Below, one piece after another: positions 1 through 64,000 of a stretch of 64,000 bases of DNA. The notes beneath the pieces were generated by a model. It was not told where the DNA came from. It saw only the letters and a list, made by a program, of their open reading frames with translations, and ran no database searches. The stretch is from NCBI GenBank assembly GCA_003971905.1, contig RSEE01000038.1, forward strand, positions 1 through 64,000, written 5' to 3'. The stretch comes from Moniliella sp. 'wahieum' (lineage: Eukaryota). The position numbers were made by a program, and so were the translations under genes. The number at the start of each line of letters is the position of its first letter. The stretch's first letter is position 1.

Positions 1-838
1 GGCGCAGCGCTCCAAGCCCGCGAACGCAGGTTTTGCTACCCAACAGGATTGGATCGTGCCGCCGTAGTTGAGACGATCGAGGAATGACGAAGACGAAGCT
101 ATTGTCCTCTGCCCCCCGTCCCGGCCCCTGCTCTGGTTTCCGAACCCGCCACACTTCGCTTGGGAAAAGGCGGAGGGACCTAGACGATTCCGATGAGGAG
201 GAAGAGATGGTTCCTTCATACCTTCAACCCACTGGTTTCGACACGGACTCAGATGATGAGGATTTGGTGCCACGTCGTCTCCGACCCCCGCCCCCGCCGG
301 AGGAAGATGATGTGATGGTCCCCGTCCCCGCGGCGGAGGATCTGAAGAACCTGTGGAGGCGACGCAGAACCTCCCTCCTGGTTGGAGAAGCAACGCAAGG
401 CAGCGCAAGAGCGCAAGCATACCGACCTCGGCAAGCGCTCTCAATTGGCTACCATCTTTTCCGAGCAAGAACTCGAGGGGATCCAGTTGCAGTCCAAGGG
501 CAAGGCGCAAAAAGGCCCGCAAACTCGCTCGCCGTGAACGTCGGGCTAACGCGGATGGTCTGGGCGAATTGATCGAGATGGGTATGGGCCTTGCCGAGGA
601 GGAGGACCCCGAGGTACGCCGCAGGCTCAGGACAATCCAAGTTTTGCCCCGGGCGCTGGGCCCAAACCTACCTCGCCTGAGGCCATTGATACGGACGATG
701 AGGAGGTCGCTGCTCCTCGGCCCAGCCGAAGAACGCGTTTGCTCTCTTGAACGTCGAGGGGGGCAGCGATGAGGATGAGGAGGAGGAGGAAAGCAAGCCG
801 AGGCACCTGTCGCTGTTGATGAAGATGAGGAACTGTAA
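1..838 (+). CDS. 3' part of an acidic, low-complexity hypothetical protein (frameshifted)
   Basis: D/E-rich coding-like stretches across several frames (DDSDEEEE, EEEDPEVRRR), ending ...AVDEDEEL* at TAA 836-838; no domain recognised. Confidence 0.4.
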
Positions 839-1010
839 CCCGCTTGTAGGCAAGACGAGCGGACGAAACTATGGCAATATTGTCTTTGGCTAAACAATTC
901 GGGTTGCTGGGGGCACTAGAGCTCCGAGTGCAAACGCGAGTGAGATGTAACGAAGGATTCCGAACTGGTACAGGTGGTAGGTATCTCGCCAAAGACAAGG
1001 ATATATAGAA

Positions 1011-2781
1011 CTAGGAGCCCCAACCAGGCGTGGGGAGCGCGAACGATGGTCCCCGTAATCCCGATGATCGCGCCGCGGCTGTCTCGCTTCGAGTCGCGGC
1101 GAGAGCGCGTCGTGCCCTCTGGACTCGGAGCGGTAACCCGAGCCTTGGGAAGACGGTCATAGTCATACGCCGAGGGGGTGACAGCATATCGTTTGTCCGT
1201 CGCTTCTTGGCCAAATCAGGACCCAGGGAGCTGTGCTTGCGCTTGGCCGGACGCTCTTCTTTCCAGCGGGAAGGAGTATCGGACACGCTCTCCTCCAGGA
1301 CAGGCGAATCGTTTTGGACAAGCTTGTTGAAAAGGTCGCGCAACTTGCTGGGCTGGACCTGGGATAATGTCAGCGTGAATCCAAAATGAACGGAATAGGG
1401 ATAGAGACGTACCTCCGAAGGCCAAAAGTAGGATGCAAACGTCCAGAGATGACGGTCGAGCTTCTGGCGTTGAGCGCGCGACTGATTCTGGCCTTGAGCA
1501 TTGACCGATCGCTCGATCTGTTGTCCAATTGCAGCGAGGGCGAGTTTGAGGATAGGTACTGTCTGCTCACGATCCATGGGATCCAGACCGGTTCGCAGAC
1601 GTTTGAGGTGCTTGCGACACGGACGCAGTAGTTCCTTGCACTGGGCCTCGTCCATATCATCGTCATCGTTCTCCTCTTCCTCCTCTGAATCAGAGTAATC
1701 AAGCGACACGCCCCCCGGCCCGACGGAGGCACGAGCGGGGAAGCCTTCGCCCATCGAAAGATCCACCGGATCAGCAACCATGGCCTTGAGATGATCGTCG
1801 TGTTCCCGCAGAACCTTCAGCAAATAATCTGCCCTCCGTACAAGGTGGACCGAGCTGGGGATGGGCTTGATTTTGCTACCGTCATCGGCGGTCACAGCCG
1901 CTGGGGTTGGGCTGGCCTTGGGCTTGTGCTTTCCTTTCTTGGCCTCTTCGACCTTCTTGTTTTTTTCCTTCTCTTCCAATAGGAAGAATTTGCCCGCCAG
2001 CTTGAGGCCTGGATCAGCTTCGACTTGCTCCCACGAACCTAGGCCGTAGCGGTAACACCCAACAAGCAGGTGGGCGTCATCTTCGGCGGTCCAGGGAACG
2101 GACCAGTTCATGGTTGTCTTGAGCGACTTGGCCGGCACGCGCCACGCATTCTGGCCTGATTCGCTCAGTCGATCCAACGTCTCGCCCAAGACGCAGATCG
2201 TTGTGCCGAATGACCGTTGTTTCCGCATTGATCTTGTCGACCCGTGAACTTGACCAGCACCGCCTTCTGGCGCACTTTCGACACATCCTCACCGCGTGCC
2301 AGCATGGCACGAAGCTGGCGGTCGTGGGCTTGGACAGCGGCAGTGCAGATGGCAAGAAGATCGGCCGTGGTACGCATGACGACGGCCTTATTCTTGCCTT
2401 GCAGACGCGCCTCTTCGACCAGCTGGTCATAGCGGTACGCTGGGTCGCCCCACTTGTGCACGCCGCGCAAGAGGGTACGGATGTCGCGATCGTTGATCTC
2501 CATCGACTTTTCCGCTGCCGACTTGAGCTTCCGCCGGGGTACGGGGGCCGGGGGGGTTTGCTGGCGGCCGAGGGGGAGGCAGCGGGGGTATCGGCAAGAC
2601 TGGCGCTGGCGCTGGCGCTGGCACTGCGGCTGCGGCTGCGGCTGGGAGTGCGACTGTGGCTGCGGCTGCGACTGCGAGTACGGCTGGCGGTGCGGGTGCG
2701 GGTGCGGGTGCCATGGGGATCAGGCTCGGGCGAGGCAGCCGGAGACTCGGTGCGCTCCGAGTCGGACGCAAAGGCGGGCAT
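1011..2781 (-). CDS. Chd1-like C-terminal protein: SANT-SLIDE DNA-binding domain plus DUF4208/CHCT, no chromodomains or ATPase
   Basis: ATG 2781 (MPAFASDSE); SMEINDRDIRTLLRGVHKWGD; NWSVPWTAEDDAHLLVGCYRYGLGSWEQV; HLVRRADYLL; CKELLRPCRKHLKRL...RHLWTFASYFWP; in-frame intron 1359-1412; frameshifts near 2550 and 2160-2240; 3' end approximate. Confidence 0.8.
2600..2712. repeat. Coding hexamer microsatellites (GCGCTG/GCGGCT/GCGGGT) encoding SA/SR/TR dipeptide runs
   Basis: Tandem 6-mers visible in the sequence, within the N-terminus of the Chd1-like ORF. Confidence 0.8.
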
Positions 2782-3648
2782 GGTGGGGATGTGGCTGGAG
2801 GTGGTGGGGGGATGGCGGTGGCGGTGGCGGCGGGGCACGGGAGCGGGGCACGGGAGCGGTGGCACGGGAGCGGGGGCGGGGAGCGCTTGCGCGGTGCGCG
2901 TGCGTTGGATGCGGTGCCCGCAGCCGCAGCGGCCGCGTGGCCAGCCACGGGCCTGGCCTGGCCAGCGCCCCAGTCAGGCGTCGGGATGCCGGATGGGTCG
3001 ACGGGCGGAGCAAACGCAAGCGCCGACGGCGGAAATATTTTCCAGCACGCCGCGCGTGGCCTCAGCTCAGCTCAGCTCAGCCCTCAGTGCGCTCGCGCCG
3101 CCGCCTGGCCTGAGCGCGTCAGCGTTCGAGGGAACTGCACGCCCAGCGCTTGCACGCCGCGGCTGCGGTGGATGGGATGGGATTGCCATGTGATTTTGTC
3201 GGGGCGCGGCCGCGTTCAGCGCGCCAGCGCTCACCCGCCCAGCCACCGCCCACATGTCACAGCCGCACCCACACAGACCCCTCGGGCCCTCAGGCGTGCA
3301 CACGGCGCTCACCATCGCCACTGCCAACTAGCATTATGCATTCCCTCCCTGTTGCTATTCACCCGGGCGCTTTTCATCGACTGTCAGTCTCTGAGCCTCG
3401 CCCTTTTCAGCGCTCGCCTCCGAACCACGTCGAGCTCCTCCTTCAGCACTCACGCCGCCACCCCCTTCTATACACGGCGTAGTGCCTGGCGTCCGGCCAT
3501 TGGCCATCGTGCTGCCCCCGGCTCAGCCTTTTGTGCTACCTTTTGCACTTCCTGTTTCCTCTTCATGCACGTTCCCCTTCAGCTCAGCCAGGCTAGCTTG
3601 AACCTCATGCCCACCACCATCGGCCATCCATCCATCGTATTCCTCAAC

Positions 3649-4192
3649 TCAGTCTTGCGACGCACAGCCCCGGCACCCACAGTTTTGGCATTCCACCACC
3701 ACCGTCCCTGGCCGCAGCACCGCCTTTGGCACACGGCAGATGCACGTAGCGCCGTCGTAGTTGTTGTCGCGCGCCTGAATGCACCGCACACAGCACAACT
3801 TTTCGTATCCTTGCCGCTTCCACTTGGCCATCAGACTGGAAGAGCAGCCCGAACAGTGCAGCAAGCAACCTCTGTCAGTATGTACTTCCCCCCTGCGCAG
3901 CCAGCCTCAAGTCAATACTCAATACGTACTTGGCATCCGCATAGCGCTCCTTGATCAGCCAGTCGTACAGCTCTCGCGAAATCGCTTCGCGCTTGTAGTA
4001 GAGGTCGTAAATGTAGCGGGTGCGCATGTGCGCCAGCTGCAGAATGGGCCAGACCGACTCGGTACGGCGCTTGCCTTCATGCGACGCGGCCTCCGCCTCT
4101 CGCATCTTGCGCTCGTACTCGTCCAGAATGTCGGCAATCTCCTCAAACCCCTCTGGGGGAGCCTTGGTCCGGCTGGTGCGAATGGAGGGCAT
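3649..4192 (-). CDS. BUD31: Pre-mRNA splicing factor Bud31/G10
   Basis: [19 protein letters not shown]...[23 protein letters not shown]; intron 3836-3929; [18 protein letters not shown]...TCICRVPK...[14 protein letters not shown]. Confidence 0.97.
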
Positions 4193-4560
4193 GGTACAGT
4201 CACCGCTCGAACTGCGCGCAGAGCAGGGAGGCCAGGTGCGAAAAAGGCGGTAGTGGATCGGCTGCGGCAGCTGAACGAGCGTCGCGGTTGCCGTTGTCGT
4301 CTTCTCGTAGCCCTTTGGTGCTTCAAACACCAAATTCAAGGCGGAGGTGGTGGTTGCGCAGATGCAATTTCATCCATCCTCAAATGAATATTGATCACCG
4401 ATTGCCGATCATCGATCCCCCTCCTCCCCAAATTCCGCCCGCCTGAGCATACGCGTTCCACTGGCTGGGCCCCGGCGGTGCACACGCCAGCTCACGACCA
4501 ACCCTCGCCCGCCCCCATCACCCCATCTGCATCTCTATCGCCACCTCGTAACCGCAACCC

Positions 4561-5520
4561 ATGCAAACTGTGCTTGCTCCTGCCTCGGCCCCAGGCGGCT
4601 TGACTGCGGCTGGACCCAACCAGCGTGGCTTCAACCCCTACACCTCCAACGGCGGCTCCATCCTCGCTGTGGCAGGACAAGACTTTGTGTCTTGGCCGGC
4701 GACACTCGTCAGTCTGAAGGCTACAACATCCAAACCCGCTACAAGCCTCGCGTCTTTCGTCTGTACGTATCTCCCTCCCTCTCTATGATATTCTGTGCTT
4801 CTGTCTTGTCACATGTCATACTCATACGACCGCACCACCAGAAACGACCGTGCGACGTTGGCGACGAACGGGTTTGCCGCCGACGCTGAGGCGCTGGTGC
4901 AACTGGTCCGGGCTCGCTTGGAACTGTACCGCTATGCGCATGGCACATCGATGCCCTTGGCGGGCATTGCACGGATGCTGTGCACAATCCTATATGGAAA
5001 GCGCTTCTTCCCTTACTATGTATGGAATGTACTGGGTGGCCTGGATGAGGAGGGGAAGGGGGCGGTCTATTCCTTTGACCCGGTCGGCTCGTACGAACGG
5101 GAAGTGTGCCGAGCGGCAGGCGCGGCTCAAAGTCTACTCCAACCGTTCCTCGACTCGCAGGTAATGTACAAGAACCAAACTGCCACCCCAGGACGGCTGT
5201 TGCCCATCCCAGGTCACATTTCTCTCCAACATGCGATCAGCATCGCCACCGACTCCTTCACCTCGGCTACCGAGCGACACATTGAAGTTGGTGATGGCCT
5301 GGAGATCTTGTGGTGCGCAACCCCAAGGCGGAGACCACGGCAGAGACGAAGGATGAGGATGCACCGATGACAGCCGAGGATGCTTCGGTGTCGGTGCCGC
5401 CACCTGCAAATGCGCTCAACCTCCTCGCGGCTCCGTTCAATGCGGTTGAAGCGCAGGGGGGCGAGGATGAACAGCTTCCCGGTGCGACGCTGTAATTCGT
5501 AGGGAACTCAAGAGGACTAA
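4561..5520 (+). CDS. PRE7: 20S proteasome subunit beta-6 (PSMB1)
   Basis: FNPYTSNGGSILAVAG, AGDTRQSEGYNIQTRY, LYGKRFFPYYV, GKGAVYSFDPVGSYERE, SATERHIEVGDGLE, C-terminal ELKRD*; intron ~4764-4841; divergent from BUD31. Confidence 0.95.
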
Positions 5521-6806
5521 GTGTACGCGCACCAATCCAATGGCAAAGGTTCCGAATCTACAGTCAAGTGTTGGCCTAGTTTGGGGTTGGAGACCATTTG
5601 CATCATCGGATGAATCATCAATCATCTATTGGTCATGATAGCGCCATGATTCCAGCATCGCATAAACCAACACGGCCAACTTGGCCCAAGTACATCAACA
5701 GGGCGATGGGGTCTTCTGGGCTGTAGCAGTCTATAACTTGTCTACGTTTCTATCTACATCTCCCCCGACGTCTCCGAGGCTCGTTTTGTTGGGTAGATGC
5801 GTCAGGCCTTCAAGATCATTTTGTTCCCAAAATCTTCTCTTGATAGTACTAGTACATAGTCGCTGCCATCCTGCATAGCCACCGTTGCTGCACAATGCAA
5901 GGAGGGGAGGGAGGGGCTCTACTACAACTGCAGAAGATCATTGAAGGAGTTGTCCGCGTGAAGGGCGACATGATATTGAACGTTCTCGCCGCACCTGAGT
6001 ACCAGTGAGTGTCGGTGTGGACAATGTCATCGGTACATTACATCCTGGTCTGCCCACCCGCGTCCTATCCAAGAGAGTTCAAGTCGTTCAGGCACGTTCA
6101 GGCACGTTCAGGGTGTTCTACGAGGCAGTCCGAGAGCCAAACTATGTCAGCTGCTGAGGCCGTCTACTACGGGCGCACCAATGCAAGAGGCTGTCTCTTT
6201 CCCACCTTCAATATCAAGATGAAGGCCTCAATCTCGTACCCGTGGGCTTATGCTAATCTTCGTTGATCACCCTGTTGCTTGATGCGTGTTCATACTCAAC
6301 GTTTCCCTGCCCACATCGGTAAAGGTGTTTGTAGATTGAACGTGTGGACGAGATATTCGCACACGGGCAGTTTTGAAAGTGTATGGTGTGCTCCTATGAA
6401 ATTCCAGCACGCTGCGATAAGTATACGGATGAAGCTGTGATGCATACGAGAGTGGGGACAAGTGAGTACTCATGGTGTACAGACTATCAGATGCAGCATG
6501 AAACAGGCGATGGAACCTCACACAAGCGCTTCGTATATAGGTCCTTTCGGTGCCTGCCCATAAAATGCGGTTTGCCAGCTGCCTCCTTTTGCTTCTCCTA
6601 CCCTCCGCCCCCGACCAGCCCTGGCGGGGGGCTGAGGGCTGCTCTGCACGGGGGCTGTGTCTTTCTTTGACATTTCATTCTGCGCGCTGCCCGTCAGCTT
6701 CAGCTGTCAGCATGTCAGTATTCAGTCTTGCCGGCTATGTGTTTGCCACCTCTGGCCCTGCCTACCTTCATCGCCACCATCGCCACCATCGCCACCTCCC
6801 GCCCCT

Positions 6807-9790
6807 ATGCGTGCTGAGGGAATGCGTTTGGCGGCCCGCGTGGGCCTCCATCCCGCTGCTCGCAATGGTCGCGTCGGCCTGGGTGCCTTGCGCTCACCTC
6901 CCACCTCATCGCTCACCTCTGCGGCTCTCTTGGGGCAGCCGACTCGTGCGCCGCTCCTGTCCGTACGCCCACGCGCTTGGGTACCCCTTCCCCCCCCGAC
7001 TTCCCCCGCCTTACGGTACATGAGCGTGCGTGCGATCAGCTTCCGATTTGTGCCACGTATCGCATTTCGCCTCATCCGCCTTCCAGCTGCGCTCGGCATT
7101 ACAGGGGCCGGCATTTTGACCTATGCCAGTGGTAAGCTCGACGATGCGCGTGCCAGGCTGAATGAGTACTATCTCATGGCCGAGGGCCTGGCCGTTGAGG
7201 CAATTGGAACAGCTGGTGCATGGACCTCAGAGGCTCACGCTCAATTTGACACTTGGGTCAACAGTCTCGACTTTACCGCGCCCAGGAGAAACGCGACGAG
7301 TGGATTGATCGTGCCACCTCGATGCGTGAGCGAGCTCGCGACTTTTTTGCTGGCCTGGGGAGCGGAGATGAACCTGGATCGCGTCTTCTTCTGGTTCTTC
7401 TACTTCGTCCTCAGGGCCCGGGGGTAAGGGTCCCGCGGCTGCCTTGGCTGCCTCCCTCTTTGCCAAGTCTGGCTCGGACGAGCAGGCAGCCGATGAGGAG
7501 GAGGAAGCGTATGACTCGCAAGACAGCGCGGCCAGTTTGATGCACCTCACTCGCCAGCTAATTGAGGTGCGCAATATTCTCAAGACCATTGATCATACTG
7601 GCGAGGAGATCGCACTTCCCTCGATCGTTGTAATTGGCTCCCAGAGCAGCGGAAAGAGTTCGGTACTGGAGGCGATTGTTGGTCATGAGTTTTTGCCCAA
7701 GGGCTCTAACATGGTTACCCGCCGGCCCATCGAATTGACCCTGATTCACACGAAGGCAACTGGGAAGAAGGGGGACGTGGTGGAGTATGGCGAGTTCCCT
7801 GGCACGGGCCTAGGTCCGATCCGCGATTTCCGCCAGATCCAAGAGACGCTACGGGATATGAATTTGGCTGTACCCAAGGAACAAGCTGTATCCGACGTGC
7901 CCATCGAACTTCACATTCACTCGCCCCATGTGCCCGATCTGAGCATGATTGATCTGCCAGGCTACGTCCAGGTGGCTGGGATGGACCAGCCTGATGAGTT
8001 ACGGGAGAAGATCGAGAAGCTGTGTGAGCAGTACATTGCTCCCTCAACCAATAATGTGATCCTCGCTGTTTGTGCGGCGGATGTGGACTTGGCCAACTCT
8101 CCTGCCCTGCGAGCCAGCCGCAAGGTCGACCCGCTAGGCTCCGCACAATTGGTGTGATCACCAAGATGGACCTTGTCCCACCCGAAGTGGGAGCCTCGAT
8201 CCTATATGGAAACCGCTTCTCTCTTTGGGGTATGTGGGCGTGGTCGCCAAGAATCCGGTGTCCCTGATCAAGAGTCGACTGGGCCGGAGCCATAGGCGGT
8301 CGGGTTTGTCGTCCTTAACTGACTCGGTTGAGAAACAGGAGGATGACTACTTCGCCCAGAACGCAGTGGCGTTCGAGCCCCCGCTCAAGGGTCGCCACGC
8401 TGGGGTAGAACCTTTGCTGGGTACGGATGCCCTTCGGCGGAGGTTGATGACTGTGCTCGAGGAGAGCATGGGTTCGAGTTTGCAAGATGTGTCGACGGCG
8501 GTGCAGATGGAACTGGAGGAGGCGGCATACGCGTTTAAGGTGCAGTACAATGATCGCTCCATCTCCGCCGAGGCGTATGCAGCAGAGACGATTGATGCGC
8601 TCAAGCACCGTCTTCAACTGCTTGCCGATCAATTGGGCAAGCCCCAAGCTCGGGCACTGCTGAAGCACGCCTTGGACGAAAAGGTGCTGGACATTTTGGC
8701 TCAGATGTACTGGTCTGACGCCCGCACCGCCGAGCTTTGCGCTGCGGGGGAGGCCAAAATGCTCCCTGCACCCAAAACAGCTGAAGACATGGAGAAGATA
8801 GACGCAGCACTGGATCGGTACTGGAAGTACAAGCTTGACGCATCCACCTCGGCCCTGACCAAGGCAGGCATTGGCCGGCTCAGCACACAGATTGTTGTCA
8901 ATGCGATCCGCACGGAGCTGGAGCGTCTGCTCGCTTCGGAACCGTTTGCGCACCACAAATCCACTTCCGAGCGGGTTGAGGCATTGGCGGCGGCATTCTG
9001 CGTGAGCGTTTTACCCTAACGGCGGACCAGGTGGAGAATGCGATCAAGCCGCTCAAGTACGAGGTGGAGATTGAAGAGCGGGACTGGAGCACGGGGCGCA
9101 ATGATGCGACACTACTGCAGCGGGAACTGGACATGTGCACGGAAGCAGCCAAGCAACTCCGCTCCACCATCGGAAAGTCCCGTTTGAATGCGGCGGTGAG
9201 CCATGTGAAGGATCTGGATGAGCGGCAGCGGCAGCGTGCCGCCGCTCGCTGGAGGGCTATCAAAGAACGCTCGGCCCACCCGGATGCTCCCCCCACGGTG
9301 GAAGAGGACTTGGAAGCCAATGACCCTCTTCGTCCCGACTACAATGCCGCCTTGCTGGGTAAGGCCCGCGAGGCCATTTTCCTCGATGCCCGGGCCGACA
9401 TCTTGAAGAGGAGGTTGAAGGCGTTGGGCTCCAAGCGATGCAAGGCTGGACCCGGAGTACAGAGTGATGCATACTGCCCCGAGACGTTCCTCAACGTAGT
9501 AGCGGACAAGCTGACGTACACATCGGTCATGTTTATCAACATCGAACTGCTCGCGGAGTTTTTCTACCAGTTCCCGCGCGAGTTGGACACGCGCCTGGTC
9601 CAAGAGTTGAACCGTGGGGAAGTGGAGGCGTTTGCACGGGAGAACCCAGTGTGCGAGACCACCTGGATCTGCAAGGACGCAAGAGAAGCTGGAGCTGGTT
9701 CAGACCAAACTCGACACGCTCTTGAAGCTTTATCAGGGCAAGACGGCTCCGTTGCGACCGCAACCCAAGTCCAAGTGGTCCTTTTTCTAA
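6807..9790 (+). CDS. MGM1: Mitochondrial inner-membrane fusion dynamin-related GTPase
   Basis: Arg-rich presequence and hydrophobic segment; [77 protein letters not shown]; ends KWSFF*; several frameshifts. Confidence 0.95.
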
Positions 9791-10324
9791 TGCTTGCCTT
9801 ACTTGGCGACAGAGTCGGGGAACACCGATGGCGTGGTTCTCTGCACCTGCACTTGTTTCTTCGCCTGGTTTCGCCAGCGGCGCCCTCCTGTCTTTCTGTC
9901 AAGTCATCTGTTCTCTGCAAACACTTTCCCAGCCTGGGACCAACAGATAGCCATCGCGGACGCTTCCCTTTATGTCTCTGTTCTTCACACCTCTCCGATC
10001 TCACGTTTTATGCATACCATGTACATATCTACCCTGTTCCATGCTACGTGGGCCACCACTATAGACATATTCATAGAGTAGGGCAGAGACGGCTCAAAGG
10101 ACTGCGTTGTCTTCATATGTATTCCGCCGGGAGCATCCTTTTGGGGCGGGCGTGGTAGAAGGGCTAGACAGGGGATGGGGATGAGCATCCCAGGGAGTCC
10201 AGTCGCAGAAGAATGACAGGCTCAGGCGTATCGATGTCGTCCGAATAGGTGGGTGAGTCACATTAACCGGTTTTGTTACATCCCTCACCTTGTCCACCTA
10301 GAGGAGGGCCGATGGACCCGCAGT

Positions 10325-10875
10325 TTAGTGGTGCTTGTCGACCTTGTAGCCAACCAGGTTCCTCCGGCCAATCTGAACAAGAAACCCAATGTCAGTTTCT
10401 CTCAGAGCAAAAGGAAGAGGATGCGGCAACTTACAATCTCGCCCACTTTGAAGAATCCGTAGGCCTCAAGACCATACAGTGCCACCGTCTTCCACTGGCC
10501 ATTGGCGGCAATCGAGTTCCACCAGCCAATGTTGGAAGCGTTGGCGTAGAAGGTCTGGTACGCCGCCTTGATCTGAGCAAGATTGGTTGGGGGCGCCAGA
10601 GCCTGGCCTTGGTACACCTGCTTGGCCACCTCACCAGCCACCTTGGCGTAGTACCATGCTGGCTGAGCAACAGCTGGACGATCATACATGTTAGTAAGCG
10701 GGCAGGAACCGCCAGAAGACAAGACCGCACGCACCCTCTGTCTTGGCCACCACACTGAGACCGGCAGCCTTGGCCTTGGCGATGTAGGCCTCGGCGTTGT
10801 GGGGCGCGGGCGAGGAGTGGAAGGCGCGCGCCTCGACGGGACGCGGCGGGCAACCTGGCGGAGTGCAGAGAGCAT
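10325..10875 (-). CDS. ATP20: Mitochondrial ATP synthase subunit g
   Basis: YYAKVAGEVAKQVY...LAPP; YGLEAYGFFKVGEI / IGRRNLVGYKV (GxxxG); two introns; mitochondrial presequence. Confidence 0.92.
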
Positions 10876-11660
10876 GGCAAGCAGGGATGGTGGTGGGACG
10901 CCGGCGGGCCCTAGCTGCTGCTTCCGGCTGTGACAGCGAGATTGCTGGGCCTGAGAAGCCAGCCCTGGGCCCGGCAGCTGCCCCCCTGCCTTGCTGCCGC
11001 CCCGGGGGTCCAACCACTCCACCCGGCACGGCGCCAGCCGTCGTGCAACTGCCTTGCTTACAAAATGCCCCTCCCCGGTCTGACCCGCACAGCTGAGCAC
11101 CGATGCTAACCCTAGAACTCCCACACTGCCCTTGTGCGGGTCTGGCATTGGAGCAGTTCATAATTCCTACTGCCCATCCCCCCTGGCCCGGGGTCTCGCC
11201 AGCGATTGAAGCCAAGTACTGCATTCACCTTGATGCAACATACTCTGGTAACGAAAGCAAGCCGGCACAAACAAGCAGCAGGCATGTGGATGATGGAGAT
11301 GATGGAATAATCATTAATCAATGCGGTTCAGTATGTTCACCTGAGGGCCGTGGATGACAAGTGATGGCCAGCACATGGGGGCGTCGGTGCCCTACATAAA
11401 CGTTTAGCATCTTTGGGCCCCGAATGTGTTGATAATCCACATAGACGCGTTGACGAGAAAAACGAATGGGGATGCGTCCAAGGTGTACCCCTGTCGCGCT
11501 CCAGCACTTCGAATGGCTTCTGTTTTTTCTTCTCCCCCCCTGCATATATATGCCTTGATAGTTCTTCCTTCTTGCCAATGAGGAACTTGACGCTCCCGAC
11601 GCACCGCAATCGGAGACGATGGGCTGCTTGTGCTCTGTCCATGTCAGTAACCGTTGATAT

Positions 11661-11716
11661 CTCGATAATCAAGGTAATTGATTAATCGCTCGATAATCGA
11701 GGTGATCGATTAATCA
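11661..11716. repeat. Imperfect 28-bp tandem duplication containing GATAATC/GATTAATC
   Basis: ctcgataatcaaggtaattgattaatcg followed by ctcgataatcgaggtgatcgattaatca. Confidence 0.75.
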
Positions 11717-12165
11717 TTGAAGTTGATCATTTATCATCGCCACCACAGAACCAACACCGTGTGGAAGTGAAACTAGGGAGGGTGGTCAAGTTGACCAACC
11801 AGTGGTCATCATGACCGACCAGATGATCATCGACACGATTCTGATTAACGTTCACATGTTGCACGCTCACGCGTGTTTACAACATGAACGAAATCGATGA
11901 AGACTGCTGATTCTCAACAAACGGTTAACACTTTGCCGATCCTTCTTCATCCTAATCACATTCATCTTATGTGGTCGCAGCAGCTGCCAGTGAATGACAA
12001 GGATCAATTTAACAAGAGGTTACAGGGCAACATGAGGCATCAGGCCTCAGGGATGCCACAGTATTGATGTCAGGATGAATTTTTTGGTATGAGACGAGAA
12101 TGCTATAGCAGGGAAGGATATGATGGCACCCACAACCAAGTCACGGGTCAGTCATTACTTAAAAG

Positions 12166-13982
12166 TCAGGCCCTCAAGAGAGCCATTGATCGATCCCCCA
12201 ACCTGGGAGACCTTGGCGGTATCGGCGCCAGCGCTGGAGCAGCAGTCCGACGCCCACGGATGACAGGATGAGCGCACCGAGCCCACGGGACGACCGTGAC
12301 AACTAAGGCGCGACGCACAGCGGAATAGTAGGCCCCCAGTGCAAGTTCAGCTGGGCCCAAGCGATTAGAGGTGCGACGAGGTTGGCCTCCCGGGAGGGGA
12401 CGCAACGAGGGCGCTGGTCCACGGAAGATGTGGAGAGAAGGTCCCAGGCATGTGGGGCTGCTACGCTCGATGCCGTGATCTGATCGGACCAGGGAAACGA
12501 GACGCCGATAGCGCCAGCCAAAGATCCAAATCCATAGGTTCATCGGGATAACTGAAACGGGGAAAGGCAGCAGCAAAGATCGGTGCATGCCGCCAGGAGG
12601 CCCAGGGGTGTGGATGCGGATTACGTCCGTAATCCAGGTGCGGGGGCGGTCAACCAATCGACATGGGCTGAAGGTGTGGGTGATGGCGCACCCTGATGAA
12701 GAGGGGGGTAAAGGCATGCGAGAGAGAAGGTCTCTGAAATACGTGCTAGTCAGAATTGGTAGTCGGGGAAAAGGTACAGAGTGATGCTACGCACAAGGAC
12801 ATTCCCAAAGTCAGCCCCCATAATTGAAGAGGTGGGCGTTCCTCTTGAGCTGTTGTTCAGAGGGTGCAGGAGATAGGGCCCCCGGCGGTGGAAGGTGAGG
12901 ATGGTCGAGAGCAGAAACAGGATAGTCAGGAGAATCATCCAAATTGGACGCGGATGTATCCCTGGAATGGACCGCATCGTCTCCATCCGAGGGGTGGGAA
13001 GATTGTGGGGTCACGCTTCCCCCTTCTGCATCTGATTCGATAGCTTCAGCGACCGGCTGGTTAGGCAGCAGAAGGGATCGATAGTCCATGTCACCCACCA
13101 AGGCACGGAGCGACGATCGGATGATCGGCGAATTGGGCGCTAAGCGATGAGCAACATCGACCGTGGTGGTACTCCACGTTCCAGGAGTAGGATCGTCCAA
13201 AAGAGTGAGAGGGATCCAATGTGCCGAGGCCACTTCACTTGCGGCCAGACTGGGGTGTGGGCTGAAAGGACTGATTTGGAGAAAGACATAAGGGCTCAAA
13301 ACCATCAGCAGTTTCTGCCCCAGATTCGACGTAATCTCTCGATCGTCCAATTGACCCAAACAAACAAATTCCTTCCTCTCAGCCAGATCAATTCCGGTCT
13401 CCTCCCACGTCTCTCGTAACGCAGTGTAGAGCCCATTCTCATCGCCTTCTTCTCTCCGTCCTCCCGGGAAAGCCACTTGGGCTGACCAATTGTCGCCTGG
13501 GCGTGTGGCCCGCTTGATAAAGAAAATTTCGGCTGTACCACGGCGTACCCAAGGGAAAGTAAAGAAAGTGCGGAGAATATGTGATGTAGGAGCCCCGCTT
13601 GGAGTATCCGGAACAGAGTCTTTAGCCTGGGCGATTGCACCGCGGGTATGCGCAGCCTTGGGCGACAGGTACGATGTGGTCGGAGGCTGGTGCAGAAGCT
13701 GCTCCATAGCCTCCGCATCGGTTCCATGAAGAGGCTGGCCATCAACATCGTACTGTTCAGACAGCCACTGCACGTCATCCGAGGTGGGGCGCACACGCAA
13801 CAATATGGCAACGGACGCCCGGCGCACAGCTGGCGGAGGCGGCGCGGACGATGGTAAAGGTGATGGGATGGGATGCGGCCAGGGTGGAAGGACGTGGACG
13901 TGGTGTGGGATGCGGAGGGGGGGCTGCTCTGGAGCAGCGCCAGCGCTTGGGACAGCCTTGCCACCAACGCGCTCCCAGCCAT
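12166..13982 (-). CDS. Nudix hydrolase (CoA-pyrophosphatase-like fungal family)
   Basis: RRASVAILLR; FFIKRATRPGDNWSAQVAFPGGRREEGDENGLYTALRETWEETGI (Nudix box); WGLTLGM; NLWIWIFGWRYR; start and end approximate. Confidence 0.85.
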
Positions 13983-14621
13983 GTCGATGAAAGCGTAGAG
14001 TGTTGCGCAGCAGCCGGATATGGAAGCGCTTTATGGTGGGGGTGGGCGGAAATGTCGTGATCACGACATTTCCATTTCCGCCCCCCGCCATACCCACCCA
14101 TCTACTTATTGTAAGTGTTGGACGTGCCACATAGGAGAGCCCCACTCGCAGGGCTTCTCGGCGTTACTTTCGATAGTTGTTGGTCTCTTCTGTACTTGAC
14201 CTCTACAGTTGGACCACCTTTTAGTTGTCCAATTTTACTCTGGGCTGCTGTCACGAGGGCTGAACTACCGTTGGCTCCCATTGCCTGCTGTAGTATACAT
14301 GTCCTGAATGCTTTCTCATTATATACCTCCGTCCTTGACGACAGAACAATCTGGCCTCCACTGGCGAGTCGTCACCACTGCAGCAGCGATACCTTTAATG
14401 TATGCTGTGTTGGGCACTACATTCCCACGATCTGTTGTGCAACCACAGCAATGTCTATCACAGTCAGACGAAGCTACAGCAATGAAGGCAAAAAGCACGG
14501 GCTGAATCAGACGAACTCCATTAGTAGAGTATTGGCAGGGCAAAACAAACTTAACATATCTTTCGAATCACAAGAAGTCACAGAGAAACGCGAGGAGACA
14601 AGCAAGACCGAGAGCAACAGG

Positions 14622-17600
14622 TTAAGCAAATGTGCCAGGAATGACCTTGGGTGGGGCACAGGGGAGTAGCCTTCTGTTGACGTTGTCGTAGAATTCGGCG
14701 CCCGACGTGGTGGGTGCAATGACACCCGAGCGGATGACCCAATCTCCAAACGGCTCCCCTCGAGACGCTCAGCAGCATAGCGCTTGACCAGCGGCTCAAG
14801 CTCCTTGAGGATCTGCTCCTCGCCCACGCCATCGCGGAAAATCTTGGACAGACGTTGGCCTGCATGCCCACCCCCAGAAGCATCAGGTACGATCCAGGTG
14901 CCTTCCCCACAAACCCAATCTCGGCCAACCAGGGACGGGAGCACCCGTTGGCACACCCGCTCATCCGCAACCACCTCGTCGTCCCTCAGCCCAGCAGCAA
15001 CAAACAGCTGCTCGACCTTCTCGACGAGGATGGGGAGGTACCGCTCCGACTCGGCCATAGCCAGGCCGCAAGTAGGGAAAGCAACGCAAGCGGAGGCACT
15101 GCGCTGGATGCCCGACAAGTTCCAATTGTCCATCTTGTACTTGCGCAGGTGCTCCTCCACCTTGGGCTTATCCTCCTCAGCCACGTCCGAGACAATGATG
15201 TGCTGGTTGGGAGTCATGCGGAACGTACCCTTGTGCCACTTGGCCAGCTCGCGCAACCTGTACGGAAGGGGGACTCGGGTGTGTCCTTGACCCGCCATTC
15301 TCGAGCCATAGACCACAGTGCCATGGCCTCGATGGTCCTTGATCCATCCGTACTGGTCCGTGTTGCACTCAAACTTGTACAGGCGCGCAGGCGCCAGCTT
15401 CCACCCCAACCGCTTCTCAATCTCGTCCCGGAACTTTCCGCTCCACCAAAGTGCTTGTCAATGGTGTACTTGAGCCGCGTTGCTTGCGATTCGCACGGTC
15501 GCCGGTGTCCCGCTGGGTGAGCATCACCGTGCGAACCGCATCCAGGGTTTGCTCGGGTGAACAAAGCCAATAACCGTCCCTGTCCGGGGATAGGTGATCT
15601 TCATCGAGTGGGTTACCCCCATTCCACCTCCAACAGAGAGGTTAAGCCAAGCAGACGCTTTGTCGCTGGGTCGGCAATCGCGATGAGCCCCACATCGTGG
15701 GCAAAGCAGTCACATCATTCCGGGCGGCACCGCGATCGCAATCTTGAACTTGCGTGGCAAATAGTAGGGCCCGTAGAGAGGTTCGTAGTCCTGCAACGCC
15801 CCACCGACCAAAAGCTGGTTCTTGCTGTCGGTGCCCTGGTCAAGCCAAATCTCGTGATAGGCGTTCAGCCGGGGCAAGAGATGGTCAGACAGACGTTTAC
15901 TGAAGTCAAACACGTCCTCGTGCAGCTCGGAAAGCTGAGGAAGGGGCGACGCCATAACGTTGCGGTTCACATCACCACACGCGGCAATTGGTCAAGCAAA
16001 GTCTTGTTGATGGCCTGCATGGCGCTCTTGAGGTTGCTCTGACTACATAGTGGTACTGGATCGTCTGCCGCGTGGTGATCTTTAGAGTACGGTTACCGTA
16101 GTCATCGGCAATCTGGTCCAAAGCGAGCCATTGAGCGGGCGTTGTGGCAACTCCGCCCGGGATGCGGCACGGATCATGAAGCTGTACGCAGGCTCAAGCC
16201 CAGCAGCCTTGCGTTCCTCGACCGTGTCCCGGTCGTACTGCATATAGGTTCCGTGGAACTTGGTCAGTTGTGTGTCGCTCTCGGCAATCGCGCCCGTCGA
16301 TTTGTCCGCTAGACCCTCGACAATCGTACCACGGAGGTAGTTGGAGGCAATCTTGATGTTCTCGTTGGTAATTGGTTCAGGTTCTGGCTCCGTTACCTGG
16401 ATGTGGTCCACGCCCAGAGCCTTCCACACGAGGGTTCCCACGCCTTGTAGCCCGTCTGCCATCCATCTGCGTCTTGGTCGTCACCCAATCCCAATTCAAC
16501 CAAAGGCTCGGCACCCAGAGAGGCCAGACGAGCAGCCAAATCCTTGGAAGGCTTGTTGTAGTACCCTGCATCCTCTGGGCGAGGCCAGTAATGACTGTCA
16601 CCCAACCCAAACACGCCCGCCTTGACAGTACTCAGGGACCCGGGAGTAAGCTTGGCAAGTGTCTTCCACGTGTCTCGCCCGTTCTGGGGGAACTCGCCTT
16701 GTCCAGCGGTGGAGGTGACAAAGAGAACATTCTCCTCTTGGGCCAGCTCATCCGAGGTAGGGAAGTCGTCCATTGCCAGCACACGTGTCGCCACCCCTCG
16801 AGCCTGGGCGCGCTGGCCCAGTTTCTTAGCCACTTTCTCGGCCGTGCCAGAATCCGAGGCAAAGAGAATGAGGAGGGGAGGTCCATCGAGGGACGAAAGC
16901 AGGTCATCATAGGCCTGTTTGGCCTTACGCTTTTGCGCGGCACGCAGTCCGGCCCTTGGGAGGCGACCAAATCGTAGGCGAGCGCCGGCTGCGCGTTGGC
17001 GAGGTAAGACAGCTGGTTGGTACGGTCGAGGAACTGCTTGAGCTGCTCGCGCAGCCGAGCACTGTCTAGGTGAAATACCTCCCGGTTTTGGGCCTCAGCG
17101 CTAGGGTCCCAACGGAAGAGGGGCCAGTAGCCGCTGTCGACGGCAAGCTTGGTCTCCTTGAGCACTTCTAGGGCGGCCGCTTCCTGTGTGCGGAAGGGAA
17201 CGTAGGCCAAGACGATAGAGGGGCCATCGAAGGCGTCCGCTTCGCGGATGGCGTGAAGAACTTGAGTATAGTCCGAGTAGACCGCTGTTGAAGCCACGTA
17301 CACACCGCCGTAGTTCATAGCGTAAAGACCAATGTCCTTTTTTCGCTTCTCTGGCACGACGGCGTCTCGCTCAGTGTACGGAAGTGTGTCAAAGATGAGC
17401 ATGTTGACCTTCTTACCGGACGCGATGACGTTGTGCACGCCACCCATGCCAGCATCGTATGCCCACGCATCGCTCCCTACAATCCAGCGCGACTTGTCGT
17501 CCACATTGGGCAGCGTAGCCAGCAGAGCGTTGAGCTCAGGAGACAGGGAAGACTCTTGGCCCAAAGAGGAGGCCAGTTCCAGGGCGGCTGCCGCTGCTAC

Positions 17601-18926
17601 AGCGGCATCGCCCTGCACCAACTTGGTCGCCAGCTCTTGGACATTGCTGGGAAGGGATTGAGAACGAAGCGCCGCTTGGGCGGCAGTGATGGCGGCATCG
17701 CGCTTCTCAAGCTGGGCCAGGACTTGACCAAAGGCATACTCGGGCGACCGAGCAGAAGGGTGCGGGTCACTCTCGTTGGACGGCGAGTTGATAACGCTGA
17801 GGCGGGGGCCAAAAATCTGCTCCAGAATGAGCTGATATGCCTGCTCATGTTTGGTGGGCGCAGGCGCGACGGAAGGAGCAACGGTTTTGATGTCCTTAGT
17901 CTGGGCGCCAAGGGAGAACGTTTTGGGCTGGTTATCCAGAGCTGAAGCTAAGCGGCGGCGGAGATCATCCAGTTCGCCTACTGTGCCAGCCAGCACAGGA
18001 GGGAGTTTAGCTTTGGTCCGTGTACATTATGCAGGGCGGTAACAACATCAGTAAAGACAGGACCGACGCGAGTGGTCCGACCTGCCGTTTTCTCCAGTAC
18101 GGCAACCAATTTTGCCTTTTGCAGGGCTTCCTCCACTTCCGTCACAAGAAGGTTGGGGCGGACGAGATGAAGCTCAAGGATGCTGGCGTCTCCAGCAAAG
18201 GAAGCGACGCTGGGACCAAGGGAAACTACCAGGCGCTCGTTGCCAGGCTTGTAAGTGTATGGCTCGACCGAGTGACCCACCAGGTCGGAAACGCGAGCAA
18301 AGGCAAAATGGAAGGCTGAGGCAATATCAGCGGCCTTTGTGGGAGCAGAGATGGCAGCTGCACCGTTTCCATTCGCGTTTCCATTCGCGCTTCCGTTGGA
18401 AGTTCCATTGGCCCTAGTCAAGGAAGCAGGAGCAGTGAAAAGAGAGGGCAGGTCATGATCAGTCACCTTTTCCAGCTGGGTTTCGGGTGCCGTTCTCGTA
18501 GAAGTGGATGACAGAGGTCTGGGAGGCGGCAGCGGCAACCGAAGCAACAAGGGTGTGGTCATATGCTTGCTGTGATGTGGAAGAGTAGATGAGTCCAAGA
18601 CCGGATGAACGGAGCGCCAGCACATCGGCGTGCCCAGCACCGGCGGGAAGGCCAATGTGAAAGACGACGGGCACAGACGCGAGCTGGGTCAGGTAGGGGA
18701 CAAGGCGAATCAGAGCAACACGGTCCGCGGGCGCAAAAAACAGAAACAACCTGGTTTGATCCAGGCGGGTTGGACTTGGTGGCAGCCAGGGCAGCTGCAC
18801 CAATCTCGGCATGCAAAGGCAGATGCTCGAAAAGGACGTGGGTGAATTGGGAGGCATCCACGCCGGTTCCAGCGACGACAACGGCCGAAGAAAGCACGCT
18901 GGCCAACTGAGCAATGGGGACGACAT
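14622..18926 (-). CDS. MET5: Sulfite reductase (NADPH) beta/hemoprotein subunit
   Basis: [11 protein letters not shown]...[12 protein letters not shown]; flavodoxin part ([23 protein letters not shown]); [37 protein letters not shown]; siroheme/Fe-S motifs [18 protein letters not shown] and [11 protein letters not shown]; many frameshifts. Confidence 0.95.
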
Positions 18927-19400
18927 GATATCTGTTTCATCAGTGGAGTAGATGGTCAGCAAAAGTGTGTTCCTGGGGGCAGGTGCTGGCAGAAGACTAA
19001 CCAAAGTGCGGAGACGGGGCCAAAGGCACGTTGGTCTGGGGCACGGGCGACCGAGATGAGCGGCGCTGGGGAGAAGGAGAAGGTAGTGGGCGCAGTTGTC
19101 CAGCAACAGAGTGAAGCTGAGGCTTGAGGGGGTCTGCTGTGGGGCGAGACGGGGAGGGCTGGGAAAGAAGAGCAGGTGGTGGTGGGAGGCGAAAAACAGG
19201 ATACACCAGAAGAAGGCGCTGTGGCAGAGCCAAGCACACAATTTCGTGTCTTACTATTGGTAATGCCATTATTCCGCCACCCGGACTAAAGATGAATGGA
19301 CTAGCGCCGCGGAGAAAAGACAAGCCCTGCTCGGGTTCAACGATGCTGCGAAAGCCTGCGAAGGTCCTGGGGCCTGGCGCCTGGAGGGCTTGAACACGGC

Positions 19401-19444
19401 GTGACTAGTGACTAGTGACTAGTGGCTAGTGGCTTCGTGACTAG
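19401..19444. repeat. Heptamer tandem array (GTGACTA)n upstream of MET5
   Basis: gtgacta gtgacta gtgacta gtggcta gtggcttc gtgacta. Confidence 0.8.
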
Positions 19445-19977
19445 CTACGCCAAACTGACGAACTGCTCTTTGCATCAGCAGCGTGCACATGTCCACTCAC
19501 CCGAATCCAACCCAATCGACAATCCAAGCGGTCTGCACATGAAGCCCGCGCAATCTCTATCATGCCATCCCACCCATTGCGTCCACCCAGCTCCAGCATC
19601 GCCAGGTCAGGTTGGCCACTGCCATCGACCAAGCACGGCGAAGATGCGACTGGATATGGCCCCTCTGAGGTTATAACCCGACGGGGTGGCCAGGGGGTGG
19701 CCGTGTGCGATACTAAGAAAAGCGATCAAAACGCCTTTGCAGGCACGGCGAAAACCACACAGGCGCTGTGCTGCTTGTGATGGCGGTCACGCCATCGAGG
19801 ACCCCCAGCCGTTGTACCGAACCTTTGGCGCCTGGCCTTTCCGCTGTGTGGCATGCATGGCATGTGGCATGCGACCTCACGCGTCACGTGTCACAATCTA
19901 GATGCATCCCCGCACTGGCGTCTTCCTGATACTGAGCAATAGCTGCCTGGCGCTTCCCTCCAGCCTTCCAAGTCTCC

Positions 19978-21709
19978 ATGGCCTCTCCTCCTGCCACCCG
20001 ATTCTTTGCCCATCTGCGTGCTCCTCGTCATGTATCTAGTCCTAATCAGTCAGGGTCACCCAACGCTGCCTGCATATGCGCATCTTTGCCCTGACGGCCG
20101 ACACGGCCCTCTACATCCATAAGGACGGGTTTTTTCTTCGAAGCATCAAACAACACCCGCATGAGATTAGTAGGCTGCCCTAGAAGAGATAACAAACTAG
20201 GTGTAGCTGGCTCTGTCCGCCCAATATGTAACTCACTCAGAAGGAGTCGAGACGGGTATCACCCATACCCGCGCCAAACAGCTTCACCACAGCTCTCCTC
20301 GGTCAAAAGATGCATCAGTCGGGCGGTGAACGTTGAACGAGGACGAGCTCACCAACAAAAGAGATGATACAACATGATACTCACCCCCTCGTATTGGTAC
20401 CTTGGCGGAGAGTCAGCAGCAAGGAATCCCAAATTACTTGAGAGAAAACTTGCCGGTACGCGACACCCACACTCTTGACCGATTTCATTGAGCGCTCCCA
20501 TCCTGCACCGACTTGGCCCTTCATAGGGTATACCATACCACCGGTTCCACCATTTCTGGTACCATGGGTTCACGCCGTCAAGACCCTTTGAAGGGCAAAT
20601 GCCCGAACAGGTTTCGGTGCCGCGATGTGGAACAGGGCGCCTCACGGTTAGCAGTATTAACCGTGTTTTTGTGTGTAAAGTCGGCTGTGCCTCGCTTCAC
20701 TGCAAACACCCCACGTTCGCCATGAGCCACATCCCCAACTGGGAACACCTTTCACGCCGGCTGGAATGCTGGCAAGCAACGGGCACACCGTCGGGTTGGA
20801 TGCGCTTGTGGTACTTTTTGAATGTCCCAAAACTTACAACACTTGCAAACCGGGTATTTCCCTTTCATCTAGACCTCGCGTATGGAAGCTGTGCTAACTT
20901 AACAAATCCTTTCATCAGGACAATGGAAAACGGCATCCATGGAGGAGAAGGAGAGGGGACCCCAGAACTAAATCACCGGAGTCCCTATGCCATTGAAGAA
21001 GTTAGGTTGGGGTTGTCCACTCAAAATCCTAACGAACCTGCAAGCGCACAACTATATGAACTGTGTGACAACCTGCTCGCGTCTCTACCCATGACGAGGT
21101 AGCCAGTATATAGGTACTCTGGACGGGCAACGGAGGGTAAAAGGGTACCAGTGCTCCCGACCGACTTTTCCCTATACACGGGTCAAAGGGTAAATTAGCA
21201 CTTCCTCTCATTTGAGCTCTGAACATTCTCTGGCCGCCCTCTGGATTGGAAGGTGGTGGCGATGGCGATGCAAGTCCGGCCGCGGAAGGTGTGACAATCA
21301 AGTTGGTCGGCAAGTTGGTATCAGTCAACTGATAGACACCTCTTTTGAAACTCTTACCATCAAGGCTACCACCGAGCAGATGGCGACCTTTAACATTGCC
21401 TACAAAGACTGTGCCCACTTCATCATGGCGCCTTTGGCATCGTCCTTGGCCTCGGCCCAGTCACACCCTCGTACGGCCCAGCTCATCTACTCGTGTGACA
21501 CTATCAAGACTTGGATAGAGCGGAACGGACACTTGTTTACTCCGCCCAGTCCCATCCCCCTGTCCAACTACCTATCCAGATCCGCAGTGTGGGAGAAGGA
21601 GTCATCGATACAATCGCCCTCCACGAGGGCGCAGGGCGGAACACAAAAAACACAAGGGATGGGGGCGAAGGTAGGTAAACCACCTACGACGGAAAGACCT
21701 CTTTCATAG
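19978..21709 (+). CDS. Possible hypothetical gene (weakly F-box/LRR-like), heavily frameshifted
   Basis: ATG 19978 MASPPATRFFA...; successive + ORFs 20599-21102 and 21212-21709 with Leu-rich segments (LNVPKLTTL, ELCDNLLASLP); no firm domain. Confidence 0.25.
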
Positions 21710-21798
21710 CGAGGAAAAGGGAGTGGGGGATAGCTTCAAACATAATTTGGAGTATGGTAACGCGGGGGAAGACCGGGTTAGCCTCCCGGCTCCTCCAT

Positions 21799-22462
21799 CT
21801 AGCGATCCTCGGCCCACTCGTTCTCCTTGCGCACTTGGGCCTCCTCTTCCGGGGTAAAGTCATTCTGGATGTTGAACACCTTCCGGATCTTCCACGCTCT
21901 TTCCCTTATCATGAGAGCAACGGTGATGCACCCAGCATCGAGAGAGCACGAATGTCGAGGTAATTGGCGGCCATGATGATCTCACACAGCATTTCCTGGT
22001 CCACATTGAGGAACTTCTTGTCCCATTCGTTTAACCTCGGGCGCCGCCTTCCGTGCCTCGTCCGTCGTCCGACGTGGGGAGCGGATCCTTGCGGTGGTGC
22101 TCACAGTACTGCAGCACCTATGCATCAAATTCAGAGCGTCAGCAACAACAGATGCAGCGGTAGTCGAGGGGAGCCAGGGCCACATACCTTCTTGAGCACA
22201 GGAGCGGTTACATTGGGGAGCGGAATAGGGTTGTCGTCTCGCCAAGGTCTGGGCGCCACAGAAAAAAGAGGGATCAGCAACGAACGCCATCAACGGGAAG
22301 TCAGGGTGGAAGGGGCACAAGGGAGTGAGGGTGGCAAAGCCAGGACTCGGACAGGTGGTGCGCGTACGTACCCTCAAGCATCTGCTTAATGAGCCCAGAA
22401 CGCTCAGCCACATCGCGGGCTACGTCGTAGGTCTCGTTGTCAGCAGTGGTAAGTTTAACCAT
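21799..22462 (-). CDS. SKP1: SCF adaptor Skp1 (divergent)
   Basis: [102 protein letters not shown]; two introns. Confidence 0.93.
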
Positions 22463-22869
22463 GGCGGCGGGAAGAGGTGGTGTGGGTGGGAAAGCGGGTG
22501 GACCGAGCGCCGTCTGGCGTAAATAGCCAACGCAGCCACGATCCTCCGCAGCCGAAACTGCAGATTCACATTCCGCCAGCGGGCGGAACAACGACTGAGG
22601 GCTAACCCTAATGCTCCGCGTGACCCCACTGGTTATCTGCGCCCTGCTCCACCTACTCCACCTCATCGATCATCGATCATCGGCTTCTTCATCTGGGACC
22701 ACTAATAGTCTCGATGTACGGATCACTAACCATTCATCTCATATGTGTGAAGGCAACGGAGGCAATAAAACCCCCATCCCACGCTAAAGAAGGGAAAACA
22801 TGATGATGTCCATTCGGAACAGCGTCCACAACTGTGGCAGAGGACAACCTATATTTCAACCGCGCTCAA

Positions 22870-23099
22870 TGAGACCTGGATACTCTGGAGGGTGATGCAA
22901 TCGCAAGTAGTGGTGGTGGTGGTGGTCCTAAAGCCAGCCGAAACGCTACATATAGGAACATCAAGCCGCCAGTCGCCACCAGGGGCTAGGGTGCGGGACA
23001 AGGAAAACAGAGAAGCGAGAGACAACAACGGACTCCTAAGCCTGAGAGGGACTGAAGGACGTCGACCAAAACACACGAGCCACCCGCGGTTGCTCAACA
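22870..23099. mobile_element. Degenerate dispersed repeat, probable solo LTR (copy 1)
   Basis: Aligns along its length with 31306-31538 (GGTGATGCAATCGCA, AGTCGCCACCAGGGGCTA, CACGAGCCACC, terminal CTCAACA). Confidence 0.7.
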
Positions 23100-25323
23100 A
23101 CGCTATTCGGAAATGACCTCCGTGGTCGCTGTTGTTTCCTTGCGGATTTATACTTGGGGTATTCCTATGGCGGTGTATTATTATTGCATCGGGTGTAACG
23201 GTGTGGCCTCCCGGGCGATGACAACCTCGCCCGATGGGGGCAAAGGGGAGCCAGCCCTCTGACTCGTCACGCGTCAGGCAAGGGACCAGTCGTAGGCCCG
23301 AAGCGCGAGCTTCGTACCAATAAAAGAGACGTCCTCCCCTCTGCCTTCCCAGCGATAGCGTTCCTAAGCTGAGTCCTGGAGCAGGCGGCGCTGAGGGTGG
23401 ACGTAGGACAAGACGGAGTTTTTGCGCAGACTCTTCTAGTCGCCAGTTACACTATTCTGTTTTTGGAAGAACACACTCTGTGTGATTGAGTTACACGCAC
23501 ACGTCGTCGATTGTGCCCAACTGCTTTATGAAGAGCGAAGAAGAACTTTATGGAGTTGCGCCTCTTTTGCCCAAAAGCCGAGTGATTTAATCCCTTCTTT
23601 GTTGGCCCTCACATGCAGCTGCCACCGGAGCACATATATGCGCGCCGCACAGAGAAAGGACGCATGTTGATATGCCCGCTGATGCGCGCATTAGACACAA
23701 AACAACTCCCACAATAATGGAGGGAAAAGTTAAAACAATGATACGCCTTTCCTGAGGTTCTGAGGCCTGAGACCAGCTCAGGCGTTCGGGTCTAAGGCTC
23801 CGGCCTTATACTCTGAGTCTGAGTGTCTCCTGGGCTCGATGACTTGCTCCCTACCGTGCCAAAATGTTACGGATTGTATCTCACGCGCGTGTTGTGTAGT
23901 AGGGTGCCATGCGTGTCATCGGTGGTGAAGCTTGCAGCGAAGCGTCAGAGTGAGAAGTCACTAGTCACACCGGGTATGGAGTGTGGACAGTGCGGAGAGA
24001 CGGCGTGAGAGATCTCTGTGAGAACTGGTTTCGCACAAAAGACACAGACCGCGGCGTCGCGTGCAATGGCTACGCGGGTTATGAATCACCGGTCACCATA
24101 GAGAAGACGGTCGGTGATCGAGGTGATCGATCTTCGACAGTCTCTCCATTGTTGGTCCCGGTCCTCCCGCTCAGCGCGCTCACCGGTCAGTACGGTCGGT
24201 ACTCGTACTCAGGACTGCTAGTCATCGAAGTCATCATGACATCATACATCAGTACTCAGTAACTCAGTATTCAACGCATGAGTGGCGCAGCGCTCAGCTC
24301 GTGCGCTCAACGCGCGGCGTGCACAGCACAATCAACACGATTGACACTAGCACCAGCACAGTGTCATGGCGTTCCAGGGGTAATGTTTTTACTTGGCTCG
24401 TTCTGAGCAGGGTGGATGACCTCGATGGCAAGGGACCATTGAATATTGAATGGGCTTGAAGAGAGTGCGTGAGTGCTCGGGCGAGCCGGTGATCGACAGG
24501 GAGACCTCCTGAAGCCTGAGGCCCTGAGAGTTGAGATTGAGATTGGAAGTGGGTGGTCTGGATGTCTATTACACCACAGCAGTGTTTATCGATTATCGAT
24601 TAACGCCAAACGTTCGGCGTTTATTCGCACGTCTACCTAGTCCCGTGTTTACATGTTTGCAGTGTGGCGGGCGGGTGGGAAGGGGAGAGGACCGAGACGG
24701 TATCGCGTCTGTGGTGCACTGCTTTGTTGGCTCTTGCAACACATAATTCCCCTGTGCTCCTCTGAGGTCTGAGATCAGGGATGTTGTGATTATTGGGGGC
24801 GTGGCGCTCCTAGTACGTGCTCCTTCTCGGGGCGCAGGCCAGGATCTCGGTAGTAGCTCAGCTGTGGCAGGAAGCACCAGGAAAGGGCACGCTATCGCTG
24901 TGTATCGGTGTGTGCCAGGGTGTGTTTGTTTGTGGTGTGGGCTGTGGCCGCGAGTGGGCATTGCATGGGTATACACTGGCCCCTGGAACTTGACGCTTTG
25001 GACTGAAGCTTGAAGCTTGAACGTTACGTTGAACGTTGAACTTCAACCTTCACCCTTTGTTCTGCCATCGCCACCCCTTTTGTGCTCTCGGGCAAGCTCC
25101 GCGCCGGACTCAGGCGTGTGCTGGACGATAGTGCTGCCGCGGTGGGTGACACTGTCGGCGCCTGCGTACAGTCAGTCAACTGACGTCGAGTTGAACGTTG
25201 ACCCTGATCCACCCAGTACCCACCCCCGCTGTCCGCTTGAAGCTGGAGCTCGAGCTTGACCCCTTTAGTTGGCAGCCCACCACCCCGACTGGATTCCCTT
25301 TCATTGCTATCAGCCGATCCGGG

Positions 25324-28300
25324 ATGGCTTTTGCCCCATTCCAACCAGCCCGCCGCACCCAACTCCGGGTCAGACGGCATCCTCAACCACTGCCTCCCAC
25401 ACGCGCCGCCCCTCCCTCCTCAGCCTCGGTCATCGCCCGAGCGTCACGCGCGATCAGCAGCCACCACCACCTGCCACCCGGCCCGTCTCGGCGCAGGCAC
25501 AGACGCCCCCAACTACCATTACCTCTACCCCGTCGCCGCCTCCACCTCTATCATCAGCCCCTGTACAAATGCCCCACGCATCGGCAACCTCCCTGCCCAC
25601 CCAGGCCCGGGTCAAAGTTACAGTCAAAGCCAGTCGCCGCCCGCCACCACCTCCAACTGGCATTACTGGCCGTGCCGCTTCTCCAGACATGGGCGCCCCC
25701 CCGGCATTTACCAATGCTCACACCGTCCAACCTCCACCCTCCGCTTCCTCTCGCACTGCCCCAGAGGCTGTTGCTTCTACAGCCGAACGCCCCAAGCCAA
25801 CTACTCGATTGCAACGCGAGAAGAAACGCGAGTTCAACGACCCCCCCTTTGTGGGCCCGTGGAAGATTGGGCGTGTTAATCGGGACTGGAGCAAGTGGTA
25901 CGTTCTTTGCTCTCTTTTGTACCTGCCCCACCCTCCAGGAGCATGCATGTATGCTAACACTCCCTTGCTGCCCTCTTCCCAGGCCGGGTTCGCTTGGTCA
26001 ACCATGTCAAGACGGGAGCGAAGGCGGCTGTGAAGATCATCCCGCGTTATCAGTTGGCCTCAAAGCTGGCTGCCAGCGGGTCCGGTCCCGAGGTTCAGAA
26101 ACGACTCCAGCAGATGGAAATTGGCATTGAGCGAGAGATCATCGTCATGCGTCTCATCATGCACGACAATCTTCTTTCTCTGATTGACGTGTACGAGAAT
26201 GAGAAAGTGCTTTACCTGATTATCGAGTACGTCGAGGGGGGTGAACTATTTGACCACCTTGTCTCCTGTGGCCGTCTCGAAGTCGATACCGCTCGTGACT
26301 ACTTTCGCCAGATTATGTTTGGCGTCGACCATTGCCATTCCTTCAACATCTGCCATCGGGACCTCAAGCCTGAGAACCTGCTCCTGTCGAAGGATAAGCG
26401 CCAAGTTAAGATCGCCGACTTTGGCATGGCTGCCCTGCAGCATTCAGGCCGAATGCTGGAAACGTCCTGTGGAAGCCCCCACTATGCCTCGCCCGAGATT
26501 GTCAGCGGCAAGCGGTATGTGGGTACAGCTACCGACATCTGGTCCTGCGGTATCATTCTCTTCGCCCTTCTCTATGGTCGCTTGCCATTTGACGACCCCA
26601 GTATGAGTGTCCTTATGCACAAGGTCAAGGACGGGCATTTCGAATTGCCGCGCCACCCTCGCGATGAAGCTGCCAAGACTTGATTCGTCGTATGCTTGTT
26701 GTCGACCCGCGCAAGCGGTACACTATGATGGAGATCTTTCACCATCCTTGGTTTACCAATTATGGGCGCCTATCGTCCACCAACCCTGTACCAATTGTGG
26801 CCGACCACGGCCCCATCGACTTTCCTCCGCTCTGGGAGGACGACATCTTCCGTGGCCTCACTTATCTCTTTCAAGGTTACAGCAAAGAGAAACTCAAAGC
26901 CGAGTTATGCTCGCTCGAAGACACTCAGCCCAAGCGCTTCTATCGTCTTTTGCTCAAGGATCAACTTGCGGCCGAAGAAGAGGAAGACGATGATGATGGA
27001 GAAGACCTTGTTAGCGCTTCATCCAATGGCTCAGCTGGCGCCCCGCACCCGATCTGTCATCATCCGGGGACTGGACCTACAATTCCAAGGCACCTACCGC
27101 ATCGACTTTTGACACGACTGTCTCCTTGCCAGACACAAGCGCTCTTGCCCCCGCCCCCGATTCCACGAACAAGGCGGCGGCCGGTGCAACTCCTAGTGGT
27201 ATGGTGGCCCCGCTTACCTATGGTATGACCCTCAAGGGGCCGATGTGGCTGCGGACGCATTAGCATCGCTGCAAGCCTACACCATCCGTCAAGGCCACGG
27301 ACGGACCTCTTCGGTCGCCGCATCCTCACCCGCTGCACCTTTGTCAGCAGCATACCTTGACGCTCAACGAAGTACACCCATTACCGCACCGTTCTCCCCT
27401 CAAGCCACCTACCGATCCAACTTCTCCAGTGCTGGTCCAGGTTCCATGATGGACCGCCCTCTTTCGGTTCATCGTTCGTCCCTTGACACGCCTATTACCC
27501 GTCCCTTGGCTAGCCGTGCGCCTATCCCTTCCACCTTGATGCAGGAGAAGACCGCCCAAGCCACCCCCCTCACTCGTACGCCCGGCGGTACCGCAAGTCC
27601 CCTAACCCCGCGCCTTCGGTCCCCGACGTGGGGGATCATGCAGCGGTGCAACGCTTCTTCCAAGAAGTGGCCGCAGAGCTGGCTCTGATCCGTGCAGAGG
27701 GGGGCGATTCTGAGCGAACGAATCGGCTTCAAACCAGGGTCGAGAAGGCAAAGAACCAGGGTTGGCACTCAGCCTCGGGACCAAGCAGTAGTGGCTTGCA
27801 CAGCGGTGCACCGTTGGCCCCCAGAGCTGCCCCGCCTCAACAAGTTGCTTCACCCGTCTACGACAGCCCGCCCAGCCCAAAGACCAAGCCATCAACTGTC
27901 TCTTCTCCGATTACTGGGAACTTGCCGATCTCCTCCAATGTCGCATACTATGGGGTGAATCCACCTAGTTCGAGCCGGCGGGCGTCGTTGAGTAACGCTA
28001 CCAGTCATGGTCGTTCGGGTGGTTTCACACCGCGAAGCGATCGCTTCCAAGATGCAGATGAGGACGAATTGGAGCAAGAGCATATTGATGAGTCGACGAA
28101 TACAGGCTCCTTCCCCTTTGGTGCCCGGCTTCAGTTCGGTCTGCTCATTCCCCCGCCTTGCGTCGACCAAGCGAAACTGCAACGGCCCTGATCGAGGGCA
28201 GGGCAAGTGCGCTGGGCGCCTTGGAACCGAGCTATCTGTCCAACGCCCCGTCTTCCATCGCCCCTTCTGCCCTGAGCATCCGCAGTGCTACCAACAGTCC

Positions 28301-29464
28301 CTACAGCCCCATCACCCCTGGTCTCACACCCACCTCTCCGCTTGGCCTCACCCCAACCCTGAATGGAGTTCAAGTCGAATGGACTGGGCAGAGACCCGAA
28401 GGCATTGGCCGAGTCGCACATGCGCCGCATCCCTGCCCCGATGCACAAGGTTTCTGCACCCGAGCTGTCCCTGTCGTCTCGTACGAGCCAGAGTCCCCAC
28501 TTTAGGATCGCAGGTCTTATCCAACACCTCAGTCGGTCCGACACGCATGTCGTCGCGCAGCGTGATGGGTCGTTCAAGTGCCAACTTTGTAGGCAGCCCC
28601 ACCGTGGCCAGTCCTGCGTTAGTCAGTCCTGCACTCGAGATGGCCACCACTCCGAATGCTTTGATGGCCAGCATGGGTTCGAATGTGGCGGGTCCTACCA
28701 ACATTGGCATGGGTGGTTCCCTTGGCCGGACTACCGGTAAGGACACGCCCACGAACGTTCTGGGCCTCGACCCTCAGCCTGCGCCGCCGGCCAGCCGCCC
28801 CGGCTCACGGATGCAGTCTCGCCCCCCTCAGCTGCCAGCGCTCTCCCTCCGCCTGTTGCGCTCTCGGCTAGTCGACCACCCAGTGTCAAAGCAGGGCCGA
28901 CGGTGCCGCTGTCCAAGCCAAAGAAGAAGCCAAGCCTGACTCGGTTGCAACAACGCAACCCTGGCTTGGCCCTTCGCATTCCCGGTTACAAGGACAAGGA
29001 CGATTCTGCCCCTTCTTCGGCTGTGCCCAACACGCCAGCGGACAGCAAGAGCCTGCAGAGCCCCCGCCAGGCTTCCTGGTTCGGCAGCATCTTTAACTGG
29101 AAACCTTCGGCTTACACACTCTACTCCTCGGCGCCCCTTGTGCAAACCAAGCAAACCTTGGTGGCGCTCCTATCCCAAATGTGCTCGGTCACAGAGGTGA
29201 GTGCGGCTGTGCCCCGTCCTGGATCGGTTGTGCTCAAGGGGACGGTATCCCGTGCTCGCAAGGCCGTCCGATTCCGCGCCGAACTGGTGCCGCTAAGTGG
29301 GGGTGCCAATGGGTCGCCTCTAGACGAGGGAGCTGGGAGCGAGGCATCCATCGGGCGCGTTGGTCTGCATCCGCCTCCAGCATGAGCGTGGATCGCATAC
29401 AACGCTCAAATCCCTCCATCTCTCCCTTCGACAACAGTGGACGTTGGAGCCGGCGGCCGCATAA
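25324..29464 (+). CDS. Nim1/Gin4/Kcc4/Cdr2-family (BRSK/SAD-like) Ser/Thr kinase
   Basis: VGPWKIGRVIGTGAS/GRV, AAVKII, IEREII, EYVEGGELFD, HRDLKPEN, KIADFGMAAL, LETSCGSPHYASPEIVSG; intron 25898-25982; C-terminal KA1-like region (SWFGSIFNWKP...VRFRAE...QHERGS...QWTL). Confidence 0.9.
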
Positions 29465-30831
29465 TCTCCACCCCCATCTTTTCTCTCTTCAGGCAAGGAG
29501 GGAAGGCCTTTGCGCTCTCCTGAAGCACTGCCCCTCCCCCCGTCAAACACACACAGCCTACCATGAAGTTCTATGCCCCGACCCTCATATCCACATCACC
29601 TGTGCTATGCTTGCCATGTTCGCTTTCATTCTTCTTTGCCCTACCAACACACCGTGTGAAGCGTGCGCTCCCCATACCTTTACTGGCCCTTGCTGGGGGC
29701 CAAATAAGTTGGCCACAGACACTGGTGCTTGGTCTACGGTTCAGCCTATATGTTGGATTTTTTCGTCTCTCTCTTTGCTTTGTCCCGTGCACCTGCCCCA
29801 GCTACGCTACTCCCGTTCTGGTTGGCGGTACTGAGCTTATGGCGTTTCTCTACGTTTTGTGCTTTTCATTGGTTTCTTTTATCCACTTGCCACTCAGTTT
29901 GCCTCTGCTGCTACTGCTGGCGGTTGCTTTTCCTTCATGTTCTTGCGCTTTTGTCATTGCACTTTTGGAACCACTAGTTTCGTTTTCGTATTTGGGGGGT
30001 TTCGTCTTACCCGCGCAGAAGCGTTGTTCGTCCATCCTCCCCTTTTTTGATTGTCTTCGGAGCCTCGAAAGAATGTGTGAAGAAGCGGTTGTATCCCGCC
30101 CTTTTGGTATTGGATATGTTGACCCGAATCGACTGCAGAGGGACAGAGGACAGTTTCAGTAGCCCAAACTCTTGGCCCGCTGACCCACACTTGATATATG
30201 ATGTCGTATCCGCGAGTATGCGTCGTTGCCCTTGAACAGGGGATCAGTACTCAAGCGTACATATGGCCCTTGGTACCCCCCGGCCCTCTGGTCTCGATCT
30301 CAACCCTGAACCTTCTGGCATCGACTAAACCAACCACGCGTGGGCTCGACAGGTCACAAAACCCTTTTACCGAGCCTTAGTACGATTGACGAACTTGAGT
30401 ATCACAACTGCGTATGCTTTTTTGGAAAAGAACACTGGTAGTACGTGGGGATAAAGGAGAGCCAAAAGGAGCGCAATAGAGACGTAGTTGAAAGCCACCA
30501 CTGTGGAGAACCATTCCGTCCGGGGCTCCACCATGTCTTGCCCCCAAAGAGACATCTCAGTCACAAGCGATTTGCTCTCTTCAGCCAAGTAGAGGAGATG
30601 AGCGAAGCAGCATTCGGTTGTTTTGCCAAATGCCGGGATCAATCCAGGAAACAAGAGCGTTCGCTCTCTCGCATTTCGTTTGTTTCGTTCCCGCATGACG
30701 CTCTTTTTCCAGTGCTCGGTGGGCATAGACTAGTGCACTGGTGTCAGCGGTAGGTGTAGCGTGAAAATTATAATGCGGCATTCAAATTGGTTGCACTATA
30801 TGAATTTTGGAATGGTCATTGATTACGAAAC

Positions 30832-30938
30832 TTCCCCGTAGCTCAATTGGTCAGAGTTTGATGCTTATATCATGCTGTATTCAAAAGCTGGATAGGCGGT
30901 GTACTTCACGGTTCCGAGTTCGAGCCTCGGCGGGGAAA
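30832..30938 (+). tRNA. tRNA-Ile(UAU) with 33-nt intron (30870-30902)
   Basis: Acceptor stem TTCCCCG/CGGGGAA plus A73; D arm GCTC/GAGT; anticodon CT-TAT-A; T arm CCGAG-TTCGAGC-CTCGG; intron ATAGGC can pair with GCTTAT; TTTT Pol III terminator follows. Confidence 0.85.
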
Positions 30939-31305
30939 TTTTGCCCCTTAGTCTGGATTTCTTTTTTGGCTACATTGGCTGTGAAAGGGCTTGCAATATG
31001 TCGATGCGAGGTATTACACACTCTTAAGATAACCCACCCACTCTTCTATGCTGGAATTGTATACAGCGCTTCAACTCTTTCGGAGGGGGGCTTCTTGGCT
31101 GGATTTTGGATAGCTAAGGGCTAGCTTCTCATGTCCCTCACGTTCGGGTGGATCGTTTTCCCTCTTCTTTATTTTTATCTCCCTCCCTTTTCCCATGCAA
31201 GCGCCTCGTTCTTGCAGGACTATATACAGTGGGTAATATCTAATGAACATGCAACGTTGTGAGCAGGATGGATGTGGTTTGGATAACGCAAAAGAAAATC
31301 TACAT

Positions 31306-31538
31306 TGTGATGAGACCTGGAGTCCAGGTGGTCCTCGAGGGTGATGCAATCGCACTAGTGGTGGTGGTAATGGTCTAAGCCAACCAGCAACGCCTACTGA
31401 GGAACACCAAACAGCGAGTCGCCACCAGGGGCTAAGCTGCGGAACAAGGAAAAACAGGAGAGAGAAAACAACGGAACTCCTAGGCCTGAGGAGGAACTGA
31501 AGGGACATTGGCCAAAGCACGAGCCACCTGGCTCAACA
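31306..31538. mobile_element. Degenerate dispersed repeat, probable solo LTR (copy 2)
   Basis: TGT...ACA termini (TGTGATGAG...CTCAACA); homologous to 22870-23099. Confidence 0.7.
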
Positions 31539-31656
31539 CATTGCAGTTGCTAGAAGATGGAAGGAGGATCTGACACGTAGAGAGCTTTTATGTCCCAACG
31601 CGACAAGACTTTGTTCGGACGAGACCCAGTTGATGCATAACGAGGAGTTCAGTTGA

Positions 31657-32155
31657 TCAAGCGACTACCTTGCCGACAATGTTGTACCGCTATCGGACAC
31701 CATGACATGGCGTTCCATCATCAGTCTCCGTCGTCCAAGAAGGTTGAGTCCAATTAAAGAACAGATACATACCTTGGTGTAGTAGGCCAGCCAGTCGTTC
31801 AGGACCTTCATCTCCTTTTCTGTAAGGGCCGAATAGTCCGCAATGGCGTCATCAGGGTTGAGCGACGACTTGCCGAGTGCAGCACTGGCGTCCTTGCCGC
31901 AAACACACTGTACCTTTGCCTGCCGTACATCTCCCGGCGCGGTGACACATCAAAGACCAGCCCTTGATTGCCACATACACTGGCAAGTTGGGCTCGGCAC
32001 CATTGTACTTGGCCAACTCACGAGAGATGGGATCGTCCTTGGGCGGGCTGTGGACACAGAGATGAGCACGTCAGTGAGAGCAGGATGAGCAAGCCAAGGA
32101 TGAGTCGAGGAGGCATCGCAGCTTACTGCGTGGGCTTGGTCTGCGGCTCGAGCAT
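31657..32155 (-). CDS. Cytochrome b5-like heme/steroid-binding (MAPR/Dap1-like) protein, short form without a TM anchor
   Basis: Manual translation: MLEPQTKPTH/PPKDDPIS..ELAKYNGAEPNLPVYVAIKGLVFDVS..MYG..GKDASAALGKSSL..EKEMKVLNDWLAYYTK/RYNIVGKVVA*; introns 32048-32126 and 31690-31772. Confidence 0.88.
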
Positions 32156-32772
32156 AGTGCCTGGTTGGTCGGTGGTGTGGAGGTGGGGTTTTCAGCATGA
32201 GGCCTCTGAGCATGTCCGGCGCCACGCGCCGACTGCGCAGCCACTGCTCCAGCCGAGCAACGGTGGACAGCCAAGCCGGGGGTCACCGGTCAGCTGACCG
32301 GGGTCACCGGCGCTCACCGGGCAGCATGGCAACACCCCCCGCCTGCGGCAGTGTGCGATGGGCCGCGCACGTGACGGTTGCTGGCACCGACAGCACGATG
32401 ACGTCAGGCGGCATGCGTGCAGCTCCAGCGGTGCGCTGCCGTGTGCTGGGCGGGGATGTGAGACGCGGATGTGCGGTGTGGATGTGACGCGGGGACGCGT
32501 GACGCGTGACGGCGGCACGGCAGCGACTGGGGGGCTGGCGGGGGAAGAATGATGGATGATGCATGATGGTCAGGCCGTCGCGCTGGGTGTCGGCCATGTC
32601 CGACTGGGGCACCGCCGCGCACACAGCAGCCGAGGGCAGCGCACAGCCCCATGCCAGCAGCGGAGAAGGGCTGCGGCGCGTCGGCAGCGTGTACTTAAGA
32701 ACTTAGACCCCCCGATGTGTCCCCAGCCCCGCTTCCCTCGGCCATCCTCCGCTTCTGCCAAACACACCGCCC

Positions 32773-34197
32773 ATGGCCGCGTACTACGGCGATCCACGCG
32801 CACCCGCAGGCAACTACCCGCCCCCGCGCCCCCCCTACCCTCCCGCCGCCTACCCTCCGCCCCCGCAAGCCGGTGCCTATGGCGGCTACCCGCCGCCCCA
32901 GGGCGCTCCCCAAGGCTACCCGCCCCCCCGGGCGCACCTCAAGGCTATCCACCGCCCCAGGGCGCTCCCCAAGGCTATCCCCCGCCCTCCTACCCTCCCT
33001 CCCAGCCAGCGTACGGCGCCCCCCCCCCCCCAGCAACAGCAATACGCCCCCCCACCCCGTCCGCCCCCCCCAGCAGCCATATGGTGCCCCTCCCGGTCCT
33101 CCTTACGGCGCCCCTCCCGGCCTGCGCACGCCATGCCGGCATCTACGGCCAAGCGTTTGCTGCGGGCCCTGCTCCTGGCCCTGCTGCGCCAGGCGGCGGG
33201 TTCACCTACCTGGGCATTCCCGTGCCGCCTCCGCCTCGCACCAACCCCTCACCGCTGCCCCAGCGATGGATGTGGCGGGCAGGGTGGAGCGGATCTAACG
33301 ATGAAGGGGTTCGGTACGGACGACAAGACCCTGATCCACGAGCGTGCACCCAGCATGATCCCTTTGTCATTGATGCGGTCCGCACCGGGTACAAGCAGTA
33401 CAAGGGCAAGGATCTGATGAAGGCGGTGGAAGGCGATGTGAGTGGTGGATGGTACGAGGCGGTGCTTCGGTTCCAAGTGTATGGTCCCGTGATGGGGGAC
33501 GTGGTGGCCTTGAGGCGGGCCATGAAGGGAGCCGGAACCGATGAGTCGGTGCTCACCGAGATCCTCTTGGGGCGATCCAACTCTGACATCCATTGCTCAA
33601 GTCGGCCTACCACGCACGTACAGCAAGCGTCTCGAGGATGCGGTCGCCGGGGAACTGTCGTTCAAACCAAGCGCATGTTTGCCAGGCTCTGGCCGGCGCT
33701 CGGAAGAACATGCTCTGTGGATCCCAGGCGCGTAGAGGAGGATGTACGGCAACTGTACAAGGCATGCGCGGAGCTGGCACCGACGAGAGACTATACATCC
33801 ATCTGCTGTCTCGCAACGACGCCCAGTTGGTGGCCATCGCCCAGCGCTACAAGCAAGTGCACCACAAGTCGCTTTCGTCTGCCTTGTCGGGCGACTTTAG
33901 CGGGCATATGCAGCAGGGGGTGGTCTATATCGCCACGGGGGCTGAGGACCAGCGGGGGTACAAGGGTATGGTGTCCAGCGGGATGCGACCTGATCTTCAA
34001 AGCGATGGATGGAGCTGGTACGAAAGACCGGGATTTGGTTCGTCGCGTCTGCCGCGCGTCCTGGAATCGCGCCCGGTTCCAGGCGGTTCAAACAAGCCTA
34101 TCGCCGAGCCCATAATCAGGATCTCTCGGTTCGCATCAAACGTGAGACGTCGGGGAACTACGAACGCTCGCTGGTCACTGTTGTCGACACAGCTTGA
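32773..34197 (+). CDS. Annexin (A7-like, Pro/Tyr/Gly-rich N-terminus)
   Basis: GYPPP repeats; four annexin repeats MKGFGTDD, MKGAGTDE, MRGAGTDE, MDGAGTKD; ETSGNYERSL. Confidence 0.93.
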
Positions 34198-34353
34198 GCC
34201 CCCCCCCCCCCCCTCGTTGCTCTCTTTTCCTACTTATATTGTGGTCACGCGCCGATGCATCGACAATACGTATCCCCCTGTATAGCCACCACTGTTCTCG
34301 GACCAGAAACCCCATTGGGTTTGCATCTTTATATGCCACCGTAGATGATTGGA

Positions 34354-36769
34354 CTAGGTTAGGGTGATGTTGACAATCTTGATGTCCTGTGCGGCCGATC
34401 CAACTTGTCTGTTCGCGTATTCTCAATCGCATCCTGCACAACGTCGAAACCGGCCGTAACCGAGCCAAACACCGAGTGCTTCCGATCGAGCCAGCTGGTA
34501 GGCGCTGTAGTAATGAGAACTGACTGCCATTCTGGGCAAGGGGACGCGTCTGTCAGCCGAGCCAAACGGGAGACGATGGCAAAAGAAGGATGAGGAGAAG
34601 GAAACGTACCGTGTTGGGGCCGGCATTGGCCATAGAGAGCATGTATGGTTTCGAGTGGTCGAGCATGGGGTGAAATTCGTCTTCAAAGTTGCCGCCCAGA
34701 GCGAAGAACCGCCGGTGCCATCTCCATTTTCATAGTCACCACCTTGGATCATAAACTTGGGGATAACGCGGTGGAACGTCGTACCGTCATCTTGCTGCTT
34801 GGCCAAACCAACAAAATCTCCACTGTGCGCGGGACCAAGGAGGGGAAAAACCGGACATGAATGTCGCCCAAGGTGGTGTGGAGGGTAGCGGAAGAGGCGA
34901 GGCGGACGCTCCTCTGGGCCTTGGGGCCAGAGGAGGTGCTTGCCAAGGCCATCTCCTCCTTGTAGGCTTCTCGTTAAACACATCCCGATCCCCCGCGTGC
35001 TGGGCCGCCTTGGGGTCCGAGTCGGGCTCAAACTGGAGAAAAGGTAAAAGCGAGAGCGCTTGTAAGCCGTCGCAAACAACGTAGGGTGGGGGACGTCCCT
35101 TGCCTGAGCTACCAATGGGTTCTCAGACGCAATCAAGTCGATCGACAACACCCCGCCGTTTCGCGCCGGGTCCACAGCCAACCCTTGGAACAAGTCAAAC
35201 TGGAGGAATCGCAACCCTTCGTCCCGCCCCAGGATCGCACGCAACCGATTGTCACAGGTGCACTACCTTGATACCAAACAAGCTTGCGTACAGAATAAAG
35301 TTGCCCGACTCGTCAAATACCACATTGGCGCGTGTCAGACCAGTTGCAGACCGTACCGCCCCTTGGCCAATTCGTCCCGGTGCCGAGGTGAGGGCCTGGT
35401 CCAGCTCACGTTCCAACGCGATGCGACGACCAAACTCCATCTCGTCAAGCGGATGGGGTAAAGCGCAGCCCGCAGCGCAGGAGGGAGGTGCATGCCGCTT
35501 CGGTCAGGTTAGGAGGTGGATCTTGGCCAGCCGCTTCGGCCCGGGCTAAGGCTTCCAGTCGGTCAGCTTGAGCACGGGCAGTCTTGGCTTGCCATTTTGC
35601 CTGGTCCGCCTCGTTCGAAGCGAGACTCTCGTCATAAGCTCGGTAGAGCTTCGCAGAGGCAAAGTCAAAGATGCGCACAACTCGATCGGGTAAGCTAAAG
35701 GTGGAGAAAAGTTTGCCATCGGGGGAAAACTCCAGCGATGTGGGGACCGACTTGCTCTTTTTGAACGCCAATAGGTCCGTATCCGACTTGTACTTCCACA
35801 GCACCTTCTTTCCCGCTGGAGGGGCCACTTCAAATGGTTCCTTGGGCGTCCAGTACCACCATGCACCCACATCGGCAGCAGAGACGACACAATCGTACGT
35901 CTCATTGTACTGGATCAAATGACAGGGAGCGCGATGCATCTTTCCCAGCACCGCAACTGGTTCCGAGGCACCACGGCCATCATAAATGCGGATTGTGGGC
36001 GAGTCTTGCTCCAATACGGCAAGCAGCGCATCGCCATGTCCCCTTCTATGCACCCAACAGCATGAGCGAGGCACAAAGGGAAATGTGAGGATGTTGATCA
36101 TGTCAAAATTGGCCACGTCAAACACTTTCGCTGTCTTGTCGGTGGAAAGCGAGGCATACAACATGCCATCGCTACTGATGGAGGCATCCACAATCGGTTC
36201 CAAATGGGCGCGGTAATGCTTGGCAAACTCGATGCCTCCCTCACGAAGGAGCTTGTTGGGATTGGCCTTGGTGTTGGTCTCGGCCTTTCCCGCCAGCACA
36301 TCCGCAGCCAACGGAGATTTCTTCCAAAATTTCACATGCCCATCCACACTTGCCGTCACGACAAAGTCGACGGGATGGGAAGCAACCAGGACCGAGACGA
36401 GCGCGTCACGGTGCATAAACGATTGAGCGTACTGGGCGCTTCGGGGCAACGCCTCAAGCTGCTCAGCCGCAGCAGCCGCCCGACGCTGCTGGGCAGCATC
36501 GAGTTTGCGTCGTTTCGTAGAGCGCTTGGTTGGCTTGGACGAAGCAGGGGCGGGCGCAGAGGAGGAGGTAGGCCCGGCACCGGCACCGGCGCCTTCGCGC
36601 GGGGCCGCGGGCATGGGGCCCACCTCGTCGCCCGAGTCCGAGTCCGAGCCGGAAGCAGAGCCCGACCGGGACGACGAGAACGACGATCGAGAGGTGTACG
36701 ATGAGGCACTCCCGGAGCGCGAACGCGCGCTGGGTGATTTCGAAGCGCCACGCTTCGTGCGCCGGCCAT
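34354..36769 (-). CDS. PPWD1: WD40-repeat cyclophilin peptidyl-prolyl isomerase (Cyp15/PPWD1)
   Basis: [83 protein letters not shown]. Confidence 0.93.
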
Positions 36770-37579
36770 GATGGGATGGAAAAGCTGGTGGTGAACAGGC
36801 AGGCCAGCTAACCACAGAAGAGAATGGACATTGAAATGGTTCGCAGTGGTCACGTGACAGAGGGTAGCATTCGATAGTCGGATGCTAGACTCGCGGACCT
36901 CAGGCATCGCATGCTCACAGTTAACCCTTACAACATGCAACCCTTGGGCCGCCCACGCGCAGGAGTGCCCCTGACCCCTGTCCCTCGCCCACCAACCTCG
37001 ATCGCTTGCTCTGTACCCAATCATAGCGGTATCCTCCGGAAGCAAGTTCCAAGACTCGGATGGAATATGAGCGCTTTTTGCCAAAACTGATCCTGGGATT
37101 TAACTGGCTCGCCAACGGTAGCGGAAAGAAAAGATGTCGGCCGCACACCATGCCCCACGGGCCCCAACAGGATATGATGTGCATGATAAAAGCTCGGCCA
37201 ATGGCGACAACGCCGCAACTACCCGAAAAATTCACACTGTAAACGCATTATCGTCCCCGCTCCTCATCGAACTCATCTCTGTGCTTGAGAACAGTTTCAT
37301 GGTGAAAAGGGCGAAGTCAATGCCATTCCGTTGTCATGGCGGCATGTTCTTGAGAGTCCGTTGCATCTGCCTGTGACGACAGCTGCGGCGGTAACGATAG
37401 AAAAGATGGCCCTAACCTCCAACATGCAATCCAGTCACCGTCAGGGGATATGCTTGTGGGATAAGGAAGCCCCGAAAAAATGAATTCAACAGACAGCAAC
37501 AACCAATCCATCATGGTGCATCATGCACCTTTTGCGAGTCGGAGAGCCATGGCCACTGGTATTTCAAGTGTTTATCGGG

Positions 37580-38688
37580 TTACCAACCACGGCCAGCCAG
37601 CCGCCCTCCAGGCATCTTTGAATCAATCGTCAGTCCCACCATTGCCGTGACGTTTTCCGAGATCTTGGCCAGTATCTCGGGATTATCCCAGTGGGTGACA
37701 GCGGTCACAATTGCCTTGGCACGCTCACGTGGGTCGCCTTCAGCAGCAAAGACGCCCGAACCAACAAACACGCCGTCGGCGCCCAGCGTACGCAGCAGTG
37801 CCGCATCGGCTGGGGTGGCAATCCCCCGCAGCAAAGTTGACGACGGGAAGAGACGCTTGAGCCGAGCGGTCTCCTTAAGCAAATGATACGGGGCTGAAAT
37901 CTCCTTGGCATACGCATACAGCTCCTCATCACTCATACTTGCCACCTTGCGGATCTCTGCCTGCACGGTCCGCATGTGCCCGACTGCCTCAACCACATTG
38001 CCTGTGCCAGCCTCGCCTTGGTCCGAATCATGGCGGCGCCCTCGCTGATCCGGCGCAAAGCTTCGCCAAGATTGCGGCAGCCACATACAAAGGGGACCTT
38101 GAAGGGATGCTTGTTGATATGATGCACATTGTCGGCAGGGGTGAGCACTTCCGATTCGTCAATGTAGTCCACATCGATCGCCTGCAGGATCTGGGCCTCA
38201 ACTGCACACCCTCAGTCAGCTCGTATCCCACAGCGGTAACGTGGGCAGGAACCCACAGGCGCAGACGTACAATGTGCCCGATCCGGCATTTGGCCATAAC
38301 CGGGATGCTGACCGCATTGATAATCTCCTTGATCATCTTGGGGTCCGACATGCGAGCCACCCCGCCTTGGACACGAATGTCGGCGGGCACTCGTTCGAGC
38401 GCCATGACCGCGGCCGCACCGGCTTCCTCGGCGATCCGTGCCTGTTCCGGGTTGGTCACGTCCTAAAAGCCAGCGAGTTTTCAGTCACCCAGCCTGAAAA
38501 GCGACGAGGGAAGCGGAGCGTACCATGATCACGCCTCCTTTCAGCATCTGGGCCAGGCCACTCTTGACGCCAAAGGTACCGACGTTGGATCCCTCAGAAC
38601 GGCCAGACGCTGGTCCGCCTGTGCGGGGCACAACGTGCGCACCATTGGAGGGGGCGGTGCCGACAATGATGGGGTGCTCAGACGACAT
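37580..38688 (-). CDS. SNZ1: Pyridoxal 5'-phosphate synthase subunit Pdx1
   Basis: [104 protein letters not shown]; two introns. Confidence 0.97.
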
Positions 38689-38822
38689 GCAAAAAAGTGG
38701 CGGTGTGATGGGTGGGGCGCCGAAGGCTGCTCACAGCGAGTGAGAAGAGAGGAGGGGGGGCTTGCAGCCAACGTGAAACTTGAAGGACAGCGGCGTTGTG
38801 CACGGGCCAAACATGAGGTGGG

Positions 38823-38981
38823 TGTTGACATCCGTCCTAGGACCGCGCGGACCTGAGTCACGTGAGTCAGCTTTCATTCCTTCCGAGCTCGCACCAGTCT
38901 TCTGGACGAGTCAGTCGCAGAAGCTTCTTAGTCCAATACGACGTTCAGTGCTCACATTCTGTGGTAGTAGCGAGGCCGACA
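38823..38981 (+). repeat. 5' LTR (159 bp)
   Basis: TGTTGACATCC...GAGGCCGACA, direct repeat of the 3' LTR. Confidence 0.98.
38854..38869. promoter_or_regulatory. Tandem Gcn4/AP-1 sites overlapping an E-box (TGAGTCACGTGAGTCA) in the LTR
   Basis: Two exact TGAGTCA plus CACGTG; the same block is in the 3' LTR; binding not demonstrated. Confidence 0.5.
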
Positions 38982-39035
38982 GAGTTACATCCTTATCTGC
39001 TCATCCCTGAGCTGGCCAAAACTACACCCACAACC

Positions 39036-40283
39036 ATGGGCGCCAACGCTAACACCGATCTCTCGGTCAGCGACACCACAATGGTGAACAAGCGCGATTA
39101 CTGGACACCAACCGGTCGCGATCCGCCACCGATTGGCACCGACAACGAGGAACTCATGATGCTTTGCGCCGAAGCGCACCTGTGGTTCAAGAAGACGAAC
39201 GACATCGATGTCGTTAAAGAGAAGATCAACAGAGCTATACACGACAGAGCCGAGTGGCTTGGATGGAAGGACGAACCTACGTCTATCACGACAAACTGGG
39301 TTCGACGGGCTACGAATTTTGTGGTGCAAAACATCCACCAAATGGAAACTCAACCCAACGCAACTTTGGGGGCACCTACAGGCGCAGCCTCGCGACCCGA
39401 GTACGACCTTTACAGATCACTACGCGAGTCTCCCACCAAGAATATCAAGTGGCCTGATCTGAACAAAGACCCGTCCGCCTACAGCGCTTGGGAAGACGAA
39501 TTTCTCTTCGCGATAACAGATGCCCACCCCCACGCAAGCGACGTCGTCCAGAATGGTCGCAGCTCCCGCTACTTCACCGAGGACCTCGACAGACGCTTGC
39601 ACAACCTTCTTAGGGAAGCCATGCCGTCAACCCTCTTCCGGACGATCCGCACCCACCACGAAATATCATGCACCCAGGACACGCTGAACATGCTGCGTCA
39701 GCGGTATGGATATACGCCTACCGCAAACAGAGGGCCTCTACTCATTCGCTACTTTTCGGCCGACCAAGGAAACCGATCGGGTCGAGACTACCTCGACTAC
39801 ATGGAAGAGATCAGTGCAAGCCTGACGCGAGCGGGCATCCCACTTACGGAAGAGCAGGAACGCACTGGGATCCTACTCGGCTTACGCGACATGAGCATTC
39901 GCCAGCGTGAAGAGCGCTCGAGTCTAGACAAGTTACGGCAGGCCGTGATGGACATACCAGCCGCCACGTATCCCGGTGGAGAAAGGAAGAGAAACGGAGG
40001 CAAGCCGGTCAACGGAGGAACGCCTTGGACTCGACCCGACAGCGGGGGACGACCCACCAGCGGGGGAAAAAACTCCAGCGGGGGCAAAGCCGGCGACGAC
40101 AACCTCGCGGACACAAAGACCAAGGGGCAAGACCGCACCAACCAACCCTGGCGCAGCGCGACGTCTAATAAACCTGTTGTCCCTCCGCGCAACCCAGGCC
40201 GAGCCAACGCTCACGTCGCTCAGAGAGCGAGCTCTCCCGAGTCTGAAGTGATTGACGTTGATGCGGGCACAGCTGACTACTAG
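39036..40283 (+). CDS. gag: Copia Gag
   Basis: YSAWEDEF; UBN2/gag_2-like GRDYLDYMEEISASLTRAGIPLTEEQERTGILLGL; no CCHC knuckle; ends with TAG at 40281-40283. Confidence 0.85.
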   Translation: MGANANTDLSVSDTTMVNKRDYWTPTGRDPPPIGTDNEELMMLCAEAHLWFKKTNDIDVVKEKINRAIHDRAEWLGWKDEPTSITTNWVRRATNFVVQNIHQMETQPNATLGAPTGAASRPEYDLYRSLRESPTKNIKWPDLNKDPSAYSAWEDEFLFAITDAHPHASDVVQNGRSSRYFTEDLDRRLHNLLREAMPSTLFRTIRTHHEISCTQDTLNMLRQRYGYTPTANRGPLLIRYFSADQGNRSGRDYLDYMEEISASLTRAGIPLTEEQERTGILLGLRDMSIRQREERSSLDKLRQAVMDIPAATYPGGERKRNGGKPVNGGTPWTRPDSGGRPTSGGKNSSGGKAGDDNLADTKTKGQDRTNQPWRSATSNKPVVPPRNPGRANAHVAQRASSPESEVIDVDAGTADY

Positions 40284-43200
40284 GAACTCGGGGGCGAAAT
40301 GCGAATCATCCGGGCATTATATGACAGTGGGGCATTCCCATCCATTTGGAAAGACAAATCCGTCTTCACATCCATGACCCCTTGCGACGACGAGATAGAG
40401 GTTGCTAACGGGACACATGTAAAGGCGGAAGGACGAGGCACGGCCACAATCCGTATCCGATGCTTAGGAGGACACCAAATGGAGATAAAACTCCCCAACA
40501 GCCTATACATGCCCCGTTTCAGCCGAAATCTCGTCAGTGTAGCACACCTGTCGAACACCGGAATCGCATCATACTTCGCCCCACACCAGAAGGGTATCTG
40601 GCTTGGTAACCCAGGATCCACCCTACGAAAAGTAACCGGCAGTGACTATCAATTCACGATCTTACACAACCCGCGAACGCCACCCACACCCCTGCGGGCC
40701 ATGGCGACCAAACCGATCAAACCGGCCGACCCACCCTCAACCCCAAACTCCCTCGCAGCATCCCTGGCCCTGGACCACGTCTCTAAAGCCCACAAACGCT
40801 GGAACCACGCAGCCATCGACCTCTCCCCTGGCTTACACGATCGGAAACCGCAGGCCTCCGCGTCACAGCCAAGCATATCTCCCTCTGTCGTTCAGAGTGG
40901 GATTGCCCAACATGCGCGGTGGCACTAGCGACAGCATCGCCCCATCCGAGCCGGGACCGCCTCCGATCCAAAAGACCTTTCGAGGTCCTCCACGTCGACG
41001 TAGTAGACCTCCCCGGGTAACCGGCATGGGGCACGGATACGCCCTCGTCGCCGTTGATGACTTCACGCGGTACGTCTTCACCACAGCGATCCCGACAAAG
41101 GGCGCTGCAACGAAGGAACTGCGGAACCTCATATTGCGGGAGCAACGCTACGGCCCGGACAGACTGCTGCGGACTTTGCGCACGGACAACGCCCCCGAAT
41201 TGACAAGCGCACTGCAACCTTTTCTGGACGAGCAAGGCATCACGTCAGAACGGACAATCCCGGGGCAGAGTGCTAGCAACGGTGTGGCTGAGCGTGCCAT
41301 CCGAACCATAACGACTCGTGCAAGGCAGTTGCTCTTGGGTACAGGTCTTCCGACGTCGGACTGGTGGGAACACAGCCTCCACGCTGCGTGCTTCACCCAA
41401 AACCAAATGCCACTCAAAACATCCGGGGAAGACAACAAATCGCGATTTGAGCGATACAAAGGCCACGCATACTCGTTACCGATGCAACCCTTTGGCCGCG
41501 TTGCATACCTCCATCTGCCCGAGTCACGCCGCGAGCACAAGCTCAGCGCGCGGGCAGAGGAAGGTATGCTGGTAGGATACCACCATCAGCGCGGATCAAA
41601 GGGATGGCTCTTCGCCACATACCAACCATCCCTGGGTACCTTCACCTACCGCTGGTCGAAACCGTACAAATGGGGCAACGCCATCTACCCCCATCTCCAC
41701 CCCGACCACTTCCCACCCGACATCTCCAAATCACCTCAAATTAAAATCGACAGTGAAAAAGACGCTAACCCTACTCCGCCAGCCGCGGCAGCACCCATGC
41801 CCCGAACCGCCGCCACACCCCAGACACCCGCTCCCACCACCACCCCCTCCGCGCCGCTACCCCCTCCGCCAGCGCACCACCCGCACCTCCCTCGACCTGC
41901 ACACACTCCCAATCGCTGACGACCCCACCGACACGACCTACCATGCTCGTGCTGCAGCCGCCACGCCCCACTGCGCCGCACCAGAGATCGGCATCGCCCG
42001 CCCCCTACCTGACACATCCGCCCCCCCGTTTGCCGACACAGTTCAACCTCCCGAATACGCCGCCATGACTGCTCTCAGCGCACCCATCCACCCGGACACG
42101 GTTCAGCTCACCAAGGATGGCGTACCCCTCGCTCCCAAGACGCTCAAGGGTCTCGAGACTCACCCCTCCTTTGCCATGGTCAAGCAGGCTATGGCCGACG
42201 AGGTGGCCACACTCGCGCGATACGGCACCTACGAGGCTACGTACCCACCACCGGGTGCACAAATCCTCATAGGACTATGGCGCATCACCACAAAGACGGA
42301 CGCCGAGGGCCGGTTCCTGCGCCACCGCGCGCGCTTTGTCGCGGGCGGACACCAACAATCGGCCGAGACTTGGGGCCAGACGTTCGCACCATCGGTGCGC
42401 ACACCTGCCATCCTGACCCTCGTCGTGCTGGCCGAGAAGTATAAGTTTGGCCTCTTCTCGGCGGACGTCAATGCAGCGTACCTGAACGCCCCCCTCGAAG
42501 AAGCAGTCTACATCCGCCCACCCCCCTACTTCCCCGAAGCGGGTGGTCGCGTGTGGCGTCTCAAGAAGAGTCTATACGGGCTACATCAGAGCGGAGCAAA
42601 CTGGGCACGATACATCCGGAACCTGCTGCGTGACAAGCTCGGCTTCACGCAAAGCTTGACCGAGCCCTGCTTGTTCGTGCGCGCTGCACCACCGGGTGAG
42701 CAGATCCTCCTGGCGGTCCACACCGACGATCTGCTCCTCGCATGCAAGTCACACCAAAAGTACGAGGAGTTTATGGCCGAGAAAACACACACATTGATGT
42801 TCGTGGTAACGGTCCCCTTCACTACCACCTGGGATGCCAATACGATCGGATCGGTGGGGAGCTGTACCTGAGCCAACCAAAGTTCATCGAGGAAGTGGTG
42901 GCAAAGCACCACATCAAAGCCCCGTGGATCCGGACTCTCCCACATCCCGTACGGATGATACCGCCCCGTGCCGACCCTGAACCCCCATCCCTCCCAGCCT
43001 TGCGCAAGGCATATCAGGGGAAGATCGGATCGGGACTGTGGGCTGCACGAATGGGCCGGCCTGACTCCCTCTTCGCTATCACGGCCCTCAGCAGAGCCGC
43101 TGCCGACCCATCGCAGCAGCATCATCAAGCAGTCGATGACTTCCTTCGCTACCTGTACCATACTCGAGGAAAGGGCCTGAGGTTGACCCCAACATCAGAT

Positions 43201-43722
43201 GCACCGGCCATTGCGCTGTATACAGATTCCGACTTGGCGGGAGATCCCATCCAGGCACGCTCCACATCTGGATGCCTACTGATGGTGTACGGTGTGCCGG
43301 TGTCGTGGCGATCCATTCTTCAGCCGAAGAGCGTTACCAGTACCGCCGCCGCCGAATATACGGCAGGATATGATGGACTGGTTGACGCCAACTATGTCAA
43401 GAACATCATGATCGAGCTTGGGGCCATCGGCGAGGGTACACCCATTCATTGGTATTGCGACAATAAGTCTGTCGTCGATCTCGCCCACAAATTTGGCAGC
43501 ACCGGCAAGCTCCGAGAGCTGAAGATCCGGTACCACAATGTACGGCAACACGTGGACTCGGGCGAGGCCATACTTGTACACATCCCCGGCGAAAGGAACC
43601 CAGCGGACGTCCTCACCAAGCCTCTCGGCCGTCCCGCCCTGACAAGCCATCTTGCTCAACTCCGCGTCGAGGAGATGGATCCAGTCCACATGACTGGGCC
43701 CTCCGGTCAGCGGGGGTGTTGA
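40284..43722 (+). CDS. pol: Copia Pol (protease, integrase, RT, RNase H) with about 3-4 probable error frameshifts
   Basis: PR LYDSGA; IN HKRWNH..CPTC, VDDFTRY, LRTDNAPE, SNGVAERAIRT; RT RARFVAGG, DVNAAYLNA, LKKSLYGLHQSG, VHTDD; RH YTDSDLAGD, AAAEY, CDNKS, NPADVLTK. Confidence 0.93.
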
Positions 43723-43876
43723 CATCCGTCCTAGGACCGCGCGGACCCTGAGTCACGTGAGTCAGCTTTCATTCCTTCCGAGCTCGCACCAGTCTTCTGG
43801 ACGAGTCAGTCGCAGAAGCTTCTTAGTCCAATACGACGTTCAGTGCTCACATTCTGTGGTAGTAGCGAGGCCGACA
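43717..43876 (+). repeat. 3' LTR (160 bp)
   Basis: Direct repeat of the 5' LTR, preceded by a short G-rich tract AGCGGGGG. Confidence 0.98.
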
Positions 43877-44642
43877 GTGGGTAATAAAAGCGCTCAGTCG
43901 GGCGTTGGCCGGTGGCCGGTGGCGCCGTTTCGGGGCACTTTGGTCTTTAGTCCCGCCCGGGGCCGGCGGGGGAAGGAGGCAGACAGGAGAATTGATCGCT
44001 GGCAGTTTATAAGCGTTCTTGGGGATCTTAGGAATAGCCTTCCCACTGATCTCGCCGGTCCGTCTAGCATGAAGCTTGACCACCGTTCGGCCATCGTGCA
44101 TACTAGCAGGCCGTATATGCACTGTGGCAATTCACCACATCTACTCGGATTGGAAAACCCCCATTCACCAAACCCGTATCTCGGTCCTGAGGGGGTGATG
44201 GCGTCCAACTCTGAAGAACTGCGCTAAGTATGGCTTTCCATGGCTCACAATAGGGTCGACTCCCAAGGTGTGGTATGCGGAACTAGGTCGAGTTGGGTAA
44301 GCTATAGTAGAAACCAATGCACATTCACATGTCACACCTGCAGCGCCGACAATGTGGGGAAAGCGTGGCGCATGAGGTCAAATTCAGAGAGCATGAGGGG
44401 GACGGCATGCAAGGGGCGCTATAAAGGTGCGAGAATACAGCATGACAACAAATTAGTGCCTGTCAACGTGCTCGTGAGAGGTGATCAGTTGGCCGCGCGG
44501 GACAAGAGGGCCTAGGAAGGGGGAACGGGAAGAGGGGGGGGAAGGTATGAGATCTGAGAGATGAAGCGGAATAGCTGAGGGATGGGGGGAGACTGTGTTG
44601 TACACTTTTAACTTTCGAGCCACGAAGGGGCGGTTAAAGCGG

Positions 44643-45884
44643 TCACCGGGTCTCGGCCAAGTGAGCAGGAGCGTCGCCAAAACATCGCTTTGTGATCTTT
44701 GAGAGAAACGTCAGTATGGGGATGGGGGGTAGGGGTTGCAAGTGGGCAGGCTTACATGATCATCCTTGAGCAATTGCGAAAAAGTCGCATCCCGCAACGG
44801 CGAAGGCAGGCAGAAGCAAAGCCTCGGGCCCGTGGGTTGTCACTCAGGCGCAAATAGCAGCGCACGACATGCTTGAGCAGGCGCACGGAATTGGTATCAA
44901 CGATTTGCTTGGTGATGTTACTCAAAACTTGCGCCACCGCAGAAAAGCGCTCGTAGGTCTGGCAAACGTATGCCAATCCCGTATCGCGAGCAGGATTTTC
45001 TGAACGATAAAAATAGCAACCGTCTTGCTCAGCTCGGAGCCTGTCTCCATGATGCGGAGAGACAGAGGAATAATCTCGGTGCTAAGCAAAAACTGGATGA
45101 CTTCGGTGTTGTCATTCTGCTTGACCAGCGCGCCAATCACACCGAGGGAAGTGAGGGCGGGAGGTACTCAAACGGCCGCGCCTTGGATGGTGTTGAGGAA
45201 CGGGTAGAGAAGCAGGGGGGTCTGGGCCTGCAAAAAAAGGGGACGGGTCTCGCTGTGCGAGGCAATGCACATCAAGGCCACGCGCATTGCACACTCGATT
45301 GGAAGACTGGGCTGTCAAAGCGGGGGGTGACAGAAGGGGGTAGACGGCAATGATTTCTTGGATGAGAGTAGGCATCACACCTGGAAGCGAGGGGCCCACG
45401 TCAGTTGGCGCTGTCGGGAGAGAGGGGGCGAGAGAGTGGAGACATACCAAAGCTGTGCCAGAGTACCAGGGCAAGATCCATACTGCTCCCGCTTCTTGCT
45501 AAGCTCGAGAAGAGCAAACTCCCGGGCACTGTCGCTGTTCCGGCGCTCCTGGGGAGGGAGGGAAGGGTCGGGGGCGGTAGCGAGCTGGGATATGAGAGAG
45601 TAAACAGAGGTGGACGTGGACGTGGACGTGGACGTGGACGAGGACGAGGACACAGCCGGCAGCTGCTCCGGTTGAGACTGGAGTAGGGTGGCCAGCAAGG
45701 GGCGAGGGCCCCTGGTGCGCTGGGAGGGGGCGAGGGCCGAGGTAGTGCGGGGCGGCAGGGCCACTGTAGGAAATGGGGCGGGGATGGGAGGATGAGGCGT
45801 CGAAAGCGCAGGACAGGGAACGGGCGAGGGCGGGACGAGTGGGCGGGCGGTGGGGCGGTGGGCGGCGTCAGGGGGCGGGGACAT
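44643..45884 (-). CDS. CAF40: CCR4-NOT subunit Caf40/Rcd1/CNOT9
   Basis: [101 protein letters not shown]; two introns. Confidence 0.95.
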
Positions 45885-46391
45885 GCTTTGGGGAGCGGGC
45901 AGAAGGAGGGGGGGGCGGTGGCTGGCGGACGCAGGACGCTGGGCGCAGAACGGCAGGCGGCCAGCGCAACGGGGGCCAGGGGCAACCGAGTGGTGGGGGT
46001 GGGGGCAGGCAAGCCACGCGTGCGGGGAAGCAGCGCTTGACGCTTCAAGCTTCAAGCTTCACAGCCTGCCGAACAGCCTGGAACAGCACTGGAACAGCCC
46101 GCCGTCGCCCATCGCCTCATCGTCTCTCCGCTCGGCAGCCCGCCAGAAAAACTAACAGCATTGCATCACCATGCCTGCCTGTGACCACGCGTCCCCAGCC
46201 GGCCCCTGCACCACGACACGAACGCTGACGTAACGCACCCGTTGGCACGCGCACCCCCAGCCGCTTCCGCGTCCATTCCGCCCACGGAGCCTGCACACGA
46301 ACCCGCCGCTTACCTCAGCAGCCCGCCTCGCACCTTCTGCTGGCCACCTTCTCACCGCCGCCCACGTGCTCGCAACCGACGCCGGCACACC

Positions 46392-47364
46392 ATGCTCGCA
46401 GCTGGCTTGCGCACTGGACTGAGCGCCCTCGTGGGCGCCAGCGTGCGTCCCTCGGTGCAGCGCGTGGCCCCCCGCATGCTCCCCGGCGCCCTTCCCGCCC
46501 TCCCAGCGCTCGCCGCCTCCTTCGCCCGCCCGACCAGGTGCGCCATGCCGGTAACATTGCTCCGCGCCGCACCAAGCACAAGAAATCCCACAAGGGCCGA
46601 GTCCCCACTCGCATTGGCGGCTCCATCAAGGGCACGCCTGACCGAGGGTTCCTTTGGCATCCGTGCCCTCTATCCCAGCCGCATGACCGCCCGCCAGCTC
46701 GACGCCTGCGGGCAGAGCATCCGTCGTCATTTGCGTGCCGTCAAGGGTGGCCAGATGTGGATGAAGGTGTTCCCTGACATCCCCGTCTGTGTCAAGGGTG
46801 ACGAGTCCCGTATGGGCGGTGGCAAGGGCTCCTTTTCTCACTGGATGTGCCGTGTGCCGGTGGGGCGCGTGATCTTTGAGATTGGAGGCCCCGTTGACAT
46901 CAAGCCTGAAATTGCGCGCGAGAGTAGGTACACTGTCTCCGCCTGGCCTGTTCTCTCCCTGCTGACACTCTTTCCTTCCTTTCAGTTCTCCGTATCGGCT
47001 CCGCCTGTGCCTGCCTGTAGCGACAGAGTTTATTGACAAGGACTCTCTCCCTCGTCTGGGCAACGTCCTGGTGCCCAAGGACTGGAAGCCCATCGGCATG
47101 CTCAGCCACCAGGAGCGGGCCGAACTGTGGGACCACTCGACGGCCATCCCGCGGCACTTGCTCGCCCCGGCGCGCAAGGCAGCCCAAGAGTCGGCCGAGC
47201 AGGCAGCTAAGGAGGCGCGCAAAAACAAGAACCGGTTGCGCTTGGGTCAAAAGTTGCAGACCCATGCGGCTGAGAAGGCGGCCAAGGCAGCGGCGAAGCT
47301 GGTTGACCTGCAGGTAGGTGCGTACCAGCCCAAGGATGCGACCGCCCTTGCGTCAAGGCGATGA
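46392..47364 (+). CDS. MRPL16: Mitochondrial ribosomal protein uL16m
   Basis: Presequence; PRRTKHKKSHKGRVP, FGIRAL..RMTARQL, VFPDIPVCVKGDESRMGGGKG, GRVIFEI; intron ~46925-46985. Confidence 0.92.
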
Positions 47365-47531
47365 ACTACACTGGCCCCGATACTCGGACGGCCTACCTCC
47401 CCAGCGGAACGGGTCTGCAAAACCCTGGCTGTTAATGCGGAGCAATCTAATGGTTTGTATGAAATCGTATCCTCCTCCATCACTCCTCACATACATAGCA
47501 GGAAACCTTCTTGAATTGTTAATGAGCCTGA

Positions 47532-49508
47532 TTAGGGTACAGCATGGACTCCTGCAGCACTGATCCGAAAGTCCACCGCTTCCACCCCTTGGCCTGCAGC
47601 AGGAGCCCAAGCACAAAATGCGATCCCGAGCTGGCGTTGGGGGGAGAGGGCGTACTCCTCTGCGTCGCCTTCCTCCGGCACGTGGGAAGACAGGGATGCT
47701 CGGCGGGGTTTCCGACGAAGGATGAGGCGCGCGTGGATGCAGCTGGACCAGACCGGACCCAACTGGGCCACCACGGGGTCTGTGGGGTGAGGACGAAAAA
47801 CCGTCTCTCCGTCGAGTGAGCGTTTGAGAGTTGAATCGAGGTGCATCCCACAAGTGGCCATCAGCCTGCTCAACCTCCGAGTCCAGTGGGCGGCCGTGGG
47901 AGCTGTAGTCACGCACATGATTCACTGCCAAATCACGGCTCCAGCACGATTACTCCCTGGCAAACCGGGGGTGGCAAGCTTCTTGAGACTGGTCGAAAGG
48001 GTGGACAAGCGACGGGCTCGCTCAAGGCGAGCTTGGATGGTGTTGCCACCTTCACTCCCCTCGTCCACCTCTGCTAAAACGGGTAAACTGTCGAGCACGA
48101 TCAGCCGGAGACGGCCTTGGGTGGCCCGGTCCAATGCAGGGAGCCCCTCCTCGATCATGGCCTGGAAGGCAGGCCAGTACGGGAGAAGTAGTGATGTGCA
48201 CACGGCTCAGTACCTCGGCAACGAGAGTGTCCAAGAGGCGTGACTTGGCGTGCGGTTTGATGCTGTGAGGAAAACGAGAAAAGGGTACGTCGCCATCCGA
48301 ATCGCTGCCTCCATCGCCAGGCAAATCAAACTCGGTATCGGAGCTGGAACGAAACGGAGTTGCACTGGGCGCGGTTCGACGGACCCGAAAGATCCCACTG
48401 GCCGAGGGTGGCGTCTGAGTACGGAAAACTCCCGAGGCTGGGGGCTCGGGCACGGGAGTGGAGGGGATAGCGGAGGGGGGAGTGATGGGCTTCATTTTCC
48501 GGGCCAGACGAGCGCGAACCATATCCGAAATGCGTCGGACAGCGCGAGCAGAAGCAGCGCGTCCACCCGAGACAATGAGAGCTGCATGCGCATCCTCGTT
48601 GCCGGGAGAGGTGAGCATGCAGGCCACAGTGGAGAGTGCCATTTGGGTCTTCCCTGAGCTCCCGTCCCTACCAGTTCCGTAATGGTACCGTATCGCAGCC
48701 CTCCTCCCAGTGTTGTATCCAATGAGGGAATACCCGTTGAAATCGAGTCTACCGTAACTAAACTGATGTCCTTCTCGCTCAAGCACCTTCCGGTAGTGGG
48801 TGGAGAGACTGGTCGTTTTGTCCCGCTCAACGATGCGGCCGTGGCCGAAGAGGAGATGGGAGAAGGAGGCGACAAGTCCAGCTGAGCTCCAGACCCATCC
48901 ACCGCTGTTTCTCTAGGTCTGGCTGGAGTATTCGGCCAGAAAGGACGGTCAATCGAAGCCCTCGCCTCGATGTCTTGTCCGGGAGTGGACAGCACAACGT
49001 CTTCGTCTCTCTGTGTTAGGCAGGCGGGGAAAAGAGGCGCCGGATGAATATCAGACGCGCACGCTTGGCTGGTGGTGTGCTAGCATCCGATGTGCAATAG
49101 GCTGAGAGGGGGGTTGAGACGGGGAGGGCTGTTCTGCGGACACGGCTTTGCAACTGGGTCAGAGCATTGGCGGCCGTGTCAGACGCGGCAGGACTGTGGC
49201 GCGTGAGGCGGGCGGTCAAAATAGCGCGCTGCTTGGACGAGGGCAAAAGCAGGTGGAGCGGTTCGGTCACTGACGCTGGGCAGCAGGAGGTAGGCAGAGG
49301 GAAGCCATGAGACGGGCCAGTCAGCGATGCACGCGCCGAACAGGGGCAGGATCAGCTCACCCTGGGCACAGGCCGCAGCCTCGATGGGCGTGAGCTGGCA
49401 GAGCTGCCGCAAGGACGTGCGGCGGGGGGCGGCGGGGGCAGTGGCGGTGGCGGTGGCGGCGGCGGTGGCGCTACTGCTGGGGCGACTGCTGCTCTGGGTG
49501 GATGGCAT
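47532..49508 (-). CDS. Rad51 paralogue (XRCC3/Rad57/Rec2-like)
   Basis: ISTGIPSLDTTLGGGLRYGTITELVG..SSGKTQ (Walker A), LRLIVLDSL (Walker B), AVNHV, WSSCIHARLIL; frameshifted. Confidence 0.85.
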
Positions 49509-49913
49509 GAGAGGGTGGAGGCGATGGGCTGAGTGTCGCGAACACCCAATATTGTGGCTGGCCATCACCGCTTAACCACCCCAACGCGCTCTGCCGCGTG
49601 CAATTCCAGGCCCAGCCTGCCCTCGCACGCGCGCGTGTGTCTTATGTCAGCACACATTGCACATTTCAACTGGGAGGGATGTGATGCATGCATGTGATAG
49701 CAGCCTGCACTGCATTTTTTGTTTGTTTGGCGCCCCTAGTTGGCCCAGCAAGGGGGCGCGCGTTGCCAGGCACAAGCCACGCCAAGCATTCGGGCTTCGC
49801 GCCCTACCACCACCCCCACCTCCCCCCACCCCTCCCGCCCTTCCTCTCCCCTCCGCCTGCCCTCCTGCCCGCACTCCTTATCATCGCACCCCGCCCCGTG
49901 CGCCACACTCACC

Positions 49914-50797
49914 ATGGACGACGTTCTCTATTTCCTCAAACGCCACCGCAAGCAGATCTTCCGCGGCCTCAAGAAAGCCTTCACCTGGTGGAAGCAGCAC
50001 CAGGCAGAGGCAGCGCGCCGCGCGGCGCAGGCGCAGGCGCTGGTGCCGCTGCCGGGGGTGCCTGGGCTCATCATGAACAGCAGCAGCAGCAGCAACAACC
50101 GTATCCGCAACAGCAGTATCAACCGCCACCCCAGCCTCCTCCTGGCGGCGGGAGCCCTCGCTGGGCCGAAGCACCCCCCTCTTGGCACGCTGCCGCCCAG
50201 GGGATCCATGCCAACGTCCGCCCCAACTATAAGGACAATGCAGTCAACAGTCGCAATCCAGAATACAAGAAACTTCGCGACCAAGCGCGCAGTGAGGGGG
50301 ACAAGATGTCCCACGCGTTTGATGCCTCTCACAAAGCCTATTCTTCTGGTGATGGCGCGCGCGCCAAGCAGTTGTCCCAAGAGGGAGAGCAGCACAAGGC
50401 CCGCATGAACCAGCTCAACTCCCAGGCCGCCAACTGGATCTTCCAGGCCAACAATCAAGACTCGGCTGCAAATGAAGTGGACTTGCATGGTCTCTACGTC
50501 AAGGAGGCGCTGGACGTGACCCAAAAGGCTGTCGCCGAGGCCCGGCGTCAGGGCAAGCCCGAACTCCGCATCATTGTGGGCCAGGGCGAGCATTCTGCCG
50601 GCCACGTAGCCAAGATTAAGCCCGCGGTCGAGTCGATGATGCATGAACAAAACTTGTCCGCCAAGCTGGATTCGCACAACCGGGGTGTAGTTATCGTGTA
50701 CCTTGGTGGTGGCGGTGGTCCACCCCAAGCTGGCTTCCGCGGCGGCGACTTCACCAATGAGCTCACCAAGAACAACGAAGACTGTGCAATCATGTGA
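49914..50797 (+). CDS. DUF1771 plus Smr domain protein (Ypl199c-like) with C-terminal CaaX
   Basis: KLRDQARSEGDKM..AYSSGDGARAKQLS; VDLHGLYVKEA; LRIIVGQGEHS..KIKPAV; ends CAIM*; poly-Q tract. Confidence 0.9.
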
Positions 50798-50970
50798 AGC
50801 ATCTTGGCTCTTTTTCACCCCTCCTTGGTTGACATGAGGGACCAACTACGTACTACTTTATTTTTTCTTTCGCCCTTGTTTTATCGACGCTTCTACTCTC
50901 GTTTTCCTGTTCTAATGTCGCGTCGGAAAAGTGTATGCACGCTGCAAATGATCAATCGATCTCTTCTGGA

Positions 50971-51651
50971 TTAATCAGGGCTGGGATGGCGGAACCGCTT
51001 GATAGGAGAGGGGCTCGTCTGAAGACTGGGACTCGCCATTCGCTTGGGTAGTTTGGGTGGGGGAGTTAGCAGAGCTTGATGGAAAAAAATGGCTGCCGAA
51101 GAAGTCATAGTAGGGTACGTCCGTGCTCTTGGCCGTGTCGGGCACGGGGTGCTGGGTTGAACGTCATGAGTGCCCTGAGTCATCGCAGATGGGAGATCAT
51201 CCACATTGCAGGGAGGCGCGAGGCTGCCCAAGCGGACCAAGCGTTGGAAGTACGCCTCCTGGACCGGTCGAGATGGCCGGGGGGTACAAGGGAGATCCAA
51301 GGACTGGTCCAGGCTGAAGTCCACCACGGGCGTGTCACGTTGGTTGGAAATGGTAGGTACAAGTGGGAGTGGGTACTTGGTCGTTAGATGAAGGAAAGCA
51401 TCGTTGTTTGTTGGAGTGAAAGGGCGCACCGATTCCTTGCCTTTCCCGGGAAAGGTGGGTGATGTGGTACTGTGATTATGGGGATCGCCCGGTCGTTCCA
51501 TGAATGTCACTACATGTGGACATTCGTCTCTTGATGCAAGGGTAGGAGACGTTGGTGGCGATGAATGAGGTTGGGGTGTGGTGGGGGGTTCAGAGACTGC
51601 CGAACATGCCGAAGCAGTATCGTCGTAGGGGATGTCACAGGTTGGAAGCAT
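50971..51651 (-). CDS. Hypothetical Ser/Pro/Thr-rich protein
   Basis: Uninterrupted ORF of about 226 codons from MLPTCD; no domain recognised. Confidence 0.45.
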   Translation of the reverse strand: MLPTCDIPYDDTASACSAVSEPPTTPQPHSSPPTSPTLASRDECPHVVTFMERPGDPHNHSTTSPTFPGKGKESVRPFTPTNNDAFLHLTTKYPLPLVPTISNQRDTPVVDFSLDQSLDLPCTPRPSRPVQEAYFQRLVRLGSLAPPCNVDDLPSAMTQGTHDVQPSTPCPTRPRARTYPTMTSSAAIFFHQALLTPPPKLPKRMASPSLQTSPSPIKRFRHPSPD

Positions 51652-54162
51652 GTCGAAGTGAAGAACAGGAAATGTAGCGGTAAATATACGGAACAAAAGT
51701 GATGGTGGCACAACTTGAGAGGGGAAAAAGAGCAAAGCAAGTGCAAAAAGGGGCCGGGATGGAGGGATCAGTGCGGTGGGCGTAGGGGAAAGACACAGAG
51801 ACGAAGATGGGTCTGGAAAACAGGGTTGCAGAAGGGCAAGCTAGAGAAACACCGATCTCTATTCTGTCTGGGCATAAATATATTTTGGCGGTGGAGGGGC
51901 GCTGAAATAATCGATGATCACGCCTATAAGCGGTCGCGCAGATCCCCCCATTTTTTCGACCGAGGTGGGATGGCATCGCAGCGCTCTACTGGGCGCACAT
52001 TGGTTGCCTGTCGGCTGCATCAGTGCATCAGCAGGAGCGCCATCATGCATCGGTGCTGATGTGTGCTGAGCCTCGCCGCTGAGCCTCGGCGCCCTGAGGG
52101 CCTGAGCGCTGATGTGCTGAGGGCCAACTGGCCTGAACGTCTGAACGCCTTTGGCGAGACCGCAGCAAGCACCGGCTATGCTCCATTTGCCATCGTCAGA
52201 GCAAAAACGTCTTCTCTGATGGGCCCACATGTCTGCCGTCGGTCTCCCCCTCCGCCTCCGCCTCTGCAAGCCACGGTTATACGTCCCGCTTTTGTTCGTC
52301 TCTTGCCCGCGTCTCCCGCAAGACAAAGAAGCTTCACCAGCTTCACCGGCTCACTAGCGCATCATCCCATCATCTGCATCATCGTGGACCCATCAGATGC
52401 GTCAGATCTCAGAGCCCTTTGGGTTAAAACATTGCCGTGATCGAGATCACAGTCTTTCAAGCTTCAGTACCTTTATTGGTCTTCAGTCTTCAGTCGTCAA
52501 GGTTCGATAAGCTGAAAAGCTTCATCCGCATGTCTCGACAGTAAAACTATCTTAGTAGTATCGCATCCGTCCGCCATTATCAGTACATCATCGACACCAA
52601 CAATACCGATATTGTCGGGGTACAAGGGTGCCTTCTTCCACTTGGGGCCGAGCCGTGGTGAGATGCCAGCTACTTTTAGAGGAGAGGTGAAACCCAAGGC
52701 AACATCACGCCGAATCAATGCATATAGCACCGAACTTCTCTTCTGTTCGATACTACTTCTATGCTGAGAGACTGCCACCTATATGGCCAAATCCATATTG
52801 GAGTAAAGCGTGGTATTATATACTAGACAGGCCGGGAGCAAGGGAAGCGCCACCCACATCTGTTCGGATAGAAAGTCAACCCAGACACTTTTGCACCAAT
52901 ACAAAAACCTCCAATAATGGTCCAATAAACACCTGCATGCTGCCAATGCCCCTGGACAAGGATTGGAAATGAATGAAAGTAGGACATAGGGACCTCTCCT
53001 TGGATAGCTTCCCCCAATCGGGGAGGTGGTTACTGCCTTTTTATGCCACAAGGGGAAGACCATCTGCGTATGGAGAGCACCATCTCTAATGTGCAGGTCT
53101 TAGGTGGGCTGAAGCTCTCGAACCAAACATGAGTATCGACGTGTGCCCGTGGTTAGTTGGAGGGATCTGGGCTCAGCCCACGCTACTAGCGCGGGTGGTC
53201 ACAGAATATAAAGGTAAACCCAGGAAAGGGCTCCCTAATCTCATGGTGCATATTTGCCCATATGTTCGCCATGCCTATAGTCGAGCCAAGAAGACGAAGA
53301 GGGGTCTGTCAGACCCCAGAAACGAAGAAAATTATCTTCCATAACATACTAACATACTTGCACAACACGAAAAGGGGTATTCACTTCACAGACTAAAATG
53401 TGGTCAGAGTGGCCCACAGCTTGTGATGGACACCGCAATCGCACTACCTTGACCCTACCCACTGAGAGGAACAAGCTAGTCTTCGTACATGATGATAAAA
53501 AAACCCATTCATCCCTGGTTAACAACACGTGCCAGTTGCGAATACGCCCACACGTCTCCAGATCGTTGTGTGTGTGTCCGTAGAACTCGTTCTCCCAGTT
53601 TTGGAGTGTGCCGTGAGCGGGGCAGTGAGACGCGATGAGGAAGGGGATCATGAACTTCTTCTGGGCGGTCAAAAGCTATTTGTTTGGATCGCTTTCCCCA
53701 GTCGCGGATTTCGTCAGCCGAAACGCTATTGGCATGATTCCTTTGTGGGGCAGGAAGACTATTCACTGTCGGTTTTGGTCTGGAGTGTTCCTTCGACCGT
53801 TGCCGCCCATGATACCTTCCCTGTCCACGATACTTTGCGACGGTATTAACAGCACCAGGGCCAGCACCCACAGCTGTCTATATGGCTACGAAGAGATGCG
53901 ACATGTGCCAGGCAGCATGGCTCAGGAAGGATACGACAGCGTTAATAACAAAAGGTAACCAAAGGGTGGTGGGTTGAATAATAACCAGAAGAAAAGTACG
54001 AGCAGCGCAACGATCGTGGTGGAAGAAGCAAGGAATCCAAGGCAAAACCCTTTCTGACCGTGAAAACGGGACAAGCTGGAGCTTGGTATCGGATACCGCA
54101 GAAAGAAAACATTTCTCTGCTGGGAGGGAAGGGGGGCGGACGGCGGGGAACGAGTCAGCCTC

Positions 54163-55227
54163 TCAGGTGATCACCACAGGCTCATGGTGCTCGTCGCGCA
54201 CGACCACCACCTCCACATCCGCGCGCTCGCCCGTGTCCATAAAGGTGATTGACGTTCTGGTCAACCGGGTCGGTGCGGACACCCCGCTTCTCCATAAAAG
54301 TGCGACCGAGGATGACAGGGAAGTACGAGTCCTCACATAGCATCACGGTGCAAGGTACAGCACGCGATCCGACCTGCACCGGCCACTTGCCCAAGTTGGT
54401 AATTCCATTGTACCCGTACGTACCCGGCGCCGTGTCTTTGGGAATAAATCCATGAGCGAGGGCAAAACTGCGGCTCACATACACATGGCGGTAGCCTTCC
54501 TTGAGCATCATGGGCACATCGTGCACGGGGCCGAGGCTGCCGCGCAGCAGGCGTACGCCGAGCTGACTGTGGAATTGTTGGAAGGCGAGCTTGTGTGCGG
54601 GAGGGGGGAGAGTGCCATCCTCGGTAGGCGTCTTCTTACTCCGCATTGACAAGGCTTCCGCGGCAGGATTCCGGAGGTTGGGTTCCGGTGTCGGGCCAGG
54701 GGCCCAACCGGGGGGCGCAGCCGGGGTAGGTGCGGTGGGGTAGAGGATGCTGTCCCGCCCTGTCGTCATATTGCTAGCGGCAAGCGTCTGGCTATCCAAT
54801 GCCTTGGCATGAACCGACTCGAGCCGCTGAACGGACACCTTGTCCACACCGCCTCGCGTGGAGGCTGCGCCAGCGGCAGGGGCAGACGGCACGTCCGCAG
54901 CTCCCGGTCCGTCACGCACAGTCTGTGGCGTGCCAGCGGGAGGTGCACCAAGGCGATTGAGGGGCTCCTTTTCCTGGGGCAGGGCTGGACTGTCAAGATA
55001 GACCGTGGACTCGGACAGTTGCTTGACGCGGTTGGCAAAGATGTCCCAGTCATCGTCGTCCTCGAGAGTGAACTGTTCTCCATGCCAGGCGTAGCGCACG
55101 GAAGCGTTTTCGGGCGGGACCCGAGCCTTTTTGCGGCGCGAGAGAGAAGGGTGGAGAGTGAATCGTCGGCACGAAGGCGCAACGCAAAGGGCGCGAGGGG
55201 GCCAGCGTGGATGTTGAGAATGGTCAT
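54163..55227 (-). CDS. Hypothetical protein: PB1/ubiquitin-like N-terminus plus retropepsin-like C-terminus lacking the catalytic Asp
   Basis: VRYAWHGEQFTLEDDDDWDIF; VPMMLKEGYRHVYVSRSFALAHG...FPVILGRTFMEKRG; frameshifts near 55130 and 54255. Confidence 0.75.
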
Positions 55228-56208
55228 GGCCTAGAGAGCACGATGGATGGAGGGAAGAAGGGAATGGAGCTGGGTGCCAGTTGGCGGTGGGCATTCGCAC
55301 TTGGGTTACATGGACCATGGTGCAGCCAAGCAGGTTTGCTGAGGCTCATACCCTGCTACACTGATGCAGTGCTTCCCAGGGCGTATGACATGTGACGTCA
55401 GGCAGCCGAATTCGCTCAGGCCACAAGGCACCATGGCAGTCTTTGCTGCACAGCCTGGCTTGCCGCGTTGACGTCATTGTCACACACTCCTTGATGCATA
55501 CCATGTGATAAGTGACGCACCGGTGCTGGGTTGTGCCGTACTCAGTGAGGCGGCATGCCGATCATCGAGATCATCGACCATCGATCATCAACGTCACAAG
55601 GAGGATGGACTATTTGAAGCCTGTCGGGACTGTCCTCTGCGATTCAAGGACTTGGCCGCAACCTTCGGCTTGTCGCGGCGTTCCTCGCATTGCGGAGTAA
55701 ACTGAGTCAATTGTTGACTGAATGTGGGACAGAGGCTGAATCTCCATACCATACCCCGCAACTACTTACGCAGATGTCTACAGGGGCTGTCATTTCCAAT
55801 TCTTCTTCTGCATCCTGTGCGTCTCTCGCTTTCCCTTTTCTTTTGCTTCTATTCTCCACCCTATGCTTTCTGTTTCTTCCCACGAACGATCTTGCCATTT
55901 CCCCCGTCTCTGACAGGACCTTGGTCTCCCTCGTCTATATAGCCCCAACTGTTACAGGAGGGGCCGATCTGAAAAAAACGCGCCACTGAGAGATGAGAGA
56001 AGATGGCACAGTCGTCTTTCCTCGGATCTAAGTCATTGTGGTACTCATGCGTTCATGCGGTCGGAAGACACTACAAAGCAAACCAAAACTACAACGCACA
56101 CTCTTTTCTGTATTACGTCCATCATTCACCCGATATATGGGGTGATGGGTCAATCAGTGTACATGACAGAAGGAAGATAAGCCCACTCGACCAAGACTAC
56201 TCAAGAAA

Positions 56209-58102
56209 TCAAAGACTGTGGTCGTCATGGTCCGGTCGGTCTCGAAAAGGCACGGCTTCGAAATACGACGGAGGCAAGTCCAATTGCATCCCTGCCATAT
56301 CTTCCAGGAGACTAGGATCTGGCCCAACAAGGCTGGTTGCAGGTGTAGAAGATGCCGCGGTACCTGCTGAAACAGCGCCCGATAAAGCGTAAGATTGAAC
56401 TGGACTCAGATGCGACAGGTTATCTTGGCTTGGCTGGCGAGCCCTGTCCGAGGGCATAGCGAAGGATGGGAATAGACCCGTTTTTTCTGGGACAGGGGCT
56501 GCGGATGGGTCTGACCCGGACCTTGTAATAGGGGGTACGAACGATGACGATGTGGCAGCAGCAGACCTAGGGGGCACTCGATGCATCCTGGCGTCGCCGC
56601 GCCTTTCCTCTTTCACACCAAAGACGAGGAGGCAGGCAGTATATGTCAACCGGTACAGTGTGGATAAAGTCTTCGAGAGGCAAGGGCCCGCTCTTCTTGC
56701 GTTTCTTCTTGGATGAAATGGTTCAGGGGGGTTGGCTTCAACTACTCCAATGTAGTAGTTTACTTCCACCATCTTGGTCTTGAAGGAAGGTCCGACGTTT
56801 GGGGGGGGTCCAAAACCCCATTCCAACGATAGCTGGTCTTTCCATCTGGGTTTTTCCGTCGCTGGGGAAGGGCAATGCGGGCCTCACACATTACCGCTCA
56901 TCCACAGCATGAGGGTCCTTACGACGGATGATGGATATTCGTCGATAAAAAGCAACCGCAAGGGGGGGGTGCTGCCATTGCTGGATTTCTCAGTAGATAT
57001 GATGGTGAATGGAATAGACCCCTGGACGGTAAATGGGCTTGGTGGATGAGGCATACTCAACGACCACGCGGACGGGACCATCTTCTGTCGGGTAAAGATG
57101 GTAAAGAACCCTCGTCGTGAGCTGGCCGGATCAGGTCTTTCAGGACCGACAGAGAATGTATGCCACGTATGAGACGGTTCCACGAGGTCGTCGAAAAGCT
57201 TGTTCTCTCGCAGCTCCACACCCATGAGGGAGCGCATCGTGGCAACGGCTGCAGCATCCGAGGGAGGAGGAGGGAGAAATTGAAAAGGAATCAAGATACG
57301 ATCATTCTCATTAAGGATCCCAGGTCGGCCAATAGTCACTTTGACATACCACTTGATGCTTACCCAATGGTGCGATCAGGAGCGGGTGAATGGGCTTTTT
57401 GGTTAAAAGTCAAAATATCTTTGCTCCGACCCAAAAGTCCCCCTTCTGGACGAGCTTTGCATCAGCTGCTGAGGGTCCTGGGCTCTGCTCACCTGAAGAC
57501 AAAACGAACGAGGGCGGAAGCGGATCCCCCACCTTCAAGTCGTTTCGGGCAATTCCAATTTGAACCCAAAGGCGGCTGTATTGCCCTCAGACAGCAGACT
57601 AGCGTGCGGCAAGTTGGCAACCGCAGTACGGGGATGGAAAACTTGTCCCTGGCTTCCGGAGGTGCATCCTTCACATCGTTGGCCACATAAACGGTCTCCC
57701 CCATTTGGAGCAGTAAAATTTCTCTCTCTTGAACTTTCTCCAGTTCGGGGTTTCGGTCTGTAATGATTGCAGAACCAGTTGCTTGTGCTTTGGCCACAGG
57801 TGTGCGTACCAGCACAGCACACTTCACCTTGATGGAGATGCGGGACACCTTGTCGGCATGCCTTGGGTGTGTACAAACCCGCCCTGAATCGCTCCGCGAC
57901 TGCGTTCCTGTGTACCGCCCATGTACGTTGGAACCAACTGTGGAGGGGTAAACAGCCTGGCCAGCAGTTAGAGGGAACGGACATGTTGGGCGCAGGAGAC
58001 GTACTGGACCTGGGCGTGCCCATCGGCGCCAGTGTATACATGTACCGTCTTCTCCGGTTTAATGGAGGGGTTGGTTGGGAGTGAAACTGAGTCCAGGATC
58101 AT
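56209..58102 (-). CDS. Alpha-arrestin-like adaptor
   Basis: Beta-strand-rich segments (RISIKVKC, FGFKxELP, VTIGRPGILNENDRILIPFQFLP, PSFKTKMVEVNYYI) and a C-terminal PY motif LPPSY. Confidence 0.65.
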
Positions 58103-58843
58103 CCCAAGGAAGATGGGGGAATGGATGGAAGGAGGCAGGGTGGAAAGATGGTGGCGGCACGGAATCCAAGACGAACGCATCTTTTTGGGTGGATCCATAG
58201 TTCAATCGGAGATTGGGCGCGCATGCGCGTACCAGTGATGCTCACCGCTGGACTTTGCTGCCTGCTGCGCACAGGCCCCAGGCTGCAATATTCACAAACT
58301 TAAACAAGAGGCACGTGACCCTCACCGTCACGCACCCACATCGCCCAAGCCACGTGTGCGCATTTTAACGCTGTCAGCATCAGAAGTTTCTATAGCCATC
58401 TCGCATCCCACCATCACCCCTTCGCTATTTGCAAATCTGAAGTCCGATGGCGCCAATTGTTAGTCATTGGGCTGGATGAAGTGCCTTTCTTTCCCTACGC
58501 GCCTCTTCTTTCGTCGTCACATCGCCTCCGCACCCTCTTCTGGCCAAACCGTGCCTCTTAGGTCAATACACGCTGTCCCTGTGCGCCCGGATTGGCCCTA
58601 CTCACTGATGCGGTGTATGCCTTTCTTCCTGTCCGAGACTACATTAACAAGGACAGAATCTCGATCTTGTCCCCAGACCATTGGAGGCACGCCGATCAGC
58701 CCCAAAATTCTATTGGTCCTGATGCTCGGGGGTTGAACATCGCCGCATCTTCCTTCATGCTCATATTTTTTGCATTGCATGGATCCCTATGCCTGGAAAG
58801 GGGAAAGAGACGAGGTATGATGGAAGTCAGGCTCATGTGCAAC

Positions 58844-60020
58844 TCAGTGACGGCGGCGGGTGAAGATGATGCCAGCAGCTTGACCCATGACGAGCGGATC
58901 ATCAAAGCCGATCCGATATGGGGCAATTTGTTCGTCAGTCAAGTGATCTACATGATCCGCGTGCCCAGCGGCAACAGCATCCGCCTTGGCTTGCGCTTCA
59001 ATTGCCGCCTTGACACACAGTGCCGCCGAATCTTCATCGTGTTTGGCCCGCTCCCGCTCCTCTGGATGCTCGTCCAGGAAGCGAACAAATGCCGACATGG
59101 ACCGCATCACCCCAGCAAACTTGCGCGGCGAGCCAGGGAAGGTGATTGGGACTGAGGGAAAGAGCCATCGGGTGTGGCTTTGATGCCCAGAGTCTGGGCC
59201 AAGGCGGCCTGCAACCACTGCGGAGCACTTTTGGTCAACGTGGGAGAGCCAAATAGGTCGGGACTCGCGCCGAGGGTAATGTGGACCGTGGCATTGGGGT
59301 CATATAGGTCCTCAGGTGGCGCTGGCAGCGTAGCTAATAACGATGAGTCAGGCTCAAGGGCTCCAAAGGCCCACCCGTGTGCCAGTAGGGCCCTAGGCCG
59401 TTCGGATCGAGACAAAAGTCTCTGATACTTTGTTGGCCACAGGCTTGTCGACCATGAGAAATATAGTGCTGGCGACATGAATGGAGCTTCCCCCTGGCTT
59501 GAGTACACGGGCCCAGTCGTACCATGGGTTGGGCTGTTTCTTCCAGTTGATCCAATGAATGGCTGAGATGGATGTTAGCTGCAGCAGAAGGCCGAGTCAG
59601 TTGCCCTGCCCTACCCATACGATAGTGGGACTTACCATATCCACACTCTTATCTGGAGTGGGAACGTGCTCCCCCCCTCCCTCGACAAATTTGACAGTGT
59701 GGCCGGGAGGAACAGCAGGGAGGTGGAGATGCTTGACTGGGTCGACAGATGTGGCCGATTGAAGCATCTGGTGGGACGGATCGACGCCAATGGTGTGAGT
59801 AAACCACTTGGCTAGGGGTAGGTAAAAGTGCCTGGGCCACAGCCCAGGTCGATGGCGGTATCCCACTGCGATTGGTCGGGTTGGAATGTAGCGTCGGTGC
59901 CGTGTTTGGGGTCCAACTGGCCATGGTAAGCCGCGAGGAGGTCGCCCCAGCCTTGGCCATAGCGGGGCGGACAGAAAAGTACTGATCAGCGTCGAAGGTC
60001 GCAACGCGCCACTCGGACAT
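58844..60020 (-). CDS. Class I SAM-dependent methyltransferase (Tmt1/Crg1-like)
   Basis: FDADQYFSVRP, AIDLGCGPG (motif I), IGVDPSHQML, DKSVDMV, AHW, RVLKPGG. Confidence 0.85.
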
Positions 60021-60976
60021 ATGGAAGGCAGTGTGGGAAGGTGTCGAAAGAGAATGCGGATTGGGGGTTGAACCCAGGTTTATATACCAAGTCGGGGCTG
60101 ATGATGGTGGGAGTAATGAGATCTGAGAACAAAGGGCCATGCGGCGCTGGCATGGCGCTGCTCTTTCGCTCAACTCCGAATTCCGAGTCCGAACCCCGGT
60201 GTGTCGCAGCTGAGGCTCAGCATCTCAGCAGATCGCAGCTGCCAGCTGCCACGCGTCCTCCCAGCCTGGACACCTGTGTCATGCATCCTGCGATGCATCA
60301 CGCATCCTCATTCATTTTGACACCACCACCCGCACCAAACCCACACCACCCACGCCAAACGCAAGCTCAGCTTCGAAATCCGGACGAAGGTGGATGGCAC
60401 ATGATACGCGGTGGCGCTCCGTCTTCCCAGTAGCTCGCAACCCCGCGTTAATGGTAGTCTCATCCCCTTGGTCGCCACCCACTTGAGGCCATTCCTGGGG
60501 GTTCTTGACTACAAGGTGGTCATGTTCCAGGCGATAGGGTCGGAGATGAGATTCGTGACCATCCATGGGGGGCAGGTGGGCCTTACGCCTATACATTCAA
60601 GGGAAAGGATAGCTGGGATCAACTACGACAAAGGTTCTGGACAGAGCGAGTATCCCAATAGTGACGTGGCAGATGCAATAGGAGGAGAAACAGCCGGATA
60701 GAACCGACTGGCTCATGGCCAAGACGGAGGGAGCACATGGGTAAAAGAGAACCAAACGGAGCAACGAGCAGGATACCGGACACTTTCCGAACAGTCTCGG
60801 TGAGGGGTAACCCTAAGCCAGAGGGCGGGGAGGGAGGGGAGGGGTCGAATGACACTCTTACAGCAGAAGCATAAGGGGGGGCGGGTAGTCCATGGGGGTA
60901 AAGGCGGTGCATGGCAGTCGGTGCGCAGAGCTATGTGCTCTATCAGCACAACGGTGAAGAGTTGGTATGCTCTGAG

Positions 60977-61528
60977 TTAGAAAAGCAGGTAAGATCCCGC
61001 CGCCACCCCAACTCCTGCGAAAGCAAGAGCATGCGCGTTCAACGAGGCGGCGGGATTGATGTGGTACTTGTCGTTGGGCCCACCGTTGCTGCCGCCGGGA
61101 GCAGGTGCGACGGCAGTGCCGGCCAAGTTGCCAGACGTGATGTCGGATGCAGTGGCCAGCGTGGTTGGAGTGGGGGTGGAGGAGGAAGAGGCGAGGATGC
61201 TGCCGGATCCAGGAGTCAGTCCCATGTCCAGAGGAGAGAAAGGTGGCCTTTATACGAACCAGAAGCCGATGATCCCGACACAGCAGATGTCTGAGCCCCC
61301 AGAGGGCGAGGCGGAGCCTGACACTGAACCTGAGGCAGACCCGGATGCGGCCCCCGAAGCCGAGCCCGAGGGAGAGGCCGAAGCAGAGCCAGATGCCGAG
61401 CCTGTCCAGAGGCCGGGGCCGCTTGGATGCAGGCTGGGCAGAGGACAAGGTTGGGCGGCCAACACGGCGGACGCAGAGGCGCTAAACATCAGCGCCGCAA
61501 GCGCAACTGACACGAACGATACGCGCAT
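60977..61528 (-). CDS. Secreted Ser/Gly/Ala-rich, probably GPI-anchored surface protein
   Basis: Signal peptide MRVSFVSVALAALMFSASASA; GSAS repeats; C-terminal NPAAS plus hydrophobic tail ALAFAGVGVAAGSYLLF*. Confidence 0.75.
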
Positions 61529-62727
61529 CTGGTCAGCGAGGGTAGAGGTGCGGGAGGCAGGGTGTGGATGAGGTCGCGAAAATGGTAGACGTGGTAGACT
61601 TTCTGCGCGTCCTTGGCGTGGCGGCTCAGCGGGCATATTGCGTAAGCGGTGAGGGCGGGCACTTGCCACTGCCGCGCGGTGCGACTCAGCAGGGTTCGAC
61701 GTTGAACGTTCAACCCGAGTGCTCCACAAAAACGTTTCAGCGTGATTGGTGTGCATGATGTTCACGCCGCACGGGGCCAGTGCAGTAGAACATTGAACAA
61801 TGCATATTGACCAGTGCTCGTCCAGCCCCAGCCCTCACGAGCAGCCGCGAGCCGCGAGCCACACCAGTCGGTGGGCACGCCTAGCACACCCGCTGGCCGC
61901 ACCGCGGGCAACTCAACAGCGCCACCACTCGCACCACCGCTGCTTCCCTATGTCTGCGTCTGCAGCGCGCCCGGCCAGCGTCCGTAGATGTGGCCTCTGA
62001 CGTTCATTGGCGATGCCTTTGTCTGAATGGCGAGCTGCTCGCCAAAGCGATTGCCATTTCTCAAACGGCGAGCGTTTCCTCGGTCAGGCCTCAGGGTCCG
62101 TTCTGGGATTGTTTTGTCGCGTGCGGCGGCTGACTTCTGTCCGAATGTCCACTCGGCTCGTCTGCATCGAGACCGAGCCCATTGTATAGCAACGCATTTG
62201 GGCAGCAGTAGCAGGCAGAGTCCATCAAAGCCAGCCTCATCCACTTGACGAGCGCGGTATGCATGCTGCGCCCAGAGGTAAGCCCACTGTCTGGCCATGG
62301 TCGGCTTGGGTACTGACGCAGGCGGATGAAGCTCATCACAGTGCCACTCATCTGTCGTGGTCAATGCGCTTCCCATTTCCCACTTGATCAGATTCTGACA
62401 TGGAACGGATTGAATGCGCACACAACATGCATCCGTCGAGAGTGGCCACCGCGTGCGGCGCTGATATACCCGCCGATACCAAGCCTAGCTGGGGAGACAG
62501 AGCATCACAGATGGCTGCAGCGATGGTTTGGGATATAATCGAATGGAAAGAGGACGACAGTTTACAAGAAGGGAGGGGCCAAGGAATCACCGCACTACCA
62601 CTCCCCTGGCACCTCGTTTCCAAATAGACTCGAGTCCGAACCCATGGAGAAGATGCTTTCGCGGTCAATGTCGAGCGCATTGGCACGGCGAGCCAACCTT
62701 CGGGCATGAGGGAGGGAGGCTCGATAC

Positions 62728-64000
62728 CTACAAAAACGTCATGCGCGCGTGGGACCAACGGGTGAGCCGCGTTGCGCTCGGCGGTGGCAAGGGAACCGCG
62801 GCCGAAGGATGGGTTGGGAGCTGAAGAGAGGTTTGAGGGGGAAAGGATGGCTTCACACTATCCCGTGCAGGATAGGCGGCCTCCAACCTGCGTGCCGTAG
62901 CAAGCAGGTCAACATGAGGATCGGAAGCAACCGCAGCCAAAGGATTTTTACCCTCTGGCGCCCAGAGCCGCACTGTCCCATCGTCTCCCGCTGAAGCCAG
63001 CAAAGACGGACACGTAGGGTGCCGTGCTACAGAGTTCACCGTGCCAGATCGATGGCCAACCAGTGCGCCAAGATGCCGTCCGAGTCGAGCGATCATAAAT
63101 GTGAGCCCGAGAATCTGAATAAAATGAGGGTTAGTCAAGTCGGGCAAAAGAGAATAGAGTAGATGTACCTTCGCTTCCCACAACAACAAACTGTTCTTCT
63201 GCGCCGCCAAAGCAGTTGTGTACATGATGATTGAGACACGCATGTTGCTCATACCGAACGACGAGCGACATGGGCACATTTTGTCCGGCAGGTCCCAAAT
63301 CCCACAACCGTGCCGCATTGTCCAAATGCGACGTGAGTACATGACGCGAATCGGAGGCAAAGCGAACGCTGCTCACCTCGTCTTTCAGAAAGAGTCGATC
63401 TTGCTCCATGTTGCGTGACAAATCAAACACGGCGAGTTTGAATCGCTGGATGGTCTGATGGCTACTGGACCCGGGTACATTAGGGGGGGAAGTTGATAGG
63501 TACCCATCCTGCTCAAAGGAAAGAGGCGGCGCGCCCTCCAGCAGGTTCCCGCCCGTGATCCACCCCATCATATTCATCTGGAAAGATCATCACCGTATCA
63601 GAGGTCGGCTCCTCGGATGATGAGGTACGGCCGGCCGCGGCAACCGCAAAAAGTGGAGTATCACTGGATAGCATAGGACAAGGGAAGATGGCGGGGTTGC
63701 TGGGCGATTCCCTCATTTCGTTCCTTGTGTCAGAGAGGGATGATGGAGCCGTATTTTCGTAGCTGGATACGACCAAACGGGACTCGTCTTTGGAAATATC
63801 AAGCCCCAATACACGAAAGGGAGTGATGAACCAGTTGGCCAAGTGACGACCATCACTGCTCCAAAACATAAGCTTTTCGTCCTTAGCGCCTGTGATAAAG
63901 CCTTTACCCGAAGGGAGCCATACGATGGCGCTCACCGTACGCCCATGTGCCGGTCTCAGAGCTTTGCCCGTCAAACCAAGGTCTGGACCAAAATGATACA
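62728..64000 (-). CDS. WD40 protein WDR26/Gid7-like (3' part; gene continues beyond the window)
   Basis: HGRTVSAIVWLPSGKGFITGA; CFGGAEEQFVVVGSE; LVGHRSGTVNSVARHP..LLASAGDDGTVRLW. Confidence 0.8.

Follow-up and report, generated by a model that had tools for sequence, protein, structure and literature searches.

The C-terminal module of the remodeler Chd1 is regarded solely as an arm that targets and regulates the motor, sensing linker DNA, linking ATP hydrolysis to sliding and, via Rtf1, holding the enzyme on elongating polymerase. The locus described here raises the question of whether such an arm may also be encoded as a gene of its own. An initial annotation of the window (by which we mean the whole 64-kb stretch of DNA that was analysed) had proposed a motor-less Chd1 near one end. 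At the level of this assembly, part of that proposal stands, since the module is present, no motor is found within 64 kb and the module is conserved as if functional; the supposed ORF, on the other hand, is broken three times as assembled. Our reading, which we advance tentatively, is that this may be a genuine motor-less gene, maintained by selection, that encodes the C-terminal third of a Chd1-type remodeler. The evidence for this reading, and for three competing ones, is presented below; a small residue of probability is assigned to none of the four.

The window consists of GC-rich fungal DNA with introns, and the closest named relatives of its genes belong to the Ustilaginomycotina, above all Tilletiaria anomala. 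A Chd1-type C-terminal module (SANT/helical linker, SLIDE, CHCT) is present at 2781-1011 on the minus strand, with BUD31 as its upstream neighbour on the same strand (Table 1). The Chd1-type DNA-binding and DUF4208 regions named in the initial annotation were recovered with Pfam. Within the ORF 1011-2228(-), HTH_CHD1_Hrp3 (SLIDE) matches with an E-value of 1.5e-20 (73.4 bits against a cut-off of 27) and CHD1-like_C (CHCT/DUF4208) with one of 5.3e-20 (72.1 bits against a cut-off of 28.3), and the piece 2243-2569(-) matches profile positions 1-76 of 120 of Cdh1_DBD_1 (E 7.8e-6, 26.6 bits against a cut-off of 26.4). The SANT/helical-linker assignment is thus marginal when judged by Pfam and clear when judged by homologues.

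Table 1. Features of the Chd1 module locus and its upstream neighbour, with positions in the window.
Feature	Position	Strand	Remarks
BUD31	3649..4339	-	Two exons and a canonical intron, without frame break; Pfam BUD31 7.7e-33
Spacer from BUD31 stop to ATG 2781	2782..3648		867 nt, GC-rich, without Chd1 homology
Putative start and Ser/Arg/Ala-rich low-complexity N-terminus	2570..2781	-	ATG 2781-2779, frame 1
SANT / helical-linker part of the DNA-binding domain (DBD)	2243..2569	-	Frame 0; 65% identity over 110 residues to P0001 894-1003
18-codon DBD stretch	2188..2241	-	Frame 1; 16/18 residues identical to Tilletiaria Chd1 1255-1272
SLIDE, shortened disordered linker and CHCT (DUF4208)	1413..2186	-	Frame 2; Pfam, yeast chain, AlphaFold2/Foldseek
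Intron, 54 nt, in phase	1359..1412	-	Canonical GTACGT ... CTGAC ... CAG
Last exon	1011..1358	-	Conserved post-CHCT block, then low-complexity tail to the assembled stop 1011-1013

Structural comparisons agree with these assignments. Residues 1166-1266 and 1363-1452 of the yeast Chd1 chain 5o9g_W align to the SLIDE and CHCT domains (E 4.9e-28), and an AlphaFold2 model of 258 residues covering SLIDE and CHCT has pLDDT values of 78-93 in both domains. When this model was searched with Foldseek, the top 11 PDB matches were all Chd1 DBD or CHCT structures, the best ones for SLIDE being 2xb0, 5j70, 4b4c and 3ted, and the modelled CHCT superimposes on 2n39 with an rmsd of 1.8 A over 75 columns. A published study lists R1016, K1020, K1024, R1113, K1115, K1126, K1166 and R1255 as basic residues of the yeast Chd1 DBD (PMC3155300). 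Two of these DNA-binding residues, K1166 and R1255, are kept in the alignment to the yeast chain, and by-eye comparison with the yeast stretch places R, R and K in the SANT helix at a spacing matching that of the yeast basic residues.

Toward the 3' end of the gene, the intron at 1412-1359 coincides with a gap of 18 residues that appears when the locus is aligned to Tilletiaria. Beyond it, the region 900-1170 (-) carries Arg/Asp-rich stretches in two other frames that bear a faint likeness to the RD-rich tail of Tilletiaria Chd1. Searches for the frames and true stop of this C-terminal tail gave non-significant matches only (E 0.1-0.7); the stop at 1011 may not be the true one, and the tail perhaps contains further frame slips. 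A separate peculiarity lies at ~1700-1780 (-): relative to P0001, P0002 and Tilletiaria, the basic disordered segment that joins SLIDE to CHCT is short by ~40 residues, which could reflect either a real deletion or a mistranslated stretch.

When five full-length Chd1 proteins were compared with the 64-kb window by tblastn, their C-terminal parts alone aligned (E 1e-101 to 4e-105), over positions 2569-1170 and beginning at about residue 894 of 1316 in P0001 and residue 1160 of 1758 in Tilletiaria P0003. At E <= 1e-3, these searches revealed neither a Snf2 ATPase (SNF2_N plus Helicase_C) nor a chromodomain in any part of the 64 kb. Pfam, applied to all window ORFs of 110 aa or more, returned no chromodomain at E <= 1e-5, and a relaxed search of 2400-5000 yielded low-complexity noise only. 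To this extent, the remark in the initial annotation that there is too little space upstream for tandem chromodomains and a Snf2 ATPase holds, and its estimate of ~870 bp between ATG 2781 and the BUD31 stop at 3649 agrees with the spacer length measured here. Homology sets in within the motor-DBD linker, at a clean domain boundary, and an ATG lies within a few codons of this start.

The approximately 75 low-complexity N-terminal residues described earlier were likewise found, and are encoded by a (CTGCGG)n hexamer microsatellite of ~15 copies at 2600-2711. Joining this N-terminus to the SANT frame needs at least one frame slip between 2719 and ~2551, possibly at the C7 run 2550-2556. A 13-nt tandem repeat of 3.5-4 copies occupies 2830-2885, a short way upstream of ATG 2781. 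The spacer contains stops in all minus-strand frames from ~3060 to 3650 and ends at BUD31 exon 2, whose stop is at 3649-3651 and which covers positions 86-146 of the 146 in the Pfam BUD31 profile (E 8.9e-24). By eye, the N-terminal peptide has no likeness to the N-termini of eight full-length Chd1 proteins, all of them being of low complexity; such a likeness would have suggested an internal deletion.

Several tracts elsewhere in the window also reach 70-77% GC, at 10.7-10.9, 32.2-33.1, 45.6-46.5 and 49.2 kb, and at least one of them falls within the low-complexity N-terminal part of an annexin ORF (32553-34112). Because similar tracts occur elsewhere in the window, the one at 2.4-3.1 kb does not set the Chd1 locus apart. 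The context of the module is gene-like, with a canonical intron, a GC-rich low-complexity 5' region like that of other window genes and a clean domain boundary.

The initial annotation had described a single ORF running from ATG 2781 into the Chd1 regions. The domains it named are confirmed by Pfam and tblastn, but the continuity is not: homology to the module passes through three reading frames with no intron between them. ATG 2781 lies in frame 1, SANT (2569-2243) in frame 0, the stretch 2241-2188 again in frame 1 and SLIDE/CHCT, from 2186 onward, in frame 2. The switches fall at ~2242 and ~2190, and there is no room for introns at ~2242 or ~2187-2190. The break sites are at short homopolymers, both breaks flanking 2188-2241 sitting at GGG runs. 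A GT-AG 'intron' at 2241-2156 (86 nt), which would link frames 0 and 2 in phase and thereby conceal both breaks, was considered and rejected, because the stretch it would skip encodes the 16/18 Tilletiaria-identical residues in the third frame; its 5' site reads GTCGAC, unlike the GTACGT of the two canonical introns seen. When the module is read through, with X at the two breaks and the intron removed, it comprises 450 codons with zero in-frame stops.

Frame breaks of the same kind are found in other genes of the window. The sulfite reductase beta gene at 18915-14625 (-) shows 19 frame switches in 4.29 kb when compared with its close relative P0178, nearly all of them a net loss of one base, and its in-frame pieces are 85-97% identical to that relative. 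The gene for the Mgm1 dynamin-like GTPase at 7372-10155 (+) uses three frames within 80 nt of its GTPase domain, with breaks near 8141 and 8215, and its alignment to the Chaetomium chain 6ql4_A stays contiguous over these switches (to residue 420, 417-448, and 448 onward). A Ty1/copia-type LTR retrotransposon at ~38850-43880 (+), with Pol_BBD, rve and RVT_2 domains, is young, since its direct repeats at 38852-38982 and 43747-43877 are 100% identical over 131 nt; its gag-pol is nevertheless split over four frames and contains one in-frame stop. The broken sulfite reductase, Mgm1 and copia sequences lead us to conclude that deletion-type consensus errors pervade the assembly, at roughly 2-4 per kb. 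At this rate, any of its genes would be expected to show about three breaks in 1.8 kb, and on the reading that we prefer those in the module arose in the deletion-prone consensus and not by mutation.

These observations bear directly on the view that the locus is an old, decaying pseudogene. Three frame breaks in 1.8 kb without introns would fit such decay, but because the neighbouring housekeeping genes Mgm1 and sulfite reductase are broken at equal or higher density, the breaks are uninformative on this point, and frameshifts as a sign of pseudogene decay were ruled out by the same breaks in these two genes and in the copia element. The module has also kept 46/48 invariant columns and acquired no stops, and even its frame-shifted stretch of 18 residues is identical to Tilletiaria at 16 positions. 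We regard an old pseudogene as very improbable.

The same error rate can be turned against the structure of the contig. According to this alternative, which we consider unlikely, the locus is an ordinary full-length CHD1 from which the assembly lost or misjoined 3-4 kb encoding the N-terminus, chromodomains and ATPase. The poor consensus, exemplified by the 19 switches in sulfite reductase, is in its favour, as is the location of the boundary within simple repeats and a 70-77% GC tract. However, the missing segment would be unique coding sequence rather than repeat, the BUD31 side and the Chd1 side both resemble normal gene ends, and comparable GC-rich tracts are found at other window genes. 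Moreover, deletion-type base errors are typical of long-read consensus sequences, whose large-scale structure is usually sound.

To place the module among its relatives, the read-through was compared with full-length Chd1 proteins. Its identity to Tilletiaria Chd1 is 47.5% over 480 alignment columns (E 2e-134), and to P0001 and P0002 it is 52-53%. In a maximum-likelihood tree of 15 C-terminal regions, the module is sister to P0001 and P0002, both full-length Chd1s (support 100/99), and this group lies inside a clade with Tilletiaria (support 97/99). The end branch of the module has a length of 0.54, compared with 0.41 for its sisters. With three outgroups in turn, unique changes in the module and in P0001 numbered 48:31, 41:32 and 43:21, and those in the module and in P0002 numbered 49:30, 35:34 and 34:26. 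On these counts, the acceleration of the module is at most moderate, and part of it must stem from undetected indel errors.

Of 48 columns invariant in 12 full-length homologues, the module keeps 46; when homologues were left out one at a time, ordinary orthologues spanned a range that includes this value. Had its private branch been fully neutral, ~20 of the 48 columns would be expected to have changed, and the probability of 2 or fewer changes would be 3e-9; this probability rises to 3e-4 if half of the branch was neutral, to 0.12 for 20% and to 0.53 for 10%. The retention of so many invariant columns shows that the module evolved under purifying selection through most of its past. The module is therefore either functional or was cut off recently.

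The second of these options is the view that the locus is a recent truncation or partial duplication without function, in which the C-terminal third of CHD1 was left beside BUD31 by deletion, rearrangement or segmental copying within this strain or lineage and looks conserved because there has been too little time for decay. We consider this rather unlikely, although selection until recently fits it as well as it fits a motor-less gene. Neutrality over the last 10-20% of the branch is compatible with the conservation test (P 0.53 and 0.12, respectively), and the modest acceleration and the shortened SLIDE-CHCT linker also speak for it. The repeats at the boundary (2600-2711 and 2830-2885) could also promote rearrangement. 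Set against this are the position of the break in the linker between motor and DBD with no ATPase remnant, an ATG within a few codons of the start of homology, the 450 codons without a stop and a density of frame breaks no higher than in the housekeeping neighbours.

A comparison with sulfite reductase gives a further view of divergence. For that protein, identity reaches 84.5% with P0178, its best relative, and 70.5% with the Tilletiaria counterpart, whereas the Chd1 module is just 52% identical to its best relatives and 49% to that of Tilletiaria. P0178 and P0001 each represent three near-identical Logan sequences and might come from one species, in which case the module would be more diverged than an ordinary orthologue.

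We also asked how exceptional the arrangement is. A metagenome scan using alignment A1 recovered 80 loci with SLIDE/CHCT, and the ATPase is directly upstream in all 57 informative fungal loci, that is, those with at least 1103 nt of upstream sequence; the other 23 of the 80 have at most 1041 nt upstream. A metagenome scan with the single module protein found no relative. Among longer homologues, 26 of 27 have Snf2 domains, and the exception sits on a 3.5-kb contig. Homologues near the module in length (222-709 aa) comprised a single weak match, P0177, at 27% identity, so that they included neither an annotated stand-alone relative nor a gene model from this genome.

Twelve short matches from the representative library were inspected. 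All 11 short library proteins scanned by Pfam have SLIDE and CHCT, yet the inspected proteins look like fragments of full-length genes: P0029 clusters with the 1723-aa Chd1 of Jaminaea rosea, P0034 starts in the Helicase_C tail, P0032 and P0038 start in the post-ATPase region, P0047 is without a start methionine and P0030 begins inside SANT. Natural stand-alone forms are therefore not established by these proteins. A literature search for natural motor-less or split Chd1 found none among the papers listed, and a survey that counts 53 subfamily-I CHDs in 53 Basidiomycota describes the SANT-SLIDE-DUF4208 architecture as tightly conserved (PMC9113485).

Since the ATPase is directly upstream in every informative fungal locus, the arrangement is exceptional, if real. 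This has consequences for two of the competing views. It gives a motor-less Chd1 a low prior (57/57 loci with ATPase, together with the survey, PMC9113485), which favours an assembly artefact. The arrangement also recurs in no related locus, as would be expected of a recent truncation. In particular, the conserved BUD31-CHD1 synteny that had been suggested as a check did not materialize: BUD31, the proteasome subunit, Mgm1 and the left-flank ORF were near CHD1 in 0/80 metagenome loci, all of these being distant relatives at no more than 40% identity.

It should be noted that the motor-less gene that we tentatively prefer faces difficulties of its own. The ORF is not intact as assembled and its start codon is putative; 2-4 indels per kb invite doubt about the structure of the assembly as well; and the arrangement is without precedent, in a module that evolves somewhat faster than its sisters.

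If the locus is nonetheless a gene, its resemblance to known systems suggests what its product might do. Fungal Chd1 of CHD subfamily I (for example Tilletiaria anomala K437DRAFT_274892, our P0003) has the same order of SANT/helical linker, SLIDE and CHCT, and S. cerevisiae Chd1 (PDB 5o9g_W, 2xb0, 3ted) matches the SLIDE/CHCT of the window in sequence and fold. The differences are that fungal Chd1 has tandem chromodomains and a Snf2 ATPase upstream, both of which are missing from the window locus, that the SLIDE-CHCT linker of P0001 and P0003 is ~40 residues longer, and that the window module, unlike fungal Chd1, has its own N-terminus derived from a hexamer microsatellite. ISWI HAND-SANT-SLIDE shares the SANT-SLIDE unit, which binds linker DNA via a basic face (PMC3155300). 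Compared with ISWI, the window sequence and its Pfam families are of Chd1 type and CHCT follows SLIDE; no HAND domain was detected in the module by Pfam. Lineage-specific changes in CHD architecture are common to the window locus and to published cases, but in the cases described in the survey the motor is kept and accessory domains are lost, the reverse of what is seen here (PMC9113485).

The product would consist of a Ser/Arg-rich disordered N-terminus, a SANT-SLIDE DNA-binding domain and CHCT, with no chromodomains and no Snf2 motor, and the locus would be transcribable as a gene. Published work on SANT-SLIDE holds that it binds linker DNA via its basic face and couples ATP hydrolysis to sliding (PMC3155300), and that on CHCT that this domain alone suffices for binding the Rtf1 N-terminus and also binds DNA (PMC12390759). 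By analogy, the basic face of SANT-SLIDE in the window product may bind linker DNA without sequence specificity, and its CHCT may bind the Rtf1 subunit of Paf1C as well as DNA. Because nucleosomes cannot be moved without an ATPase, the product would not slide them and would act as a non-catalytic binder. The closest experimental parallels are the motor-less yeast fragments Chd1(863-1468) and Chd1(1353-1468), which were reported to be sufficient for interaction with the Rtf1 N-terminus by two-hybrid (PMC12390759). The window product would match the longer fragment, Chd1(863-1468), and Rtf1 binding is predicted for it on this analogy; the yeast fragments, however, are engineered constructs, whereas the window fragment would be a natural gene.

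Two roles may be envisaged for such a binder. Should the genome also encode a full-length Chd1, the two proteins could vie for Rtf1 and linker DNA; alternatively, Chd1 may be split in two, with this protein as its targeting half and the motor supplied by another locus. With somewhat more reserve than for the existence of a motor-less gene, we therefore put forward as a possibility that a basidiomycete yeast near the Tilletiaria lineage keeps SANT-SLIDE-CHCT as an independent selected gene, either as part of a split Chd1 or as a competitor or adaptor for Rtf1/Paf1C and linker DNA. If true, a remodeler targeting module apart from its ATPase would here be seen in nature for the first time. A natural gene for the arm alone would show the arm's own function, and would offer a ready-made natural 'dominant-negative' or split remodeler for studying how targeting is coupled to catalysis. 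If, on the other hand, the locus stems from misassembly or was truncated only lately, there is nothing unusual in it and the lesson is that nearly every gene of this assembly contains indels, so that its ORFs are not to be taken at face value. A minor example may lie on the other side of the module, where the convergent neighbour at 84-772 (+), which has no Pfam match, consists of acidic low-complexity coding pieces distributed over three frames and is probably another indel-broken gene.

Follow-up and report, generated by a model that had tools for sequence, protein, structure and literature searches.

A very young Ty1/copia retrotransposon with a single in-frame UAG between gag and pol as assembled: a tentative candidate for stop-codon readthrough

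How a Ty1/copia retrotransposon produces Pol when gag ends in a stop codon and pol continues in the same frame is the question raised by an element in the window, the stretch of 64,000 nucleotides analysed here. Among copia elements with an in-frame stop, the gag/pol junction of Tca2 did not by itself bring about readthrough (PMC2194720), and for VdLTRE5 the layout only was described (PMC3441728). For the present family, an earlier note had proposed Pol expression by readthrough of UAG.

The element was 5,054 bp long and could be identified as a Ty1/copia LTR retrotransposon (Table 1), which confirmed the copia identity assigned in the earlier note. Its LTRs began with TG and ended with CA and were flanked by a 5-bp duplication, and the coding order was protease, integrase, reverse transcriptase and RNase H, with a reverse transcriptase of the RVT_2 type. 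The Pfam search revealed the order Pol_BBD, rve with SH3_retrovirus, and RVT_2 along pol, while the RNase H part had 36% identity to P0030, the closest full pol in the protein library. The stop codon of pol, TGA at 43720-43722, was located within the 3' LTR. MAFFT alignment of the two LTRs, previously described as near-identical, revealed one C of difference, in a C-run with CC in the 5' copy and CCC in the 3' copy. Since the LTRs are identical except for the length of this run and the target-site duplication is intact, the insertion is very recent. Sister copies could not be found within the 64-kb window by self-BLAST or by tblastn with five protein pieces, and the window contained no tRNA genes, which were sought for comparison with the primer-binding site.

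Table 1. Features of the element and its flanks, in window coordinates
Feature	Position	Strand	Basis
Target-site duplication GTGGG, 5' side	38818..38822	+	Same 5-mer outside both LTRs
5' LTR, 159 bp, TGTTG...GACA	38823..38981	+	Self-BLAST pair, 99.4%
gag ORF, 415 codons + TAG	39036..40283	+	ORF list, translation
UAG stop, Gag/PR boundary	40281..40283	+	Sole in-frame stop of the coding pieces; aligns with the P0002 end
Spacer GAACUCGGGGGCGAA, 15 nt, contains the G5 run 40290-40294	40284..40298	+	
First ATG past the stop, 8 codons 5' of the catalytic Asp	40299..40301	+	
Protease (DSG 40323-40331) + linker, window frame 0	40299..40822	+	Pfam Pol_BBD, AF2, VIA
Integrase, with its zinc-finger part up to 41017 (frame 2) and its core starting at 41029 (frame 1)	40823..41700	+	Pfam rve, SH3_retrovirus; tblastn with P0030
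Reverse transcriptase (RVT_2), frame 2	42083..42826	+	Pfam RVT_2, E 2e-30
RNase H + C-terminus, frame 1	42835..43722	+	P0030 alignment
3' LTR, 160 bp	43717..43876	+	Self-BLAST, MAFFT
Target-site duplication GTGGG, 3' side	43877..43881	+	Matches the 5' copy

The gag frame, open for 415 codons from ATG 39036, ended in GAC TAC TAG (40281-40283), followed by GAA CTC GGG GGC GAA ATG (40299-40301), and the frame past TAG ran unbroken into TTA TAT GAC AGT GGG GCA, encoding LYDSGA (40317-40334). Across the six coding pieces, no in-frame stop other than TAG 40281-40283 was present in 1,414 codons. Re-reading of the sequence as assembled reproduced the claim of the earlier note that the TAG is in frame with the downstream LYDSGA. 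The placement of this stop exactly at the Gag/PR boundary also held. The Pfam match to Pol_BBD, the copia protease barrel, started at residue 13 past the stop (E 1.3e-12). In the assembled sequence, gag and pol share one frame that is interrupted by a single stop, and this relation depends on the length of the G5 run at 40290-40294.

Relatives of gag were searched at several levels. No CCHC knuckle could be seen in the protein, it matched 0 Pfam families, and a word-index protein search with gag alone gave no matches. Among the 95 library proteins matching gag plus protease, P0002 (410 aa) was the only one that matched gag, with 28% identity in an alignment of 342 columns (pairwise E 2e-24, library-wide E 4.4e-17), the match covering residues 94-421 against P0002 residues 90-408. 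None of 141 other fetched proteins matched either of the two gags at E < 0.2, and a profile search with gag and P0002 returned nothing beyond P0002. The end of P0002 (...GEILSVDLALSDK, then stop) was aligned with the end of the present gag (...SEVIDVDAGTADY, then stop). Since approximately 1,415 codons contain no in-frame stop besides this TAG, and since it coincides with the gag end of this sole relative, the stop is probably a genuine property of the family, as opposed to a mutation private to one copy. A nonsense mutation arising at random would be expected to fall within two codons of the P0002-homologous point in approximately 0.3% of cases.

Sequencing data were compared using run X1 (a food metagenome, share 0.18) and two runs of the same study, X2 and X3; none of the runs listed for the sequence was an RNA run. 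P0002 is encoded on a 5,089-nt contig, and a contig of equal length in X1 was collinear with the reverse transcriptase and RNase H of the element at record positions 3398-4857. If both are one contig, the P0002 gag would be internal and its end would represent a true stop. When metagenome contigs and viral contigs were scanned for loci of relatives with the gag and RNase H alignments, 0 were confirmed in all four scans. Five X1 records could be aligned to the window and none from X2 or X3, and no contig covered the bin 40219-40409, which holds the TAG.

Given that the X1 contigs do not cover the TAG position, the TAG could instead be a nonsense mutation private to a dead or mis-assembled copy, or a miscalled base. 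The family would then normally have one continuous gag-pol ORF, as most copia elements do. A single transition is sufficient to turn CAG or TGG into TAG, and pol is broken in the copy as assembled. Moreover, 22 of the 95 library matches to gag plus protease run through the junction stop-free, a single ORF being the rule among distant copia relatives. However, the gags of these 22 junction-spanning proteins had no detectable similarity to the gag of the present element, the remaining defects of the copy were of the deletion type, as in a host gene of the window, and the TAG, besides being the lone stop, falls at the natural C-terminus of P0002. A private mutation or miscalled base is considered quite improbable.

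Within pol, apparent 1-nt deletions were located at approximately 40822, 41017-41029 and 42775-42810, and the change of frame from integrase to reverse transcriptase occurred within a C-rich linker (41700-42083); all of these changes are compatible with 1-nt deletions at short runs. At the one pol site covered by X1, an extra C after 40822 in the X1 contig restored the frame, and in the region of approximately 42775-42810 the diverged 5,089-nt contig contained 566 letters between the flanking matches versus 565 in the window. A conserved host dynamin-like gene carried two 1-nt deletions within 80 nt. Because the deletions occur at short runs, the X1 contig restores the frame and the host gene is affected in the same manner, the pol frameshifts are probably assembly errors. 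The earlier note, which had traced the other breaks in the window to indels, was correct in this respect, and the copy is presumably intact in the real genome. With frameshifts in both the element and host genes probably due to assembly, frame-based claims for this window need read support.

The same-frame relation of gag and pol is not fully secure either, because 1-nt deletions are frequent in this assembly and the G5 run, a likely site of an assembly length error, lies between the TAG and the protease. If the true G-run at 40290-40294 were longer or shorter, pol would be in the +1 or -1 frame, the in-frame appearance would be an assembly artefact, and Pol would be expressed by frameshifting as in Ty1. 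One more G would open the pol frame from 40252 and create a 32-nt overlap with gag, resembling the gag/pol overlap of Ty1, which is short. Such an error would add to at least four 1-nt deletions in pol, one in the C-run of the 5' LTR and two in the conserved host gene, and the extra C in X1 is consistent with this possibility. On the other hand, inspection by eye of 40252-40283 revealed no known slippery heptamer, and a hidden indel would be confined to an unaligned gap of approximately 16 nt. Approximately six errors over the 63 runs of at least 4 bases in the element would correspond to a rate of about 1 in 10 per run. An artefact at this run appears distinctly improbable.

The preferred reading, to which a rough probability of 0.45 was assigned, is that Pol may be made by readthrough of the UAG. 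Gag in this family would end with an inherited stop, here UAG, six codons 5' of the first protease strand, and pol would continue in the same frame after it. Most ribosomes would terminate at the UAG and release Gag, while a small fraction would bypass it, most likely via readthrough by a near-cognate tRNA, to give a Gag-Pol fusion protein, and the bypass would set the Gag:Pol ratio.

Signals known to promote readthrough were searched around the stop. The short-context motifs given in PMC2194720 and bioRxiv 10.1101/2022.12.06.519325 (CARYYA; C or CUAG on the 3' side of the stop; AA on its 5' side) were absent from the sequence flanking the UAG. In the context GAC UAC UAG GAA CUC, the 3' hexamer is GAACUC and not CARYYA, the +4 base is G and not C, and the preceding bases are AC and not AA. 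Nested folds 3' of the stop gave z values of -0.6 to +2.0 across 20 windows, and 174 of 200 shuffles were as stable as the downstream fold. The earlier note had also suggested that CUCGGG/UCCGGG and AAUGC/GCAUU pairings could form a stimulatory structure. This suggestion was not supported: the H-type pairing was equalled or bettered by 65 of 300 shuffles on a pseudoknot score that is a crude pair count devised for the present analysis. The candidate helix starts 3 nt past the stop, while the spacer between stop and structure is 8 nt in MuLV and Tca2 according to the accessible part of PMC2194720. A MuLV-type stable structure or pseudoknot approximately 8 nt downstream could not be detected beyond chance. 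The lack of a known signal, a structure at chance level and the presence of just one gag relative count against readthrough, and so does the frequency of 1-nt deletions in the assembly from which both the TAG and the G5 run are read.

The failure to find a readthrough signal also favours an independent start of Pol at AUG 40299, without a Gag-Pol fusion. Such a start would rely on reinitiation coupled to termination, 15 nt past the stop, or on a minor internal promoter or transcript. This ATG is located five codons past the stop and has a purine at -3. The AlphaFold model of the post-stop ORF resembled retroviral and Ddi1 proteases, with pLDDT values of 83-97 at residues 31-120 and approximately 50 at residues 1-33, and the confidently predicted protease fold begins exactly at Met34, which is Met 40299. 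VIA comparison gave Z values of 9.1 to the DDI2 RVP domain and 7.4-7.5 to the HIV-1 protease, model residues 34-128 corresponding to HIV residues 17-99. However, retroviral proteases have 16-23 more N-terminal residues than the model start (HIV 17, FIV 22, XMRV 24), and these would straddle the stop in the present element.

Residue 1 of P0030, a pol-only protein of 1,070 aa, aligned gap-free with Met 40299, which is a further point for an independent start; its first M is the start chosen by the gene caller, however, and may be GTG or TTG instead of ATG. A search with P0030 gave just itself above approximately 30% identity, the remainder being copia proteins of at most 31% identity, mostly from Closterium. 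P0030 is at most a putative partner of P0002, since its clusters come from contigs no longer than 4,640 nt.

Leaky scanning to AUG 40299 is unlikely with 17 ATGs between the gag ATG and this position. The UGGGA motif, which marks calicivirus-type reinitiation, was absent from 40101-40300 (200 nt upstream). Given what is established for LTR elements, a free Pol would also require a separate packaging mechanism. In Tca2, the junction contains a minor promoter, but Pol tracked the promoter in the LTR instead (PMC2194720). Separate translation of Pol from AUG 40299 is rather unlikely. The same can be said of the possibility that the family, like Tca2, bypasses the gag stop in a non-canonical manner, for example by reinitiation 15 nt downstream, so that Pol is free of Gag. 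To our knowledge, such a Gag-free Pol is undocumented for LTR retrotransposons. If reinitiation or another non-canonical bypass proved true, the element would provide a second independent system for the open problem of Tca2 bypass.

Splicing could also join gag to pol, if a small in-frame intron containing the TAG were removed from some transcripts to give a gag-pol mRNA. A branch-point-like CTGAC (40273-40277) is followed by TAG/G, and with the GT at 40248 this would permit a 36-nt in-frame excision. However, none of the GT-AG pairs across the TAG at 30-300 nt had a GT[AG]NG[TC] donor, and all 10 in-frame candidates bearing a branch point had poor donors. The 36 nt are also below the usual size of fungal introns, which are longer, and the 12 codons of this candidate intron are conserved as protein with P0002. 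Removal of the stop by splicing is extremely improbable.

The layout was also compared with known systems. The earlier note had treated readthrough in copia elements as rare. The layout is in fact rarer than that note implied, but it has already been published for fungal copia elements in the available text on Tca2 and VdLTRE5, and the present element is another example. In Tca2 (pCal) of Candida albicans, a Ty1/copia element, UGA separates gag from pol within a single frame (PMC2194720). As described there, Tca2 shares with the present element a fungal copia background, a single in-frame gag/pol stop, the lack of CARYYA and a local sequence that leaves the bypass unexplained. Tca2 is the best-studied analogue, and the finding that its junction alone gave no readthrough in S. 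cerevisiae speaks against readthrough here. By the same description its stop is UGA, its spacer is purine-rich and 8 nt long, and a bulged pseudoknot is predicted, in contrast to UAG, 3 nt and a chance-level helix here. VdLTRE5 of Verticillium dahliae VdLs.17 is a Ty1/copia element of low copy number, called 'very rare' by its authors in the available text (PMC3441728). Set beside the present element by description, it is likewise a gag-stop-pol copia with 159-bp LTRs and without CARYYA, but it is 5,555 bp long with UGA compared to 5,054 bp with UAG.

Moloney MuLV and other gammaretroviruses with gag-UAG-pol resemble the element in that UAG is followed by G, pol continues the gag frame and the protease comes directly after the stop. 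They belong to another superfamily with another domain order, and MuLV depends on a pseudoknot and on a purine-rich spacer of 8 nt (PMC2194720), neither of which is supported here. The fission-yeast Ty3/gypsy elements Tj1, Tcry1 and Tosmo1-3 are also fungal LTR elements in which an in-frame stop, TGA, separates Gag from Pol, and in the available text the Tj1 stop is essential for transposition (bioRxiv 10.1101/2022.12.06.519325). Unlike the present copia element, these gypsy elements are described there with a strictly conserved GAA-TGA-CT and readthrough-favouring bases, none of which occur here. Ty1 of S. cerevisiae is of the copia group, has a gag without zinc knuckle and carries its protease directly past the gag end; its pol, however, is shifted to +1 and overlaps gag by a short stretch, whereas pol of the present element is in frame 0 as assembled.

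With UAG in place of UGA and no signal that could be recognised, this apparently very young family extends the set of systems available for comparison. Provided that its copies are active, Pol expression across a gag stop could be tested in it. In feature searches of the Atlas, which serve as leads only, the taxon returned most often for the dynamin-like piece of the host was Ascomycota, and the search with gag returned gag-like clusters, among which a TYA cluster was second with a score of 0.90.

The LTR retrotransposon carries the same 5-bp duplication, GTGGG, on the outer side of each LTR, and one C within a C-run was the sole difference between the two LTRs. Pfam analysis revealed the domains Pol_BBD (copia protease barrel), rve and SH3_retrovirus (integrase), and RVT_2, followed by an RNase H part which could be aligned to copia polyproteins; this is the domain order of Ty1/copia elements. 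The gag ORF had no Pfam match. Neither the translated gag nor P0002, a 410-amino-acid library protein which was the only gag relative found, showed a CCHC zinc knuckle. The feature search of gag placed a Ty1 TYA cluster second (score 0.90), a lead only. The sequence following the 5' LTR (38982-39011, GAGTTACATCC...) does not appear to resemble the usual copia tRNA-Met primer binding sites. No tRNA genes were found in the window. Neighbouring genes are eukaryotic (CHD1-like C-terminal domains, MGM1-type dynamin, annexin, and WD40); the commonest taxon in a feature search of the dynamin piece was Ascomycota, again a lead only. The genetic code appears standard, since long ORFs in the window are terminated by TAG, TAA, and TGA alike. 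A 205-bp direct repeat with 80% identity (22885-23084 and 31334-31528) is unrelated to the copia element.

Features of the copia element and its gag/protease junction
Feature	Position	Length	Remarks
Element	38823-43876	5,054 bp	
5' LTR	38823-38981	159 bp	starts TGTTG, ends GACA
3' LTR	43717-43876	160 bp	starts TGTTG, ends GACA
gag	39036-40280	415 codons	starts at ATG 39036, ends GAC TAC TAG
gag stop	40281-40283		TAG
G5 run	40290-40294		between gag stop and downstream ATG
Downstream ATG	40299		
Protease motif	40317-40334		LYDSGA

Beyond the TAG, the same frame reads GAA CTC GGG GGC GAA ATG CGA ATC ATC CGG GCA and then TTA TAT GAC AGT GGG GCA, which encodes the protease motif; an in-frame TAG at the Gag/protease boundary, as described in the earlier note, could thus be confirmed. 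The AlphaFold model of a 167-residue segment spanning the junction, in which X stood for the stop, had a mean pLDDT of 79.9 and resembled Ddi1 and retroviral proteases (VIA Z of 9.1 to DDI2 and 7.4-7.5 to HIV-1 protease, model residues 34-128 matching HIV residues 17-99). Since the confident fold begins at Met34, encoded by the downstream ATG, the stop lies six codons ahead of the point where the first protease strand begins in the model.

When 1.84 billion representative proteins were scanned in full with HMMER, using gag plus protease as the query (E ≤0.001), 95 proteins matched, and P0002 alone did so in gag (residues 94-421 of the query aligned to 90-408 of the 410 amino acids, 28% identity). 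In the C-terminal alignment, P0002 (...AHIATEDDISEGEILSVDLALSDK) and the element gag (...AHVAQRASSPESEVIDVDAGTADY) end at most one residue apart. The source of P0002 is one 5,089-nt contig only. A 5,089-nt contig (depth approximately 30) of X1, a public sequencing run labelled as food metagenome, was collinear with the reverse transcriptase and RNase H of the element (record positions 3398-4857, window 42104-43723), and 9 of 10 listed base differences between 43350 and 43395 were at third codon positions, a bias suggesting that pol evolved under purifying selection between these two families. These two contigs are likely the same; if so, the P0002 gag would be internal, with a true stop at its end. 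Of the 95 proteins, 22 aligned straight over the junction; they were distant single-ORF copia proteins whose gag similarity to the family of the element was undetectable. The best full pol match, the pol-only library protein P0030 (1,070 amino acids, 27-36% identity), aligned gap-free from its residue 1 with Met 40299; this M of P0030 may be a GTG or TTG that the gene caller took as a start. No P0030 contig exceeds 4,640 nt, so its pairing with P0002 is not established. Together, the comparisons with P0002, the X1 contig, and P0030 suggest that the gag stop is quite probably conserved in the family.

Pol could also be translated independently, by initiation at AUG 40299 or by reinitiation there. 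This appears unlikely, as 17 ATGs lie upstream, contrary to leaky scanning, and UGGGA, a motif of calicivirus-type reinitiation, is absent from the 200 nt upstream. Moreover, retroviral proteases have 16-23 residues ahead of the start point of the model, and here these would straddle the stop, which mildly favours a fusion protein, the model not being confident in this part. Removal of the stop by splicing is highly improbable, as no intron with a consensus donor was found across it. The sequence CTGAC, resembling a fungal branch point, is followed by TACTAG/G at the stop (40273-40283); a usable upstream splice donor is absent, and this is probably a coincidence.

The assembled pol is split over frames 0, 2, 1, 2, and 1, every break being a frameshift at a short run (CCCC at 40822, CCCCGGG at approximately 41015, a C-rich linker, and AAAA/CACACA at approximately 42785), and each is consistent with single missing base(s). 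X1 also contained low-depth (approximately 2.5) contigs sharing 99% or more identity with the element; these contigs covered one of the frameshift sites and had an extra C after 40822, restoring the frame. In the host MGM1/dynamin-like gene (7372-10158), conserved motifs (one beginning VDPLG, and LGYVGVV) were broken between frames twice within 80 nt (approximately 8140 and 8215) with no space for an intron, suggesting that 1-nt deletions are frequent in the assembly. Frame-based findings anywhere in the window would therefore need read support. The copia element is probably a very young, intact insertion, and with such deletions the argument that the stop belongs to a dead copy falls. The TAG may be a private mutation or base-call error, which we consider improbable; it is the only in-frame stop, with none among the 1,414 codons of the six coding pieces, whereas the other breaks fit 1-nt assembly deletions. 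Given these deletions, the G5 run could be mis-sized, placing pol out of frame with gag and hiding a frameshift arrangement, which is equally improbable. Assembly quality at this homopolymer adjoining the stop is the main uncertainty.

Putative expression of Pol by UAG readthrough, maybe at a low basal rate or through an unrecognised signal, ranks first with a probability of roughly 0.45, followed by initiation at AUG 40299, then by hidden frameshift and private mutation or error alike, and finally by splicing; these explanations together do not take up the whole probability. Beyond the layout, nothing indicates signal-driven readthrough. Compared with motifs as quoted in PMC2194720 and bioRxiv 10.1101/2022.12.06.519325, the 3' hexamer is GAACUC and not CARYYA, the base after TAG is G and not C, and the two preceding bases are AC and not AA. 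Folding of 123 nt from 40278 gave -25.6 kcal/mol, while shuffled sequences averaged -29.9 (174 of 200 shuffles folded at least as well), and local folding in 20 window/offset combinations gave z of -0.6 to +2.0. Our own crude H-type pseudoknot search returned exactly the stimulatory structure proposed earlier (CUCGGG 40287/UCCGGG 40309 and AAUGC 40298/GCAUU 40332); however, it was equalled or surpassed in 65 of 300 shuffles. The candidate helix begins 3 nt past the stop, whereas this distance is 8 nt in MuLV and Tca2. The stop highlighted in the earlier note is probably a conserved feature, while the RNA structure is unsupported, and readthrough at this TAG is an unproven candidate mechanism.

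The element belongs to an already known, rare gag-stop-pol layout. Keyword searches of the available literature found no copia element described with UAG at this boundary, which does not prove absence. In-frame gag/pol stops are described (PMC2194720) for MuLV (UAG) and the copia element Tca2 of Candida albicans (UGA); the Tca2 junction alone gave no readthrough in S. cerevisiae, and its authors infer a non-canonical bypass. VdLTRE5 of Verticillium dahliae, a 5,555-bp copia element with 159-bp LTRs, has UGA without CARYYA, a layout called 'very rare' by its authors (PMC3441728). A GAA-TGA-CT context is conserved in several fission-yeast gypsy elements (bioRxiv 10.1101/2022.12.06.519325).
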